A stretch of DNA of 64,000 nucleotides. Source: Candidatus Altimarinota bacterium. Its GTDB lineage: Bacteria > Patescibacteriota > Gracilibacteria > UBA1369 > GCA-2718715. The stretch lies in the NCBI GenBank assembly GCA_041242255.1, contig JBESAV010000001.1:640001-704000 (forward strand), in the 5' to 3' direction. A program made the position numbers and the translations under genes. The notes below the pieces were generated by a model, which made no database searches, had not been told where the DNA came from, and saw only the letters and a program-made list of their open reading frames with translations. This document shows, piece after piece, positions 1 through 64,000 of this stretch. Positions within the stretch are counted from its first letter, which is position 1, and every line of letters begins with the position of its first letter.

Positions 1-335
1 ATCAATTGCATAGTATCATATATAGCCAACCCAGCAGTCACATGCCCACCCGGACTTTGTATATACATAGTTATATCTTTCTCAGGATCTTCTTGTTCCA
101 AAAATAAAAGCTGCGAAACAATACTATTAGCAACTTGATCATTTATTCCACTTCCCAAAACAATAATTCTATCTTTTAAAAGTCTTGAATATATATCGTA
201 TGCCCTCTCTCCATTTGCACTCTTTTCAATAACCATTGGAGTCAGAACAGTATTTGTCACCGGATTAGCACTTCCATGACCACTATCATTCATAGAAAAT
301 CCACTCCCATTATTATGTACAGATGTTAGTACCAT
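1..335 (-). CDS. clpP: ATP-dependent Clp protease proteolytic subunit (5' part; runs off window start)
   Basis: Not in ORF track. Manual translation gives ...[29 protein letters not shown]...[37 protein letters not shown]. In-frame ATGs at 335 and 293. Confidence 0.93.
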
Positions 336-462
336 ATTTTGTTCATTTAAATCTAACAACAAACATTATAATTCCCATATCTAAAAAAGCCAGCCATCCC
401 ACATTTTTAAGAAACTTAAAGAATTACTTTCATGATCCTAAAGCCAAAACCCAACTTTAATA

Positions 463-562
463 AAAAAAGTCACAAAAAAGGTTTGACTTAACAACTCCTC
501 TGAGTATAATGCCTATGCTTTCAAACAACAGAGAGACGGAAGGAAGCCAAGATCATTAACAG
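463..562 (+). promoter_or_regulatory. 16S rRNA promoter and leader (A-tracts, -35, -10, boxA-like)
   Basis: TTGACT 483-488, 16-bp spacer, TATAAT 505-510, upstream A-tracts, GATCATTAACAG 551-562. Near-identical copy at 4179-4278. Confidence 0.85.
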
Positions 563-654
563 TTAGTTCACAACAGAGAATTAATCTTGATTGTATTTTA
601 AAAACAATTGAACATTTATAGTTCAGGATTTTAAGCATTATGCTTAGAACTTTT

Positions 655-2136
<1,482 letters not shown>

Positions 2137-2253
2137 TATAGGAGATGCCACACTCTAGTAATAGAAGTGTCAGGTATGATTGAACGGTAGACTTCATGTC
2201 TACGAGACATTCAAGTAATTATTTCTCTGTTGTGCACTGATTGTTAAAACATT

Positions 2254-2281
2254 AAAACTACCCTAATAGGTAGTTTTTTTT
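2254..2281 (+). terminator. intrinsic terminator of the 16S unit
   Basis: AAAACTACC-ctaata-GGTAGTTTT hairpin followed by a T-tract, downstream of the trailer (2211-2236) that pairs with leader 567-590. Confidence 0.85.
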
Positions 2282-2320
2282 GTGTTTTATGTTATAATTA
2301 TAAGATTTAAATAAATCTTC

Positions 2321-3151
2321 ATGGTTATGATGCCATCATATAGTGATTTCGAAAGCAATGAAGGAGCTAACCTAAGTCTAGATAACCAAAGTCTTGAGCC
2401 AGGAACAGAACTTCTAGATCAAGCAGATATTAATTTTCTGATGGAAGAGATAGTATCAGTATTAGACGATCCAAAGATAAATAGCCAAGCAATATTCTTA
2501 AACAACACCCCTCAAACAAAAGGTGAACTATATGAGTACACTGAAACTATATATGGTATTGCTCAGCAAGCATTAATAAATGATTCTGACCTACTAGGAA
2601 ACGCTCAGCTTTTTAGTCTTTTAGATAAATGTACTCAGATGCTTAAGCAAAATCTACCAGAATCAGAGCACAAAAACTATCAGACTGCACTTGTTGAATC
2701 TTATATGATAGGACTCCAGGCGGGATTATTTCTAGAGGAATCTACAGATACAAACCAGACTGAAGAATCACTAGATTTTCAAGATCATTTTTTCTCTCCT
2801 GAAGAAGTAGTTAGGGCTATGCAAATGTATGAAAGTTTTGGTCTAAAAAGAGATGGTGCAATCATCGATAGTATTAATGAGATTAATGTAATTGGGGCTA
2901 ATGAGTTAAGAACACTAGGCGAAACAATTTATAAATCGTATTCCACTGCACTAGAAAGAGGTTACCGTCCAACTCCGCTAGACTACGAACTACTATCCGG
3001 GATATCAAAAAACCTCAATATACTATCGAGGTCTAATAATTATAACTATGCTAATGATATTCTAATTCAAGCTGAGCTTGGTGGAATAGCAGAGCAGACT
3101 AGTAAAGCTACAGCTAAGGTACTAAACCAAGATGCTAACTCTTCTTCCTAA
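2321..3151 (+). CDS. hypothetical acidic protein (276 aa)
   Basis: Long ORF, upstream TATAAT, no recognised motif. Confidence 0.7.
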   Translation: MVMMPSYSDFESNEGANLSLDNQSLEPGTELLDQADINFLMEEIVSVLDDPKINSQAIFLNNTPQTKGELYEYTETIYGIAQQALINDSDLLGNAQLFSLLDKCTQMLKQNLPESEHKNYQTALVESYMIGLQAGLFLEESTDTNQTEESLDFQDHFFSPEEVVRAMQMYESFGLKRDGAIIDSINEINVIGANELRTLGETIYKSYSTALERGYRPTPLDYELLSGISKNLNILSRSNNYNYANDILIQAELGGIAEQTSKATAKVLNQDANSSS

Positions 3152-3536
3152 AGATTTCATTATAAAAATCAACTGAATTAGCTTTGAAGATAAGTCTCCA
3201 AGTAAAGAAAACTAAGACAAAAGTTATAAGAATAAATGCTTTTTTGATAGGTAAAAATATAGCTAGTATAGGATAACTATATCCACAGAAAGCACAGAAG
3301 ATAAACACCCCTATTAAACTCATATAAGCCTCAGATACCTCATCTTTTTCTGCTTTATCTTTATTATACCTTTTATAGGCTTGGTAATTTCTCCGAGCAA
3401 ACTCAAAGTATCCAAGTATTACAGTAGTATTTGCTAAAACCATCAAGCCAACCCAAAACCAGTCATTTTGCATACAATCAATAAGAGTCATATACATGCC
3501 TTCAGGCCCAGTCATCATCCATTCAATAATACCCAT
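3135..3536 (-). CDS. 3-TM membrane protein resembling an ethylene-receptor ligand-binding domain
   Basis: Three hydrophobic segments. Pattern C...W..LMVLANxxxxxxYF...FIFC parallels bacterial/plant EBD (C.LW...LHVVSD......YF...FI..C). Assignment tentative. Confidence 0.6.
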   Translation of the reverse strand: MGIIEWMMTGPEGMYMTLIDCMQNDWFWVGLMVLANTTVILGYFEFARRNYQAYKRYNKDKAEKDEVSEAYMSLIGVFIFCAFCGYSYPILAIFLPIKKAFILITFVLVFFTWRLIFKANSVDFYNEIFRKKS

Positions 3537-3649
3537 TAATAAATATTAAATTATTCCTAAAATTTATAACTCAAAAACTCTAATCCACAAAGGATTTAAA
3601 GCCTCAATAAAGTCAATAGCCTATACAAAAAACACCACTATTTTATAAG

Positions 3650-3727
3650 TGGTGGGCGATGGAAGACTTGAACTTCCGACCTCTACATTATCAGTGTAGC
3701 GCTCTAACCAGGCTGAGCTAATCGCCC
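3650..3727 (-). tRNA. tRNA-Ile(GAT)
   Basis: Reverse complement GGGCGATTAGCTCAGCCTGGTTAGAGCG-CTACA-CTGATAA-TGTAG...GTTCAAG...TCGCCCACCA; CCA encoded. Confidence 0.97.
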
Positions 3728-3752
3728 ATGCTTAATCATCAGAATATAAAAG

Positions 3753-3829
3753 TGGTGGAGCATAACGGAGTCGAACCGTTGACCTCCTGCGTGCAAAGCA
3801 GGCGCTCTAGCCAGCTGAGCTAATGCCCC
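3753..3829 (-). tRNA. tRNA-Ala(TGC)
   Basis: Reverse complement GGGGCATTAGCTCAGCTGGCTAGAGCG-CCTGC-TTTGCAC-GCAGG...GTTCGAC...TGCTCCACCA; G3-U70 present. Confidence 0.97.
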
Positions 3830-3839
3830 ACAAATCGGT

Positions 3840-3889
3840 CTTTAATGATCAAAGCACGGTCATCTTACCAATAATCTTTTAAACTGCAA
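3840..3889 (-). promoter_or_regulatory. promoter and boxA-like motif for the tRNA-Ala-Ile unit
   Basis: Minus strand TTGCAG (3889-3884), 16 bp, TAAGAT (3867-3862), then GATCATTAAAG (3850-3840), which resembles the rRNA-leader motif. Confidence 0.6.
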
Positions 3890-3946
3890 GTAAATTTTCA
3901 TAAAAATTACATATATAATGAACCTATAATATTTCACATAACAGTA

Positions 3947-4180
3947 ATGAGAATTTTACTATCTATATTAGGTATCATATCTGGTCTTTTAATAATTAAA
4001 TATAGAGAACCTATATATAGATTCACTGGAAAGTTTGGTTTTGCAGAGAAATATTTTGGGAGCGGAGGCACTCTTTCCTTCTATCTAATATTCGGATCTT
4101 TTTTAGTCATTTTATCTATAGTTTATGGCTCAGGATTTCTAGAAAATATAATCAGTAAGCTCTTTTCTAGGTTTTTCTAA
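3947..4180 (+). CDS. small membrane protein (77 aa)
   Basis: Two hydrophobic helices flanking FTG..FAEKY.G.GGT. Stop codon abuts the 23S promoter. Confidence 0.75.
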   Translation: MRILLSILGIISGLLIIKYREPIYRFTGKFGFAEKYFGSGGTLSFYLIFGSFLVILSIVYGSGFLENIISKLFSRFF

Positions 4181-4278
4181 AAAAGTCACAAAAAAGGTTT
4201 GACTTACTCTTTCGCCTGAGTATAATGCCTATGCTTTCAAACAACAGAGAGACGGAAGGAAGCCAAGATCATTGACAG
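4179..4278 (+). promoter_or_regulatory. 23S-5S promoter and leader (repeat of 463-562)
   Basis: TTGACT 4199-4204, 16 bp, TATAAT 4221-4226, GATCATTGACAG 4267-4278. Confidence 0.85.
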
Positions 4279-4379
4279 AAAGATGTGAAAAGTAATTTTA
4301 CTGAAATAACGATAGTAATGATAATTAAAAGACACCAAAAACAAGTACTTGTTGAAACAAGTGCTGGTTAAAACTGTAA

Positions 4380-7331
<2,952 letters not shown>

Positions 7332-7479
7332 TTACAGAAACCTCAGCTCAGAGATTTACTTATAAGATCTTGTAGGTAAAAACTTTGTGCTGACATTTAA
7401 CCAGCTCTTGTCTTAACAAGTTGAGTTAAAAACTATTACTTTTCACAATCTTTCTTCAATACTAAGAAGAGAGATTTTA

Positions 7480-7588
7480 CCTTGGTGCTTATAGATGGTG
7501 GGGTACACCTGTTCCCATTTCGAACACAGAAGTTAAGCCACTATTCGCCGATGATACTGTTCAACGGTAAAGTAGGGCGGCGCCAAGG
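7480..7588 (+). rRNA. rrf: 5S rRNA
   Basis: CCTTGGTG...ACACCTGTTCCCATTTCGAACACAGAAGTTAAGC...CGCCGATGATACT...AGTAGG..CGCCAAGG. Confidence 0.96.
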
Positions 7589-7659
7589 TAAAGTCTCTCT
7601 TTTTTATTTACAAAAAATACATAATTCTTAATAATAAATTTATATTAAGAATTTTTTTT

Positions 7660-7836
7660 ATGTCTGAGAAATTACCAGAATCAACGAGTACCGATAAGAA
7701 TACTGAGAAGAAAGATGTTAATAAAAAAAGACCAGAAGATTTAAGAAGATCTTTTAGAGAAGCTTTTGGCAGTCTAATAGATAAAGTAAATATTCCTAAA
7801 GACTCAGAAAATAACTCACTTAGCGAAGAAGAGTAA
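7660..7836 (+). CDS. putative small charged protein (58 aa)
   Basis: Manual: MSEKLPESTSTDKNTEKKDVNKKRPEDLRRSFREAFGSLIDKVNIPKDSENNSLSEEE. Below ORF-track cutoff; fills the gap after 5S. Confidence 0.5.
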   Translation: MSEKLPESTSTDKNTEKKDVNKKRPEDLRRSFREAFGSLIDKVNIPKDSENNSLSEEE

Positions 7837-8553
7837 AAACTTCTTATTTAGCTCTACTAGCATTTTCATAAACATTACATAGACATACACCCTTTCATAT
7901 AGGTATTCAGATTCAATACCCTCATAGTCCTCAAAATGGGGTTCAACAGCAATTCTAGCATTTATAATAAGAAATCTAGTAATTCTTTTATAGTGTGATA
8001 GCACAAAATCTAACTCAATAGAATTAGGATTTTCGATATATTGCTTCGTTACCCTTTCCACAAGGATATACAAAGTCTCAAGTTCTTTTAAGTGACGAAA
8101 TTCTCTTCTCTTAATAAATTCACCTATTTTGTTTGCATGGCTTTGAGACATATTAAACACATCACTATCCAATAGATTAGCTATTGCAGGTCTAGTTGAT
8201 CTCAAGTTAGGAGAGTAAGACAACAAATCTTCAATACCTTTATCCTTGAACTCGTCTATAACCTCTTTAAAGCAATGCTTTATCTCTATAATTTCTGGAT
8301 TTAATCCTACATAGTCTAAATCATCCTTAATTTTAGAACCTGGTTTAGTATCAAGTATAGAATCTTCAATACCATTGAGTACTTCAATAAAACTATAAAA
8401 AAGATCAACATCTGTATCCTCTTCTAGAGTTTCTTGTTCAGCCTTATGGAACTCTTCAAGGTACATTCTCATCTTAGGTTCATGCTCAAACAAAAAATTT
8501 CTCATCTCAACAATCCTTTCTTGAAGCTTATTACCTTCTTTTATTCTTTCCAT
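7816..8553 (-). CDS. hypothetical protein (245 aa)
   Basis: ORF 2 bp downstream of the VirB4-N-like gene; no recognised motif. Confidence 0.7.
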   Translation of the reverse strand: MERIKEGNKLQERIVEMRNFLFEHEPKMRMYLEEFHKAEQETLEEDTDVDLFYSFIEVLNGIEDSILDTKPGSKIKDDLDYVGLNPEIIEIKHCFKEVIDEFKDKGIEDLLSYSPNLRSTRPAIANLLDSDVFNMSQSHANKIGEFIKRREFRHLKELETLYILVERVTKQYIENPNSIELDFVLSHYKRITRFLIINARIAVEPHFEDYEGIESEYLYERVYVYVMFMKMLVELNKKFLLFFAK

Positions 8554-8555
8554 TT

Positions 8556-9245
8556 CTACAGATTTACATCTTGATTTCTTGAAACCTCAGGGTTGTATGA
8601 AGAGTAATAAAGCTTAACCAATTCAAGAGTGTTAAGTCTCTTAATTTTCAAACCACAATTCTCAAGTCCAGATTCAATCGTACTAACTCTTGAATCAAGG
8701 CCTTTTTTCAATCTACTAAAATTTTTCTTCTTATAAACATAATCTGAATAAGATTCTTTACCTTTCATCCGATCCAAGAATTTACCTAGTAGCGAGCTTT
8801 TTTTCTTCACCAAGGCTTCATATGGCACTACTACATAAAATTTCTTTTCCATAATATCAGCATATTCAAGCAACCTTTTAATGTAATCAACATACTCCAA
8901 AGTCTGCTGCTTCAAAAGTTCATTAGTTTGATCATTAGACTTAGCAGATAAACTATTCAAATAAGTATCAAGCTCCAGCTTTCTAGACTGAATAACTATC
9001 TGAACTGGATGCTCTAGAGTATTTAGAAAAGATTGATAAGAGCTTATAATCGCAGTTTGCTCAGCTTCTGATTTTAGATTGAAATTAACAGCACTCACCT
9101 CAAGTACAGCCCTAACACCACCATTCTTCAATATAACAGTGTCATTTGTAATCTCAGATATTCTTAAGTGTCTCTGAGTTGATGAGTTAGCAGCATTTTT
9201 TGCTGATTTAACTTTGGCTTTCTTTTCATTCAGAATGGTATTCAT
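8556..9245 (-). CDS. TraC/VirB4 N-terminal-like protein
   Basis: STQxHLxI.EI....VILKNG..RAVLEVSAVNFNLKSE.EQ..II..YQ.FLN.L..PVQI pattern, typical of PrgI-adjacent conjugation proteins. No ATPase motif. Confidence 0.75.
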   Translation of the reverse strand: MNTILNEKKAKVKSAKNAANSSTQRHLRISEITNDTVILKNGGVRAVLEVSAVNFNLKSEAEQTAIISSYQSFLNTLEHPVQIVIQSRKLELDTYLNSLSAKSNDQTNELLKQQTLEYVDYIKRLLEYADIMEKKFYVVVPYEALVKKKSSLLGKFLDRMKGKESYSDYVYKKKNFSRLKKGLDSRVSTIESGLENCGLKIKRLNTLELVKLYYSSYNPEVSRNQDVNL

Positions 9246-9248
9246 ATT

Positions 9249-9668
9249 TTATAAGTCTAATTTTTTACTAATTTCCTCCAACTCTTCTCGGTTAGTTTTT
9301 TTTGGTTCTAAATTAATTTTATCAGATATTCCTACTTCTGGAACCTTGTTAAACACTGACAAGAAAAATTCATCTTTTTCTTTGAACCAATTTCTTTTTT
9401 TAGGCTTGAAAACGTATTCTAACATGTAAAAAAAGAACACATAGAACTTCATATCGAAAATCTTCACAAACGCCACTGTCAGCGTTATACCAGCCATTAC
9501 AGCAACCACTGGCCCCCACACCGCAATTCCTATGCCTTGGCTAGCAAAAAACAAGTATGCGACATAAGTTAGACCTCCACCAATCAAACTTATCGCAAGC
9601 TGCATAAAGGTGACAGGACCAACAATAGTATCCTCCCTTTGAACATTTTGTGGAATTTGATATCTCAT
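9249..9668 (-). CDS. PrgI family membrane protein
   Basis: YQIPQNVQREDTIVGPVTFMQL, two TM helices, then PKKRNW. Confidence 0.85.
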   Translation of the reverse strand: MRYQIPQNVQREDTIVGPVTFMQLAISLIGGGLTYVAYLFFASQGIGIAVWGPVVAVMAGITLTVAFVKIFDMKFYVFFFYMLEYVFKPKKRNWFKEKDEFFLSVFNKVPEVGISDKINLEPKKTNREELEEISKKLDL

Positions 9669-9786
9669 ACATTGAATTAATCATATAATTATACCAGAAA
9701 ATAAGCATTGAAGCAAAACCCATACTAGCTTGAAGCAATAGACTTTTTCCCATTAATTCATTACATTACAGAAAAATAAACTTTAT

Positions 9787-11601
9787 ATGACAAAAAATAT
9801 TAGAAATTTCTCCATCATTGCACATATTGACCATGGGAAATCAACACTTGCAGATCGTATGCTTGAAATGACAAGCACTCTAAATCAACATCAAATGAAG
9901 CATGATCAAATGCTTGATACTATGGATTTAGAGCAAGAAAGAGGAATTACCATCAAACTTCAGCCGGTTCGCATGAAGCACAAAAAAGATGGGCAAGAGT
10001 ATATTTTGAATCTTATTGATACTCCAGGTCATGTGGATTTTGCATATGAAGTATCTAGAAGTTTAGCCGCCTGTGAAGGAGCAATCCTAGTAGTTGACGC
10101 CAGTCAAGGAATAGAAGCCCAAACTTTGGCTAATACATACATGGCCTTAGAGCATGATCTAGAAATCATACCAGTCCTAAACAAAATAGATCTTCCTCAG
10201 GCAAACCCAGAAAAAGTTGCCCAAGAAATCTCCGATGTTCTTGGGATTGATACATCTGAAATATTGTCAATTTCTGCCAAAAACGGAACAAACGTAGACA
10301 AGTTACTTGACCAAATCATTGAAAAAGTTCCAGCTCCAAATCATACTGAAAGCCCAGAGAGTAAAGCTTTAGTCTTTGATTCAGTTTACGATCCATACAA
10401 AGGAGTAGTAACCTTTGTAAGGGTAGTTCAAGGAGAAATAGCCAAAAAAGATAAAGTAACACTTTTAAATACAAGAAATGATTTCGAAGTTCTAGAGGTT
10501 GGTTACTTTAGCCCATCATACTTAGAGTCAAAGTCCTTGAAAGAAGGTGAAGTTGGATATATTGTTACTGGGTTTAAATCAGTTGGTGAGGCCAGAGTAG
10601 GGGACACCATCTGGAAAACAACCGACAAAAAGTCTGCTCCTCTTGAGGAAGCTAAACCTCTTCCAGGTTATGAAAAAGTTAATCCATTTGTATTCGCAAG
10701 TATATATTGTACTGACTCAAGCGATTATCCATTACTTAGAGATGCCTTAGATAAACTAAGCCTTAACGACTCAGCCGTAACTTTTGAACCAGAAAGGTCT
10801 GGTGCACTAGGAAACGGATTCAGGTGCGGGTTCTTAGGGTTACTTCATTTGGATATCGTTCAAGAAAGGTTAGAACGAGAGTATGACCTAGATCTAGTTG
10901 TGACAGCTCCATCCGTTTCGTATTACGTAAACAAAAATGATGGTGAAAAAATCCTAGTATCAAACCCTTCCCAACTACCAGATCCAGCTTATATAGATAG
11001 TTTAGAGGAGCCTTGGGTTAAGACAGAAATTATGGTTCCATCAGAGTACATTGGACCAGTCATGACCCTTTGCCAAGATAAGCGAGGTGTGAGTAAAGGA
11101 ATGGATTATCTAAATAACGACAGAGTAATCATCAAACATGAGCTACCTTTAGCTAGTTTAGTATTAGACTTTTACGATAGGTTAAAAAGCTCTACTTCAG
11201 GTTATGCTTCACTAAGTTACGAGTTCATGGAATACAGACAAGGTGATCTAGTTAAGCTAGACATATTAGTAAACAAAGAAACTGTTGATGCACTTGCCAA
11301 CATTGTTCACAGATCTGAAAGTCAAACTTTAGGTAAAACCATTGCAAAAAGACTTAAAAAACTAATACCAAGAGCACAGTTTGAAATACCAATTCAAGCT
11401 TCAATTGGCTCACACGTTATCGCAAGGGAAACTATTCCTGCTTTCCGTAAAGATGTAACTGCCAAGTTATATGGAGGTGATGTTACTCGTAAAAACAAAC
11501 TATTGAAAAAGCAGAAAGAAGGTAAAAAGAGAATGAAACAAGTTGGAAGTGTAAACATACCGCAAAAAGCCTTCCTAGCAGTTCTACAAAAAGATGATTA
11601 A
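9787..11601 (+). CDS. lepA: elongation factor 4
   Basis: [60 protein letters not shown]. Confidence 0.98.
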
Positions 11602-12317
11602 GCCTTAGTATCTAAGAGCTTTTTCACATACTGCATTTCTTCGGTAGAAAGCTCTTTGTATTGACCAGGTTCAAGATCACCTATAGAAATTTCCCCAGCT
11701 CTTATCCTTTTTAGCTTATGTATCTTAATATCAAGCATTCTACACATCCTACGGATCTGTCTGTTTCTACCTTCTTTTAGAATTATCCCAAATTTCCTAG
11801 ATGAAATTCTATATACCTCAGCTGGACGAGTTGTATATCCATCTAAACGGAATTCATCACTTAGATCTTCCAACTCATAATCTTTAATAGGTCTAGCGGC
11901 TGTAACTTCATATTCTTTTTCTTTTTCAAACTTAGGATGAGTCATCTTATAAACAAGACGTCCATCATTTGTCATTAAAAGTAGTCCTTCTGACATTTTA
12001 TCAAGTCTCCCAACATAAGTAACACCATCAGGTATACCTTCAAGAACTTCGTAAATAGTACCTTTTACTTCATCTTTGATAACACACTCTAGTCCAACCG
12101 GTTTATTTAACTTTATGTAGACCCTTTCATCTTTCAGTCTCTCTAAAGTTTCTTCGTTTACAACAACTTCATCACTAGCAGGATCTATTTTTACCCCCAT
12201 TTCAGTAACAACTTTTCCATTTACTTTAACACTACCATCAGCAATTAGATCATCCGCACCTCTCCTTGATGCAATTCCTCTTTGCTGTATATATTTATTT
12301 AATCTTATTAAACTCAT
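11598..12317 (-). CDS. RsuA/RluB/RluF family rRNA pseudouridine synthase
   Basis: S4 domain (RLNKYI...SRRGAD), GRLD catalytic motif, [10 protein letters not shown]. Confidence 0.93.
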
Positions 12318-12427
12318 CTATCTTTTTAAATCTATGCTAAATCATAACACACTTGTAAAAACTATCAATTTATTTGGTCAAAACAAATAATGAGTATAGA
12401 TTATATAAAACATTTAACTTAAAATTT

Positions 12428-13339
12428 ATGGAATTCTTATTTGTAGGATTTATCCTATTAGTAATGTTTATCTTTAGCTTCTTCTTTATTGTAAACACAA
12501 AAGAAGCTGCAGTTATTGAAACTTTTGGTAAATTCTCAAGTATCGCTGAAGCTGGTTTAAGAGTAAAAATACCTTTAATTCAAAGAATAGCAGGGAAGTT
12601 AAATCTAAAAATCCTAGAACTACCTGTAACGGTTGAAACTAAAACCAAAGATGACGTATTTGTAAAAGTAGTTATCAGTGTACAGTACATGGTTTCACCA
12701 GGTTTAGACAACATTGAGCAAGCTTTCTATTCACTAGATAACCCTGCTCGCCAGATAACAAGTTATGTATTTGATACTGTTAGATCTGAAGTTCCTGGAC
12801 TAGAACTTGATGAGGTTTTTGAAGAAAAAGCCAGAATCGCTGTAAGTATTGAGAAAGAGCTAAACGAAGTTATGAAAGGTTATGGATACACTATTGTTAA
12901 ATCACTTGTAACAGACATCGACCCAGATCAAAAAGTTAAAAATGCAATGAATGAAATCAATGCATCTAAACGTCTCAAGGAAGCAGCACGTGAAAAAGCA
13001 GAAGCCGAAAAAATTCAAGTGGTTGCAATAGCTGAAGCTGACGCAGAAAGTAAAAGACTTCAAGGTGAAGGTATAGCCAATCAAAGAAAAGCAATCGCCA
13101 ACGGTCTTCAAGAGTCTGCCGAAGACTTACAACAGGCCATTCCTGGAAGTGACGCTATGACAGTTATGAACCTTCTAATGGTAACTCAATACTTCGACAC
13201 ACTACAGGAAATGGCTAAATCAGGAGTAAATACTGTTTTCATGCCATCTAACCCGGGTGCTATCAACAACTACAGTGATGAAATCATGAAAGCCATGATC
13301 GGAGCTGATGTACACAACACTACTCAAAAACAAAAATAA
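12428..13339 (+). CDS. SPFH/band 7 domain protein
   Basis: N-terminal TM, ETKTKDDVFV, VFDTVRS, AMNEINA, VTQYFDTL. ATG 12428 preferred over TTG 12374. Confidence 0.92.
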   Translation: MEFLFVGFILLVMFIFSFFFIVNTKEAAVIETFGKFSSIAEAGLRVKIPLIQRIAGKLNLKILELPVTVETKTKDDVFVKVVISVQYMVSPGLDNIEQAFYSLDNPARQITSYVFDTVRSEVPGLELDEVFEEKARIAVSIEKELNEVMKGYGYTIVKSLVTDIDPDQKVKNAMNEINASKRLKEAAREKAEAEKIQVVAIAEADAESKRLQGEGIANQRKAIANGLQESAEDLQQAIPGSDAMTVMNLLMVTQYFDTLQEMAKSGVNTVFMPSNPGAINNYSDEIMKAMIGADVHNTTQKQK

Positions 13340-13776
13340 TGAGACATAAACTTATACCAGCCTGCTACATCATTTTAATTAAAGACAAAAAAGTTCTTAT
13401 GGTAGAGCGCTTTAATACTGGATATAAAGATGGTTTCTTAAGCCTTCCAGCTGGACATGTCGAACACAAAGAAGATGTTAAAAAAGCTGTTATACGTGAA
13501 GCTAAAGAAGAAATTAATGTTGATTTAGAACCTGAAGACATTCAAGAAAAAATTATTCTACATAGATATAATGATCCTAAAGATTTTGAATACATCGATT
13601 TCTTCTTCACGGCAAATAAATGGTTAGGAGAAATAAAAAATAATGAAGCTGACAAGTGCAGCCAATTAGTATGGGCTGATTTAAATCACTTAGAAGAGTA
13701 CAAAGTCATTCCGTATATAAAATATGTTCTAGATAATCTGGATGATACTCTCAAATTTCTAGAAATAGAGAACTAG
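13339..13776 (+). CDS. NUDIX hydrolase
   Basis: Nudix box GHVEHKEDVKKAVIREAKEEI. Confidence 0.92.
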   Translation: MRHKLIPACYIILIKDKKVLMVERFNTGYKDGFLSLPAGHVEHKEDVKKAVIREAKEEINVDLEPEDIQEKIILHRYNDPKDFEYIDFFFTANKWLGEIKNNEADKCSQLVWADLNHLEEYKVIPYIKYVLDNLDDTLKFLEIEN

Positions 13777-14672
13777 ATCTCCACCCTAAACCCAGCCGCC
13801 TTTTTATGTCCACCTCCCTCAAAGAGTTGGGCTATTTTACTTACATCAAAATAATCATTATTTGACCTCACAGAAAACTTCATATTATTCTCTGAAGTTT
13901 CAACACCAAGAAGAGCAATATTCTTCTCCTCAACTTGATTCAAATAATCTATGACTTTTTTTACTTCAGTTTCTGAGCAGTTCATCTCTTTCAATTCCTC
14001 AGAGCTTATAATACACGATAAAACACCATTTTTATTCACTTTCATTCTTTTGAAAATCACACCAAACATCCTTAGATTTCTAACACTGTTTTTCTTAAAC
14101 AGTAAATAGTTCAACCTTTGAATATCCACTCCATTCCTAACCAGCTCTCCAACCACCCTTAATGTCTCAGCTGAAGTATTGTCATGTGATAAACCACCAG
14201 TATCAAACAAGATTCCAGCCATCAAAAAGACGGAAATTCCATTTGTTAATTCAAGGTCAAACTGCTCATATAATTTAAATATAATCTCACAAGTAGAGCT
14301 TACATCAAGAACCAAGTTTAAGTCACCAAAACCAGTATGTGAAGCGTGATGATCTACGCTAATTATCGTCTTTCCCTGTAGAGAAGATTTACCTAAACCA
14401 GAAACACTAATAGAACTACAATCCACAAAAACAACTAGATCACATTCATCCGAAATTTTTTTATCACAATCAATTCCTTTCCCAAAAATCAAATCTAAAG
14501 TCTCATCAAACTCATCTACACAAACTAGTTTCACACTCTTATCATAAGCCTCTTCCAGCAAATACTGCATAGTTAGCATACTCCCAACACAGTCGGCATC
14601 TGGACTTTTGTGACCTACAACACATATATTTTTAGACTCACTTACCAGTTTGGTAAAAACACTAAGCTCCAT
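13773..14672 (-). CDS. DHH family phosphoesterase (NrnA-like)
   Basis: HKSPDAD, VDC, DHH, DTG, SVRS, GGGHKKAAG. Confidence 0.92.
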   Translation of the reverse strand: MELSVFTKLVSESKNICVVGHKSPDADCVGSMLTMQYLLEEAYDKSVKLVCVDEFDETLDLIFGKGIDCDKKISDECDLVVFVDCSSISVSGLGKSSLQGKTIISVDHHASHTGFGDLNLVLDVSSTCEIIFKLYEQFDLELTNGISVFLMAGILFDTGGLSHDNTSAETLRVVGELVRNGVDIQRLNYLLFKKNSVRNLRMFGVIFKRMKVNKNGVLSCIISSEELKEMNCSETEVKKVIDYLNQVEEKNIALLGVETSENNMKFSVRSNNDYFDVSKIAQLFEGGGHKKAAGFRVEI

Positions 14673-14673
14673 A

Positions 14674-16407
14674 TTATTTCTTAATAGCTTTTACAAAATC
14701 TTTGTAGGGTAATGCATTCAACACGTCAGTTTTCTTAACCCAACCTCTTTTAGCATACTTAACACCTAGCTTCATCAACTCTAAACCATCAACATTATGT
14801 GCATCAGTAGTTATGGCAAACTTAAGACCATATTCGTGTATTCCTTCATAAACTTGCTGGTAAGGTGTATCCAATCTTAATGGCTGACCATTTATCTCTA
14901 AGAAAGTGTTGTATTCCTTACACAGCTTAAAAATTTTTTTCCAATCCAAATCATTTCCCTTCCTTTTACCAATAAGCCTAGTAGTAGGATGCCCGATCAT
15001 GTTCACAAACGGATTCTTGATTGCTGCTTCAATTCTCTCTTGAAAGTTATTTTCTAATCCTACGTGGATAGATGCAATTACAAAATCAAACTCACCTAAA
15101 ACATCATCACTGTAATCAATACTTCCATCAGCCAAAATATCAACTTCTGTCCCAAATAGTATTGGAAAGTCTAGGCCTTTAGAAACTTTCTCAATCTCTT
15201 GTTTTTTTTCTTTCAAAGCTTTTTCATCTAATCCATTTGCCACAGCTAAGTTTGGCGAATGATCAGTGATTGCAATATATTCATACCCTAGTTCCATGGC
15301 CTTTTTTGCCATATCTTCAATGCTATTCTGACCATCGGAGTAAGTCGAATGGCAATGCAATTCACCTTTTATATCGCTTACATCAATTAACTCGGGAATC
15401 TTACCTTCCAAAGCTAAATCAATCTCTCTATTACCTTGTCTGATCTCTGGTGGAATAAACTGCATCCCTAGTACTTCATACACATCCTTCTCTTCTCTAC
15501 CACCAACTTTTATCTCTTTCTCACCCTCTAGTTTAAAGATACCGTATTCATTAATCTTATAATTTTCTTTTTTTGCTAATGTTCTTAAAACAACATTATG
15601 TGATTGGCTTCCTGTAAAGTACTGCAGCGCAGCCCCAAACTCATCCTCTGAAACAACCCTAAGATCAATTTGAACTCCCGAATGTAATCTACCTGTTATC
15701 TTGGTATCACCCGAAACTTCAACCTGCATCAAAAAGTCTTGCTCTTCGAAAAAGCTCAACACATCTTTTCTATCTTCATCTTTACAACTAACCAGTATAT
15801 CAATATCACCAATAGTTTCTTTACCTCTTCTAGCAGACCCAGCAATCTCTACTCTTAAACTTTTGGGATGAGTTAACATTATTTGCTTAATATCTTCCAA
15901 GTCACTGAATATAACTCCAAGAGGAGTCCTTTTAGAATACTCTTCATGATGCTTTAAACTTTCCAGAATCTTTTCAGAGCTTTTCTTTCCCATTCCTTTT
16001 AGTCCAGCAATACTTCCATCTTCAAGACCTTTTTTTAATTTATCAATATTGTCAATTCCTAATTCTTTATAAAATTTCTTAACTTTTTTAGGACCAAGAT
16101 TTTTAATTTCAAGCATATCCAATAATCCTTGTGGAACATTTTTTTTAAGTTCCTGTAACTCTTTTATTTCTCTTGTTTTTAGATATTCAACAATCTTGTG
16201 CTCAATAGCATCTCCAATACCTGGAATCTTTTCCTTCATATGTTCTTCTTCCAGGTCAACATATTCAGAAATATCTTTGGGCAAATTCCTAAGAATTTCA
16301 GAAACCTTGTTGTATGAGCGAACTCTAAAGAAATCATTTTTAGCATCACGAATCTCATGTATATGAGCAAAAGTATCAAAAATCTTAGCTAATTCCTCAT
16401 TTATCAT
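14674..16407 (-). CDS. polX: DNA polymerase X with PHP domain
   Basis: HhH repeats, GSARR...GDIDIL, QIDLRV, YFTGS, PHP motifs HCHSTYSDG, TDH, TDAH. Confidence 0.95.
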   Translation of the reverse strand: MINEELAKIFDTFAHIHEIRDAKNDFFRVRSYNKVSEILRNLPKDISEYVDLEEEHMKEKIPGIGDAIEHKIVEYLKTREIKELQELKKNVPQGLLDMLEIKNLGPKKVKKFYKELGIDNIDKLKKGLEDGSIAGLKGMGKKSSEKILESLKHHEEYSKRTPLGVIFSDLEDIKQIMLTHPKSLRVEIAGSARRGKETIGDIDILVSCKDEDRKDVLSFFEEQDFLMQVEVSGDTKITGRLHSGVQIDLRVVSEDEFGAALQYFTGSQSHNVVLRTLAKKENYKINEYGIFKLEGEKEIKVGGREEKDVYEVLGMQFIPPEIRQGNREIDLALEGKIPELIDVSDIKGELHCHSTYSDGQNSIEDMAKKAMELGYEYIAITDHSPNLAVANGLDEKALKEKKQEIEKVSKGLDFPILFGTEVDILADGSIDYSDDVLGEFDFVIASIHVGLENNFQERIEAAIKNPFVNMIGHPTTRLIGKRKGNDLDWKKIFKLCKEYNTFLEINGQPLRLDTPYQQVYEGIHEYGLKFAITTDAHNVDGLELMKLGVKYAKRGWVKKTDVLNALPYKDFVKAIKK

Positions 16408-16434
16408 ACTAATAGTTAAACTAAGTACAACATA

Positions 16435-18393
16435 CTAAATTCCTTGCAACTTTGTCTTCATAAAAGCAAATATAGGCTTGCGAAAATAAAAAGCTATGCT
16501 TCCTGACAAAAAGTAAATTAAAATATAGACCCAAAAAATATTAAAAGTTTCATCACTCTCAACATCCTTAATAAAACCTAAGGGGACCTTTTGTTCAGTT
16601 TCAATCTTAGCAATTTTCAAAAGCTCACCTTCAAGATACTCATATTCAACTTCATCACCAACCACAAATTCACCTTCAAGATCATCATAGATAAAGTCAG
16701 CCCCAGAAATATTAATAAGCTGATTCACTATGTCTAATTCTTTTATATACCCAATATCATTTTTAATAATAGGATTCGCCTGACTTTTACTTATGTACTT
16801 AGTCCAAGTCCACTCACCAAGGTCAGCATAAGACTGACCTTCAATTGATTTACCATATTCTAATTTCTGGATTACTTTTCCTCCTCCATCAATTATTTCT
16901 ACAGTACCACCAGAATTTGAAAAACCTGTAACCTCAACTACTAAGTAGTCAGATGACTCTACATTCATTCCATCAAGCTTTACGGTTTTATTATTGAGAC
17001 CAATACTCCAACCATTAAGCTCCAAATCACCTTCACCATAGTTATACAGCTCTATCCACTCATTCCCAGAATCTTTTCCCTCAGGATTAGGCAAAATTTC
17101 ACTTATACTAATATCTGAATATTTCATATAATTTTTTTCTGATAAATCCTCATCCTCACTTAATTCTTTTGTATCCTCTTTAATTTCTTCAGAAAGATTA
17201 CTTATTTGCATTTGATAAGTCTGTCCACTTTCTGAATTTTCATACTTTATCTCTTCAACCAGTTCACCATCCTTAAATAATCTTACCGAATCTCCAGAAT
17301 TATTTAGACCAATTCCACTCAAAGAATTATAAATTTCAACTTCTTGACCAGCCTCAAAAAACACCTCACTTAGATCAAACTCAGCACTTTGACCCTCTGA
17401 GTCATCTAACACCCAACCAGCACCATATCCATCAACATCTGAAATATTTCTTAATCTAATCCACTCGTTTCCAGTGTCTGAACCTTCTGGATTCGCAATA
17501 AAGTCAACAATTTTTAGATCCAATATAGCAACATCCTCAAAATCATCATCAACCTCCTCAACTACCTCCTCCTCAGTCACAATTTCATCAGCACTCCCTT
17601 CAGAGGAAGAAATCTCAGGTAGAACAGATACAAATAAATTAGTCGTATCTTTTTTCCCAAGGGAATTCATAACCTGCAATTCAACTACATAATTACCAAC
17701 ATTATCAAAGCTTACAGCAGCAGGATTTTCTTTGTCTGATAATTCACCATTACCAAAATCCCATTTGAATTCTAAATCCAATCCATTCGGATCCAAGCTA
17801 GAGCTCCCATCTAAATTTATAGCCACCTCTCCATACCCCACAGTTTCACCAGTTTGGATTTCAATTTTAGCCTCTGGTTCACTAATGTCATTAATATTTT
17901 TATCTCCTGGAGTATCTTCAACTATAAGTATCCAATCATTTTCAAGATAATTCAGTCTTCCAACGTGCGTTCCATCTTCTATATTTTCTGAATTAAAACA
18001 TTCACCAAGTCCAAAACTCTCAAACGCTTCAACTTCCTCAATCTCATTTTTACTCACCTCTTCAGATTTCCAACAAAAGCCATCAATTAACTCATTTCCA
18101 TAGTAAATCAAAATTTGCTCAGTAGTACTAACAAGATCTTTTTCTATCACATTATATTTATCTAAAGTCTGTCCCTCATAAACATTTTTGCCATCTATTA
18201 TCACGCTTACAAGATTAGCATCAACATCCTCAGGTCTATTAACAAAAAATTCCAAATAATCACCATCATCATAGTCAAAATTAATCTCACTTAAACCTAT
18301 ATAAGTTTTGCTAGGTAGTTCAACACTGCAGGCTAAAGTAAAGCTACTTTGAAAACACATAATCCCGATAAGTCCAATCAAAATTCTCTTCAT
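16435..18393 (-). CDS. surface protein with lamin-tail domains and a PKD domain
   Basis: Signal peptide, PKD (LDGSSSLDPNG...WDFGNG), LTD motifs (ISEILPNPEG.D...EWIELYN; LNNSGDSVRL), C-terminal TM. Confidence 0.85.
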   Translation of the reverse strand: MKRILIGLIGIMCFQSSFTLACSVELPSKTYIGLSEINFDYDDGDYLEFFVNRPEDVDANLVSVIIDGKNVYEGQTLDKYNVIEKDLVSTTEQILIYYGNELIDGFCWKSEEVSKNEIEEVEAFESFGLGECFNSENIEDGTHVGRLNYLENDWILIVEDTPGDKNINDISEPEAKIEIQTGETVGYGEVAINLDGSSSLDPNGLDLEFKWDFGNGELSDKENPAAVSFDNVGNYVVELQVMNSLGKKDTTNLFVSVLPEISSSEGSADEIVTEEEVVEEVDDDFEDVAILDLKIVDFIANPEGSDTGNEWIRLRNISDVDGYGAGWVLDDSEGQSAEFDLSEVFFEAGQEVEIYNSLSGIGLNNSGDSVRLFKDGELVEEIKYENSESGQTYQMQISNLSEEIKEDTKELSEDEDLSEKNYMKYSDISISEILPNPEGKDSGNEWIELYNYGEGDLELNGWSIGLNNKTVKLDGMNVESSDYLVVEVTGFSNSGGTVEIIDGGGKVIQKLEYGKSIEGQSYADLGEWTWTKYISKSQANPIIKNDIGYIKELDIVNQLINISGADFIYDDLEGEFVVGDEVEYEYLEGELLKIAKIETEQKVPLGFIKDVESDETFNIFWVYILIYFLSGSIAFYFRKPIFAFMKTKLQGI

Positions 18394-18459
18394 ATAATAC
18401 TAAAATTAGATACTTATCAAACATACTCAAACCACTTTACCAAAATAAAAAAACCTTAG

Positions 18460-18488
18460 TTGACCATATGTGCAAAACTATTTAAACT
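18460..18488 (+). promoter_or_regulatory. putative sigma70 promoter of the rny-like gene
   Basis: TTGACC 18460-18465, 17 bp, TAAACT 18483-18488. Confidence 0.5.
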
Positions 18489-18582
18489 AAATCTGACCTT
18501 TGTGGAGCGATTGCAACGATTTCTGAAAAAACAAAAATGATACAAACAGCTTCGTAAGGGCGTAGTACCCTAAACCAAAACT

Positions 18583-20100
18583 ATGGAAACTTTATATATG
18601 ATAATCGCGGGTATTGCTGGCTTGATTTTTGGTGGTTTCGTTACTTATAAAATGTTAACAAACAAGCACAAAAGCCTCGCAGCAAAATCTGATGAAATTA
18701 TACAAGACGCAAAGAAAAAAGCTCAGCAACAGATAGCTGAAGCCAAAAAACAACGTGATCAAATGCTCAAAGAAATAAGAAAAAAAGAGCAAGATAAAAG
18801 AAATGATTTAAGAAACAATGAAAGCCGACTCATCAAAAAAGAAAACGAGTTAGAAGAAAAGATTGAACAAATAGACCACAAAAGAGAAAAACTAGAGCAA
18901 GAGCTAAAAACTATCGAATCTCAAAAGAAAGATTTAAACTCAAAAGTTCAAGAGCAGCAAAAAGAACTAGAAAGAATCGCTTCACTAAGTAAAACGGATG
19001 CACAACAAGAATTAATAAAAAAGGTAGAACAAGAATTCAACCCCGATCTAGTTAAGTATGTTAAAGACCTAGAGGAAAAAGCCAAGAAAGAAGCCAATGA
19101 AAAAGCCAAAGCTATCATGGTTTCAGCTATGCAAAAATATGCTGCTGAAACAGCATCTGAAAGCACAGCTACAATAGTACAACTTCCATCTGATGAAATG
19201 AAAGGACGAATCATCGGGCGTGAGGGTCGAAACATCAACACCTTCGAACACATGACCGGAGTTGATGTAATTGTAGACGATACTCCAGGAACAGTTATAA
19301 TTGCCGGTTTTGATTTGATGAGAAGGTATATTGCAAAAGTATCACTAGAAAGGCTAGTAACTGATGGAAGAATCCATCCAGGTCGAATCGAAGAGGTTGT
19401 AGCCAAAGTAGAATCTGAGGTCGAACATCTTGTTAAAGATTTAGGTGAGAAAGCAGCGTACGAAGTAGGTGTTGTAGGTTTACCATCAGATATGATCAGA
19501 CTTCTTGGGAAATTGAAATTCAAAACTTCTTATGGACAGAATCTCCTCAAACAATCTGTAGAGATAGCGAACCTATCAGGAATAATGGCTTCACAAATAG
19601 GAGCTGACGCTTCTTTAGCTAAAAAGGCTGGTTTACTTCATGCTATTGGAAGATCAGTTGATCATGAAGTATCTGGAAACTTCTTCCAAATAGGAGCAGA
19701 TATTTGTAAAAAATATGGTTTATCTGAGAAACTAACAAAAATCATTGAAAACATGCAAGACATGCATGATCAGACTTCAGCAGAGGGAGCTATTGTTGAG
19801 TCTGCTTATCAGATCTCATGTAACAGACCAGGGGTAGATAAAACTAATCTAGAGTCATTTATAAAAAGAATGGAGGAGCTAGAAAACATTGCTAAATCAT
19901 TTGAAGGAGTAACAGGTGCTTACGCTGTTCACACAGGAAACGAAGTCCGAGTAATAGTTGATTCTGAGAAAATTGATGATCTAAAAACTATTAAACTATC
20001 TCATCAGATAGCTAAAAAAATAGAAGAAGACACGCAATTTAGCGGTCTTGTAAAAGTAACAGTACTAAGAGAGCGTAGAATAGAAGCTATCGCAGAATAA
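18583..20100 (+). CDS. rny: RNase Y homolog with degenerate HD domain
   Basis: TM, coiled coil, KH (KGRIIGREGRNI), DGRIHPGRIEE, TSYGQN, RPG and C-terminal domain. HD motif reads HA. Confidence 0.9.
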   Translation: METLYMIIAGIAGLIFGGFVTYKMLTNKHKSLAAKSDEIIQDAKKKAQQQIAEAKKQRDQMLKEIRKKEQDKRNDLRNNESRLIKKENELEEKIEQIDHKREKLEQELKTIESQKKDLNSKVQEQQKELERIASLSKTDAQQELIKKVEQEFNPDLVKYVKDLEEKAKKEANEKAKAIMVSAMQKYAAETASESTATIVQLPSDEMKGRIIGREGRNINTFEHMTGVDVIVDDTPGTVIIAGFDLMRRYIAKVSLERLVTDGRIHPGRIEEVVAKVESEVEHLVKDLGEKAAYEVGVVGLPSDMIRLLGKLKFKTSYGQNLLKQSVEIANLSGIMASQIGADASLAKKAGLLHAIGRSVDHEVSGNFFQIGADICKKYGLSEKLTKIIENMQDMHDQTSAEGAIVESAYQISCNRPGVDKTNLESFIKRMEELENIAKSFEGVTGAYAVHTGNEVRVIVDSEKIDDLKTIKLSHQIAKKIEEDTQFSGLVKVTVLRERRIEAIAE

Positions 20101-20123
20101 CTAAGTTAACAGAATTATATAAA

Positions 20124-20150
20124 TTAGCACTTCAGGTTGAGGAGTGCTAT
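20124..20150 (+). promoter_or_regulatory. CIRCE (HrcA operator) upstream of groES
   Basis: TTAGCACTT-N9-GAGTGCTAT; 2 mismatches to TTAGCACTC-N9-GAGTGCTAA. Confidence 0.9.
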
Positions 20151-20193
20151 TTTTCATGATAATTTTTAGTCATCACAATTTAACATATATGAT

Positions 20194-20490
20194 ATGTCGA
20201 AACTTATACCATTAAGTGACTTCATTGTTGTAAAGCCATCAGGTGGTCAAGAAAAAACAGCATCTGGTATTTATATTCCAGATTCAGCAAGTAAAGAGAA
20301 ACCACAAGAAGGTGAAATTCTTGCAGTTGGACCAGGTCGAAAAAATGAGGACGGTTCAAGACAATCAATGGATCTAGAAGTAGGGGACATAGTTATGTTC
20401 AAAAAATACGCCCCAGATGAATTCAAAAAAGACGGACAAGATTTACTTGTTTTGAGAGAAACCGATGTTATCGCAAAACTACAAAAATAA
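20194..20490 (+). CDS. groES: co-chaperonin GroES
   Basis: PLSD, KTASGIYIPDSA.KEKPQEG...AVGPG. Confidence 0.98.
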   Translation: MSKLIPLSDFIVVKPSGGQEKTASGIYIPDSASKEKPQEGEILAVGPGRKNEDGSRQSMDLEVGDIVMFKKYAPDEFKKDGQDLLVLRETDVIAKLQK

Positions 20491-20504
20491 TCTAACTCTA
20501 ATAA

Positions 20505-22139
<1,635 letters not shown>

Positions 22140-22165
22140 AAGAGTACATAAAAGCAATACTTCCT

Positions 22166-22193
22166 AAACACCTAGTAAATGCTGGGTGTTTTT
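22166..22193 (+). terminator. intrinsic terminator after groEL
   Basis: AAACACCTAG...CTGGGTGTTTTT hairpin with T-tract. Confidence 0.8.
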
Positions 22194-22247
22194 AAAATAC
22201 AATTGACTACTTTTAAAGCCTAATATAATATCTCACCACAAACACAT

Positions 22248-22322
22248 TGGGGTATGGCCAAGTGGTAAGGCAGCGGATTTTGGTTCCGCCATTCGGGGGT
22301 TCGAATCCCTCTACCCCAGCCA
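22248..22322 (+). tRNA. tRNA-Gln(TTG)
   Basis: TGGGGTATGGCCAAGTGGTAAGGCA-GCGGA-TTTTGGT-TCCGC...GTTCGAATCC..TACCCCAGCCA. TTGACT upstream at 22203; hairpin plus T-tract at about 22326-22348. Confidence 0.96.
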
Positions 22323-22405
22323 TTTACTTCCTATGTAGGGAGTTTTTGTTTTACAAGTAAATATTTTTTGGTTATTAATTAGTTAGATAAAATAACCAAA
22401 AAGCA

Positions 22406-23077
22406 GTGGTTAAAAAGTTATCTAATACCAGATCAACAGAAGTTGCAGCCAAATTATGGGATCTCAATGCCCAAGCTTCTTTTGAGAATGGTCAAATTAA
22501 AGGCTATGATCTTCTCAGGTCTCAAGAAGAATTAGCAGAATCAATTCAAGATCAACAAGTAAAACAAGAAATTAAATCTATCAGTAAAGATATATCCAGC
22601 TCAATCAATGAAGTTACCCTATCCAAGCAACCTGATGGTGTCGGAGGACTTTATAACAAATATCAAGAAATTCACCTCAATCAAAACCTAATCAACTTTT
22701 CTCAAAGAAGATCAGGTCAATCCATCAATGATTCAATCAAAGAAACCTCTGAAAGAATCCAACACGTCTATCAGCATGAGAATCAACATGCAGAACAAAA
22801 CGACCACCAAGCACTTCGTTTACCAAAAGATGGTCTTCTTTTGGGTGGGGTACTACTCTCTGCAACTGAACTAATCGAAGGATCAAACATGCATATAACA
22901 GGAACTCATTCCTCTAATGGAAAACAATTAGTATCAAATGATTACTTGGCTATATACAAAAAATTTCAAAAAGCCCTAGCCAACTCAGGTCATTCTATCA
23001 ACAAAGTTCTAAAATCATTACAAGACAGAGACATTACTCATTTAGATGATAGGTTTACAGACCAATTCGCTGCCTAA
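22406..23077 (+). CDS. hypothetical protein with HExxH zincin-like motif
   Basis: HENQH followed later by ELIEG; GTG start. Confidence 0.6.
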   Translation: MVKKLSNTRSTEVAAKLWDLNAQASFENGQIKGYDLLRSQEELAESIQDQQVKQEIKSISKDISSSINEVTLSKQPDGVGGLYNKYQEIHLNQNLINFSQRRSGQSINDSIKETSERIQHVYQHENQHAEQNDHQALRLPKDGLLLGGVLLSATELIEGSNMHITGTHSSNGKQLVSNDYLAIYKKFQKALANSGHSINKVLKSLQDRDITHLDDRFTDQFAA

Positions 23078-23879
23078 ATTTATCAACCATTTTTCTTATC
23101 TCTGTATGCTCATTAGGTGCAACAGGTATGTATTCCTCGTCTCCTATTTTTAGGTTACCATCAACACCACTTTGATCTACTAATGCCGAGTGAGTGGCAT
23201 GTCTACCATCTTCAGTCCTGGCACTTAGTTTTACCACATGTGTAGCTCTTGCCATTATATCTCCAACATTCACATTTCTCACAAATTCCTCAGCTCCAAT
23301 CAACGATGCAACAGATTTCAAAATCTTATATTGAAGCTCTTTTCGTATTCTACCTAGTTCAAAAGGTCTCGCCATAAAGTCAGTATCTATACCAGAAACA
23401 ACAACGTGAGCCCCATCCAACCTCAAGCTTTCAATAACCTCCACGATTTCACCATCATAAAACTGAACTTCATCAATAAAAACTATTGCATCTGATAAAT
23501 CATAGTTGTTTTCTTGAAAGTAATACAATATCTCTCTGGCCATTTCATTTTTAACAGCTTCAATACTTTCACCCTTATATTCTCTACTACGTATATTCTC
23601 ATCACGAGTATCAGCCGAAGGCTTAAAATAAAAAACCTTTCTTTGCTCTAAGTCTTCAGACATTGTCTCACGAAACTTAAAAAAAAAAGAACTCTTCCCA
23701 GAGCGCATAGGTCCCGTTATAAAAGTCACTGTACCACCTTCAAGAGAGAAGTGCTCTTTAAGACAGTCTATTATATGTTCTACTCTTGTAGTTTTTGACT
23801 CCTGATGAGCCAAGCGAACTTCCGCTCTAAATTCATTAAATTTAACCATCATATAATTTACATCCACAATAATATACAC
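23055..23879 (-). CDS. tdk: thymidine kinase (TK1 family)-like protein; start may be ATG 23852
   Basis: GPMRSGKS, FKPSADTR, IRSR, FIDEVQF, SGIDTDF..RPF. Zinc cysteines absent. Confidence 0.8.
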   Translation of the reverse strand: MYIIVDVNYMMVKFNEFRAEVRLAHQESKTTRVEHIIDCLKEHFSLEGGTVTFITGPMRSGKSSFFFKFRETMSEDLEQRKVFYFKPSADTRDENIRSREYKGESIEAVKNEMAREILYYFQENNYDLSDAIVFIDEVQFYDGEIVEVIESLRLDGAHVVVSGIDTDFMARPFELGRIRKELQYKILKSVASLIGAEEFVRNVNVGDIMARATHVVKLSARTEDGRHATHSALVDQSGVDGNLKIGDEEYIPVAPNEHTEIRKMVDKFRQRIGL

Positions 23880-23966
23880 CTCAAAATTTATCTAAAAACT
23901 TAAAACACAAAATCTATAGTGAAAAACTTGTCAAAATTTGGTATAATTAAATGATTAACACCAAAC

Positions 23967-25034
23967 ATGAACTACTTAAAAGAGCAGTTTACATTAATTC
24001 AAGAAAGCCAAATCTGGCAAAGCTTCGCTGCACAATACACAACAAGCCTTGTACTATTCGTCCTAACCTGGTTTTTATTAAAACTTATAAAGGTAAATAT
24101 AATTACAAAGCTTTATAATTCAGCACAAGTTAGCCGTTACAAGTACGATAACCTAGTAACAAATATCCTAAATGACATTACAACCTTTACTTATCTTGTT
24201 GTAAGTTTTTATGTTGCCTCTTTTCCAGTCCAACTATCAGAAAAATCAACTCTAATCATCCAAGGACTATTACTTTTCAGTCTTGTATTAGAGATATCTC
24301 GTGCCTCTACTAAAACAGTAGACTTCTACTTTAGGCAAAAGCACCAAAGGTACACCAAGCATCAAAAAACCAATGTAAACGCAATCAAGAAAATCATTCA
24401 AATTTTCTTATTCACATTCGGAGTTCTAGCTATAATCGACAATCTAGGTTTCGATATAACTACCTTAGTAGCTTCATTAGGTATAGGTGGTATTGCTGTC
24501 GCCCTTGCTGCTCAAAGCATATTGGGAGATCTATTTAGTTCAGTCGCCATATATCTAGACAGACCGTTTGAAGTTGGTGATTTCATTAAGATCAATGAAG
24601 AAATAAAAGGTAAAATCAAATCAATCGGTATTAAATCAACTAGACTTAAAGGACCAAAAGGTCAAGAAATCATTATCTCCAACAACAATCTAACCTCAGC
24701 CTTCGTCCAAAACACAGGCCGAATCAACAAGCGCCGGGTCAAAATAATCTTAGGCGTAGACTACAAAACCCCAGATAAAACCCTTGCTAACATTCCAGCA
24801 ATCCTTGAAAAAATAGTAGATTCAGTTGAAAACACTGAATTTAAACTAGCTTTCGTAAAAGAGTTAGGAGATTTCAGTATAAACTATAAATTTGTATATA
24901 ATGTGCTAACCGGTAAGTATGCAGACTATACAAAAGCTCACAACGAAATCATGTTACAGATCAAGAAGGAATTCGATAAGAAAAACATCGTACTAAGTTA
25001 CCCTACTCAAACAATTATCATCGAAAAAAATTAA
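23967..25034 (+). CDS. MscS family mechanosensitive channel
   Basis: LVASLGIGGIAVALAAQ..LGDLF, DRPFEVGDFI, IGIKSTRL, YPTQ. Confidence 0.93.
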   Translation: MNYLKEQFTLIQESQIWQSFAAQYTTSLVLFVLTWFLLKLIKVNIITKLYNSAQVSRYKYDNLVTNILNDITTFTYLVVSFYVASFPVQLSEKSTLIIQGLLLFSLVLEISRASTKTVDFYFRQKHQRYTKHQKTNVNAIKKIIQIFLFTFGVLAIIDNLGFDITTLVASLGIGGIAVALAAQSILGDLFSSVAIYLDRPFEVGDFIKINEEIKGKIKSIGIKSTRLKGPKGQEIIISNNNLTSAFVQNTGRINKRRVKIILGVDYKTPDKTLANIPAILEKIVDSVENTEFKLAFVKELGDFSINYKFVYNVLTGKYADYTKAHNEIMLQIKKEFDKKNIVLSYPTQTIIIEKN

Positions 25035-25072
25035 TTCATATGCTAGTCTGTAGCCACTTTTAAACTAACTAA

Positions 25073-25996
25073 ATGGCTAAAAAAACAGCAGCAATTTCCA
25101 TCAAAAACCTAGATAAAACTTATCTCACTGGAACCAAAGCCCTCCAAAACGTATCACTCGATATAAAGCAAGGAGACTTTTTTGGTTTACTAGGATCAAA
25201 CGGAGCAGGAAAAACAACTATGATCGGATGTATCACAAGTCTAGTCCAAAAAACTGGAGGAAAGATTCAGGTCCACGGAATAGATATAGATAAAGATTTT
25301 GGTAAAGCTAAAAGCTTCATAGGTGTCGTTCCTCAAGAATTCAATTTTCATATTTTTGAAACTGTCTTAAACATTGTTTGTTATCAAGCAGGGTTTTATG
25401 GTATCGAAAGAGATGAAGCAGAGAAAAGAGCTGAACCTATTCTAAAGCGCCTAAATCTTTGGCAAAAAAAAGATGAGCAAGCCCGTAATTTATCAGGAGG
25501 GATGAAAAGACGCCTTATGATTGCAAGAGCCCTGATTCATAAACCAAAGCTACTTATACTAGATGAACCCACAGCAGGGGTCGATGTAGAACTTAGGGTT
25601 GATATGTGGGAATATTTAAAAAAACTCAATAAAGAAGGTCTAACTATCCTACTCACAACTCATTACCTAGAGGAAGCCGAGCAACTAACTAATCAAATCG
25701 CAATCCTCCAAAACGGTAAGCTTATAGAGAATAAGCCAACTAAGGAACTACTCACTACCCTCAACGAAGAAACTTATGTTATAAATTTCTCCAAGAAGCC
25801 ATCCAAAAAGCTAATCCAGAAACTCAATCTTACTCAAGTTGATGATGAAACAACTTTCGAGGTAACTCTAAAACAGAAAGATACAATCTCTAGCTTTATA
25901 TCAAAAATACCATCGTCAGATGCCGAAGTTCTAGACATTCGACCTAAAGGAAATCGCCTAGAACAACTTTACTTACAATTAACTTCTAAAAAATAA
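25073..25996 (+). CDS. ABC transporter ATP-binding protein (YadG-like)
   Basis: GSNGAGKTT, LSGGMKRR, ILDEPTAGVD, LTTHYLEEAE. Confidence 0.95.
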   Translation: MAKKTAAISIKNLDKTYLTGTKALQNVSLDIKQGDFFGLLGSNGAGKTTMIGCITSLVQKTGGKIQVHGIDIDKDFGKAKSFIGVVPQEFNFHIFETVLNIVCYQAGFYGIERDEAEKRAEPILKRLNLWQKKDEQARNLSGGMKRRLMIARALIHKPKLLILDEPTAGVDVELRVDMWEYLKKLNKEGLTILLTTHYLEEAEQLTNQIAILQNGKLIENKPTKELLTTLNEETYVINFSKKPSKKLIQKLNLTQVDDETTFEVTLKQKDTISSFISKIPSSDAEVLDIRPKGNRLEQLYLQLTSKK

Positions 25997-26766
25997 TGCT
26001 ATCTCAACAACTGATTTCTTACAAAACAATTGTCACGAAAGAAATAAAAAGATACATCCGCATTTGGACTCAAACTCTACTTCCTCCAGTTATCAACCAA
26101 ACACTGTATTTCTTGATCTTTGGTTCATTCATCGGAAGCCAAATAGGGGACTTAGACGGATTCACCTACATGGAGTTCATAGTTCCTGGTCTGATAATGA
26201 TGTCTATCATAAATTCAAGTTTCCAAAACGTCGTAGGATCATTCTACATAGCTAAATTTCAAAACAGTATTGAAGAATTACTCGTTTCTCCAACTAGCAA
26301 CCTTACCATAATTGCCGGATACATAACAGGTGGTGTCACTAGAGGATTGTTGGTAGGATTCCTAGTTTTCCTTGTCTCATTATTCTTCACAGATATAAGT
26401 GTCTACAGTCCAATCACAGTCATAATATTCTCAACACTTACAAGTTGCCTTTTCTCAATGCTAGCCTTAATCAACGCAATTTTCGCAAAAAACTTCGACC
26501 ATACTAGTATAGTAACTACTTTTGTGCTTACACCTCTCACCTATCTTGGTGGAGTATTTTACTCAATCGACAGATTACCTCAAATCTGGCAAACCATTTC
26601 CCAATTCAACCCGATTGTATATATGATTGATGGAATTAGATTTGGATTCCTAGGAATAAACACATATTCAGTCTATTTAAGCATCTCAATAATCACACTG
26701 CTTTTAGTATTCACAACAGTATTAGCCTATTACTTTATCAAAAAGAGTCACGGCCTAAGAAGTTAA
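25996..26766 (+). CDS. ABC-2 permease (YadH-like)
   Basis: RIWTQTLLPPVI, FIVPGLIMM, LTPLTYLGGVFYS, NPIVYMI. TAATG coupling to the ATPase gene. Confidence 0.93.
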   Translation: MLSQQLISYKTIVTKEIKRYIRIWTQTLLPPVINQTLYFLIFGSFIGSQIGDLDGFTYMEFIVPGLIMMSIINSSFQNVVGSFYIAKFQNSIEELLVSPTSNLTIIAGYITGGVTRGLLVGFLVFLVSLFFTDISVYSPITVIIFSTLTSCLFSMLALINAIFAKNFDHTSIVTTFVLTPLTYLGGVFYSIDRLPQIWQTISQFNPIVYMIDGIRFGFLGINTYSVYLSISIITLLLVFTTVLAYYFIKKSHGLRS

Positions 26767-28142
26767 TCCAGCTCAGAAGCATCCAAATAAGGCATGGGGT
26801 CAACATTGACTCCATCTTTTATGACTTCAAAGTGCAAGTGAGCCCCTGTAGTCAGGTAACCCGCTCCACGAGTGCCAGGAGCACCACCAGATAAACCTAT
26901 TATGTCTCCTCTGGCTACAGTATCACCCTCTTCTAGGAAGATATCATACATGTGACCATACAGAGTCATTAGTCCATCAGAATGACCAATCAATATATAA
27001 TGATAGTCGTTTCCTTCGCCACCTTTTACCTTGAATACAACTCCAGGTGCAGCAGCCTGTACAGACGTACCAGAGTTCGTAGGTATATCAATTGCATAAT
27101 GATCAATACCCAAGGCAGCCCTGTATCCAGAATCTTTAAAAGTAGCAGATAAACCTAAAGTCGGAAGAACCGGCCAACTCAAAAAAGTTGCATCATCTTC
27201 TAGCTCTTCAGCTCCAGTAAGTTCTTCTATTAAACCTCTGTACTCCTTATACTTAGATATTTGGGAAACTATCTCCTGCCTTAGTACAGCTTGCTCAGTC
27301 TTAGCTTTCTGTATCAAGTTCTCATAAATAGCTTGTTCACCCCTTGTAGCTTCCAAAAGATTATCTTTAGCAATACGTTGAATCTGCAATTCAGACTTTT
27401 GCACCTTAAGGCTTTCAGCTAAAGCTAGTTTCTCTTCTTTTAGGTTAGTGAATTTATCATATAGTTCGTTTAGCTCCTCTTTATCAGATTCAAGCCTCTC
27501 CAGAGTTAGTTGCATATAGTTCTCAATTGTTGAAATGCTTTCCACATCTTCCAAAATCTTATCTGCATCATCCTCAGCTAGCAAAAGCTTTATAGTCTGA
27601 AGTTCATCATTATCAAAAAAACCAGCTTCATTAGTTTCAAAATAAAGCATCTCCATCATAAACAACAATTGTTGCACATTATAAGATATCTCTACATCAA
27701 GTTCAGCGATAGTCTCACGAGTCACATCTAATGTATCATTTATACTATCTATCCTATCGTTAGTTTCTTCAATATCGTCTGTTAGTATATCAATCTTATC
27801 ATCCAAACCATCTATGACCTCTTCAAGCTCTAGTATGTCTTCGTTTATATCTTTCAGCCTAGTCTCAAGGTATGAAGTTTGGTTAATTGACTTACGCAAG
27901 TCATCTTGAGCAGAGTTAACTTCCTCTTTAGCCTCAAGGAATTTTTCATTTAAAAGCTTTAATTCCTCCTCATCTTCTTCTGTTTCAAGAGTATCCTCCT
28001 CGTCACTATCACTACTTTCTTCAACTTGATTAGGCTCTTTATTCTCAGGATTTTCAGTTTCAGTTACTACATTATTTGCAAGAACTGAGCTTACTGGTAG
28101 ACCAAGAGCCAGCAATAGTATTAGTAATTTTCTTATTTTCAT
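26763..28142 (-). CDS. secreted coiled-coil M23 peptidase
   Basis: Signal peptide, long acidic coiled coil, HYAID, YGHM, HLHFEV. Confidence 0.9.
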   Translation of the reverse strand: MKIRKLLILLLALGLPVSSVLANNVVTETENPENKEPNQVEESSDSDEEDTLETEEDEEELKLLNEKFLEAKEEVNSAQDDLRKSINQTSYLETRLKDINEDILELEEVIDGLDDKIDILTDDIEETNDRIDSINDTLDVTRETIAELDVEISYNVQQLLFMMEMLYFETNEAGFFDNDELQTIKLLLAEDDADKILEDVESISTIENYMQLTLERLESDKEELNELYDKFTNLKEEKLALAESLKVQKSELQIQRIAKDNLLEATRGEQAIYENLIQKAKTEQAVLRQEIVSQISKYKEYRGLIEELTGAEELEDDATFLSWPVLPTLGLSATFKDSGYRAALGIDHYAIDIPTNSGTSVQAAAPGVVFKVKGGEGNDYHYILIGHSDGLMTLYGHMYDIFLEEGDTVARGDIIGLSGGAPGTRGAGYLTTGAHLHFEVIKDGVNVDPMPYLDASELD

Positions 28143-28234
28143 TTCAATTTTTAGACGGCCTCATTATAAAGAAAAACTTGCCAAAGCCAACATATTCGAA
28201 TATATTCACAATGTTCAGTTTAACTATCTAAACA

Positions 28235-28507
28235 ATGGCTAAAAAGAAAGCGGGTGGAACCGCCAAGAACCTCCGGGACTCCCAGTCGAAGCGGCTTGGT
28301 GTCAAACTATTCGGAGGCCAAACATGTTCATCAGGAAACATTATAGTTAGACAAAGAGGTACTAAGTTCAGACCTGGTAAAAACGTTGGGATGGGTAAAG
28401 ACCACACTTTGTTTGCAACTTCTGATGGAAAAATCAATTTTTACAGAAAAAAAGTAACTAAATTTAACGGAAGAAAATACGAAAAAGTATTCGTTGAAGT
28501 AATCTAA
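28235..28507 (+). CDS. rpmA: 50S ribosomal protein L27
   Basis: MAKKKAGG...[11 protein letters not shown]...[11 protein letters not shown]...GKDHTLFA. Confidence 0.98.
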
Positions 28508-28515
28508 ACAACTAG

Positions 28516-29127
28516 ATGAACAATTTAGAGAATTTTCATGTTAATGAAGGCGCCGATAATATAGATTCCGGTGCCTTTGAACGTTTAAGGGAAAAAATGG
28601 CTCAAGCAAGAGCTCAGATTAAACGTGATAAAAAACAAGAAGCATCTCAAGTTAAAAAGGATGATATCTTATTTAATGTTCTCATTGAATTCATTAAACA
28701 CTTTCCATCTGATCATCCACTAGTTAAAGGTATCGTCTCTTGTCTTTCTTCAAATGTACCAAGTTTAGTGATCCTTAGCGTAATATCGCTAAACTATAGC
28801 TCTATTGCAAAAGCAATACCTGTTCCTGAAGATGCCAAAGAGATTCAGATAGCTCAAATACCCGATATCAATAAACTTGTTAATTGGTTAAAAAAAGTAA
28901 ATTACTCTCTTTCTGATATAAAAGCCTCAGATATACCAAAAGTTTATCCAAAAGGGGAGTTAAGCCCAAGTTTACGAGGTTTAATTGTTCATACACTATC
29001 AGAGTTCTTCAAAACCATACCTGAGGAGGAGTTGTCAGTAGAGAAAGTAGAGGGTTATACCCAATCAATTCTTACCCAAATCCACAAACCTGATCTAACT
29101 CAGAAGACAGATGAGCTTACTGACTGA
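28516..29127 (+). CDS. hypothetical protein (203 aa)
   Basis: ORF between rpmA and the bolA-like gene; N-terminal coiled coil. Confidence 0.75.
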   Translation: MNNLENFHVNEGADNIDSGAFERLREKMAQARAQIKRDKKQEASQVKKDDILFNVLIEFIKHFPSDHPLVKGIVSCLSSNVPSLVILSVISLNYSSIAKAIPVPEDAKEIQIAQIPDINKLVNWLKKVNYSLSDIKASDIPKVYPKGELSPSLRGLIVHTLSEFFKTIPEEELSVEKVEGYTQSILTQIHKPDLTQKTDELTD

Positions 29128-29341
29128 TATTCACAACACACTAGAACAAGATCTATCTCCTAACCATCTACAGGTAATAGATGAAAGAGGGGATGGCCAG
29201 CACATAAAGGTAGAAATTTGCACGGATCTTTTTAACGGTTTGCCTTTAATAAAAAAACATAAATTAGTCTATAAATCTTTAGATAAATTTTTAAAGAATG
29301 ACCTGATTCATGCCGTAAAAATAAACATTACCAATGAATAA
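29111..29341 (+). CDS. BolA/IbaG family protein
   Basis: GDGQH, F.G..LIK.HKLVY, IHA. Confidence 0.9.
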   Translation: MSLLTDIHNTLEQDLSPNHLQVIDERGDGQHIKVEICTDLFNGLPLIKKHKLVYKSLDKFLKNDLIHAVKINITNE

Positions 29342-29639
29342 AGAAAAAATAGAAAGTTTATTATCAGATAACAAGATAATACTCTTTATGAAGGGCGACA
29401 AATTTATGCCAAAGTGTGGTTTTTCAATGAATGCATTAGAAATAATCAAAAAATTAACTGACGACTTCATCACTTATGACATTCTAGAAGACGAAGAATT
29501 AAGGTCAGATCTAAAAATCTATTCAGAGTGGCCAACCTACCCCCAGCTTTACATCAATCAAGAGCTAATAGGTGGGTCTGACATAATAAAAGACTTATAC
29601 TTAAGCGGAGACCTTGAGAAGTTAATTCAAGAAGCATGA
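29334..29639 (+). CDS. grxD: monothiol glutaredoxin Grx4
   Basis: LFMKG...PKCGFS, WPTYPQLYI, IGGSDI. Confidence 0.95.
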   Translation: MNKEKIESLLSDNKIILFMKGDKFMPKCGFSMNALEIIKKLTDDFITYDILEDEELRSDLKIYSEWPTYPQLYINQELIGGSDIIKDLYLSGDLEKLIQEA

Positions 29640-30262
29640 AGCCAATAACAAAAATCACCAAGCACTGGCCAGTCCAAAAAATTCTCGATGAAGTTCCAGG
29701 CAGCGTTGATTGCATGATTGAAGCAGGTTTAGACTGCTTTGCTTGCAACTCTGATAAATCTGAGACTCTAGAGGAAGGTATGAAATCCCATGGCTTGAGT
29801 GATGAAGATGTACTTAAAATGGTTGATGAAATAAATAAGTCTTGGCAAAGTCATAGAATGAAACAGCTCAAAAAACCTAAAGATTCTGACTTTACAATTA
29901 TAGAGGTTACTGAGGGCAATAAAGTTTATTATAAGATTGGAGGCTTAATGCTTACTCAAAAAGCACATCAGGCTATTCTTCAACTAAAACCCGAAGGTAA
30001 AAACTATATAAAAATTCTACTAGAAGCTGGAGGTTGCTCAGGTTACTCTTATGAATATAGTTACACTGATTCTAGCGACTTAGAGGATGGATTTGTATTC
30101 AGATTAGATGATTCCATCAGCTTGTTAACGAATTTATTTACGTTTAACAAACTTTTAGGCTCTGTAATTGATTTTGAGTCAGGACTACAAGGTAGCGGAT
30201 TAGTCTTTCACAACCCAAACTCAAAACAAAACTGCCATTGCGGAGTATCTGTAAATTTCTAA
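29636..30262 (+). CDS. DUF1858-like domain fused to HesB/IscA/ErpA A-type Fe-S carrier
   Basis: N-terminal ITK...I.D..P......GLDCFAC....ETLEEG...HG; C-terminal GGCSG and NPN...CHCGVS. Confidence 0.85.
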   Translation: MKPITKITKHWPVQKILDEVPGSVDCMIEAGLDCFACNSDKSETLEEGMKSHGLSDEDVLKMVDEINKSWQSHRMKQLKKPKDSDFTIIEVTEGNKVYYKIGGLMLTQKAHQAILQLKPEGKNYIKILLEAGGCSGYSYEYSYTDSSDLEDGFVFRLDDSISLLTNLFTFNKLLGSVIDFESGLQGSGLVFHNPNSKQNCHCGVSVNF

Positions 30263-30483
30263 GAACCTTCTATCTCTTGAAGTTTCTTTTCTGCAACCTC
30301 GATAAACCTTTTCAAATGAGAAGGTGTAAAAGTAATACCATCTAAAATCTCCCCTCCAGACTTAGGGAATACAGTAATAGACTCTTTGTTAGTTACAAAA
30401 AGTACAGAGTGCGCAAAGTGAGCTCTTCTATTAGGAAAAAGGTCCTCTTGAAGATTCTTAGGGTCAAAATTTTTATTATTCAT
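30259..30483 (-). CDS. small hypothetical protein (74 aa; weak DUF3467-like TPxHxKR)
   Basis: Start taken as ATG 30483 because the ORF-track extension overlaps tRNA-His. Confidence 0.6.
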   Translation of the reverse strand: MNNKNFDPKNLQEDLFPNRRAHFAHSVLFVTNKESITVFPKSGGEILDGITFTPSHLKRFIEVAEKKLQEIEGS

Positions 30484-30497
30484 GATTTTTTTTAAAG

Positions 30498-30575
30498 TGG
30501 GGTGACTGATGGGATTCGAACCCACGGCCCTCGGAACCACAACCCGATGCTCTAACCAACTGAGCTACAGCCACC
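30498..30575 (-). tRNA. tRNA-His(GTG)
   Basis: Reverse complement G-1 GTGGCTGTAGCTCAGTTGGTTAGAGCA-TCGGG-TTGTGGT-TCCGA...GTTCGAATCC...CACCCCA. Confidence 0.97.
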
Positions 30576-30623
30576 ATATTTACTATGACAATGTAATAAA
30601 TCCTAGCAAAATTGCAAGTAATT

Positions 30624-30730
30624 AAAAACCTCGCCGTACAAAGTCACTAACTTGAGTGCGCATTGGGACGAGGCAAAAGAAGTGGGAACAGGATAATAAA
30701 AGCGAAAAGCTGTTACGTCCTATCTCACGA
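30624..30730 (-). ncRNA. candidate unclassified ~105-nt structured RNA
   Basis: GC-richer island with two long hairpins. Upstream TTGTAA-16bp-TAAAAT (30763-30736); last hairpin followed by TTTTT. Confidence 0.5.
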
Positions 30731-30773
30731 ATATTATTTTATATTTTCTGTAACTTTTTACAAGTATAATCAA

Positions 30774-31460
30774 CTACCTATGAAGTACAGTTAAGTCAAA
30801 AGGAGGATTCTCAATATCCCCAAATTTAGACAAAACCTGATCTTTATAGGGTCTTTCAAGTTCAAATTCATATCCATCAAAAACTTTATCCCTTAAAAAG
30901 ATGTATTTACTCTCAACGCTCTTGTTGTTTAGTATGATTTGTCTAAACTCTGGTCCATACTTTACATACATTAAGAATGTTTCAGCAAAGTCTTCCTCAT
31001 CCTTCTGAGAACCATATCCAGACAATTCGCCACCATTAATCTTGTAGTATTCTTCCATTGCTCCTTCCTCAACATAGTTAAATGAAACTATATGACCAAG
31101 CTCATGGATCAAGACATTCTCCATTACATCTAGATTTTTCATACATCTCAACCAAATTTTTTCATGAGAAGCTAGGCCTCGCCTTAAATCTAAACGATGA
31201 TGAATAGTAACTTTATCTAGACCAGTCGTATAAGGGTCAAACCTATCAAGAACTGCTTGAGAAACACGCCGACAATTTTCAGTGTCTTCCTCCTTAAGAT
31301 CTTGGTCTAAAACAGCATCTTCTGCAGAATACATCAATAAATCATCATGCTGCATCATTGAGGCTCTGCTTCTAGTTTCTCTAATCAAACCCAATAGACA
31401 GTAGGTAACAATAAATCCAAGAAAAATTATCATCATAAAATCAACCCAACCTCTTCTCAT
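30774..31460 (-). CDS. membrane-anchored putative zinc metallopeptidase
   Basis: N-terminal TM, HELGH, later SGYG...EEDFAETF. Confidence 0.8.
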   Translation of the reverse strand: MRRGWVDFMMIIFLGFIVTYCLLGLIRETRSRASMMQHDDLLMYSAEDAVLDQDLKEEDTENCRRVSQAVLDRFDPYTTGLDKVTIHHRLDLRRGLASHEKIWLRCMKNLDVMENVLIHELGHIVSFNYVEEGAMEEYYKINGGELSGYGSQKDEEDFAETFLMYVKYGPEFRQIILNNKSVESKYIFLRDKVFDGYEFELERPYKDQVLSKFGDIENPPFDLTVLHR

Positions 31461-31507
31461 ATAATCTATTTATAAGAGAGGTAATTTATACTTAATTTAA
31501 GCTTTTG

Positions 31508-33607
31508 TCAAAGCTTAGAGTCAAACCTTATATCCTTTGAGTAAAACACATACTTACTAAGATCGACATTTCTTTTAGCCTTCAAGACAACATTATTTGG
31601 AAGCTCAACCATCTCTGGTTTCTTCTCATCACGCTTTTCACCTAAAGTCTGAACTTTAATCTTCTCACTTTGCAAATCTAATGATTTCCCAGTTTGCTTA
31701 TCAATTACTTCAAAGTCAGAGAAAAGCTCTTCTCTTCTTGGAACAGCTACCGAATTTGTATAAGGAGTATGCGAACTACTAACAGTATCAAACAAAGAAT
31801 CAAGCTGTATAGTTCTACCCTTCTCCAGATCTATTCTTTTACTAAAGCTTAATTTCTTCTTCAAAACAGATTTCTTAGCTTCTCGACTTGATTTTACATA
31901 CCTTTCAAATTCTCGATCACTACTAATAATATCTGAATTTTTGATATACCTAGTCGGGTAAAGCCCTTCCAACTCTTCTATTTGGTCTAATCTCGACTCA
32001 TAACTATTAGTTTCATCAACTTTTTGGTTTCCTCTAAACCTCTCATTTTCAAAAGTGAATTCAGGATCTAGAGCTAAGAATCTTAAAACTACATCCCTAT
32101 AAGAAAGCTCACTTCCAGCACTTTGATCAATCTTAACTTTTTGCCATAGTAGTTTCATTTCATTTTTAACTTCTTCTGGGATGTTTTTCATTTTATAAAT
32201 AGACTCTTTACCTTTCCTTTCAGGATTATATCTATTCATAAACATATCAATACCAAGGTATGTATTAGCCACATCTAAATCTTTACCATCTATGTAGTTT
32301 ACCCATTCTTTTGAGTCACTTTTGTTATTTGAAACTTTATTTATAACTTCAGAAAACTCTAAATTATATATTCTAGGGTTATACATTGTTTCTATAAAGC
32401 TCCCGGCACCATAAATTTCCTCTTCAGATGGTTCAGAGTTCTTCAAAAACTCAGCATAGTCTTTAGCTTTAACCATATTATTCATTTTCTCATAATCTTT
32501 ACTGTACTCTTTTTCATAAATATCAGAGACCAAGTTTACTCCAACATAAGCAGCTAAAGCAGTACCAACTCCTCTCAAAAGTTTACTAATAGGAGCAAGT
32601 TCTTCAGTATCTTTGTCTCGAGCATTCAAAAGCCCATAACCTAACTTAGCAAACCAAGCAGCCCCAATCAGAGCCACCGCTTTTACAGGCATTGGTGCAT
32701 CTTTAAACTTTTCAAGAATCTCACCACTAACCTCCTTAGTTTTCCCCCATGCTTCCTGATTAAGTTCTGCTACCCCACCTAAGCTAACATCAAAATTCTC
32801 TTTAAAGTCCATACCCCGCTTGCTAGTAGTTCGAGCTAAGACCCCATCCATAAAAGAGTCTAACTTCAAGTCAGTAGTTTTGTAGTTCTTCATAAGAGAC
32901 AATACTCTCAAGATAAAAGTATCAACCCCTTTTGGGTTACGATCATTTCTTAATAAACTCTTATAATTCTCTACCTTTGTCTTCACACCACTTGTTAAGT
33001 TTTGGTCTCCAAGACTTTCTAAAATTTGCAACTTAACTTTACTCGGTAAACTCTTAACTTTTTCCATTCCAAAATTAAGTATATCTTTATCAATACTTTC
33101 CAAGTCCAAGATAACCTGATCTTTGTTTTGGATTACCATTGCTTGCAAGTCAATTTCCTCAGACTTATTACTTACCTGATTATACTTAATTTCATAACTA
33201 GAGGGGTCTACAAGTATTAGATTGGAAGATCCATTAGCAATCTCTTCTTCTGATATATCAGTTGTTAGATATTCAGCTAACTTCTTATCCAATTTAGCCA
33301 AAAGCTTTTCCATCTTCTCCTTATAAACTTTTTCATCATCAATCGTTCCAATCAAAACCATCCTATCTATCTCAGAAGATAAAAAGCCAAATGGGAAAAT
33401 GTACTTTTGATAAATTTTCAATTTGCTCTCCATATAGTCAGATGCATTAGAATCCAATCCATTTATCTCACTTTCAACCCTTTGTTTCATTTCTTTCTTC
33501 ACTTCAGGATCTTTAGCAGTCTCAAGTACTTTAGGGAGATTTTCAGAGTGAACTCCAATTTCTTTCTCTATACCAGCTACTTGATCTTTTACTTTAATTT
33601 TTTCCAT
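31508..33607 (-). CDS. large hypothetical protein with central hydrophobic hairpin (699 aa)
   Basis: Long ORF with two Gly/Ala-rich hydrophobic helices mid-protein. Confidence 0.75.
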   Translation of the reverse strand: MEKIKVKDQVAGIEKEIGVHSENLPKVLETAKDPEVKKEMKQRVESEINGLDSNASDYMESKLKIYQKYIFPFGFLSSEIDRMVLIGTIDDEKVYKEKMEKLLAKLDKKLAEYLTTDISEEEIANGSSNLILVDPSSYEIKYNQVSNKSEEIDLQAMVIQNKDQVILDLESIDKDILNFGMEKVKSLPSKVKLQILESLGDQNLTSGVKTKVENYKSLLRNDRNPKGVDTFILRVLSLMKNYKTTDLKLDSFMDGVLARTTSKRGMDFKENFDVSLGGVAELNQEAWGKTKEVSGEILEKFKDAPMPVKAVALIGAAWFAKLGYGLLNARDKDTEELAPISKLLRGVGTALAAYVGVNLVSDIYEKEYSKDYEKMNNMVKAKDYAEFLKNSEPSEEEIYGAGSFIETMYNPRIYNLEFSEVINKVSNNKSDSKEWVNYIDGKDLDVANTYLGIDMFMNRYNPERKGKESIYKMKNIPEEVKNEMKLLWQKVKIDQSAGSELSYRDVVLRFLALDPEFTFENERFRGNQKVDETNSYESRLDQIEELEGLYPTRYIKNSDIISSDREFERYVKSSREAKKSVLKKKLSFSKRIDLEKGRTIQLDSLFDTVSSSHTPYTNSVAVPRREELFSDFEVIDKQTGKSLDLQSEKIKVQTLGEKRDEKKPEMVELPNNVVLKAKRNVDLSKYVFYSKDIRFDSKL

Positions 33608-33711
33608 GAAAAACTTTAATCATACAATTATAGCACATTTAAGGCTTATCTAAAAGCACATTGATCAAAATATACAAATAGATTATATTGCACAAAAATA
33701 ACTACATATTC

Positions 33712-35010
33712 ATGAGTAAATCTACTATAAACGTTAAAACTTCAAAGACAAAAAACTCTGAAGTAATTTTAAAAATTGAAGTAACTGAAGAAGCTAGAAA
33801 AAGCTTTTACGAAAAAGCAGCAAAAGAAATAAGTCAAAATCTAAACGTAAATGGTTTTAGAAAAGGTCATATCCCTACAAATTTAGTAGAAGAGAAAGTA
33901 GGTAAAGCAACTATACAGGCACATGCATTAGATTTAGCACTGCCAGAAACTTACTCTGCTGCAGTAAAAAAAGAAAAAATTGAGCCAATCGCAATGCCAA
34001 AAGTTGAAATAGACTCTCTTGAAGAAATGAAATACACAGCAACATGCGCTGTTATGCCGGAAATAGAATTAAAGAATTTAGACAAAATCAAAGTAGAATC
34101 AAAACCTGCTAAAGTAGCTAAAAAGGATGTAGACCAAGAAGTAGAAAACATTCTGAAAAGACACACTGAGTGGAAGGTTGTAAAAAGAGCAGCTAAAAAT
34201 GAAGACAGAGCAGAAATAGATTTTTCAGGATTCGATAAAGACGGAAACCCAATTCCAAATACAGAAAGTAAAAACTACCCATTAGTACTTGGATCTGGAG
34301 TGTTTATACCTGGATTTGAAGATAATGTTGAAGGGATGAAAGCTGGTGAAGAAAAGTCTTTCCAAGTTACTTTCCCTAAAGACTATCACGCTGACAACTT
34401 GAAAAATGCTGAGGTTACTTTCAAAGTAAAGGTAAATCAGGTCGAAGAACCATCTACCCCTAAACTTACTGATAAGTTTATCAAAGAAACTCTCAAAAAA
34501 GATCAAAATAAAGAAGATTATCTAAAAGAAATCAAATCTAACCTTCTTAAGCAAAAAGAACACCAAGCAGTGCACGAAGCAGAAAACAAAGTTTTCGAAA
34601 AACTAATCAAAGAAGCAAAAATTGATCTATCAGATATTCTAGTTGAAGAAGAATTAAGAATCATCAAACAAGAAATTCAAGCTGACTTACAGAAAAGAGG
34701 TCAGACATTTGAAAACTTTGAGGCAGACCTTAAAGAAAGAGAAGGAAAGTCATTTGAAGAGCTTTATAAAGAAAAAGCCGAAGAAAGAGTTAAATTAAGA
34801 TTTATAGTTGATCATATTATTAAAACTAAAAAACTTGAGGTATCAGAAAAAGAAATTGAAGCGGATATCAAACAAAAGATAGAAACAGCTGACGAATCCA
34901 TCAAAAAGCATGTTGAGGATTATTACAAACAAAACCCACAAGCTAAACAAAGTATCAAGCAACATATCCTAATGGATAAACTTATCAAACTATTCCTAGA
35001 TAAAAAATAG
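33712..35010 (+). CDS. tig: trigger factor
   Basis: GFRKGHIP; FKBP domain (IDFSG...LGSGVFIPGFED...FPKDYH). ATG 33712 preferred. Confidence 0.97.
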   Translation: MSKSTINVKTSKTKNSEVILKIEVTEEARKSFYEKAAKEISQNLNVNGFRKGHIPTNLVEEKVGKATIQAHALDLALPETYSAAVKKEKIEPIAMPKVEIDSLEEMKYTATCAVMPEIELKNLDKIKVESKPAKVAKKDVDQEVENILKRHTEWKVVKRAAKNEDRAEIDFSGFDKDGNPIPNTESKNYPLVLGSGVFIPGFEDNVEGMKAGEEKSFQVTFPKDYHADNLKNAEVTFKVKVNQVEEPSTPKLTDKFIKETLKKDQNKEDYLKEIKSNLLKQKEHQAVHEAENKVFEKLIKEAKIDLSDILVEEELRIIKQEIQADLQKRGQTFENFEADLKEREGKSFEELYKEKAEERVKLRFIVDHIIKTKKLEVSEKEIEADIKQKIETADESIKKHVEDYYKQNPQAKQSIKQHILMDKLIKLFLDKK

Positions 35011-35072
35011 TTTTAGTTGCATTTGTACTAAATAAATTTTATTGTAGAGGTGTATAAATATTTTACTCTTAA

Positions 35073-35624
35073 ATGCTTAAGAAATTATTCACCTCTTCAG
35101 TTCGTATTAAGATCTTAGATCTTTTTTTTCATAATCCTGGAGAAGAGTATTATATTCGTGAAATGACGAGATTGTTAGACGAACAAATCAATTCAGTCAG
35201 AAGAGAACTAACCAACTTAAAAAAAGCAGGAGTTCTTAAGAGTAAAACAAAAACCAGAAAGAAATATTACTACCTAGATCCAGATTTCATGCTTCATGAC
35301 GAACTGAAGTCAATTTTTCTAAAGGCTAGCGCAAAAAACACTAAGCTGTCACAAGCTATTAGTAAGATAGGAAACATTAAGTTATTAGTTTTATCAGGTA
35401 ACTTTGTTGAAACTGAAGCTGACGCTGACTTATTGATTGTAGGTGATATAGACAAGTTAGAGTTATCTCATTACCTAGAAGCACAAATTGATTATCCTGT
35501 CAGGTTCTCAGTAATGTCAGAAGAAGACTTCAAATATAGACTAGAATGCAATGACCAGTTCGTATTGAGTATGTTAAAAAACCCAAAGAGCATACAGCCT
35601 ATCAATAAATTAGGAATTCTATAG
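35073..35624 (+). CDS. winged-HTH regulator with C-terminal nucleotidyltransferase-like domain
   Basis: LFTS..R.KIL, YIREM.R...QINSVRREL.NL...G, LSG.F...DADLLIVG. Confidence 0.8.
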   Translation: MLKKLFTSSVRIKILDLFFHNPGEEYYIREMTRLLDEQINSVRRELTNLKKAGVLKSKTKTRKKYYYLDPDFMLHDELKSIFLKASAKNTKLSQAISKIGNIKLLVLSGNFVETEADADLLIVGDIDKLELSHYLEAQIDYPVRFSVMSEEDFKYRLECNDQFVLSMLKNPKSIQPINKLGIL

Positions 35625-35687
35625 CATTGACCTTGCAATAAGTTATATTTTCCATATAATCAGCATGCTTAAAATAACTGTATTAAA

Positions 35688-36164
35688 ATGAATGATGTAT
35701 TATTAAAATACGTTGCACAAGATAACCTAAAGGCTAGACCAGTAGTTAAGCCAGGAATGCGCGTAAAAGTAACTCAAAAAATCAAAGAAGGTGACAAAGA
35801 AAGAAGTCAGTCTTTTGAAGGATTAGTTATAAAAACTAATAAAAAGAAAGGGATCAACCACACTTTCACTGTTAGAACTGTAATCGGTGGTATTGGAGTT
35901 GAAAAAGTTTTCCCACTTCACGCTGAGAATATTGAAGAGATTAAAATCTTAAAACTTAACAAAGTTAGAAGAGCTAAACTTTACTACATGAGAGACAGAT
36001 CAGGTAAGTCTGCTCGTCTAAGAGAGATTAAAACTGATATGGATAAGCTTAACGAGCTTGTAGAACCACAAAAAGTTGAATTAAAGAAAGAAGCCAAACC
36101 AGCTAAAGCTGAAAAAGCTACTGAAGAAAAAACTGAAAACAAAGAGGAAGCAAAATCTAAATAA
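35688..36164 (+). CDS. rplS: 50S ribosomal protein L19 with K/E-rich tail
   Basis: IKEGDKERSQSFEG, TFTVR...GIGVEKVFP, VRRAKLYYMR. Confidence 0.98.
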   Translation: MNDVLLKYVAQDNLKARPVVKPGMRVKVTQKIKEGDKERSQSFEGLVIKTNKKKGINHTFTVRTVIGGIGVEKVFPLHAENIEEIKILKLNKVRRAKLYYMRDRSGKSARLREIKTDMDKLNELVEPQKVELKKEAKPAKAEKATEEKTENKEEAKSK

Positions 36165-36165
36165 T

Positions 36166-37179
36166 CTATTCTTCGCTTAATACATCTTCTAAAACCTCAT
36201 CCAACTCGGCATGAGGTTTTTTATATTCCTTAGCTAATGCTAAACGAACCACATCTGCATAATCCAAATTAGCATCATCCTTCCTTAAATTAATAACAGA
36301 TTTAAGTTCAACATCACTCATCATTGAAAAAACTTTACTAGAATACGATAAACTCACCAATGGCTTGTTAAGCTTTAAAGCAGTTATACCTGCATGCAGT
36401 CTCTCTGCAATAACAAACTTACAATGACTAACATGCTCTAGAGCTTCTTCTAAATCATTTTGAGTATAACCAACTGTGTACTTTCTTTTAACCCCTTCAC
36501 TAAGTATTTCTGATGCAAACTCAGCATCTTCTTTTCCAAAAGACAAAACACATATCTCATTAAACTCAAGAACATCCTCAAGCTCAACCAAAAGGTTATT
36601 TACAACTTTTTTAAGCTGATTATTATCTACTAACCTATACGGTCGAAGATTTATTCCAATCATGTTACTAGTCACCTGCCTTGTTTCTTGTTTCAAATGC
36701 CACACCAAATCATTTACTCTTACAGACTTCTCCGGAAAATGCTCATCTATAAGCTTTTTAGAATAACTATCTCTTACTGAAACCTTATCAACCATACTCA
36801 AAAGAAATTTTACAACCCGATCAATTGAACTAAATGATTGACCAATCATTACAGTAGTTTTTTTAAAAATACTCGCAGCTACAATTATCTGTCCCCATAT
36901 CAATAAAGACATCTTTTCTTCAGGATTTAAAAGCCCACCCCCTCCAAAAACAACTACATCACATCGCTTCAATTCTTTGAAAAATTCAATCCACTTAAAC
37001 TTAAAAAAACTTCTAAAGCCAGCTGGTGGTATCCCAACTGAATCTTCAAATTTTCCAGGACAAGCAAGGACGTAATCAGCCCCGAGTTCATGTATTTGTT
37101 GAATACTTGATAACATCAAAAGATCATCTCCAACATTCCCAGCTCCATAATTTCCTACCAACAAAACTTTTTTCATCAC
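36166..37179 (-). CDS. polysaccharide pyruvyl transferase (CsaB-like)
   Basis: GNYGAGNVGDD, GGGGL, SVRD..S, RLH, YSSKV. Confidence 0.9.
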   Translation of the reverse strand: MMKKVLLVGNYGAGNVGDDLLMLSSIQQIHELGADYVLACPGKFEDSVGIPPAGFRSFFKFKWIEFFKELKRCDVVVFGGGGLLNPEEKMSLLIWGQIIVAASIFKKTTVMIGQSFSSIDRVVKFLLSMVDKVSVRDSYSKKLIDEHFPEKSVRVNDLVWHLKQETRQVTSNMIGINLRPYRLVDNNQLKKVVNNLLVELEDVLEFNEICVLSFGKEDAEFASEILSEGVKRKYTVGYTQNDLEEALEHVSHCKFVIAERLHAGITALKLNKPLVSLSYSSKVFSMMSDVELKSVINLRKDDANLDYADVVRLALAKEYKKPHAELDEVLEDVLSEE

Positions 37180-37802
37180 AAACTAATATTATAACTCTTT
37201 CTGTGTATCCTTTCTAAGCCATGCTGCCTAATCTCTTCCTTATGCAACTTAGTTAGATATGCTTTATGTCTATTATAACTAAAAGGGGAGTCATGACTAT
37301 AAAGTTTCATCATTTCGTCTCTAAACTCTTTTGCGATAATACTTGCAGCAGCAATACATAAACATTTGGAGTCTCCCTTAATAATCGACTTATTATCTGT
37401 AAATAAATACTTATCTGGAACCTTTAAGTTTCCATCCATCAATATAAAATCCACACCAAAACCTGTAGCCTCAAAGTTTCTAAGAAGTCTAGACATAGCC
37501 AGTTTAGAGCAGTCACTTAAGCCATGCTTATCAATTTCCTCGGGCCAAACTATTCCGATCTGATAATCAACTTTGATTTCATTCAGCTCATGAAGAATCT
37601 GCCGCCTTTTCTTGTCAGTTAACTTCTTAGAGTCAGTTAAGCCATCAATAGCTTCTAACTCTTTAATGTACCTAACACCACAAAACACCATTGGTCCTGC
37701 TGCTGGGCCTCTACCTACCTCATCTATCCCTATAATGCAATGATAACCCTTATCTATTAAACTATTTTCCAATTTTAACATCTTTACTAACTTTATTTTC
37801 AC
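37176..37802 (-). CDS. rnhB: ribonuclease HII
   Basis: GIDEVGRG, DSKKL, MDG, IKGD, IAAASIIAK..RD, HRKSY. Start may be the second ATG. Confidence 0.95.
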   Translation of the reverse strand: MKIKLVKMLKLENSLIDKGYHCIIGIDEVGRGPAAGPMVFCGVRYIKELEAIDGLTDSKKLTDKKRRQILHELNEIKVDYQIGIVWPEEIDKHGLSDCSKLAMSRLLRNFEATGFGVDFILMDGNLKVPDKYLFTDNKSIIKGDSKCLCIAAASIIAKEFRDEMMKLYSHDSPFSYNRHKAYLTKLHKEEIRQHGLERIHRKSYNISL

Positions 37803-38535
37803 GCTTTAAACCAGCTGACTTTCTATCATTAATAATTCTAGATCTAACTAGTTCATTTGCCCTGTACAAACTTTCAAAAGTTCCAGCATCAATCCACTCA
37901 TCCTCTAAGAAATTAGCTTTCACTTTAGATTCTTCAAGATAAATATTACTAAGGTCAGTTACCTCATACTCACCTCTACCTGATGGTTTGAGCCTTTCAA
38001 TATAATCAAACATTTTCTCATCATAAATATAGAGACCAGTCACAGCATAATCAGAAGCAGGATTCTCTGGTTTCTCCGTAATATTTGTAATTGTCCTTCC
38101 CTCCAGAGTCGGCACTCCAAATCTTTCAGGATCGTGAACTTTCTTCAAAAAAAGCTCACACCCACCCTCAAATTCAGCAATCTTAACTGAAACATCTTCA
38201 AAATAAATATTATCTCCTAAAATCACAGCCACTTTACTACCTTCACAAAAAGGCTTAGCCTTGTAGATCGCGTTAGCAATACCAAGTGCTTCATCTTGTA
38301 CTGCATAGTTAATTTTACAATCAAAGTCACTACCATCACCTAACAACTCTTTAAACTGGTCTAACTGAAAGCTTCCGGTCACAACTGTCACTTCCTTAAT
38401 ACCCATACTCAATAATGTCTGCAGAGGATAATAAACCATAGGCTTGTCGTAAATAGGTAATAAGTGTTTATTTACCACTTTAGTTAGTGGGTTCAGTCGG
38501 CTACCTCTACCTCCAGCACAAATTATCCCTTTCAT
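37762..38535 (-). CDS. rfbA: glucose-1-phosphate thymidylyltransferase
   Basis: AGGRGSRL.PLT...NKHLLPIYDKPM, LGDN, EKP, RGEYEVTD, WIDAGT. Confidence 0.9.
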   Translation of the reverse strand: MKGIICAGGRGSRLNPLTKVVNKHLLPIYDKPMVYYPLQTLLSMGIKEVTVVTGSFQLDQFKELLGDGSDFDCKINYAVQDEALGIANAIYKAKPFCEGSKVAVILGDNIYFEDVSVKIAEFEGGCELFLKKVHDPERFGVPTLEGRTITNITEKPENPASDYAVTGLYIYDEKMFDYIERLKPSGRGEYEVTDLSNIYLEESKVKANFLEDEWIDAGTFESLYRANELVRSRIINDRKSAGLKRENKVSKDVKIGK

Positions 38536-38536
38536 A

Positions 38537-39799
38537 CTAATTATTAATTATCTCAGTAACTTTCCCTAAAACCTCTGAAGTTTTAAGGTTTTCAGTATCT
38601 TCTGACTCTCTTAGCTTGAATTCAACTTCATCTTTTTCGTTAAGTCTTCCACTCACTACAAGCCTTACAGGTATACCCATAAGATCAGCATCATTAAACT
38701 TATTACCAGCCGAAGTATCTCTATCATCCCACAGGACTTCTACACCAGCATTAGACAAGTCTTTATACAATTTTGAAGCTTGCTCAACCACTTCCTCCTT
38801 ATCTCCAATACTCACCATATAAACATGGAAAGGAGCAATTTGCTTTGGCCATACTAAACCTTTCTCATCAGACATGAGCTCAGCAATAACTCCCATAGTT
38901 CTCCCAGGCCCAATTCCGTAGCAACCCATAATACATGACTGAACCTCACCATTTTCATCAGTAAAATTACAGTCTAAAGCCTTACTATATTTTGTACCCA
39001 GACTAAAAGTATTTCCAACTTCTGAAGCCGACACTTCTTCAAGATCCGTTTTGTTCAAACCTAACTTTTCAATAACTTCATCATTATAAACTTCTTGATT
39101 TAGAGCTATACCCTTAGATTTATCAATGTATATAGTGTCTTCTCCAGCCTCACAAACCACTTGAAACTCATCACTAAAATCAGTGAAAGGAGCTCCATCA
39201 GCAAATGTCCTGTAGGTGTATTCACCAATCCCAAGACGATCAAACACTCTTAAATAAGCAGTAACAGCCTCTTCGTAAAATGCCTCATGCTCTTCCTCTG
39301 ATTTACTAAATGAATACAGATCCTTCATCAAAAATTCACGCATTCTCAAAATTCCATTTTTAGCCCTCAACTCATTTCTAAACTTAGTTTGAAACTGATA
39401 CACAGCCACTGGCAAATCCTTATAAGAGTTTATAAACTTAGACATCATAGCCGTCACAGGTTCTTCATGAGTACAACCCAATGGAAGCTCAGCACCATTT
39501 TTCAATTCTGTTTTAAACCACACATCGATTTTTTCATCACTAATCCTACCAGTTTTCTCCCAATTCTCAGGATTTTGTAGGGCTGTCAGAGCCAATTCTT
39601 GACCACCTAATCCATTCATCTCTTCACGTATAATCGCAACAATCTTATCCAAAACCCTTTTTCCAAGAGGTAAAAAAGAATAAACCCCCGCCATTTCTTT
39701 ATAGATGAAACCAGCCTTCAGAAGATTTATAGCCGATATAGCCGTTTCATCCTTTGGATCATCCTTAGTCGTTTTTATAAATAATTGTGAGTATTTCAT
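38537..39799 (-). CDS. proS: prolyl-tRNA synthetase (short bacterial type, no INS editing domain)
   Basis: GVYSFLPLG, THEE, FQTKFRNE.R...G..R.REFLMKDLYSF, MGCYGIG..R, anticodon-binding domain. Confidence 0.95.
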   Translation of the reverse strand: MKYSQLFIKTTKDDPKDETAISAINLLKAGFIYKEMAGVYSFLPLGKRVLDKIVAIIREEMNGLGGQELALTALQNPENWEKTGRISDEKIDVWFKTELKNGAELPLGCTHEEPVTAMMSKFINSYKDLPVAVYQFQTKFRNELRAKNGILRMREFLMKDLYSFSKSEEEHEAFYEEAVTAYLRVFDRLGIGEYTYRTFADGAPFTDFSDEFQVVCEAGEDTIYIDKSKGIALNQEVYNDEVIEKLGLNKTDLEEVSASEVGNTFSLGTKYSKALDCNFTDENGEVQSCIMGCYGIGPGRTMGVIAELMSDEKGLVWPKQIAPFHVYMVSIGDKEEVVEQASKLYKDLSNAGVEVLWDDRDTSAGNKFNDADLMGIPVRLVVSGRLNEKDEVEFKLRESEDTENLKTSEVLGKVTEIINN

Positions 39800-39802
39800 A
39801 TT

Positions 39803-40642
39803 TTAATTCTTAATTTTTTCTGCATATTCTTTCATCAATTTTTCCATCGATTCATGTACATCGGGGACTTCAATTCCTTTTTCTATCAAATTAGAAGAAT
39901 CTAGAAAATTATTAGAACGCTTTTTAGTTGCTAAACCTAGACTAACAAGTTCCTCCTCAGTTATCCATTCTTTCTCAAGAGTTGGATCCACATACTTCTT
40001 GAACAGGTCAATAATCTCTTTATGCTTAATAGTTCCAGAATTAACCACATGAAAATTACCAGCAATTTTACGCTCCAACAACTCTCTAAAAACCTTAACC
40101 ATATCATCAATAACAGTAACACTATTCTCTACATCAATGATCTTTTCATATGAGACTAGCTTATCTATAATATTCCGAGGTCCAGGCTCACTATCAATTG
40201 GCATTCGAATTCTAGCAATTCCAACATTTTCGTAATTTTCTAAAATCAAATCACCCGCATATTTCGCCCTCGAGTAAACTGCTTGGGGATTCGCAAAGTC
40301 ATCAGGCCTCCACTTTCCATCAGCATGACTAGACTCACCATAAAATACACAACCAGACCCAATATGTAACAAATACACTGCTTTCTTTTTACAAGCCTCA
40401 GCTATATAAAAGGGGAGCAAAGTATTTCCCTCCACGGTTTCTCTCACATGTGTTTCACACCAATCAACATTAGGTTTACCAGTAACACCTGCAGCATTTA
40501 AAACCACATCAGGATTATGCTCAGCGATAACACTCAAAGCATCTTCGATAGATTGGATTTTTTTACTTATAATCACAGAGTCCTCCCATGCCTCATTACA
40601 TTTTTGCCCTATCCAACCAGCACCAATGATCAAAATCTTCAT
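39803..40642 (-). CDS. NDP-4-keto-6-deoxyglucose 3,5-epimerase/4-reductase-like SDR (NRS/ER type)
   Basis: GAGWIG, NAAGVTGKPNVDWCE, SGC, YS..K, RIRMPI, KRSN. Confidence 0.85.
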   Translation of the reverse strand: MKILIIGAGWIGQKCNEAWEDSVIISKKIQSIEDALSVIAEHNPDVVLNAAGVTGKPNVDWCETHVRETVEGNTLLPFYIAEACKKKAVYLLHIGSGCVFYGESSHADGKWRPDDFANPQAVYSRAKYAGDLILENYENVGIARIRMPIDSEPGPRNIIDKLVSYEKIIDVENSVTVIDDMVKVFRELLERKIAGNFHVVNSGTIKHKEIIDLFKKYVDPTLEKEWITEEELVSLGLATKKRSNNFLDSSNLIEKGIEVPDVHESMEKLMKEYAEKIKN

Positions 40643-40647
40643 ACTTT

Positions 40648-41652
40648 CTACTTTAGGTTTTTATAATACTCCTCTTGAAATCTTTTGTGTTCGTCGCTTA
40701 CTACTTTATCACACCAGGTAGTATTTTCTTTGTACCAGGCAATAGTATTTCTCAGTCCCTCTTTAAACTCTATTTGTGGCTCCCAGTCTAATTCCTCACG
40801 TATTTTAGTTGTATCAAGTAAATACCTCTTATCATGACTCTTACGGTCCTCAATATAGTTTTTCAAGGATTTATCACCACCTAATTCATTTAAAATAAAG
40901 TCTGTAATCTCTTCTACGCTCTTTTCAACCCCCGTACCGATATTATAAGCAGTTCCAAGCCTTCCTTTCTTCAATATCATATCAACAGCTCTATTATGAT
41001 CATCAACATGTATCCACTCTCGTTTATTTTCACTACTTTTAAAAATAGGTAACTTCTCACCGTTCAAAACTTTTGTTGTAAAAAGTGGAATCAATTTCTC
41101 AGGAAACTGATATGGGCCATAATTATTTGCACAATGACTTATAGTGACAGGCAGATCAAAGGTATGGAAATAAGCCATAACTTCATGGTTTGCTGCCGCT
41201 TTAGAAGCATTATATGGAGTCCTAGGCATATATGCATCTGTCTCTTTAAAAGATCTATCTTCATCTAATTCCAGATCACCAAAAACCTCACATGTAGATA
41301 TATGATGAAAGCGAATTCCTCCTCTATCTACACATGCTTGCATCAACACCTGTACTCCGAGTGTATTAGTCTCTAGGAAAATATAAGGATTCTCCACTGC
41401 ACGATCATTGTGGGATTCTGCAGCAAAGTTGACCACACAATCTACTCCTTCTAGAGCATCATAAACTTTATCATAATCTTTTATATCTCCCTGAATAAAA
41501 TCCATATCCAGGTCTTTAATCGTCGATTCATTCCCAGCATAGGTCAACAAGTCATACCCAATAACTTTATCACTTGGATACTTGTTATTCCAATATCTAA
41601 CAAAATTTGACCCAATAAACCCAGCTGCACCTGTAACCAAAATTTTCATCAA
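40648..41652 (-). CDS. rfbB: dTDP-glucose 4,6-dehydratase
   Basis: TGAAGFIGSN, LTYAGN, FAAESH.DR, PYNASKA, NNYGPYQFPEKLIP, HDKRY. Confidence 0.95.
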   Translation of the reverse strand: MMKILVTGAAGFIGSNFVRYWNNKYPSDKVIGYDLLTYAGNESTIKDLDMDFIQGDIKDYDKVYDALEGVDCVVNFAAESHNDRAVENPYIFLETNTLGVQVLMQACVDRGGIRFHHISTCEVFGDLELDEDRSFKETDAYMPRTPYNASKAAANHEVMAYFHTFDLPVTISHCANNYGPYQFPEKLIPLFTTKVLNGEKLPIFKSSENKREWIHVDDHNRAVDMILKKGRLGTAYNIGTGVEKSVEEITDFILNELGGDKSLKNYIEDRKSHDKRYLLDTTKIREELDWEPQIEFKEGLRNTIAWYKENTTWCDKVVSDEHKRFQEEYYKNLK

Positions 41653-41658
41653 AAATTC

Positions 41659-43713
41659 TTATAGACTTCTTTCTCTCATCTCAATTTCATAACACTCTAA
41701 TTTATCACCAGGTTCAAGCATTATCTGACCAGTATATTGAATACCACAATCATTCCCAGCATTAATTTCATCCATATCTTTATCAACTCTTTTCAAACTT
41801 TGTATAGTACCCTCACCAACCATCTCATCATTTCTAAACACTCTGAGGGTTGCACCTTTTACAAATTTACCAGTTTTAATTTTTACACCAGCAATCTGCA
41901 TTTTCTTCTTACTAAAGAAAATCTCCATAACATCACCCGTACCATGTTCGATAACAACCTCCTCAGGTTCAAGTAAACCACTCAGAATTCTGGTTATATC
42001 CTCCATCATTTTATAAATAATTTTGTATAGTTTGATATCTACACCTCTTTGTTCAGCAGATCTTTCAATACCTGCCATAATACCTACATGGAAACCAAGT
42101 AAAAGTGCGTTCGATGCAGAAGCCATCATAACGTCAGATTCAGTTATATCACCCACTCCGGAGTGAATAACTTTAACCATAACTTCTTCGTGCTGAATGC
42201 CCTCTAAAGATTTTTTAATCGCTTCGAACGACCCCTTAGTATCAGTTTTAAGTACAACCTTAAGCACTTTCAGTTCACCAGCTTGAATCTGCCTAACTAT
42301 ATCTCCAACAATATTCTTTGCATTTAAGTCATCATTTCTTCTCACAGTCTCAACCTGCACAGCTTGCTCACGAGCATACTTTTCAGACTCCATTACCTGA
42401 GCAATATCCCCAGCTTGTGGAGTCTTAGATAAACCTGCAATAACTACAGGTGTAGCAGGTCCAGCTTCTTCTTGTCTATCACCTTTATCATTCCACATAG
42501 CCTTAACTTTACCATATGCATCCCCAGCTATTATAGGATCACCAATTTTCAACGTACCAGTATTCACAACAACAGTCGCAACCGCTCCAAGTCCTGGCTC
42601 CATATGTGTTTCTACTACAGTCGCAACCGCTTTTCTATTTGGGTTGGCCTTTAGCTCCTGCACTTCAGATACCAACAAAATCATGTCTAAAAGCTTATCA
42701 ATCCCATCACCTTTCAAAGCAGAGATTGGCACCATTATAGTCTCACCACCCCAGTCTTCTGACTGAAGTCCATACTCAACTAGTTCTGATTTAACTTTCT
42801 CTGGGTTAGTCTCAGGTAAGTCCATCTTATTAATAGCCACAATAATCGGCACATCTGCTTCTTTAGCATGATTGATTGCTTCGATTGTTGTTGGTTTAAC
42901 ACCCTCAGTAGCAGAAACTACTAATATAGCTATATCAGTAACTTTAGCTCCTCTCGATCTCATTTCAGTAAATGCTTCATGTCCTGGTGTATCCAAAAAG
43001 GTAATCTTCTTACCTTTCCTAGTAACTTGGTATGCAGCAATATGTTGAGTTATTCCTCCGGATTCACCAGATACGACATCAGTATTTCTAATTGTATCTA
43101 ACAGCTTTGTCTTACCATGATCTACATGCCCCATGATTGTAATAATAGCTGGTCTTTCTTCTAAATCATCAGAGTCATCCTCACCAATAATTGCATCTAT
43201 ATCCTTGCTTAGGAAGTCATCTGCAGAACCTTCAGCATTCTTCTTCTTAACTTGGACTCCAAAATCACCCATCATCAAAGAAACAGTATCATAATCTAAA
43301 ACTTGGTTTATATTCGCCAGAATACCATTTTTCATTAATTCACCAATAATTTTTGCAGCACTAACTCCAGTTTTCTCAGCCAATTCCTTTACAGAGATAG
43401 TATCTCCAATTTCTAAAACATCAGTTTTTAGGTTGCTATTGGAGCTAGAAGATTTTTTACCTGAATCACGACCTGCAGTTTTCTTTCTTTGTTTTTTAAT
43501 AATATCTCTCTCCAAATTCTCATTCATTTGCTCAGCAAGCTTTTCAACAGAAGTCTTTGTCGTTCCAAGCTCATCTTCTAAAAGTTCAGCAATATCACTT
43601 TCAACTGTCAAGTTCTCCGAATCGTACTCAAAATCCCACTCACGGAGCTTCTTTTGTAATTCTTCTACACTACTATTCAGTTTGGTTGCTAAATCCTTTA
43701 AGTTAACAGTCAT
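41659..43713 (-). CDS. infB: translation initiation factor IF-2
   Basis: [27 protein letters not shown]. Confidence 0.98.
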
Positions 43714-43767
43714 ATTCTATATTAAATCACCGAAATATTACGAGAATAAGCCCAATAAGTAAAGGAG

Positions 43768-44742
43768 TTATTCCACTTCAACGAACTCTCCAACTCTATC
43801 TTCTATCTTAGCTAATGAACCATCAATTGAATGTAATTTTTTACTAGATGAAGAAATATGAGACCCAAGAGTTGACATATCTGACCTTAGATTCTTCATA
43901 TCTTTATGCAGTGTAGATACAAATTTTAAAATCTCTTTAGCACTTTGCTCGACTTCCAAACCTTTCAGTCCCATCAATATAGTCTGTAAATAAGCAAAAA
44001 GATTAGTAGGGGAGCAGATAACTACTCTGTTAGACAGTGCATACTTAAGCAATTCAGCATCCATATGCTTTGTTATTTCAAAATAAATTGATTCAGCTGG
44101 AACATACATAATCGCAAAATCCATAGTCCCATCATCTGGAGAAATATACTTTTGAGATATATCAGAAATATGTTTTTTTACATCTCTTACAAATGCTCTT
44201 GTATGGCTTTTAGCAGTATCTTCATCAATACCCACCTCCATAATTTTCTTATAATTCTCTAAAGGAAACTTAGAATCAATAGGTACAAATAAATCTTTTT
44301 TCACATTAATAGCTGCATCAACTATTTGTCCATTTCTTAACCTTTTTTGTGACTCTATTAGGTTTTCTGGAAAATGTTCTTTCAGAATCTCTATCAACAA
44401 ATGCTCTCCCAAATTCCCACGAATCTTTGGGGAAGCCAGCAAACTGTGAAGCCCTGCAATGTCTCTTCCTATAACCTGCATATTTTTTGTGGCTTCTCCA
44501 AGTGCAGAGACTTTCTCGGTTAGTTCCGAGAAAGATTTATTAGTTCTATGGAGATTTTCATCTAAACGGTTATTTTTCATTTCATCCAAGTTCTGTTGAT
44601 GTTTGAAATTACTATCTATTGATTGATTAAGTTTGTATAAATCATTTTTTAAATCACTAAAATCACCTTCCTTCAGCTTAGTGTAAAGCATAAATATAAC
44701 CCCAATCTGAAGCAAGACAACTACACCTAGTAACCAATCCAT
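43768..44742 (-). CDS. rmuC: DNA recombination protein RmuC
   Basis: RGNLGE, IDSKFPL, KKHI.DI..KYI, FAIMYVPAES, SPT. Confidence 0.93.
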   Translation of the reverse strand: MDWLLGVVVLLQIGVIFMLYTKLKEGDFSDLKNDLYKLNQSIDSNFKHQQNLDEMKNNRLDENLHRTNKSFSELTEKVSALGEATKNMQVIGRDIAGLHSLLASPKIRGNLGEHLLIEILKEHFPENLIESQKRLRNGQIVDAAINVKKDLFVPIDSKFPLENYKKIMEVGIDEDTAKSHTRAFVRDVKKHISDISQKYISPDDGTMDFAIMYVPAESIYFEITKHMDAELLKYALSNRVVICSPTNLFAYLQTILMGLKGLEVEQSAKEILKFVSTLHKDMKNLRSDMSTLGSHISSSSKKLHSIDGSLAKIEDRVGEFVEVE

Positions 44743-44752
44743 ATGAATATTT

Positions 44753-44787
44753 AAAAAGAGTGTAACTATTTTACGTTACACTCTTTT
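44753..44787 (-). terminator. hairpin terminator after rpsA (possibly bidirectional)
   Basis: AAAAGAGTGTAAC-loop-GTTACACTCTTTT, a 13-bp inverted repeat. Confidence 0.8.
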
Positions 44788-44810
44788 ATACTCAAATGTT
44801 TTTGATATTT

Positions 44811-46100
44811 TTAGCTATCTTGTTTTTCTTTGTAGGCCATAATTTTCTTAACATTTGTTGGTGCAAGACCTTTAATACCTTTAAGAGTATTTTCATCAAG
44901 AGCTAAAATCTCAGGAAGAGAAGTTAGTCCAGCTTCAGATAATGCATCCAATGCTTTATTACTTAAGTCCAATACAGCAAGACCATCAGTAGAATTTTTA
45001 TCTAAATCTTCTGGCTTAACACCTAGAATAGAAAGACCAATTCTATGATTAGCTGCATCGATATTAACAATAGTAGCTTCTACAACCTCATCTTTTTCAA
45101 TCTTGATTTCAGGTTTTTCATCAGCAAGTCTTTCAATTTCATTTACATGAATCAATCCATTAATATCTTTGCTAATCTCAACAAAAGCACCGTAGTCAGT
45201 TAATCTAGTAATCTTACCTTTGATTTTTTGACCTTCTTTGTAGTCTTTTGTTATTTCTTCCCACGGATCTTCACTCATTTGTTTCAAAGATAGAGAAATC
45301 TTCTCACCTTCAATCCCTATAATTTTAACTTCAATTTCATCACCGAGTTTTCCGTAATTTCCTGGATTATCAACGTGTCCCCAAGCAATTTCAGAAATAT
45401 GAACTAGACCTTCTAAACCATTGAATGTTACGAAGATACCAAAGTTCACTACACCACTGATTGTACCTTTTACAACATCTCCGATGTTTAGTTTCTTCAG
45501 TGATTGTTTTCTGTTGTCTGCAAATGCAGCTTTCTCAGAAAGAATAAGTTTCTTAGTAGCATGATCAATATTGATAACTCTAACACTAATAGTCTTACCA
45601 ATTAATTTCTTAAGTCTAGCTAAGATTTTAGCACTGTCAGCTCCATTTACACGAGGGTAATTAAGAGGTGCAAGTTGCGATACTGGGATAAACCCTTTAA
45701 TACCATCAACCTCAACAAGTAGACCACCTTTATTCGCATCATTAACTTTAACGTCAATAACTTCTTTATTATCGTGGATCTCCACAAATCTATTCCATGT
45801 TCTTTTTTGAGAAGCTTTTCTCAGAGAAAGAACCACAAGACCTTCTTCATTTTCAGGTTCAAGTACAAAAGCGCTAACTTCGTCACCTTCAGCAAGGTCG
45901 TTAATTGTACCAGCACTATCAACAGCTTCTTTACCAGCTATAATACCTACTGATATTCCACCTAGATCTACAAGTACATCTTTTTTATTAATAGTAATCA
46001 CTGAACCTTCAACAATAGTTCCAGGTTCTGGAAGTACTATTTCTGGAGCTTTATCACTTTTCAGTAACTCCTCCATTGTAACTAATTTTTTATCTGCCAT
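44811..46100 (-). CDS. rpsA: 30S ribosomal protein S1 (4 S1 domains plus C-terminal HhH/alpha-CTD-like domain)
   Basis: S1 repeats (NKGGL...GFIPVSQL; FGIFV...EGLVHISEIAW; YGAFV...GLIHVNEI). Confidence 0.93.
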   Translation of the reverse strand: MADKKLVTMEELLKSDKAPEIVLPEPGTIVEGSVITINKKDVLVDLGGISVGIIAGKEAVDSAGTINDLAEGDEVSAFVLEPENEEGLVVLSLRKASQKRTWNRFVEIHDNKEVIDVKVNDANKGGLLVEVDGIKGFIPVSQLAPLNYPRVNGADSAKILARLKKLIGKTISVRVINIDHATKKLILSEKAAFADNRKQSLKKLNIGDVVKGTISGVVNFGIFVTFNGLEGLVHISEIAWGHVDNPGNYGKLGDEIEVKIIGIEGEKISLSLKQMSEDPWEEITKDYKEGQKIKGKITRLTDYGAFVEISKDINGLIHVNEIERLADEKPEIKIEKDEVVEATIVNIDAANHRIGLSILGVKPEDLDKNSTDGLAVLDLSNKALDALSEAGLTSLPEILALDENTLKGIKGLAPTNVKKIMAYKEKQDS

Positions 46101-46208
46101 ATCTATATTTCTTTAAACCACTAAATTAATACCGCTCGTGATCCTCGGGTTTAAATTAAAGAATCCACAAGCGGCTAAATTCTACAAGAAATACCAATAT
46201 TAGCAAGT

Positions 46209-48788
46209 TTATTTCTCCACCTTAAAGCTTAATCCATTACCCTGCTTGCCAACTTTTACAGTTTCACCTTTTTTAAGTTCGCCATCTATTATCATATTGG
46301 CTACTTGGTCTTCAACTAGCTCCTGTATTTTTCTTCTAGCAGGTCTTGCACCATACTCTCGCTCATATCCAACTGTCGCTAGGTAATCAACTGCTGCATC
46401 TGTCACATGAATATTTATTTCCTGCTTCTGAAGTCTTTTCTCTACACTTTTCAGAAGTAGTGACACAATCTCCTTAACATTAGCGTGTGTTAGAGCATCA
46501 AAAACAATAATCTTATCAATCCTATTCAAAAACTCAGGCTTAAAATGCTTCTTAACATCTCCCATTATCTCTTTCTTGGTAGTTTCAAACTCAGCTTTTA
46601 ACTTTTCTTCCTTACTTTGAGCTAGGTTAAATCCAATGGCCGCAGACTTATTAGTAAGACGCTTAGCTCCTATGTTTGAGGTCATTACAATAATAGTATT
46701 CTTGAAATCAATCTTTCGACCTTTACCATCTGTCAAAACCCCATCTTCTAGGATTTGTAGTAATAAATTAAAGAAGTCCGGATGAGCCTTCTCTACCTCA
46801 TCAAACAAAATCACAGAATAAGGTTTCCTTTTTACCGCTTCAGTAAGTTGACCTCCATCTTCATAACCGACGTACCCAGCTGTCGTTCCAGTTAGTCTAG
46901 ATGAAGAATGTTTCTCCATGAACTCACTCATATCTATCTTAATCAAAGCTTTCTCGTCATCAAATACTTCCTTAGCAATCGTTTTAACTAGCTCAGTTTT
47001 ACCAACCCCAGTTGGACCTAAGAATAAAAACGAACCATTTGGCCTATTTTGATCTGCAATACCAGCTCTTGCTCTTCGTATAGCCTTAGCAACTTCAGAT
47101 ACTGCTTCCTCCTGACCAATAATTGATTTGTGTAAAATTGATTCAAGGTTCTTTAGCTTCTTCATATCTGATGCAATCAACTTCTGTACAGGTATACCTG
47201 TCATTTTATTTACTATTGCTGCGATATTTTCTGTTGAAATCCTAGGTCTTTTATTTCTTGGGATTTTTGACGCTTTCAGTTCTTGAATTTCTTGAACAAC
47301 TTCCAATTCGCTATCTCGAAGTTCAGCTGCTTTTTCATAGTCTTGCTTAGACACAGCTTGTTCTTTTCTCTTAATAATTTTAGCTAATTTTTCTTGTAAT
47401 TTTGTTAACTCATTCTTATCTTCAACGGATGTAACTCTTTTTAATGCACAAGCCTCATCTATAAGGTCAATAGCCTTATCCGGTAGAAATTTATTAGTAA
47501 TATATCTTGAAGAAAGCTCAACAGCTTGTTCCACCGCATCATCTGTAATCATTAGATTATGATGGTCTTCAAGTCCATCTCTTAGCCCCATAATTATTTG
47601 AACTGAGTCCTCCAACGATGGCTCAGCCACTTTTATCTGCTGGAACCTTCTATCTAAAGCAGCATCATTCTCAATAGATTTTCGGTATTCATCAGTTGTA
47701 GTAGCACCTATGACCTGAAGTTTAGCCCTACTTAAAGCTGGCTTAAGTATGTTTGCTGCATCTAAACTACCTTCTGCTGAACCAGCACCAATCAAAGTAT
47801 GTATTTCATCAATGAACAAAATAATATTAGGAACTGACATTGCCTCTTCTACGATCAATTTTATTCTTTCTTCAAATTCACCTCTATATTTTGTTCCAGC
47901 TACAACTGAACCCATTGAAAGCGACAATATTTTCTTATCTCTAATACTATCAGGAGCTTCACCACCCGCAATCATCCTAGCTAAACCTTCTACAATTGCA
48001 GTTTTACCAACTCCAGGTTCTCCGATCAAGACTGGGTTATTTTTATTTTTTCTATTCAAAATAGAAATCATTCTTTGTATCTCTTCACCACGACCTATAA
48101 CAGGATCTAGTTTTCCATCCTTAGCCTCTTCGGTTATATCAGTTGTGAAATAATCTAAAGTAGGAGTTTTTGATTTTCCTTTTTTAGCATTTTTCTTGTA
48201 GGCGGGTTGATTCATTTGATTTTGATTCATAGGAACCATTCCTTGCAAACCAGAGAAAATCAATTCAATTGGATTCTGAGGTATTTGTTGGTTCCCAGCA
48301 GATGATTCATTTCCAGATTGAACCTGTTTAGTTTTAGCAAAAATATCTTCAATTTGCTCCTTAATGTGAGCAGGGTTGATTTTCATATTCTCAAGTATAA
48401 CTGTTGCAGCTGTATTATCTTGTGAGACTAGCGAGTACAGTAAGTGCTCTGTACCAACGAAACTGTGGTTAAATTTATGAGCAATGGCAATTGCACCCTC
48501 TATGACTTGTTTAGCAAATCCGGACAAGCCACCTGGCTTAGTTTTTGTTTTGCTTGATTTTGGTGCAGCGGTTCTACCAACAGTTTTTAAAACCAATTCT
48601 ACAGTGTCAGATGCAACTCCAAAGTTATTTAGTATAGTAGCACCAAGGGATTGTTCTTGTTTTAATATACCTATCAGAATATGTTCTGTTCCTACGTATG
48701 ACAGGCTAGCTTCTTGTGCTTTCTCTTGAGCAATAACCAGTGCATTCTTTGCTTCTTTTGTAAATTTTTCGAAAAAATTATCTTCCAT
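46209..48788 (-). CDS. clpC: ClpC family AAA+ ATPase
   Basis: Two Clp-N repeats (GTEH), GEPGVGKT, UVR (QDYEKAAELRD), GPTGVGKT, GARP.RR. Confidence 0.95.
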   Translation of the reverse strand: MEDNFFEKFTKEAKNALVIAQEKAQEASLSYVGTEHILIGILKQEQSLGATILNNFGVASDTVELVLKTVGRTAAPKSSKTKTKPGGLSGFAKQVIEGAIAIAHKFNHSFVGTEHLLYSLVSQDNTAATVILENMKINPAHIKEQIEDIFAKTKQVQSGNESSAGNQQIPQNPIELIFSGLQGMVPMNQNQMNQPAYKKNAKKGKSKTPTLDYFTTDITEEAKDGKLDPVIGRGEEIQRMISILNRKNKNNPVLIGEPGVGKTAIVEGLARMIAGGEAPDSIRDKKILSLSMGSVVAGTKYRGEFEERIKLIVEEAMSVPNIILFIDEIHTLIGAGSAEGSLDAANILKPALSRAKLQVIGATTTDEYRKSIENDAALDRRFQQIKVAEPSLEDSVQIIMGLRDGLEDHHNLMITDDAVEQAVELSSRYITNKFLPDKAIDLIDEACALKRVTSVEDKNELTKLQEKLAKIIKRKEQAVSKQDYEKAAELRDSELEVVQEIQELKASKIPRNKRPRISTENIAAIVNKMTGIPVQKLIASDMKKLKNLESILHKSIIGQEEAVSEVAKAIRRARAGIADQNRPNGSFLFLGPTGVGKTELVKTIAKEVFDDEKALIKIDMSEFMEKHSSSRLTGTTAGYVGYEDGGQLTEAVKRKPYSVILFDEVEKAHPDFFNLLLQILEDGVLTDGKGRKIDFKNTIIVMTSNIGAKRLTNKSAAIGFNLAQSKEEKLKAEFETTKKEIMGDVKKHFKPEFLNRIDKIIVFDALTHANVKEIVSLLLKSVEKRLQKQEINIHVTDAAVDYLATVGYEREYGARPARRKIQELVEDQVANMIIDGELKKGETVKVGKQGNGLSFKVEK

Positions 48789-48877
48789 GTTTTTGAATTT
48801 ATATGATTCAATTTTATCACTTAATTTGAGTATTTACCCTAAAACAGATTTTACAAGCTTAGTAAATATATAACAAA

Positions 48878-48904
48878 TTAGCACTCTTTATTTTAGAGTG
48901 CTAA
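48878..48904. promoter_or_regulatory. perfect CIRCE upstream of clpC
   Basis: TTAGCACTC-tttatttta-GAGTGCTAA, exact consensus. Confidence 0.95.
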
Positions 48905-48925
48905 TTAAGTGTTGTCAAAATGTTT

Positions 48926-50425
48926 TTATAGATCTATCTCAACCATCGTTTGAGCCATAATATTAAGCTCTTCAGAATAGTCATTTCCACCAGAGATCTT
49001 AACTAAGTCACCATCATTAACCTCGACATAATAAATAATTTCATCACCAGAGGTGCTTCTTTTTATATTACTCGAAACACTTGTTCCACTCACACTATCA
49101 AAATCATCATCGACTGCCTCAATTGTGACTAAAGTCTCTCCTTCAGGAAGAGGATCTTTAGCAAATCTGTAGATATTACTTCCACCTGCATAATACCATT
49201 GTCTTGGATAATGAAATCCTAGAGACATAGGTCGGCTTTCAAAATATCTATAACCTTCTTTTACATCAACTTGTCTATATCCATCTGATTCAACAAATAC
49301 CATCTTCATTGGCCTGTCATAAGCTAAGTTATCACCAGATACCAACTCCCAATCAGTACTAGTTCCTTCTTCAAAATAAGCTACTTCCTCCAAGCTACTT
49401 CCATTGATTTTGAAAAGCTTTCGGAATTCTGCCTCATCGCTATCAGTGTAGGACACATACACATAGTTATTATCTGTAATAGAATAATTAAAAATCTCTA
49501 CGTCACTCCCTAGTAGAGCTGACTTATTAGAGTTAACAGCATTAACAATATTCGTCACTTCTCCAGATAGACCACTCAAGTCTACAGGTTCAGATACCGT
49601 TATCTCATCATCGGTAGTTCCATCTTCATTAGAATCATTTGTAGTATCCTCGGCTGGTTCTGATTCATCTATATCAGATAACTCATTAGTAACTTCCTCA
49701 GTTATATCTTCCGGATTGAAGTAAATATTATCAATAATATTATTGATCTCTAAGTTCATCTCAGCGTTATTACTTCCGTCTGAGTTGAAGATAATTTCAT
49801 AAATAACACCTGGAGTATTGTGTATATAAACTGACCTACCTGCAGCAAGATTAAGACGTGAATATCTATCACCATTAGCAGACTGTACGTCTTGAGGGAT
49901 TTGATCTCCATAATTTTCGTCTAAATATATTTCAAGATCTAGCTCTAGTCCTTTCTGTATGCTTCTAACAGAAAAACTATGAGTTTCAGCCACAAAATTC
50001 ACTAAAGAACTTGATTCAGATATTTCATATTTATCCTCAGGTATTTCAATTTCAAAACCTTTATCTTCAAACTCAAATAAAAATGGTTCGGAACTCAAGC
50101 TTCCTTCCTCAAGCACATCTCTACTTTCAACAAGCAAGATAGTTTCACCACCATCGGTAACTTCTGCTACACCGGTTACTCTTAGTTTACCACCTTCATA
50201 TTCACTCAAGTCAAACAAGTCACTCCTTAAGTAAACAGTTTCTCCAGTGTCTGCCTCTAGAATATGTGTAGCATTTAAAGAGGATTCATTAACACCAACA
50301 GTACCTACAAATGACTGCATGTTGTATGAACTGTCTATCTCGGTTTCAACTTCATCACCACCAAAACATCCCGTTAACAATAGGGAAGTACAACTAATAG
50401 CTAATATTGCTATAAATTTTTTCAT
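48926..50425 (-). CDS. putative acidic lipoprotein
   Basis: Lipobox LLTGC; D/E-rich. Confidence 0.8.
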   Translation of the reverse strand: MKKFIAILAISCTSLLLTGCFGGDEVETEIDSSYNMQSFVGTVGVNESSLNATHILEADTGETVYLRSDLFDLSEYEGGKLRVTGVAEVTDGGETILLVESRDVLEEGSLSSEPFLFEFEDKGFEIEIPEDKYEISESSSLVNFVAETHSFSVRSIQKGLELDLEIYLDENYGDQIPQDVQSANGDRYSRLNLAAGRSVYIHNTPGVIYEIIFNSDGSNNAEMNLEINNIIDNIYFNPEDITEEVTNELSDIDESEPAEDTTNDSNEDGTTDDEITVSEPVDLSGLSGEVTNIVNAVNSNKSALLGSDVEIFNYSITDNNYVYVSYTDSDEAEFRKLFKINGSSLEEVAYFEEGTSTDWELVSGDNLAYDRPMKMVFVESDGYRQVDVKEGYRYFESRPMSLGFHYPRQWYYAGGSNIYRFAKDPLPEGETLVTIEAVDDDFDSVSGTSVSSNIKRSTSGDEIIYYVEVNDGDLVKISGGNDYSEELNIMAQTMVEIDL

Positions 50426-50439
50426 ATATTTTGTTTAAA

Positions 50440-51456
50440 TTACTCTAAACTGCCCGCAAATTTTAAACCTTTTGGCGTCAAAAGTCTACCTCTATGAGTT
50501 CTTTGGATTAATCCTAGTCTTATAAGGTAAGGTTCGTGTAAGTTCTCTACAGTCTCGACAGATTCATGAACAGCAGCTGCAATACTTTTCAAACCTATTG
50601 CACCTCTTTCTGCATTTTCACTTAATAAATTTAGAATTCTTAAATCAGTCTGATCCATACCAATAGGGGATATAGACAATTTCTCTAGTACCTCAAGAAC
50701 AAGCTTAGCATCCACATTATCTACTCCTTTTACAAGAGCATAATCTCTAACTCTTTTTAAAATATTATTCGATATCCTCGGAGTACCTCTTGATGCATCA
50801 GCTATAGCCTTTACTCCACTTTTATTAACTTTAAGCCCTAGCTTCTCTGAATTATTAGCGATAATTTCGCATAAGTTTTCATTCTTATATAAATTTAGTT
50901 TCAAAACTGCCCCAAACCTGTCCCTCAATGGAGATGAAAGTTTATCAAGCAGTGTAGTAGCCCCAACTAAAGTAAATTTTGGTATATCTAAGCGCATACT
51001 TTTAGCACTAGGACCTTTACCCATAACTAAATCAATCACAAAATCTTCCATCGCGGTATAAAGTATTTCTTCTACATTTGGTCTTAATCTATGTATCTCA
51101 TCAATAAATAAAACGTCCTTCTCAGTCATATTCGATAATATAGCAGCTACGTCACCTGGTTTTGTTAAGGCTTGCCCAGAAGTAGTATGTAGGTTAACCC
51201 CGAGTTCTGTGGAAATTATTCTAGAAATAGAAGTCTTTCCAAGGCCTGGAAAACCATAAAACAACAAGTGATCACAATGAGCATCACGATGTTTAGCAGA
51301 ATCTACCATTATTTTAACTTGCTCTAAAACCTTGTTTTGCCCAATAAAGTCATCAAAACCAATGGGCCGTAAATCACTACTATCTTTATCAGATTCATTT
51401 AAGTCTACAAAAGGCTTATTCTTGGTTTCCTGTGTCTGTATTGATTCTTCTATCAT
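50440..51456 (-). CDS. ruvB: Holliday junction helicase RuvB
   Basis: LRP...DFIGQ, G.PGLGKT, FIDEIHR, GATT, PLRDRFG, RGTPR. Start set at ATG 51456. Confidence 0.96.
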   Translation of the reverse strand: MIEESIQTQETKNKPFVDLNESDKDSSDLRPIGFDDFIGQNKVLEQVKIMVDSAKHRDAHCDHLLFYGFPGLGKTSISRIISTELGVNLHTTSGQALTKPGDVAAILSNMTEKDVLFIDEIHRLRPNVEEILYTAMEDFVIDLVMGKGPSAKSMRLDIPKFTLVGATTLLDKLSSPLRDRFGAVLKLNLYKNENLCEIIANNSEKLGLKVNKSGVKAIADASRGTPRISNNILKRVRDYALVKGVDNVDAKLVLEVLEKLSISPIGMDQTDLRILNLLSENAERGAIGLKSIAAAVHESVETVENLHEPYLIRLGLIQRTHRGRLLTPKGLKFAGSLE

Positions 51457-51943
51457 TGTTACTGTGCTTAATGGCAAGAGTCTGAATGAATTTCTTAATC
51501 TCATTCGGATTAGGTGCTTCAATAAACTCAATTGCAGTTTTATTTGAGGCACTCTTTATCTCCACTGTACCAAAATCTAACAATGGTAGTAAGGACAAAA
51601 AACCATTTTCTCTAGAAACTATGTCTTGAATATCTTTTAATTCTGTTTCTACTTCCACCTTCACAGTGAGGTATTTCCAGTCAATAAAAATGACTCTTTT
51701 GTTGGTAATGACAAGTCTATCTAACCAGTAAACTAAACTTGCGTAGATCAGTAAAAGCGCAAATATAAAAAGTATCAATGAGTAAGCTACAACTGCAGTA
51801 TTGAAAGATATTGAGTCTTTTAGGAGATACAAAATAAAGAAAAAGGGCAAAGTTATAATCAATAGCTCAGACACTGTCACTAAAAAAGGGAACAAGCTGT
51901 GGTAGTAAATCTTTAAGATTATTTCGTCCTTATCTAAGTGCAT
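51416..51943 (-). CDS. membrane protein with bacterial PH-like domain
   Basis: Two TMs, then LVITNKRVI, IQD, DFGTVEI.SA. Confidence 0.8.
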   Translation of the reverse strand: MHLDKDEIILKIYYHSLFPFLVTVSELLIITLPFFFILYLLKDSISFNTAVVAYSLILFIFALLLIYASLVYWLDRLVITNKRVIFIDWKYLTVKVEVETELKDIQDIVSRENGFLSLLPLLDFGTVEIKSASNKTAIEFIEAPNPNEIKKFIQTLAIKHSNNDRRINTDTGNQE

Positions 51944-52036
51944 CCCAAATGTTAAATGTGCTAAATGTTAAAACAAAAATAAAGTTCTGTCAATAAACCT
52001 GTCAATGTGATATAATAATCTAATGTAAAAAACTAT

Positions 52037-53623
52037 ATGAAAAAAATTTTATCCTTCCTCTGGGTAATAACAATACTTGGAGCATCAACATTCGTTGCGA
52101 CTGCTTACAGCAATAACCAAAAACATGAAGTCATCCAGATCTCCCTACAAGACTCAACAAGTCAAGCTCTTCAAGAATATGAAGAAGAGGTATATCAAAA
52201 GAAGTTCAGATTAATTCATAACGGAAAAGAATACTCAACTACTATTAAAGAGTTAGGTTTAGACATACAAGCTGATCAACAAAAATCATATTTAAATGAT
52301 ATTTCAAATCTAATCTCACCTTTCACCAAACAAAGAAACCTAGGCATTAACCTAAGTATAGTCGATAGTAGTTACTTAAACCAAAATATACTAAAAGTTT
52401 TAGGTTTAAATTCAGAGCCAATCGAACCAAGCATCTTGTACAAAGATAACAGTATTCAAACTATACAAGGTGAAAATGGATATGTAGTTCTAAATTTAGA
52501 TGAAATAGAAGAGGCCTTACTCACCCAAGAGCCTACAATTACTATTCAAACTCAAACAATAAGCCCAAGCACCTCCGAGCAAGAAATACTAGAACAAAAA
52601 GAACTCCTAGAGCAATTCTCAGAGCAAACCATTACTTTAAAAGATCCTAACAGCCTTTTCACCAAAGACCTAATAGTCAGCAAGGAAGATGTTCAAGTTG
52701 ATTCATCAGCTCTTTACTATCTAAATGAAGAGACTTTTAACAATCTACATCAAGAGCTTAAAGAAAATATAGAACAAAAAAGAGAAGACCTAATTATTAA
52801 TAGCATTGATACTGATACAAACCAGGCAGAGCTGGAAGGTGACTTAAAAGACGGATATTCATTAAGCAAAGAGTCTCTCAAGCAAACCCTAATTACAACT
52901 CTTAACACTGAATTAAAAACTGCAGAGCTTAAAGTAGATGTAGACAAAGCTGAGGTGATTAACAACTTCAATGACCAGACATATACTTTATTAGGTAGAG
53001 GTATATCTAACTATACTGGTTCGGGAGCAGGTAGAGCCCACAATATTCAATTTGCCTCAGATACTAAGTATAAATCATTATTTATTCCACAAGGTTCAAA
53101 GTTTCAATTCAATTCTCACTTAGGTGGGCCAGTTACAATTTCTAGAGGTTGGCAAAATGCCTATGTTATCTCAGGAGGGAAAATAGTCCCTGCACCAGGA
53201 GGTGGAATCTGCCAAATGTCTACAACTGTATACAGAGCCGCACTTAACGCAGGATTACAAATAGATTGGGCCTCAAATCACAGCTTATACGTACACTATT
53301 ACACTGCTTACGGTGATGGTCTAGATGCCGCTATATTCCCAGGCAGCAAAGATCTACATTTCACAAATGATACACCTTCAGATGTAATTCTTCACAGTTA
53401 TTATAATGACAAACAAGATCTTATAGTTAACATCTTAGGAGCTGACGACGGTAGGGAAGTAGCACTGCATGGACCATTCACATCAGGAGACAATGGATCT
53501 AACCCATTTGACGTAACTACAAGAACCAATCAAATCAACTGGGTAAGACAAATCACCACAAAAGAAGGAGAAACTAAAAACGAAACTCTCACATCAACCT
53601 ACACAAACTTCTACAGGAAGTAG
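52037..53623 (+). CDS. VanW family protein
   Basis: R.HNI, F.FN..LG, GGGICQMSTTVYRAAL.AGL, HS...YY...G.DA.I. Confidence 0.9.
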   Translation: MKKILSFLWVITILGASTFVATAYSNNQKHEVIQISLQDSTSQALQEYEEEVYQKKFRLIHNGKEYSTTIKELGLDIQADQQKSYLNDISNLISPFTKQRNLGINLSIVDSSYLNQNILKVLGLNSEPIEPSILYKDNSIQTIQGENGYVVLNLDEIEEALLTQEPTITIQTQTISPSTSEQEILEQKELLEQFSEQTITLKDPNSLFTKDLIVSKEDVQVDSSALYYLNEETFNNLHQELKENIEQKREDLIINSIDTDTNQAELEGDLKDGYSLSKESLKQTLITTLNTELKTAELKVDVDKAEVINNFNDQTYTLLGRGISNYTGSGAGRAHNIQFASDTKYKSLFIPQGSKFQFNSHLGGPVTISRGWQNAYVISGGKIVPAPGGGICQMSTTVYRAALNAGLQIDWASNHSLYVHYYTAYGDGLDAAIFPGSKDLHFTNDTPSDVILHSYYNDKQDLIVNILGADDGREVALHGPFTSGDNGSNPFDVTTRTNQINWVRQITTKEGETKNETLTSTYTNFYRK

Positions 53624-54321
53624 TTATATCCGACCCAAAATAAATATATTAAAGGTAAGTGCAATAAGTAAAACGCAAGTGCCTTTTTTCCAATTACATC
53701 AAGTCCCATAATTTTCCATCCTTTCACATTATCCGGTAATTTCATAAACAAACCACCCAAGCTAAACCCTAGCAACACATATCCAAACCAGGGCACTAGA
53801 CCAAAGTAGTCGAAAGACTGAAACCCTTCTGGAGCAACCCCCAAAACAAACTCAATAGGCATGTTAGATATGTTTCTTGCTATAAATTCATGTATTGGAA
53901 GGACTATAAAAGCTGCTCCAAGCAAGAAATTAAAAGACTTAGGCAAGCTACTCATACCTATCATCAAAACATTTGCTAATGCTATAAAATGCAATATTCC
54001 AAGCACTACCCAATACTGAGGTATAACAATATAGCTAACAACTGACACCACAAATGCAGCAACACCAACTAGCATAGCTCTTCTAACCTGTTTCTCAGCA
54101 AAAGACTTAAAGCTTGAACGTCTACTCCATATCAGATAAGTACTCAGCCCAACTAAAGCTATGAAACTTATTCTTACAAACTGCCCAAGAGCAAATCCAG
54201 ACATCCCAAAAAGCCAAGATGTACTTGGCCTAAGAACAAAAATTCTAATTGCTTCAAAGTGATACAAGAACATCCCAGCACATGCTAAACCGCGCCAGGT
54301 ATCTAAAGCCTTATATCTCAT
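53611..54321 (-). CDS. DUF1624/HGSNAT-type membrane acyltransferase-like protein
   Basis: R..ALD..RG.A...M..YH, GILHFI, DYF.LVPW.G, L.FYLLH.P. Confidence 0.85.
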   Translation of the reverse strand: MRYKALDTWRGLACAGMFLYHFEAIRIFVLRPSTSWLFGMSGFALGQFVRISFIALVGLSTYLIWSRRSSFKSFAEKQVRRAMLVGVAAFVVSVVSYIVIPQYWVVLGILHFIALANVLMIGMSSLPKSFNFLLGAAFIVLPIHEFIARNISNMPIEFVLGVAPEGFQSFDYFGLVPWFGYVLLGFSLGGLFMKLPDNVKGWKIMGLDVIGKKALAFYLLHLPLIYLFWVGYNYFL

Positions 54322-54336
54322 ATGTATAAATATAAA

Positions 54337-54413
54337 TGGTACCCAAGAAAGGATTCGAACCTTTGACCTTCGCCTTAGAAGGGCGCTGCTCTATCCAGCT
54401 GAGCTACTTGGGC
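54337..54413 (-). tRNA. tRNA-Arg(TCT)
   Basis: Reverse complement GCCCAAGTAGCTCAGCTGGATAGAGCA-GCGCC-CTTCTAA-GGCGA...GTTCGAATCC..CTTGGGTACCA. Confidence 0.95.
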
Positions 54414-54473
54414 AAGATTAACGTGTAAAATTTAGCAAAACTTTCACGTTTGTAAAACCTTTTTTCAGATAAA

Positions 54474-56372
54474 TTAGTATACGTACCTTCCTGTCTCAAT
54501 GATCGATAGGAATTTATAAGCAATTACAGCCACATCTCTTCTAGTCAAAGACTGCTCTAAATTATCTAAATCCTCTGTTGTAATAATGTTCCTCATAAGA
54601 GCTTCTTGAAGGTAAGGTGCATACCAAGCATCTACATCAAAGTAATCTGCATATGATGCATTAACTTCATCATCTATGTCTGCTCCCATTGCTTCAAAGT
54701 ACATTTTTAGCAACTCAACAAGATTCACACCTCTTTCAGGATTAAAACTAGCTCTACTAGAGTCAATCGAACCTAGTTCAACCGCTTTCTTTATACTATC
54801 TTCAAACCAATCATCTTTTGAAACATCATTGAAACTTAAGTTATTAGAAAGAGTTACATCTTCAAATATACCAGGTTTAGCTGTTTCAATTGTTCTTATA
54901 AGGAAAGTAAGTGAAGCTGCTCTATTAACCTCATCGTATAAGCGAGCATCTCCTTCGTCTCCTTGAACGATTCCAGCTTTCTTCAATGCAGTAAGTTTAA
55001 GAATGTCTACGTCGTCACTTTCTACATCATAAAATAGACGAACATCAATCGGATCTGAAGAATATTTTCGCCCGTCAATTTTTGCTTCAATAACATGCTT
55101 TCCAAGAACTCTTGGTCTAAAATCAATCTCATTATCTCCATTCGATAGGTAAGAACTATATTTCAAATCAGCTCTTTCTGATGAAGTAATTTTATTATCA
55201 ATATTAGTGGCTGCTGCAAGTAGATTTGAATTATTCACAGTTGCAGTCAACTCAACCTCATCTCCCAAAAGCACAACACTTGGAGTTTTAAATTCTAAGT
55301 CATTTAATGACAGTTTTTCTTTAACCTCAGGAACATCTATACTTATAGTTTCCTCATTAGGCTTTAAATCAGAGCTACTTCCACCAAAAGGGTTTTTATT
55401 TACAACTTCTTCCGGCTCAATAAAATCAATAGAGTTATCATTTTCAGGCTCATCTACTGCTTCATTAGATGATTCTTCAGGTAAATCTACATTTCCAACG
55501 CTGGATTCATAGCTTAAATTAGCCTCTACAAAATCCATTGGATTAACTGTGTATCTTCTACCTTTCTCACTACCAAGACCGGCATTTACAGCTTCGTAAA
55601 AGCTTAACCCGGCATCTTGTGCCTCCTGCCAAGTAAATGGCCAGTACGGATGGAAAGGTGCATCAGCAGTATCGATCTGAAAGTGCACATGTGGAGTACT
55701 TGATGTACCTGTAGAACCATTATATCCAATCAAATCACCTTTGTTTACTTTCTCTCCCACGTTGACAACTGATTCATCCAAATGGGAATAACTGGCATAG
55801 TAAGTGGTGAAGTTACCAGGATTCTCAACATCTGGTACATTATCATGCCTCACTACTACATATTTCCCGAACCCTGTGGTTCTATCTTGAACATCTGTAA
55901 CAATACCATTAGCAATACTTACAATAGGCGTTCTCATCAAAAGTTTGATGTCTACAGCTGGATGTCCTCCAGCTCCAGCTATCCCATCAAGTTTGTAATT
56001 ACCCATGTATGGTACCGAGTAAGTTATCCTTTCATTTCTTATTCTATTACTTCCAGCTGAACTGAAATCAAGATCATCAAAACTTATAGCTAAATTTCTT
56101 TCATTATACTCGTATGGAGCAGAAAGTTTACTAGCTGAAATACTATTAAAGTCCATCTCTCTTTCGGAGTCCGTCAGAGCAGTCCAATCAACAGTTTTCT
56201 CATATGGATAAACTGTTCCATCAAAGGGATCATGAGACTCAATGCTCAAAACATTCGCACCTAAGAAGTGTGATAGATCACCAACAGTTAAAGTCATACC
56301 AAAAATACCTAGTATAGCCGCATAGGCTAATGGCTTTTTAAATTTCTTCGAAACACTTGCAAGAAACAACAT
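54474..56372 (-). CDS. M23 peptidase with three C-terminal SLH-like domains
   Basis: HPAVD, YSHL, PHVHFQ; SLH-like F.DV...W....I..A...G...F.P and LTRRDVA. Confidence 0.88.
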   Translation of the reverse strand: MLFLASVSKKFKKPLAYAAILGIFGMTLTVGDLSHFLGANVLSIESHDPFDGTVYPYEKTVDWTALTDSEREMDFNSISASKLSAPYEYNERNLAISFDDLDFSSAGSNRIRNERITYSVPYMGNYKLDGIAGAGGHPAVDIKLLMRTPIVSIANGIVTDVQDRTTGFGKYVVVRHDNVPDVENPGNFTTYYASYSHLDESVVNVGEKVNKGDLIGYNGSTGTSSTPHVHFQIDTADAPFHPYWPFTWQEAQDAGLSFYEAVNAGLGSEKGRRYTVNPMDFVEANLSYESSVGNVDLPEESSNEAVDEPENDNSIDFIEPEEVVNKNPFGGSSSDLKPNEETISIDVPEVKEKLSLNDLEFKTPSVVLLGDEVELTATVNNSNLLAAATNIDNKITSSERADLKYSSYLSNGDNEIDFRPRVLGKHVIEAKIDGRKYSSDPIDVRLFYDVESDDVDILKLTALKKAGIVQGDEGDARLYDEVNRAASLTFLIRTIETAKPGIFEDVTLSNNLSFNDVSKDDWFEDSIKKAVELGSIDSSRASFNPERGVNLVELLKMYFEAMGADIDDEVNASYADYFDVDAWYAPYLQEALMRNIITTEDLDNLEQSLTRRDVAVIAYKFLSIIETGRYVY

Positions 56373-56426
56373 ATAATCTATTAAATCTTACAATTATAAC
56401 AGATTTACATGTATCTAGCAAACTAT

Positions 56427-58043
56427 CTAATCAAACTGAGCGTTAATATAATCAATCGTATCAGCATCTAAATTTCCTGCACTAAACACATCAATATCAT
56501 TGATCAGATTGTTATCAAACTTAAACTGTGACATTGCACTAAAAGTCTGGTCACCGTAGTATTTAGTTAGCAATACAGATTTTAGATACCCTTGATCTTG
56601 CAAAAACTTTTGAAGAACAAAAACATCGTTTCCAGTATCACCAAGTCTTAGCTCTTTTTCAAAGAGTCTATTTTCGAACTCGTCTAAGCTTTTCAAGCCA
56701 ACATTAATACGAGCCAAATACTTATCATAAAATTGATTTAAGAAAACTCTAGTTTTCGGACCAACTTCTCCTGCGCCAGCGTCGGAAACTTGATTAATAA
56801 TGCCGTATTTCAACTGAAGTTTTATCACAGCATGTTGAGTTACAGGTCCAAAGTAACCTGTAGGTTCTAGTCTAAACAAATTAAGGCGCCCCAACATTTC
56901 CTGGAGTGCTCTAACTTCTTCACTAGTTTGACCTAGTCTAAGGTTATTTTTAAACTTTTGGGCTTCAGTTAAAAACTCATATCTAATCTCAGTACTACCA
57001 TTCTGTTCATTTGTTATCTCATTTGGTAAAAGCAGGGCCACTGCATCTTTCATAGCTTCCTGAGTACTCTCTCCAAAATAACCTGCTGAAAGGTTCTCTG
57101 ATGAGTTAATAACACCTTCGTCCATTTGGAATTTAATTAGTGCTCTTTCAGTTTGAGCATCAAACTCTTCTGTTAAATCAATTACATACCCAAGCATCCT
57201 AAGTGTTCTTTGTAGGTTCAAAACATCATTCCCAGAAGAACCCAAGCCTAAATTATTTGAAGGTATTGATTCTTCTAACTCTCTTCTCTTATTTACGATT
57301 ATCTGCTCAATTTGTTCAATAGAAGTACTACCCAAAATACCTTGAGGATTTATATTAATACTTACTATTTCTCCATAGTCTTTATCCATATCTAGAAGAG
57401 CTTCTTTTGTGCTAACTCCAAAATATCCGTCCACTTCTCCATCAAAATATCCTAGATCAGCTAAAAGCTGTTGTAAGACTGACACTGCAGCACCAGTATC
57501 ACCAACTTTTAAGTTATCAAGAGTATCCAGGGGTTTAGTATCTACTTCTTTTAGAAATGTTGATTCTGTAGGGAGATTCCAGCCAGCTTTTTCAGCAAGC
57601 TCAACATCTGCCTCCACACCCAGGGTTTTCAAATTAACAGTTCTTTTTCCCCAGTTTAGAGCTGCAGTTAGACCTTCTTCACCATATCCTGTCCATAAAT
57701 CCAATCTATTACCTTGAATAGCACCACCACGATCCAAAATCACATAATTCCCCATACCTTCAAGTTCAACAATAGTTCCAAACTCAAAACAAGAAGGAGA
57801 AGCCAAAAATGCACCAGGCGCATCTGCAACTTTAACTCCAGAAGCTGTAGTTACACCACCACCATTCAACCTTATATCACCAACATACGTACCAGTAGCA
57901 TAGTAACTTTGTCCTGGTAGGGGAGAGTAGTAAGCTGATACAACATATTCACCATCACCGCAGGCTCTTGCTTCCACAACGCCAACTCCCAAAGAAAGCC
58001 CTAGCGATAAAACTATAACTGAAAGAAATTTTCTTTTATTCAT
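56427..58043 (-). CDS. 3D (MltA-like) domain protein with multiple peptidoglycan-binding domains
   Basis: SAYYS, TASG, FGT, DRGGAIQGNRLD.W; repeated L..G..G..V..LQ..L..LG...G.FG..T..A. Confidence 0.9.
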   Translation of the reverse strand: MNKRKFLSVIVLSLGLSLGVGVVEARACGDGEYVVSAYYSPLPGQSYYATGTYVGDIRLNGGGVTTASGVKVADAPGAFLASPSCFEFGTIVELEGMGNYVILDRGGAIQGNRLDLWTGYGEEGLTAALNWGKRTVNLKTLGVEADVELAEKAGWNLPTESTFLKEVDTKPLDTLDNLKVGDTGAAVSVLQQLLADLGYFDGEVDGYFGVSTKEALLDMDKDYGEIVSININPQGILGSTSIEQIEQIIVNKRRELEESIPSNNLGLGSSGNDVLNLQRTLRMLGYVIDLTEEFDAQTERALIKFQMDEGVINSSENLSAGYFGESTQEAMKDAVALLLPNEITNEQNGSTEIRYEFLTEAQKFKNNLRLGQTSEEVRALQEMLGRLNLFRLEPTGYFGPVTQHAVIKLQLKYGIINQVSDAGAGEVGPKTRVFLNQFYDKYLARINVGLKSLDEFENRLFEKELRLGDTGNDVFVLQKFLQDQGYLKSVLLTKYYGDQTFSAMSQFKFDNNLINDIDVFSAGNLDADTIDYINAQFD

Positions 58044-58124
58044 ATTTTATTTAAAACAGTAGAAAGTATATACCACATACTACCAAAGTAAACAAAACAA
58101 TTTTAGCATTTGTAAATAGAATAC

Positions 58125-60587
58125 CTATGCTCCAATTCGTCTTAAAATTTCTCTGTTAACAAACTCAACATCACGCCCGTGCTTCAATCTAGACAATTCT
58201 TTAATTGCCCTTCCAAGCTCAGGGTTACCTTGTTCAAGGTATGGATTTAAAGGTATTACTGAGAATGGTGTAGAAGGTTGATTATCAATAGAAAGCTTCA
58301 TCACAGCCTTGAACTTATCAATGTTAACCAAATCCTGATCTGAAAAAACCGGAGCCATTTCTTTGGCTATATACTCTGCATCTTGCGCCCCTATTTTATA
58401 ACACATCTTTGTACCAACATTCCCAAATACCGCATTTTTAATCTTCTCATCCTGCTTCTCTACTAACTGACCAATATATTGATGAGCAATATTTAAACTC
58501 AATCTATACTTACGAGCCTCAGACAAAATAGATTCAATTGCATCAGTTACATAATTTTGAAACTCATCTATATATAAATAGAAATCAGTCCTATCTTCTT
58601 GTGCCATAGTTTGTCTTCGCATAGCAGCCATTTGAAGTTTAGAAACTATTATCATCCCTAGCAACTTACTATTTATATCACCAGTCAAACCTTTTGAAAG
58701 ATTCATTAACAAAATCTTCCCATCCTGCATAACTTCTCCAAAATCAAAAGCAGATTTAGTCTGTCCAATTATATTCCTCATCATCGTATTAGTAATAAAC
58801 GCCCCAAATTTAGCTGCAAAGTACGGAATCATTTCTTGTTTCTCTCTGGCTCCAGTATTCGCCATTTGGTTTTCCCAAAAGGACTTCACAATAGGATTCT
58901 GTACTTTTTCGACTTTGACCCTTTGAAAAGCATCATCAGTAAACAATCTAACTATATCAGTTAGTGCACCTCCATCAGGATCTTCCATTAATGTTAAGCA
59001 ACCATTCCTAAAATAATCTTGAATTCTCGGACCAAAAACATCCTCATTGAAAAGTTTAATCATAATATTCATCGCATCTAAGGCAACCAAATCCTTCTCT
59101 GAATCACTTTTTGCTTCTAGCAAGTTCAACCCAAGTGGCCTCTCTAAATCAGCAGGATTAAAGTAAATCACATCATCAGCTCTTTCTTTAGGAATAAAAT
59201 TCAAGGTATCTTCCACCAAATCACCATGTGGGTCTACAATACATACACCATGTCCATTTCTTATATCTTGTCTAATCATTGATTTGAAGATAGAGGACTT
59301 ACCTGTACCAGTCTGACCAATCACATAAAAATGTCTAAACCTATCTTCAGTCTTCATTCTAATCTCAGTCTTTTGCCCACGATAAATATTGTGCCCAAGC
59401 AAAACACCTTCTTTAGGAACATTTATTGGAGCAGGTGAGATCTTATAGTTCTGCCAATTAATAACTGGTGACCTATTAAAACGAATATTTGGTATATGGA
59501 AAATTGAAGCTAATTCATCAGCAGTTAAAATAGAATGTTTTTTCGAAAGGCCAGCGTATTTATCAAACGCTCTGGTTTTATAAGAAACTTTTAACTTCTC
59601 AGGCTTACCTATATCAACTGTTTCAAATTTATTACCGTCTGTATAAGAAAACAAAGAGAAAGAGCTCATGAGATTCATCATATTCTGCTCCGCTGAGCCC
59701 TTGTCATCTCCTGAAACCATAACTCTTATAATTGTATCAAATCCTACCTTTGTATTTTTTTCGTCTATTGCCTTGATCTCTTCTTCAGCAATCTGGGTTT
59801 TACGTTTAGGACCTGACAATTTATCCCCACCACTATCTTCAGAAAAAGCTTCTTCTCCTTTAAGCATAAGCTTGGCTAAGACAAAAGGCCACTTCCATGG
59901 CTTAACCCAATCAGACTTAGATTTCTCACCTTCATCATTAAGCATATCCTGAGCTTTTTTACGTCCAGCTTCTTGCCAGTTTGATTCCATTGGCCTAACT
60001 ATCATTTGAATCGCTGCTGCTTCTCCCTGTTCGAGCTTAGATAGGGAACCAACTATATCATTTAGCGGGTCCGAACTAATGTAATTATAATTTCGTATTG
60101 GATAAATCGAATCTTTGCTTAATTGCAATTGCTCAATCAAAACTACCTTAGAATCGTCAAACCTAGTGTAATCATGAATTTCTTCCATATAGGTATCTTG
60201 AAAGAATCCAGCAATTTTTTTCTCAACTAACCTAGATAATCTTTTTGGACATGACACATAAAGGTTAACCTGACCATCATCAAGAGCATACTCAAAAGAA
60301 ATATGATCTTCGCCTCTTACTTTATTTTGAAAGTCACCATTATATATACTATATAAAGAATCATAGAATTGTGACATCACAGCCACATAATCCTTATAAC
60401 CTCCTTGGCTACTAATCGCTTGGTTGTCCTTTTCTCTTTCTTCCTTTGAATCTTTTTTAGGGATAACAATTCTAAATAAAACATATTCATCCAAAAGCTC
60501 TTCAATAAGCTTTTTCTTCCAACTAAAAAATATTGCCCCACTTGCAATTCCACCGACAACTACGCTAAGCAATATTAGTTCAAACAA
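58125..60587 (-). CDS. VirD4/TraG-like (TrwB/DUF87) coupling ATPase
   Basis: RHFYVIGQTGTGKS, VDPHGDL, LYIDEFQN, ILSEARKY.L....AHQY..QL, FGNVGT; N-terminal TM. Confidence 0.9.
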   Translation of the reverse strand: MFELILLSVVVGGIASGAIFFSWKKKLIEELLDEYVLFRIVIPKKDSKEEREKDNQAISSQGGYKDYVAVMSQFYDSLYSIYNGDFQNKVRGEDHISFEYALDDGQVNLYVSCPKRLSRLVEKKIAGFFQDTYMEEIHDYTRFDDSKVVLIEQLQLSKDSIYPIRNYNYISSDPLNDIVGSLSKLEQGEAAAIQMIVRPMESNWQEAGRKKAQDMLNDEGEKSKSDWVKPWKWPFVLAKLMLKGEEAFSEDSGGDKLSGPKRKTQIAEEEIKAIDEKNTKVGFDTIIRVMVSGDDKGSAEQNMMNLMSSFSLFSYTDGNKFETVDIGKPEKLKVSYKTRAFDKYAGLSKKHSILTADELASIFHIPNIRFNRSPVINWQNYKISPAPINVPKEGVLLGHNIYRGQKTEIRMKTEDRFRHFYVIGQTGTGKSSIFKSMIRQDIRNGHGVCIVDPHGDLVEDTLNFIPKERADDVIYFNPADLERPLGLNLLEAKSDSEKDLVALDAMNIMIKLFNEDVFGPRIQDYFRNGCLTLMEDPDGGALTDIVRLFTDDAFQRVKVEKVQNPIVKSFWENQMANTGAREKQEMIPYFAAKFGAFITNTMMRNIIGQTKSAFDFGEVMQDGKILLMNLSKGLTGDINSKLLGMIIVSKLQMAAMRRQTMAQEDRTDFYLYIDEFQNYVTDAIESILSEARKYRLSLNIAHQYIGQLVEKQDEKIKNAVFGNVGTKMCYKIGAQDAEYIAKEMAPVFSDQDLVNIDKFKAVMKLSIDNQPSTPFSVIPLNPYLEQGNPELGRAIKELSRLKHGRDVEFVNREILRRIGA

Positions 60588-60629
60588 TTTAAAAAAGTTA
60601 CTTTTATTATTATACCAGATTTACGATCT

Positions 60630-62402
60630 TTATTCTACAACCTTAATCCCTGATTCATCAATAGTAGTTTGATCAACTTTTGAAGGAGCACCAAGCATTA
60701 GATCTTTCGCCTTAGAGTCTTTAGGGAAGGCAATAACCTCTCTAATATTTGGCTCTTCAGCAAACAACATAACTATTCTATCTAATCCCCAAGCAATCCC
60801 ACCATGTGGAGGCACCCCATAACTAAAGGCTTCCAGCATGTGACCAAACCTAAGCTCAGCATCTTCTTTCGAAATACCAAGTAATTCAAAAACCTTAGCT
60901 TGGAGTTCTTGATCATGAATTCTTATAGACCCTCCACCAATTTCGTTACCATTCATAACAAGGTCATAAGCTCTAGAATTAACCATTAATGGCGCTTCAT
61001 CAAGTAGATTTAGTTCATCTAAATTAGGCGAAGTAAATGGATGATGCATTGCAGCTAAAGATCCATCATTACCTTTCTCAAACATTGGGAAATTTGTAAC
61101 CCAACACAAAGCAAATTCATTTGAATCAAGTAATTCAAATCTTCTTGCAACTTCTAACCTAACTTGCCCAAGAGACTCACAAGCTACTTCAAACTCATCA
61201 GCAGTGAAGAAAACTAGGTCACCTTCAGAAATATCTAGCCTTTCTTTTAATAAATTTATCTCACCATTAGACATAAACTTAAGGATAGGCGACTTCATAT
61301 CTCCATCTTGCATCTTCACAAAGGCTAAACCTTTCGCTTTGTAAATTTTTGCAACTTCAGTTAGTTCATCAATATCTTTCCTAGAAAATTCAGATGCTTT
61401 TCCAGCAAGCTTTAATGCTTTCACAACACCTCTTTCAGAACGAGCATGTGAAGCAAAAGCTTCAAATTCACTATTTTCAAATATATCCGTAACATCCTCT
61501 ATCTCATATCCAAATCTCAAATCAGGCTTATCTGAACCATATTTGTTCATTGCTTCATGATAAGTCATTACTTTTGGCTCATCAAATAGCAACTTAGCTT
61601 CTGGTTTAAACTCTTCAATTAGTTTCATCAATAACTCTTGATTCACATTCATTACATCTGCTTCATCAACGAAACTCATCTCCATATCAAGCTGAGTAAA
61701 TTCCGGCTGACGATCACCACGTTGGTCTTCATCTCTAAAACATCTAGCAATTTGGAAATATTTATCCATACCTGCAACCATCAAAAGCTGCTTTAGTTGC
61801 TGTGGTGATTGTGGAAGCACATAAAAATTACCATTATAGAGCCTTGAAGGAACAATATATTCACGACTCCCTTCCGGAGTACCTTTAATCAAAATAGGAG
61901 TCTCAACTTCAGTGAAGCCTTTCTCACACATATAATCACGAATAAACTTGATCATATCATGTCTTAGCTGGATATTATTTTTCATTTTTTCTCTTCGTAT
62001 ATCGAGATATCTATACTTCAACCTTAACTCTTCAGAAACATTATCATCAGAATCAATCTCAAACGGTGTAGTTTGAGCTTTACTTAAAACTTCAATCTCA
62101 CTTACTAAAACTTCAATTTCACCAGTTTCCATCTTTACGTTAACCATACCATCTGGACGGTTTCTAACTTTACCCTTAACTCCTATAACCCATTCAGATC
62201 TAACATCTTCTGCAATTGCGTGAGCCTTCTCTTCTACTTCTGGATCAAAAACAATTTGAGTAATCCCATACTTATCACGAAGATCAATGAATATTAAACC
62301 ACCATGATCACGTCTTCTATTTACAAATCCGTTTAAAATAACTTCATCACCAGAGTTCGACTTTCTTAATTCGTTTAATAAATGAGTTCTTTTCAGTTTC
62401 AT
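60630..62402 (-). CDS. aspS: aspartyl-tRNA synthetase (likely non-discriminating)
   Basis: RRDHGGLIFIDLRD, LPQSPQ, ARCFRDED.R.DRQPEFTQ.D, PPHGG.A.GLDR, IREVIAFPK. Confidence 0.97.
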   Translation of the reverse strand: MKLKRTHLLNELRKSNSGDEVILNGFVNRRRDHGGLIFIDLRDKYGITQIVFDPEVEEKAHAIAEDVRSEWVIGVKGKVRNRPDGMVNVKMETGEIEVLVSEIEVLSKAQTTPFEIDSDDNVSEELRLKYRYLDIRREKMKNNIQLRHDMIKFIRDYMCEKGFTEVETPILIKGTPEGSREYIVPSRLYNGNFYVLPQSPQQLKQLLMVAGMDKYFQIARCFRDEDQRGDRQPEFTQLDMEMSFVDEADVMNVNQELLMKLIEEFKPEAKLLFDEPKVMTYHEAMNKYGSDKPDLRFGYEIEDVTDIFENSEFEAFASHARSERGVVKALKLAGKASEFSRKDIDELTEVAKIYKAKGLAFVKMQDGDMKSPILKFMSNGEINLLKERLDISEGDLVFFTADEFEVACESLGQVRLEVARRFELLDSNEFALCWVTNFPMFEKGNDGSLAAMHHPFTSPNLDELNLLDEAPLMVNSRAYDLVMNGNEIGGGSIRIHDQELQAKVFELLGISKEDAELRFGHMLEAFSYGVPPHGGIAWGLDRIVMLFAEEPNIREVIAFPKDSKAKDLMLGAPSKVDQTTIDESGIKVVE

Positions 62403-62452
62403 ATTTTTACTTTAATTTTTGATCAGAGTAAAAATACCACATGTCCAATCTA

Positions 62453-64000
62453 TCACAAGCTTTCTCCCTTCAATCTTATCAGCTCAATTAGATCATCTTT
62501 AATATTTTCAATATTTATTTTTAAATCAAGCTCTACCTCTTGTTGGCCTGAAGGTTGATTTATAACTAGTTTCACTGATTGATCTCCTGGGTTTTCGTTG
62601 AAAAGCTGTTTTATTTTGTTTAGACCTTCTTTATTGAAACCTTCGGGAATACTAATTGTTATTTTGTCTAAGGCCTCTGTTACAGGATTAGCTAAAGACT
62701 CAATGTCCTGAATAACCTTACTAATATTTTCATTTTCATTATAAACCCCCATATCCTTAGCAGCTTTAATCATATCCGAAAGCTTAAACTTCTTCATTTT
62801 ATCTAAAATAATCTGATCTCCACGCTTGTTATCAAATTTTCCTTCCACAAACAGAAGCATATCCTCCTTAACTTCAAAAGATAAATTCTTATACATTCTT
62901 GGGAAAACCACTATATCAATTGATCCAACAATATCCTCTAGACTAAACACCATCATATAATCACCTTTTTTAGTCTTGAAGCGTCTCAAACCACTTACAA
63001 AACCACAAACTTTAACCTTCTTCCCAGCATGCAAGTCACATAACTCCCTTGATAAGAGAACTTTTCTTCTCAAAAAAGAAGTCAATCCATATAAAGGATG
63101 CTTTGAAACATACATCCCAAGGTAACTTTTCTCTTCCTTCAAAAGCTCAAGCACAGTTAACGGTTTGAATGTATCAATTCTCAAAGCGTTAATATCACCA
63201 CTGGTTTCTAAACCACCAAATAGTGAATCTTGGCCTTTAGCCTGAGAATTTTGATAGTTTTTTGCATACTTATTAATAGTTTCATAGGACATAGCAATGT
63301 CATGCCTATTACCAAATTCATCTAATGCACCAGAGTAAGCTAATGCTTGAATTGTTTTCTTATTTAAAGATTTCCATGGAACTCTTTGAGCAAGATCCTC
63401 TAATGACTTAAACTTACCATTTTTTCTCTCCTGAATAATCTCTTCAATTGAAGAATTTCCGAGCCCCTTAATAGCACCTAATCCAAACCTAATTGTTTTA
63501 TCATCTATTACCGTAAAATCAAGGTAACTGTCATTCACCGAAGGGGATAACACTTCTATTCCTAAGTTCTGGCAGTCATGTATCTCTAACACAACTCTAT
63601 CCAAATTACCCAAGTCAGCAGTCAATAATGCTGCCATATATTCAACAGGGTAGTTAGCCTTAAGATATGCAGTCTGATAAGCAATCACCGCATAACATGC
63701 CGAATGAGATTTATTGAAACCATATCCAGCAAAAGGCTCGATTACATCTTCAAAAACTTTAGCTGCAAAATCCTTATCGTGTCCTTGCTCAGCAGCCCCA
63801 TCTATAAATTTCTGTTTCTGTTCTGCTACAAGTTCAGGGATCTTCTTACCTACAGCTCTTCTCAATACATCTGCTTGCCCCAAGCTGAATCCACCAAAAA
63901 CCTTAGCAATTTCCATAATTTGCTCCTGGTATACACCAACTCCATAAGTTTCTTTCAAAATATCTTCAAACAAAGGATGCATATACTTCACAGAACTTGG
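62453..64000 (-). CDS. dnaE: DNA polymerase III alpha subunit (3' part; frame continues beyond window end)
   Basis: ETYGV.VYQEQIM, FAGYGFNKSHS, IRFGLGAIKG.G, EK..LGMYVS.HP, OB fold. Confidence 0.97.
   Translation of the reverse strand, partial: PSSVKYMHPLFEDILKETYGVGVYQEQIMEIAKVFGGFSLGQADVLRRAVGKKIPELVAEQKQKFIDGAAEQGHDKDFAAKVFEDVIEPFAGYGFNKSHSACYAVIAYQTAYLKANYPVEYMAALLTADLGNLDRVVLEIHDCQNLGIEVLSPSVNDSYLDFTVIDDKTIRFGLGAIKGLGNSSIEEIIQERKNGKFKSLEDLAQRVPWKSLNKKTIQALAYSGALDEFGNRHDIAMSYETINKYAKNYQNSQAKGQDSLFGGLETSGDINALRIDTFKPLTVLELLKEEKSYLGMYVSKHPLYGLTSFLRRKVLLSRELCDLHAGKKVKVCGFVSGLRRFKTKKGDYMMVFSLEDIVGSIDIVVFPRMYKNLSFEVKEDMLLFVEGKFDNKRGDQIILDKMKKFKLSDMIKAAKDMGVYNENENISKVIQDIESLANPVTEALDKITISIPEGFNKEGLNKIKQLFNENPGDQSVKLVINQPSGQQEVELDLKINIENIKDDLIELIRLKGESL

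Follow-up and report, generated by a model that had tools for sequence, protein, structure and literature searches.

A probably inactive RNase Y paralog is retained beside an HD-intact copy in a Candidatus Altimarinota bacterium

Introduction

In many bacteria the endonuclease that initiates RNA decay is RNase Y, and in Bacillus subtilis it is modulated by the Y-complex proteins YlbF and YaaT. How its KH domain, its HD domain and its dimeric architecture cooperate is still unsettled, because no RNase Y is present among the solved structures that we searched. Excerpts of one study of the B. subtilis enzyme describe the H368A/D369A variant as inactive and state that single HD mutations 'almost abolish' cleavage (PMC10303841), and the accessible portion of another presents an AlphaFold model of the dimer in which the C-terminal region partly forms the interface (PMC9775385). 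For HD-domain phosphodiesterases, extracts from a third source give the seven-residue set H..HD..H..HH..D as the dinuclear site, which in PgpH consists of H514, H543, D544, H580, H604, H605 and D648 (PMC8177086).

The gene described here, rny-A, lies in the window, by which we mean the whole 64,000-nucleotide stretch of DNA that was analysed. It has the same end-to-end architecture as B. subtilis RNase Y (Rny/YmdA) and scores above the equivalog cut-off, but it differs in having six of the seven ligand positions replaced and in standing beside a site-intact paralog, rny-B. PgpH-type HD phosphodiesterases share the same seven-ligand dinuclear motif and give weak structural matches to rny-A, yet PgpH is a c-di-AMP phosphodiesterase that carries a 7TM receptor module and neither KH nor RNase_Y_N. 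Another likeness is to Bd1817, an unconventional HD-GYP protein of Bdellovibrio in which the last motif Asp has become Asn and which the same extracts describe as inactive on its expected substrate (PMC8177086), since this D-to-N change also marks nearly the whole clade of rny-A-like (A-type) copies. Bd1817, however, binds two irons and keeps its other ligands, whereas rny-A has lost six positions, and the two belong to separate families with separate substrates.

A further parallel is offered by RNase J1/J2, and by CPSF73/CPSF100, in which an active ribonuclease is accompanied by a retained paralog of little or no activity; the available part of one preprint proposes that the RNase J2-type paralog is a specificity factor in complex with its active partner (bioRxiv 10.64898/2026.05.27.728192). 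The folds differ, being metallo-beta-lactamase in RNase J1/J2 and HD in rny-A and rny-B. Erosion in the rny pair is moreover reciprocal, because the HD-intact partner has lost the RNA-binding KH loop, and the A-B complex is a weakly predicted one. Our literature search, in which few subscription journals were covered, found no description of an RNase Y pseudo-nuclease or of an rny duplication in Patescibacteria/Peregrinibacteria.

Results

Layout of rny-A

The open reading frame of rny-A starts with ATG and encodes 505 aa without frameshift or internal stop, just as a preliminary description of this DNA had read it, and all the codons named there are in frame and read as stated. An alignment to the RNase Y family model, which had been proposed as a check, bears out the identity of the gene: the NCBIfam profile TIGR03319 (RNase_Y) matches with 556 bits against a cut-off of 454.35, aligns residues 4-504 to model positions 2-513 of 514 and so places rny-A within the RNase Y equivalog. 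The features of the gene are as follows.

18583..20100, + strand: rny-A, RNase Y paralog with a degenerate HD site, 505 aa plus stop (ORF, TIGR03319)
18595..18648, + strand: presumed membrane anchor, an N-terminal hydrophobic helix, residues ~5-22 (YMIIAGIAGLIFGGFVTY, by eye; AF2 helix)
18592..19149, + strand: RNase_Y_N coiled coil, residues 4-189 (Pfam PF12072, 112 bits)
19177..19314, + strand: KH domain, residues 199-244 (Pfam KH_1, 28.8 bits, cut-off 21.5)
19216-19227, + strand: GxxG loop of the KH domain, G212-R-E-G215, intact (codon reading)
19510..19842, + strand: HD-fold domain without metal site, residues 310-420 (Pfam HD PF01966, 31.1 bits, cut-off 22)
19843..20097, + strand: C-terminal alpha/beta domain, residues 421-505 (TIGR03319 coverage; AF2 strands and helices)

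Outside the HD site the architecture is intact, with a presumed TM helix, the coiled coil, the KH GxxG and the C-terminal domain all in place, and the motifs DGRIHP and NRPG are found at residues 261-266 and 414-417. The PF01966 match is weak but above its cut-off, which identifies the region as a member of the HD superfamily, and TIGR00277 (HDIG) matches with 52.8 bits. An AF2 model of the protein (mean pLDDT 82.1) renders the coiled coil as helices 2-132 and then 137-195, and the HD domain as helical with a block-mean pLDDT of 80-92. Foldseek searches with this model returned weak, domain-level matches to HD proteins, among them 3m1t, 2pq7 and PgpH (4s1c, E 0.015; 4s1b, E 0.021). Sequence searches of the PDB with rny-A and rny-B returned no RNase Y and no HD structure, their single match being a KH protein (E 0.0087).

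A promoter scan near rny-A found 5 candidates where 6.2 were expected, which is chance level. A single metatranscriptome run supplies two short contigs, of 222 and 263 nt, that map to rny-A, with DNA carry-over possible.

Loss of the metal site

Since the PDB searches yielded no RNase Y and the Foldseek matches were weak, we placed the ligand positions by aligning the protein with the HD motif, with the seven-ligand PgpH-type motif defining the site. The codons at these positions are listed below by their first nucleotide.

19552, + strand: Q324 in place of canonical H (codon CAA)
19639, + strand: H353, canonical H, kept (codon CAT)
19642, + strand: A354 in place of canonical D (codon GCT)
19681, + strand: F367 in place of canonical H (codon TTC)
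19753, + strand: M391 in place of canonical H (codon ATG)
19756, + strand: Q392 in place of canonical H (codon CAA)
19807, + strand: Y409 in place of canonical D (codon TAT)

Six of the seven positions are substituted and H353 is the sole survivor of the H..HD..H..HH..D set, so the site is as systematically gutted as the preliminary description had claimed. HHDHHHD stands at the same positions in all readable rny-B-like (B-type) copies and in each of the single-copy RNase Y genes of the outgroups (12 of 12), which argues that the losses are not due to chance. That several substitutions could not be one read error had been argued beforehand, and it is confirmed by the recurrence of the exact QHAFMQY pattern of rny-A among the 120 closest database homologues, 8 of which (70-100% identical) carry it. 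As judged from these residues, rny-A would be unable to bind two catalytic metal ions and has therefore most likely lost nuclease activity.

The second paralog and the RNA-decay toolkit

On the same single-contig 1.0-Mb chromosome as rny-A, at G000:C1:232094-233611, we found rny-B, which is 28% identical to it. All seven HD ligands are present in rny-B (HHDHHHD; Pfam HD, 48 bits), making it a site-intact paralog of the kind at which the preliminary description had guessed and one that would, from its residues, be catalytic. Its KH loop is degenerate and reads AGPDS, and no Pfam KH_1 match was obtained in rny-B; the KH fold is still predicted in a structure model (block pLDDT 91-94). Loss of GxxG from a B-type KH is no proof of lost RNA binding, and KH net charge (-2 in rny-A, -3 in rny-B) was uninformative. 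The RNase_Y_N profile scores 112 bits in rny-A versus 40.7 bits in rny-B, and the coiled-coil regions of the two share 17% identity. A third TIGR03319 match in the genome is not an rny, reaching 17.6 bits over the coiled-coil part alone.

The genome also encodes RNase J (553 bits), and RNase E/G was absent from it when searched, as were the Y-complex proteins YlbF and YaaT. A check of the genome for a second rny, RNase J and RNase E, which the preliminary description had proposed, thus turned up the first two and no RNase E/G. The same description had expected non-standard mRNA decay; this does not follow, because RNase J and an HD-intact rny-B, the usual RNase Y/J toolkit, are both present.

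A complex prediction for A (residues 28-505) with B (residues 28-506) gave a median score of 0.60, compared with 0.00 for the best of 3 controls, and at least 94% of contacts are shared between its runs, with a partner pLDDT of at least 76. Of 80 solved complexes, 58 reach the mark applied to this score, as do 2 of 110 mismatched pairs; scores of 0.60 or less were given by only 7 of the solved complexes in that set of 80, 58 of which pass, and by both of the mismatched pairs that pass. The prediction weakly supports an A-B heteromer, one that is not separable from generic RNase Y self-association because the controls were unrelated proteins.

Distribution of the two types across the order

At least two rny matches were found in 114 of 121 genomes of the order, and both paralogs in 9 of the 10 genomes of the family. 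No A-type copy has a full ligand set (0/116) and every one has GxxG (116/116), as is also the case among database homologues of the A-type (0/120 and 120/120, respectively). HHDHHHN, the form with the final D-to-N change alone, is read in 50 of the 116. By comparison, HHDHHHD is carried by every one of the 40 complete genomic B-type copies, by 6 additional copies and by all 120 database homologues of the B-type, and GxxG is missing from 25 of 41 copies, 2 of the 6 additional copies and 74 of the 120 homologues. The single-copy outgroups combine a full ligand set with GxxG in 12 of 12 cases.

Strict coupling between death of the HD site in A and loss of the KH loop in B was not found across these genomes. 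Genomes G109 (f17) and G019 (f19) carry dead A copies beside B copies with GxxG, so that A is retained even where B looks self-sufficient, and family f9 has A copies at six of seven ligands together with B copies that are without GxxG. Ten genomes of the order have no A copy above the cut-off. Five of them (G013, G026, G087, G094 and G113) hold A fragments at contig ends, G085 has masked bases within the gene, and G010 and G011 show weak N-terminal fragments alone; in G061 (94% complete) and G101 (81% complete) only B was seen.

Selection and phylogeny

The dead A copies of four genera form one clade (support 0.98), which is sister to G057 and G084, whose copies are intact or partly intact, and terminal paths in the dead-A clade are at least 0.44 substitutions per site. 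The ORF is intact in every member of this clade and in 8 close database relatives, and 8 dead-clade proteins that are 70-100% identical are all full length. Among 8 dead-clade sequences, the share of invariant columns is highest in the KH domain (90%), intermediate in the HD domain (66%) and lowest in the coiled coil (32%). Whole-gene dN/dS is 0.049 for the dead-A pair G092/G004; dS is saturated in most pairs and 1.4 in the best pair, and whole-gene values are lacking for 3 of 5 dead-A pairs because of this saturation. In a listing of strain differences that excludes 292 others, 39 fall in rny-A, 35 of them synonymous and 4 non-synonymous, with 0 of the 39 falling in the HD domain, and a contig of 29.6 kb (run X6) spans the gene without an indel. 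The earlier view that rny-A is under selection and not decaying is upheld by these values, and with its catalytic residues gone and the gene under purifying selection, rny-A has the makeup of a pseudoenzyme. Ligand loss in the window's family is one ancient event, after which purifying selection kept the gene for a long time.

Within the HD domain, omega is 0.07-0.10 in the dead-A pairs where it could be computed, a set outside which G092/G004 falls, and dN is ~0.20 in dead A versus 0.02-0.04 in B, which is ~6x faster in A. The B-type HD domain is 94-97% identical and the whole B protein 65-85%; in dead A of genera g3 and g4, these figures are 72-76% for the HD domain and 74-75% for the whole protein. 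The whole A protein is nevertheless the slower of the two, with a mean tree path of 0.84 versus 2.00 for B. In the tree, from which six fragments of <450 aa were left out, the backbone linking A, B and 12 outgroups has supports of 0.06-0.54, which accommodate an origin of B by ancestral duplication or by transfer and allow either copy to be the original.

Discussion

We regard it as very probable that rny-A, standing beside an HD-intact RNase Y paralog, is itself catalytically dead and selectively kept. The fuller reading, in which this dead and retained copy also divides labour with rny-B, is one that we favour by a modest lean, as somewhat better than an even call. In regard to mechanism, purifying selection may keep rny-A for the half of RNase Y's task that needs no catalysis, with RNA bound through the invariant KH domain and assembly achieved via the coiled coil together with the C-terminal domain, and cleavage would be supplied by rny-B, which has kept seven HD ligands and lost the KH GxxG loop in this genome. 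The two would divide labour at the membrane, probably within a hetero-oligomer whose build follows that of the RNase Y homodimer, and rny-A may be an RNA-binding or specificity subunit for rny-B by analogy with RNase J2 and RNase J1. The sequence of rny-A suggests a scaffold or regulator role, as the preliminary description had proposed, and the comparison of the pair likewise suggests loss of RNA binding by the KH of B, association of A with B and the direction of the split. A bolder form of this idea, which is quite possible but which we hold to be doubtful, is that the RNase Y of this order is an obligate two-gene enzyme, in which the KH of A and the HD of B would have been partitioned after duplication and substrate would be passed in trans within a membrane hetero-oligomer.

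Alternatively, a dead rny-A may work without rny-B, as a stand-alone, membrane-tethered KH RNA-binding scaffold that organises RNase J, PNPase or a helicase, or that localises or protects RNAs, with B serving as an independent specialised nuclease. This is an unlikely but serious contender: RNase J is present in the genome, the RNase_Y_N scores point to a more canonical N-terminal partner-binding region in A than in B, and dead A persists in G109 and G019 where B has GxxG. Furthermore, coiled coils that are just 17% identical mean that heterodimerisation of A and B is not a given, and with YlbF and YaaT absent some other specificity device may be needed. A scaffold acting alone, however, leaves unexplained the loss of the KH loop by B, here and in most B copies, and it sits poorly with the near-universal co-occurrence of A and B in the order and with an A-B prediction that passed its mark, if weakly, where controls scored 0.00.

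Both of these readings take rny-A to be dead and useful, and two others do not. It would still be an enzyme if its site had been rebuilt or had become metal-independent, for example through H353, D360/H361 or the DMHD stretch, the last of which the preliminary description had singled out. All 8 of the closest sequences retain H353, an alignment of 120 sequences shows D360 without variation and H361 conserved to at least 90%, and the HD fold is both confidently predicted and under purifying selection. Yet the residues at the ligand positions differ from one dead genus to the next (QHAFMQY; QNSY(T/E)(Y/V)Y; FKFMQKT; H(M/A)(H/F)(F/H)Q(S/A)(N/S/A)), which argues for drift and against a convergent new site; H353 is replaced by M, A, N or K in other dead genera, and K or Q takes the place of H395 of the DMHD stretch in 6 of 7 close relatives, which speaks against a site rebuilt there. 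Given also that the HD domain of dead A evolves ~6x faster than that of B, we consider retained catalysis very improbable. Scarcely credible is the remaining view, that B has made rny-A redundant and that this duplicate is decaying, caught in early pseudogenisation or under relaxed selection, which had been named in advance as an outcome that would overturn the pseudo-nuclease proposal. Although the catalytic residues are gone and the dead-A HD domain is relaxed relative to that of B, decay is contradicted by ORFs that are intact across four genera and 8 database relatives, by the omega of 0.049, by the excess of synonymous (35) over non-synonymous (4) changes among the strain differences listed and by the 90% invariance of the KH domain. 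An old, single loss with long branches since, and a whole A protein that is slower than B, weigh against it as well.

A selectively kept rny-A beside rny-B makes this lineage a natural separation-of-function experiment, with the RNA-binding and scaffold parts of RNase Y in one copy and the catalytic site in the other. The pair opens the questions of whether the KH domain feeds the HD domain in cis or in trans, what role the non-catalytic part plays and how specificity is set without the Y-complex; if the two-gene enzyme is true, the RNase Y dimer would work in trans in general. There is also a consequence for annotation. A-type copies, none of which has a full site, score above the equivalog threshold for RNase Y and go by the name 'ribonuclease Y'; site-intact B-type copies lie below it and are annotated as 'DUF3552 domain-containing protein' or 'Rnase Y domain-containing protein'. 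If the two-gene enzyme is true, the many HD-eroded, KH-intact RNase Y homologues in metagenomes would also make up a class of RNA-decay specificity subunits that is widespread and undescribed. Among cluster representatives this pattern is seen in 35 of 150, one of which stands for a cluster with a member named Lentisphaeraceae.

An RNase Y with a dismantled HD site

The protein that we call A is encoded in the window by a single uninterrupted gene:

18583..20100, + strand: rny-A, an intact ORF of 505 aa with an ATG start and no frameshift

The NCBIfam RNase Y equivalog TIGR03319 matches A end to end (556 bits against a cut-off of 454.35), and in Pfam A matches RNase_Y_N (112 bits) and KH_1 (28.8 bits), and HD weakly (31.1 bits against a cut-off of 22). 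The N-terminus is hydrophobic, and the motifs GREG (212-215), DGRIHP (261-266), and NRPG (414-417) are kept. Because RNase Y was not found among the solved structures that we searched by sequence and with Foldseek, the HD site was defined by motif alignment, its seven metal-ligand positions being assigned from the dinuclear HD-phosphodiesterase motif H..HD..H..HH..D; the corresponding PgpH ligands are H514, H543, D544, H580, H604, H605, and D648 (PMC8177086). At the canonical H, H, D, H, H, H, and D, A has Q324, H353, A354, F367, M391, Q392, and Y409. The HD-site substitutions named in a preliminary description of this sequence are therefore borne out in full, with every named codon in frame and reading as stated. 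Its suggestion that a DMHD motif might rebuild the site fails, since H395 is K or Q in six of seven close relatives.

Built from an alignment of 120 sequences, the AlphaFold2 model of A has high confidence (mean pLDDT 82.1, with block means of 80-92 over the HD region), and thus the HD fold is predicted to be kept although its ligands are gone. With this model, Foldseek matched HD proteins (3m1t, 2pq7, 2ogi, PgpH 4s1c, PhnZ, and YqeK) and also KH proteins, in each case weakly and at the level of single domains.

A second, HD-intact paralog

The window's genome is a single contig of 1,000,477 bp, 98.5% complete. An active paralog had been imagined as a possible partner of A, and this genome does contain a second, HD-intact RNase Y, which we call B:

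C1:232094-233611: rny-B, a 506-aa ORF matching TIGR03319 at 361 bits in the genome search, below the cut-off

RNase J, also sought, is present (553 bits); RNase E/G and the Y-complex proteins YlbF and YaaT/PSP1 were not found in this genome. B is 28% identical to A, reads HHDHHHD at the seven positions, and has the stronger Pfam HD match (48.3 bits), with no KH_1 match in Pfam. Its AlphaFold2 model (mean pLDDT 85.9) still has the KH beta-alpha-alpha-beta-beta-alpha topology (block pLDDT 91-94), and the loop between the first two KH helices is A-G-P-D-S, not G-x-x-G. That loop is the usual target of mutation, to GDDG, for impairing KH nucleic-acid binding, according to PMC3413153. Thus, in this genome the KH domain is intact in A and the HD site is dead, and in B the HD site is intact and the KH loop degenerate.

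A gene for a 223-aa membrane protein with a HEVGHAIQH zinc-metallopeptidase-like motif (759..1430 of L002, a locus on the same contig) ends 8 nt before the rny-B start, and the two may therefore be co-transcribed.

Reciprocal erosion across the order

Every one of 121 genomes sampled from the order has at least one RNase Y match, and 114 have at least two; beyond the order but within its class, 67 of 74 genomes have one match and only 7 have two (6 from family f37, 1 from f39). The closest named homologues of A are from MAGs of Candidatus Peregrinibacteria / Patescibacteria. We fetched and aligned 169 rny ORFs and, after dropping six fragments, built a FastTree LG+gamma tree from the 163 of at least 450 aa. 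The A copies (112 sequences, support 0.94) and the B copies (39 sequences, support 0.95) each form a monophyletic clade that includes f37, and the mean path from the A/B node is 0.84 in A against 2.00 in B. Because the backbone toward 12 single-copy outgroups is poorly supported (0.06-0.54), the tree does not fix the root or whether B originated by duplication or transfer.

All 12 outgroups have both HHDHHHD and GxxG. None of 116 A-type copies has all seven ligands, and all 116 keep GxxG; their patterns are HHDHHHN (50), HHDHHEN (23), HHDHNEN (12), and HHDHHDN (7), with heavier erosion in the remainder. Fifteen copies lack the HD doublet (8 in f1, the window's family; 3 in f19; 2 in f7; 1 each in f17 and f18), and only 4 copies keep fewer ligands than the window's A, which has one of seven. 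For B-type copies, of which 46 of roughly 110 in the order were read, all 40 complete ones have HHDHHHD (a 41st is truncated where its contig ends), and so do 6 of 6 from genomes examined afterwards; 25 of the 41 lack GxxG, as do 2 of the later 6. Independent database samples agree: among the best 120 homologues of A, none has canonical ligands, all have GxxG, and 8 share the window's exact pattern, and among the best 120 of B, all are canonical and 74 lack GxxG. The two erosions are not strictly coupled within genomes, as G109 and G019 combine a dead A with a GxxG-intact B, and f9 combines an A with six of seven ligands and a B without GxxG.

Included in the 41 by pattern only, and excluded from the tree, is a 305-aa contig-end RNase Y fragment (L127, G063:C33:1-980) that is canonical at both KH and HD and scores high for its length (466 bits). 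It may be a third gene copy in G063 or a contaminant. In public databases, A-type proteins are called 'ribonuclease Y', though none has a full HD site, and HD-intact B-type proteins are 'DUF3552 domain-containing protein' or 'Rnase Y domain-containing protein' at NCBI because they score under the equivalog cut-off. At class level, G141, G148, G153, G160, G164, G184, G193, and others (f29, f40, f42) have a single rny with 1-33 in-frame TGA codons, consistent with UGA-recoded lineages of the class; in the window's order, TGA is a stop codon.

More broadly, the best 150 representatives of 50%-identity clusters for A comprise 115 canonical and 35 HD-eroded sequences, all with GxxG, and HE replaces HD in 7 ('HHE...' patterns, e.g. 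P0328, P0362, and P0373). HD-eroded, KH-intact homologues outside the order include the P0371 cluster, P0296, P0368, P0374 (on a 2.05-Mb contig), and P0386. One eroded cluster includes a 'Rnase Y domain-containing protein [Lentisphaeraceae bacterium]', so such homologues are not confined to the window's order.

History of the loss and selection on A

A precedent for the D-to-N change at the last ligand, which nearly all of the A clade shares, is Bd1817, an HD-GYP protein that is inactive. This substitution suggests that the catalytic role of A may have started fading right after the paralogs arose. In f1, G057 reads HHDHHHN and G084 HHDSVGS; the other eight A copies, from four genera, are all dead, with residues differing by genus (QHAFMQY; QNSYTYY and QNSYEVY; FKFMQKT; HMHFQSN, HAFHQSS, and HMFFQAA). 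The seven in the tree (a 445-aa fragment from G036 was dropped) group together in one clade (support 0.98), and G057 plus G084 are its sister; terminal paths are at least 0.44 substitutions per site. This points to a single ancient loss, after which the freed positions drifted in a protein long retained.

Decay of the gene is one rival reading, and a very unlikely one. Dead A copies of genera g3 and g4 are as diverged in the HD domain (72-76% identity) as in the whole protein (74-75%), whereas for B identity is 94-97% within the HD domain and 65-85% overall, and HD-domain dN is about 0.20 in dead A versus 0.02-0.04 in B. Nevertheless, Nei-Gojobori dN/dS is 0.049 for the dead pair G092/G004 (dN 0.070, dS 1.42), whole-gene omega is 0.126 for G023/G048 (three of five dead-A pairs being saturated), and HD-only omega is 0.07-0.10 in the computable pairs. 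Among the eight dead-clade proteins closest to the window, invariant columns make up 90% of the KH domain, 66% of HD, 61% of the linker, 59% of the C-terminal domain, and 32% of the coiled coil.

Contigs from four public runs were also aligned to rny-A. A 29.6-kb contig from a fish gut metagenome (X6, record 16) spans 18403-20500 without gaps, with 137 differences (about 93.5% identity), and thus an organism closely related to this marine one was present in that sample. Among the 39 in-gene differences listed (292 further differences lie outside the list), 35 are synonymous, 4 are non-synonymous, and none falls in the HD domain. Two contigs (222 and 263 nt) from metatranscriptome X8 map to rny-A and hint at its transcription.

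A possible partnership between A and B

On the evidence as a whole, A is best read as a pseudo-nuclease maintained by selection, one that has kept the RNA-binding and scaffold half of RNase Y and works with HD-intact B. Residual catalysis by A, an unlikely rival, would be in keeping with the predicted HD fold. In B. subtilis RNase Y, single HD mutations are said to 'almost abolish' endonucleolytic activity and the H368A/D369A protein is called inactive (PMC10303841). That A is a stand-alone scaffold, working without B, is a less likely rival. Of the 10 f1 genomes, 9 have both paralogs, and B is missing from G075 (79% complete). We predicted a complex of A(28-505) and B(28-506), with an alignment for each and three unrelated proteins as controls. 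The median score was 0.60 (best control 0.00), with at least 94% of contacts agreeing between runs and partner pLDDT of at least 76. Calibration puts 58 of 80 solved complexes at or above the mark, along with 2 of 110 mismatched pairs, and scores of 0.60 or less take in only 7 of the 80 solved complexes but both passing mismatches. Because the controls are unrelated to RNase Y, the score cannot separate an A-B heteromer from generic RNase Y self-association, and the model lends weak support to an A-B complex.

A that works with B would fit a known kind, the pseudoenzyme paralog of a ribonuclease, for which RNase J2 with RNase J1, or CPSF100 with CPSF73, is the closest analogy (bioRxiv 10.64898/2026.05.27.728192). 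A literature search that left most subscription journals outside found neither an RNase Y pseudo-nuclease nor an rny duplication in these bacteria.

Neighborhood of rny-A

Features adjoining rny-A in the window are:

16435..18393, - strand: 652-aa ORF, divergent from rny-A
20124-20150, + strand: inverted repeat TTAGCACTT-N9-GAGTGCTAT, a terminator-like site upstream of groES-groEL
20194..20490: groES
20508..22139: groEL

The inverted repeat resembles a CIRCE/HrcA operator lying ahead of groES-groEL, and it may also terminate rny-A. The product of the 652-aa ORF carries a hydrophobic segment at its N-terminus, acidic linkers, and several copies of an 'NPEG.DSGNEWIEL.N'-type module. Elsewhere in the order, rny-A is adjoined by GroEL ORFs and by proteins bearing a similar 'GGSKPY' motif, which suggests conserved synteny around rny-A-groESL.
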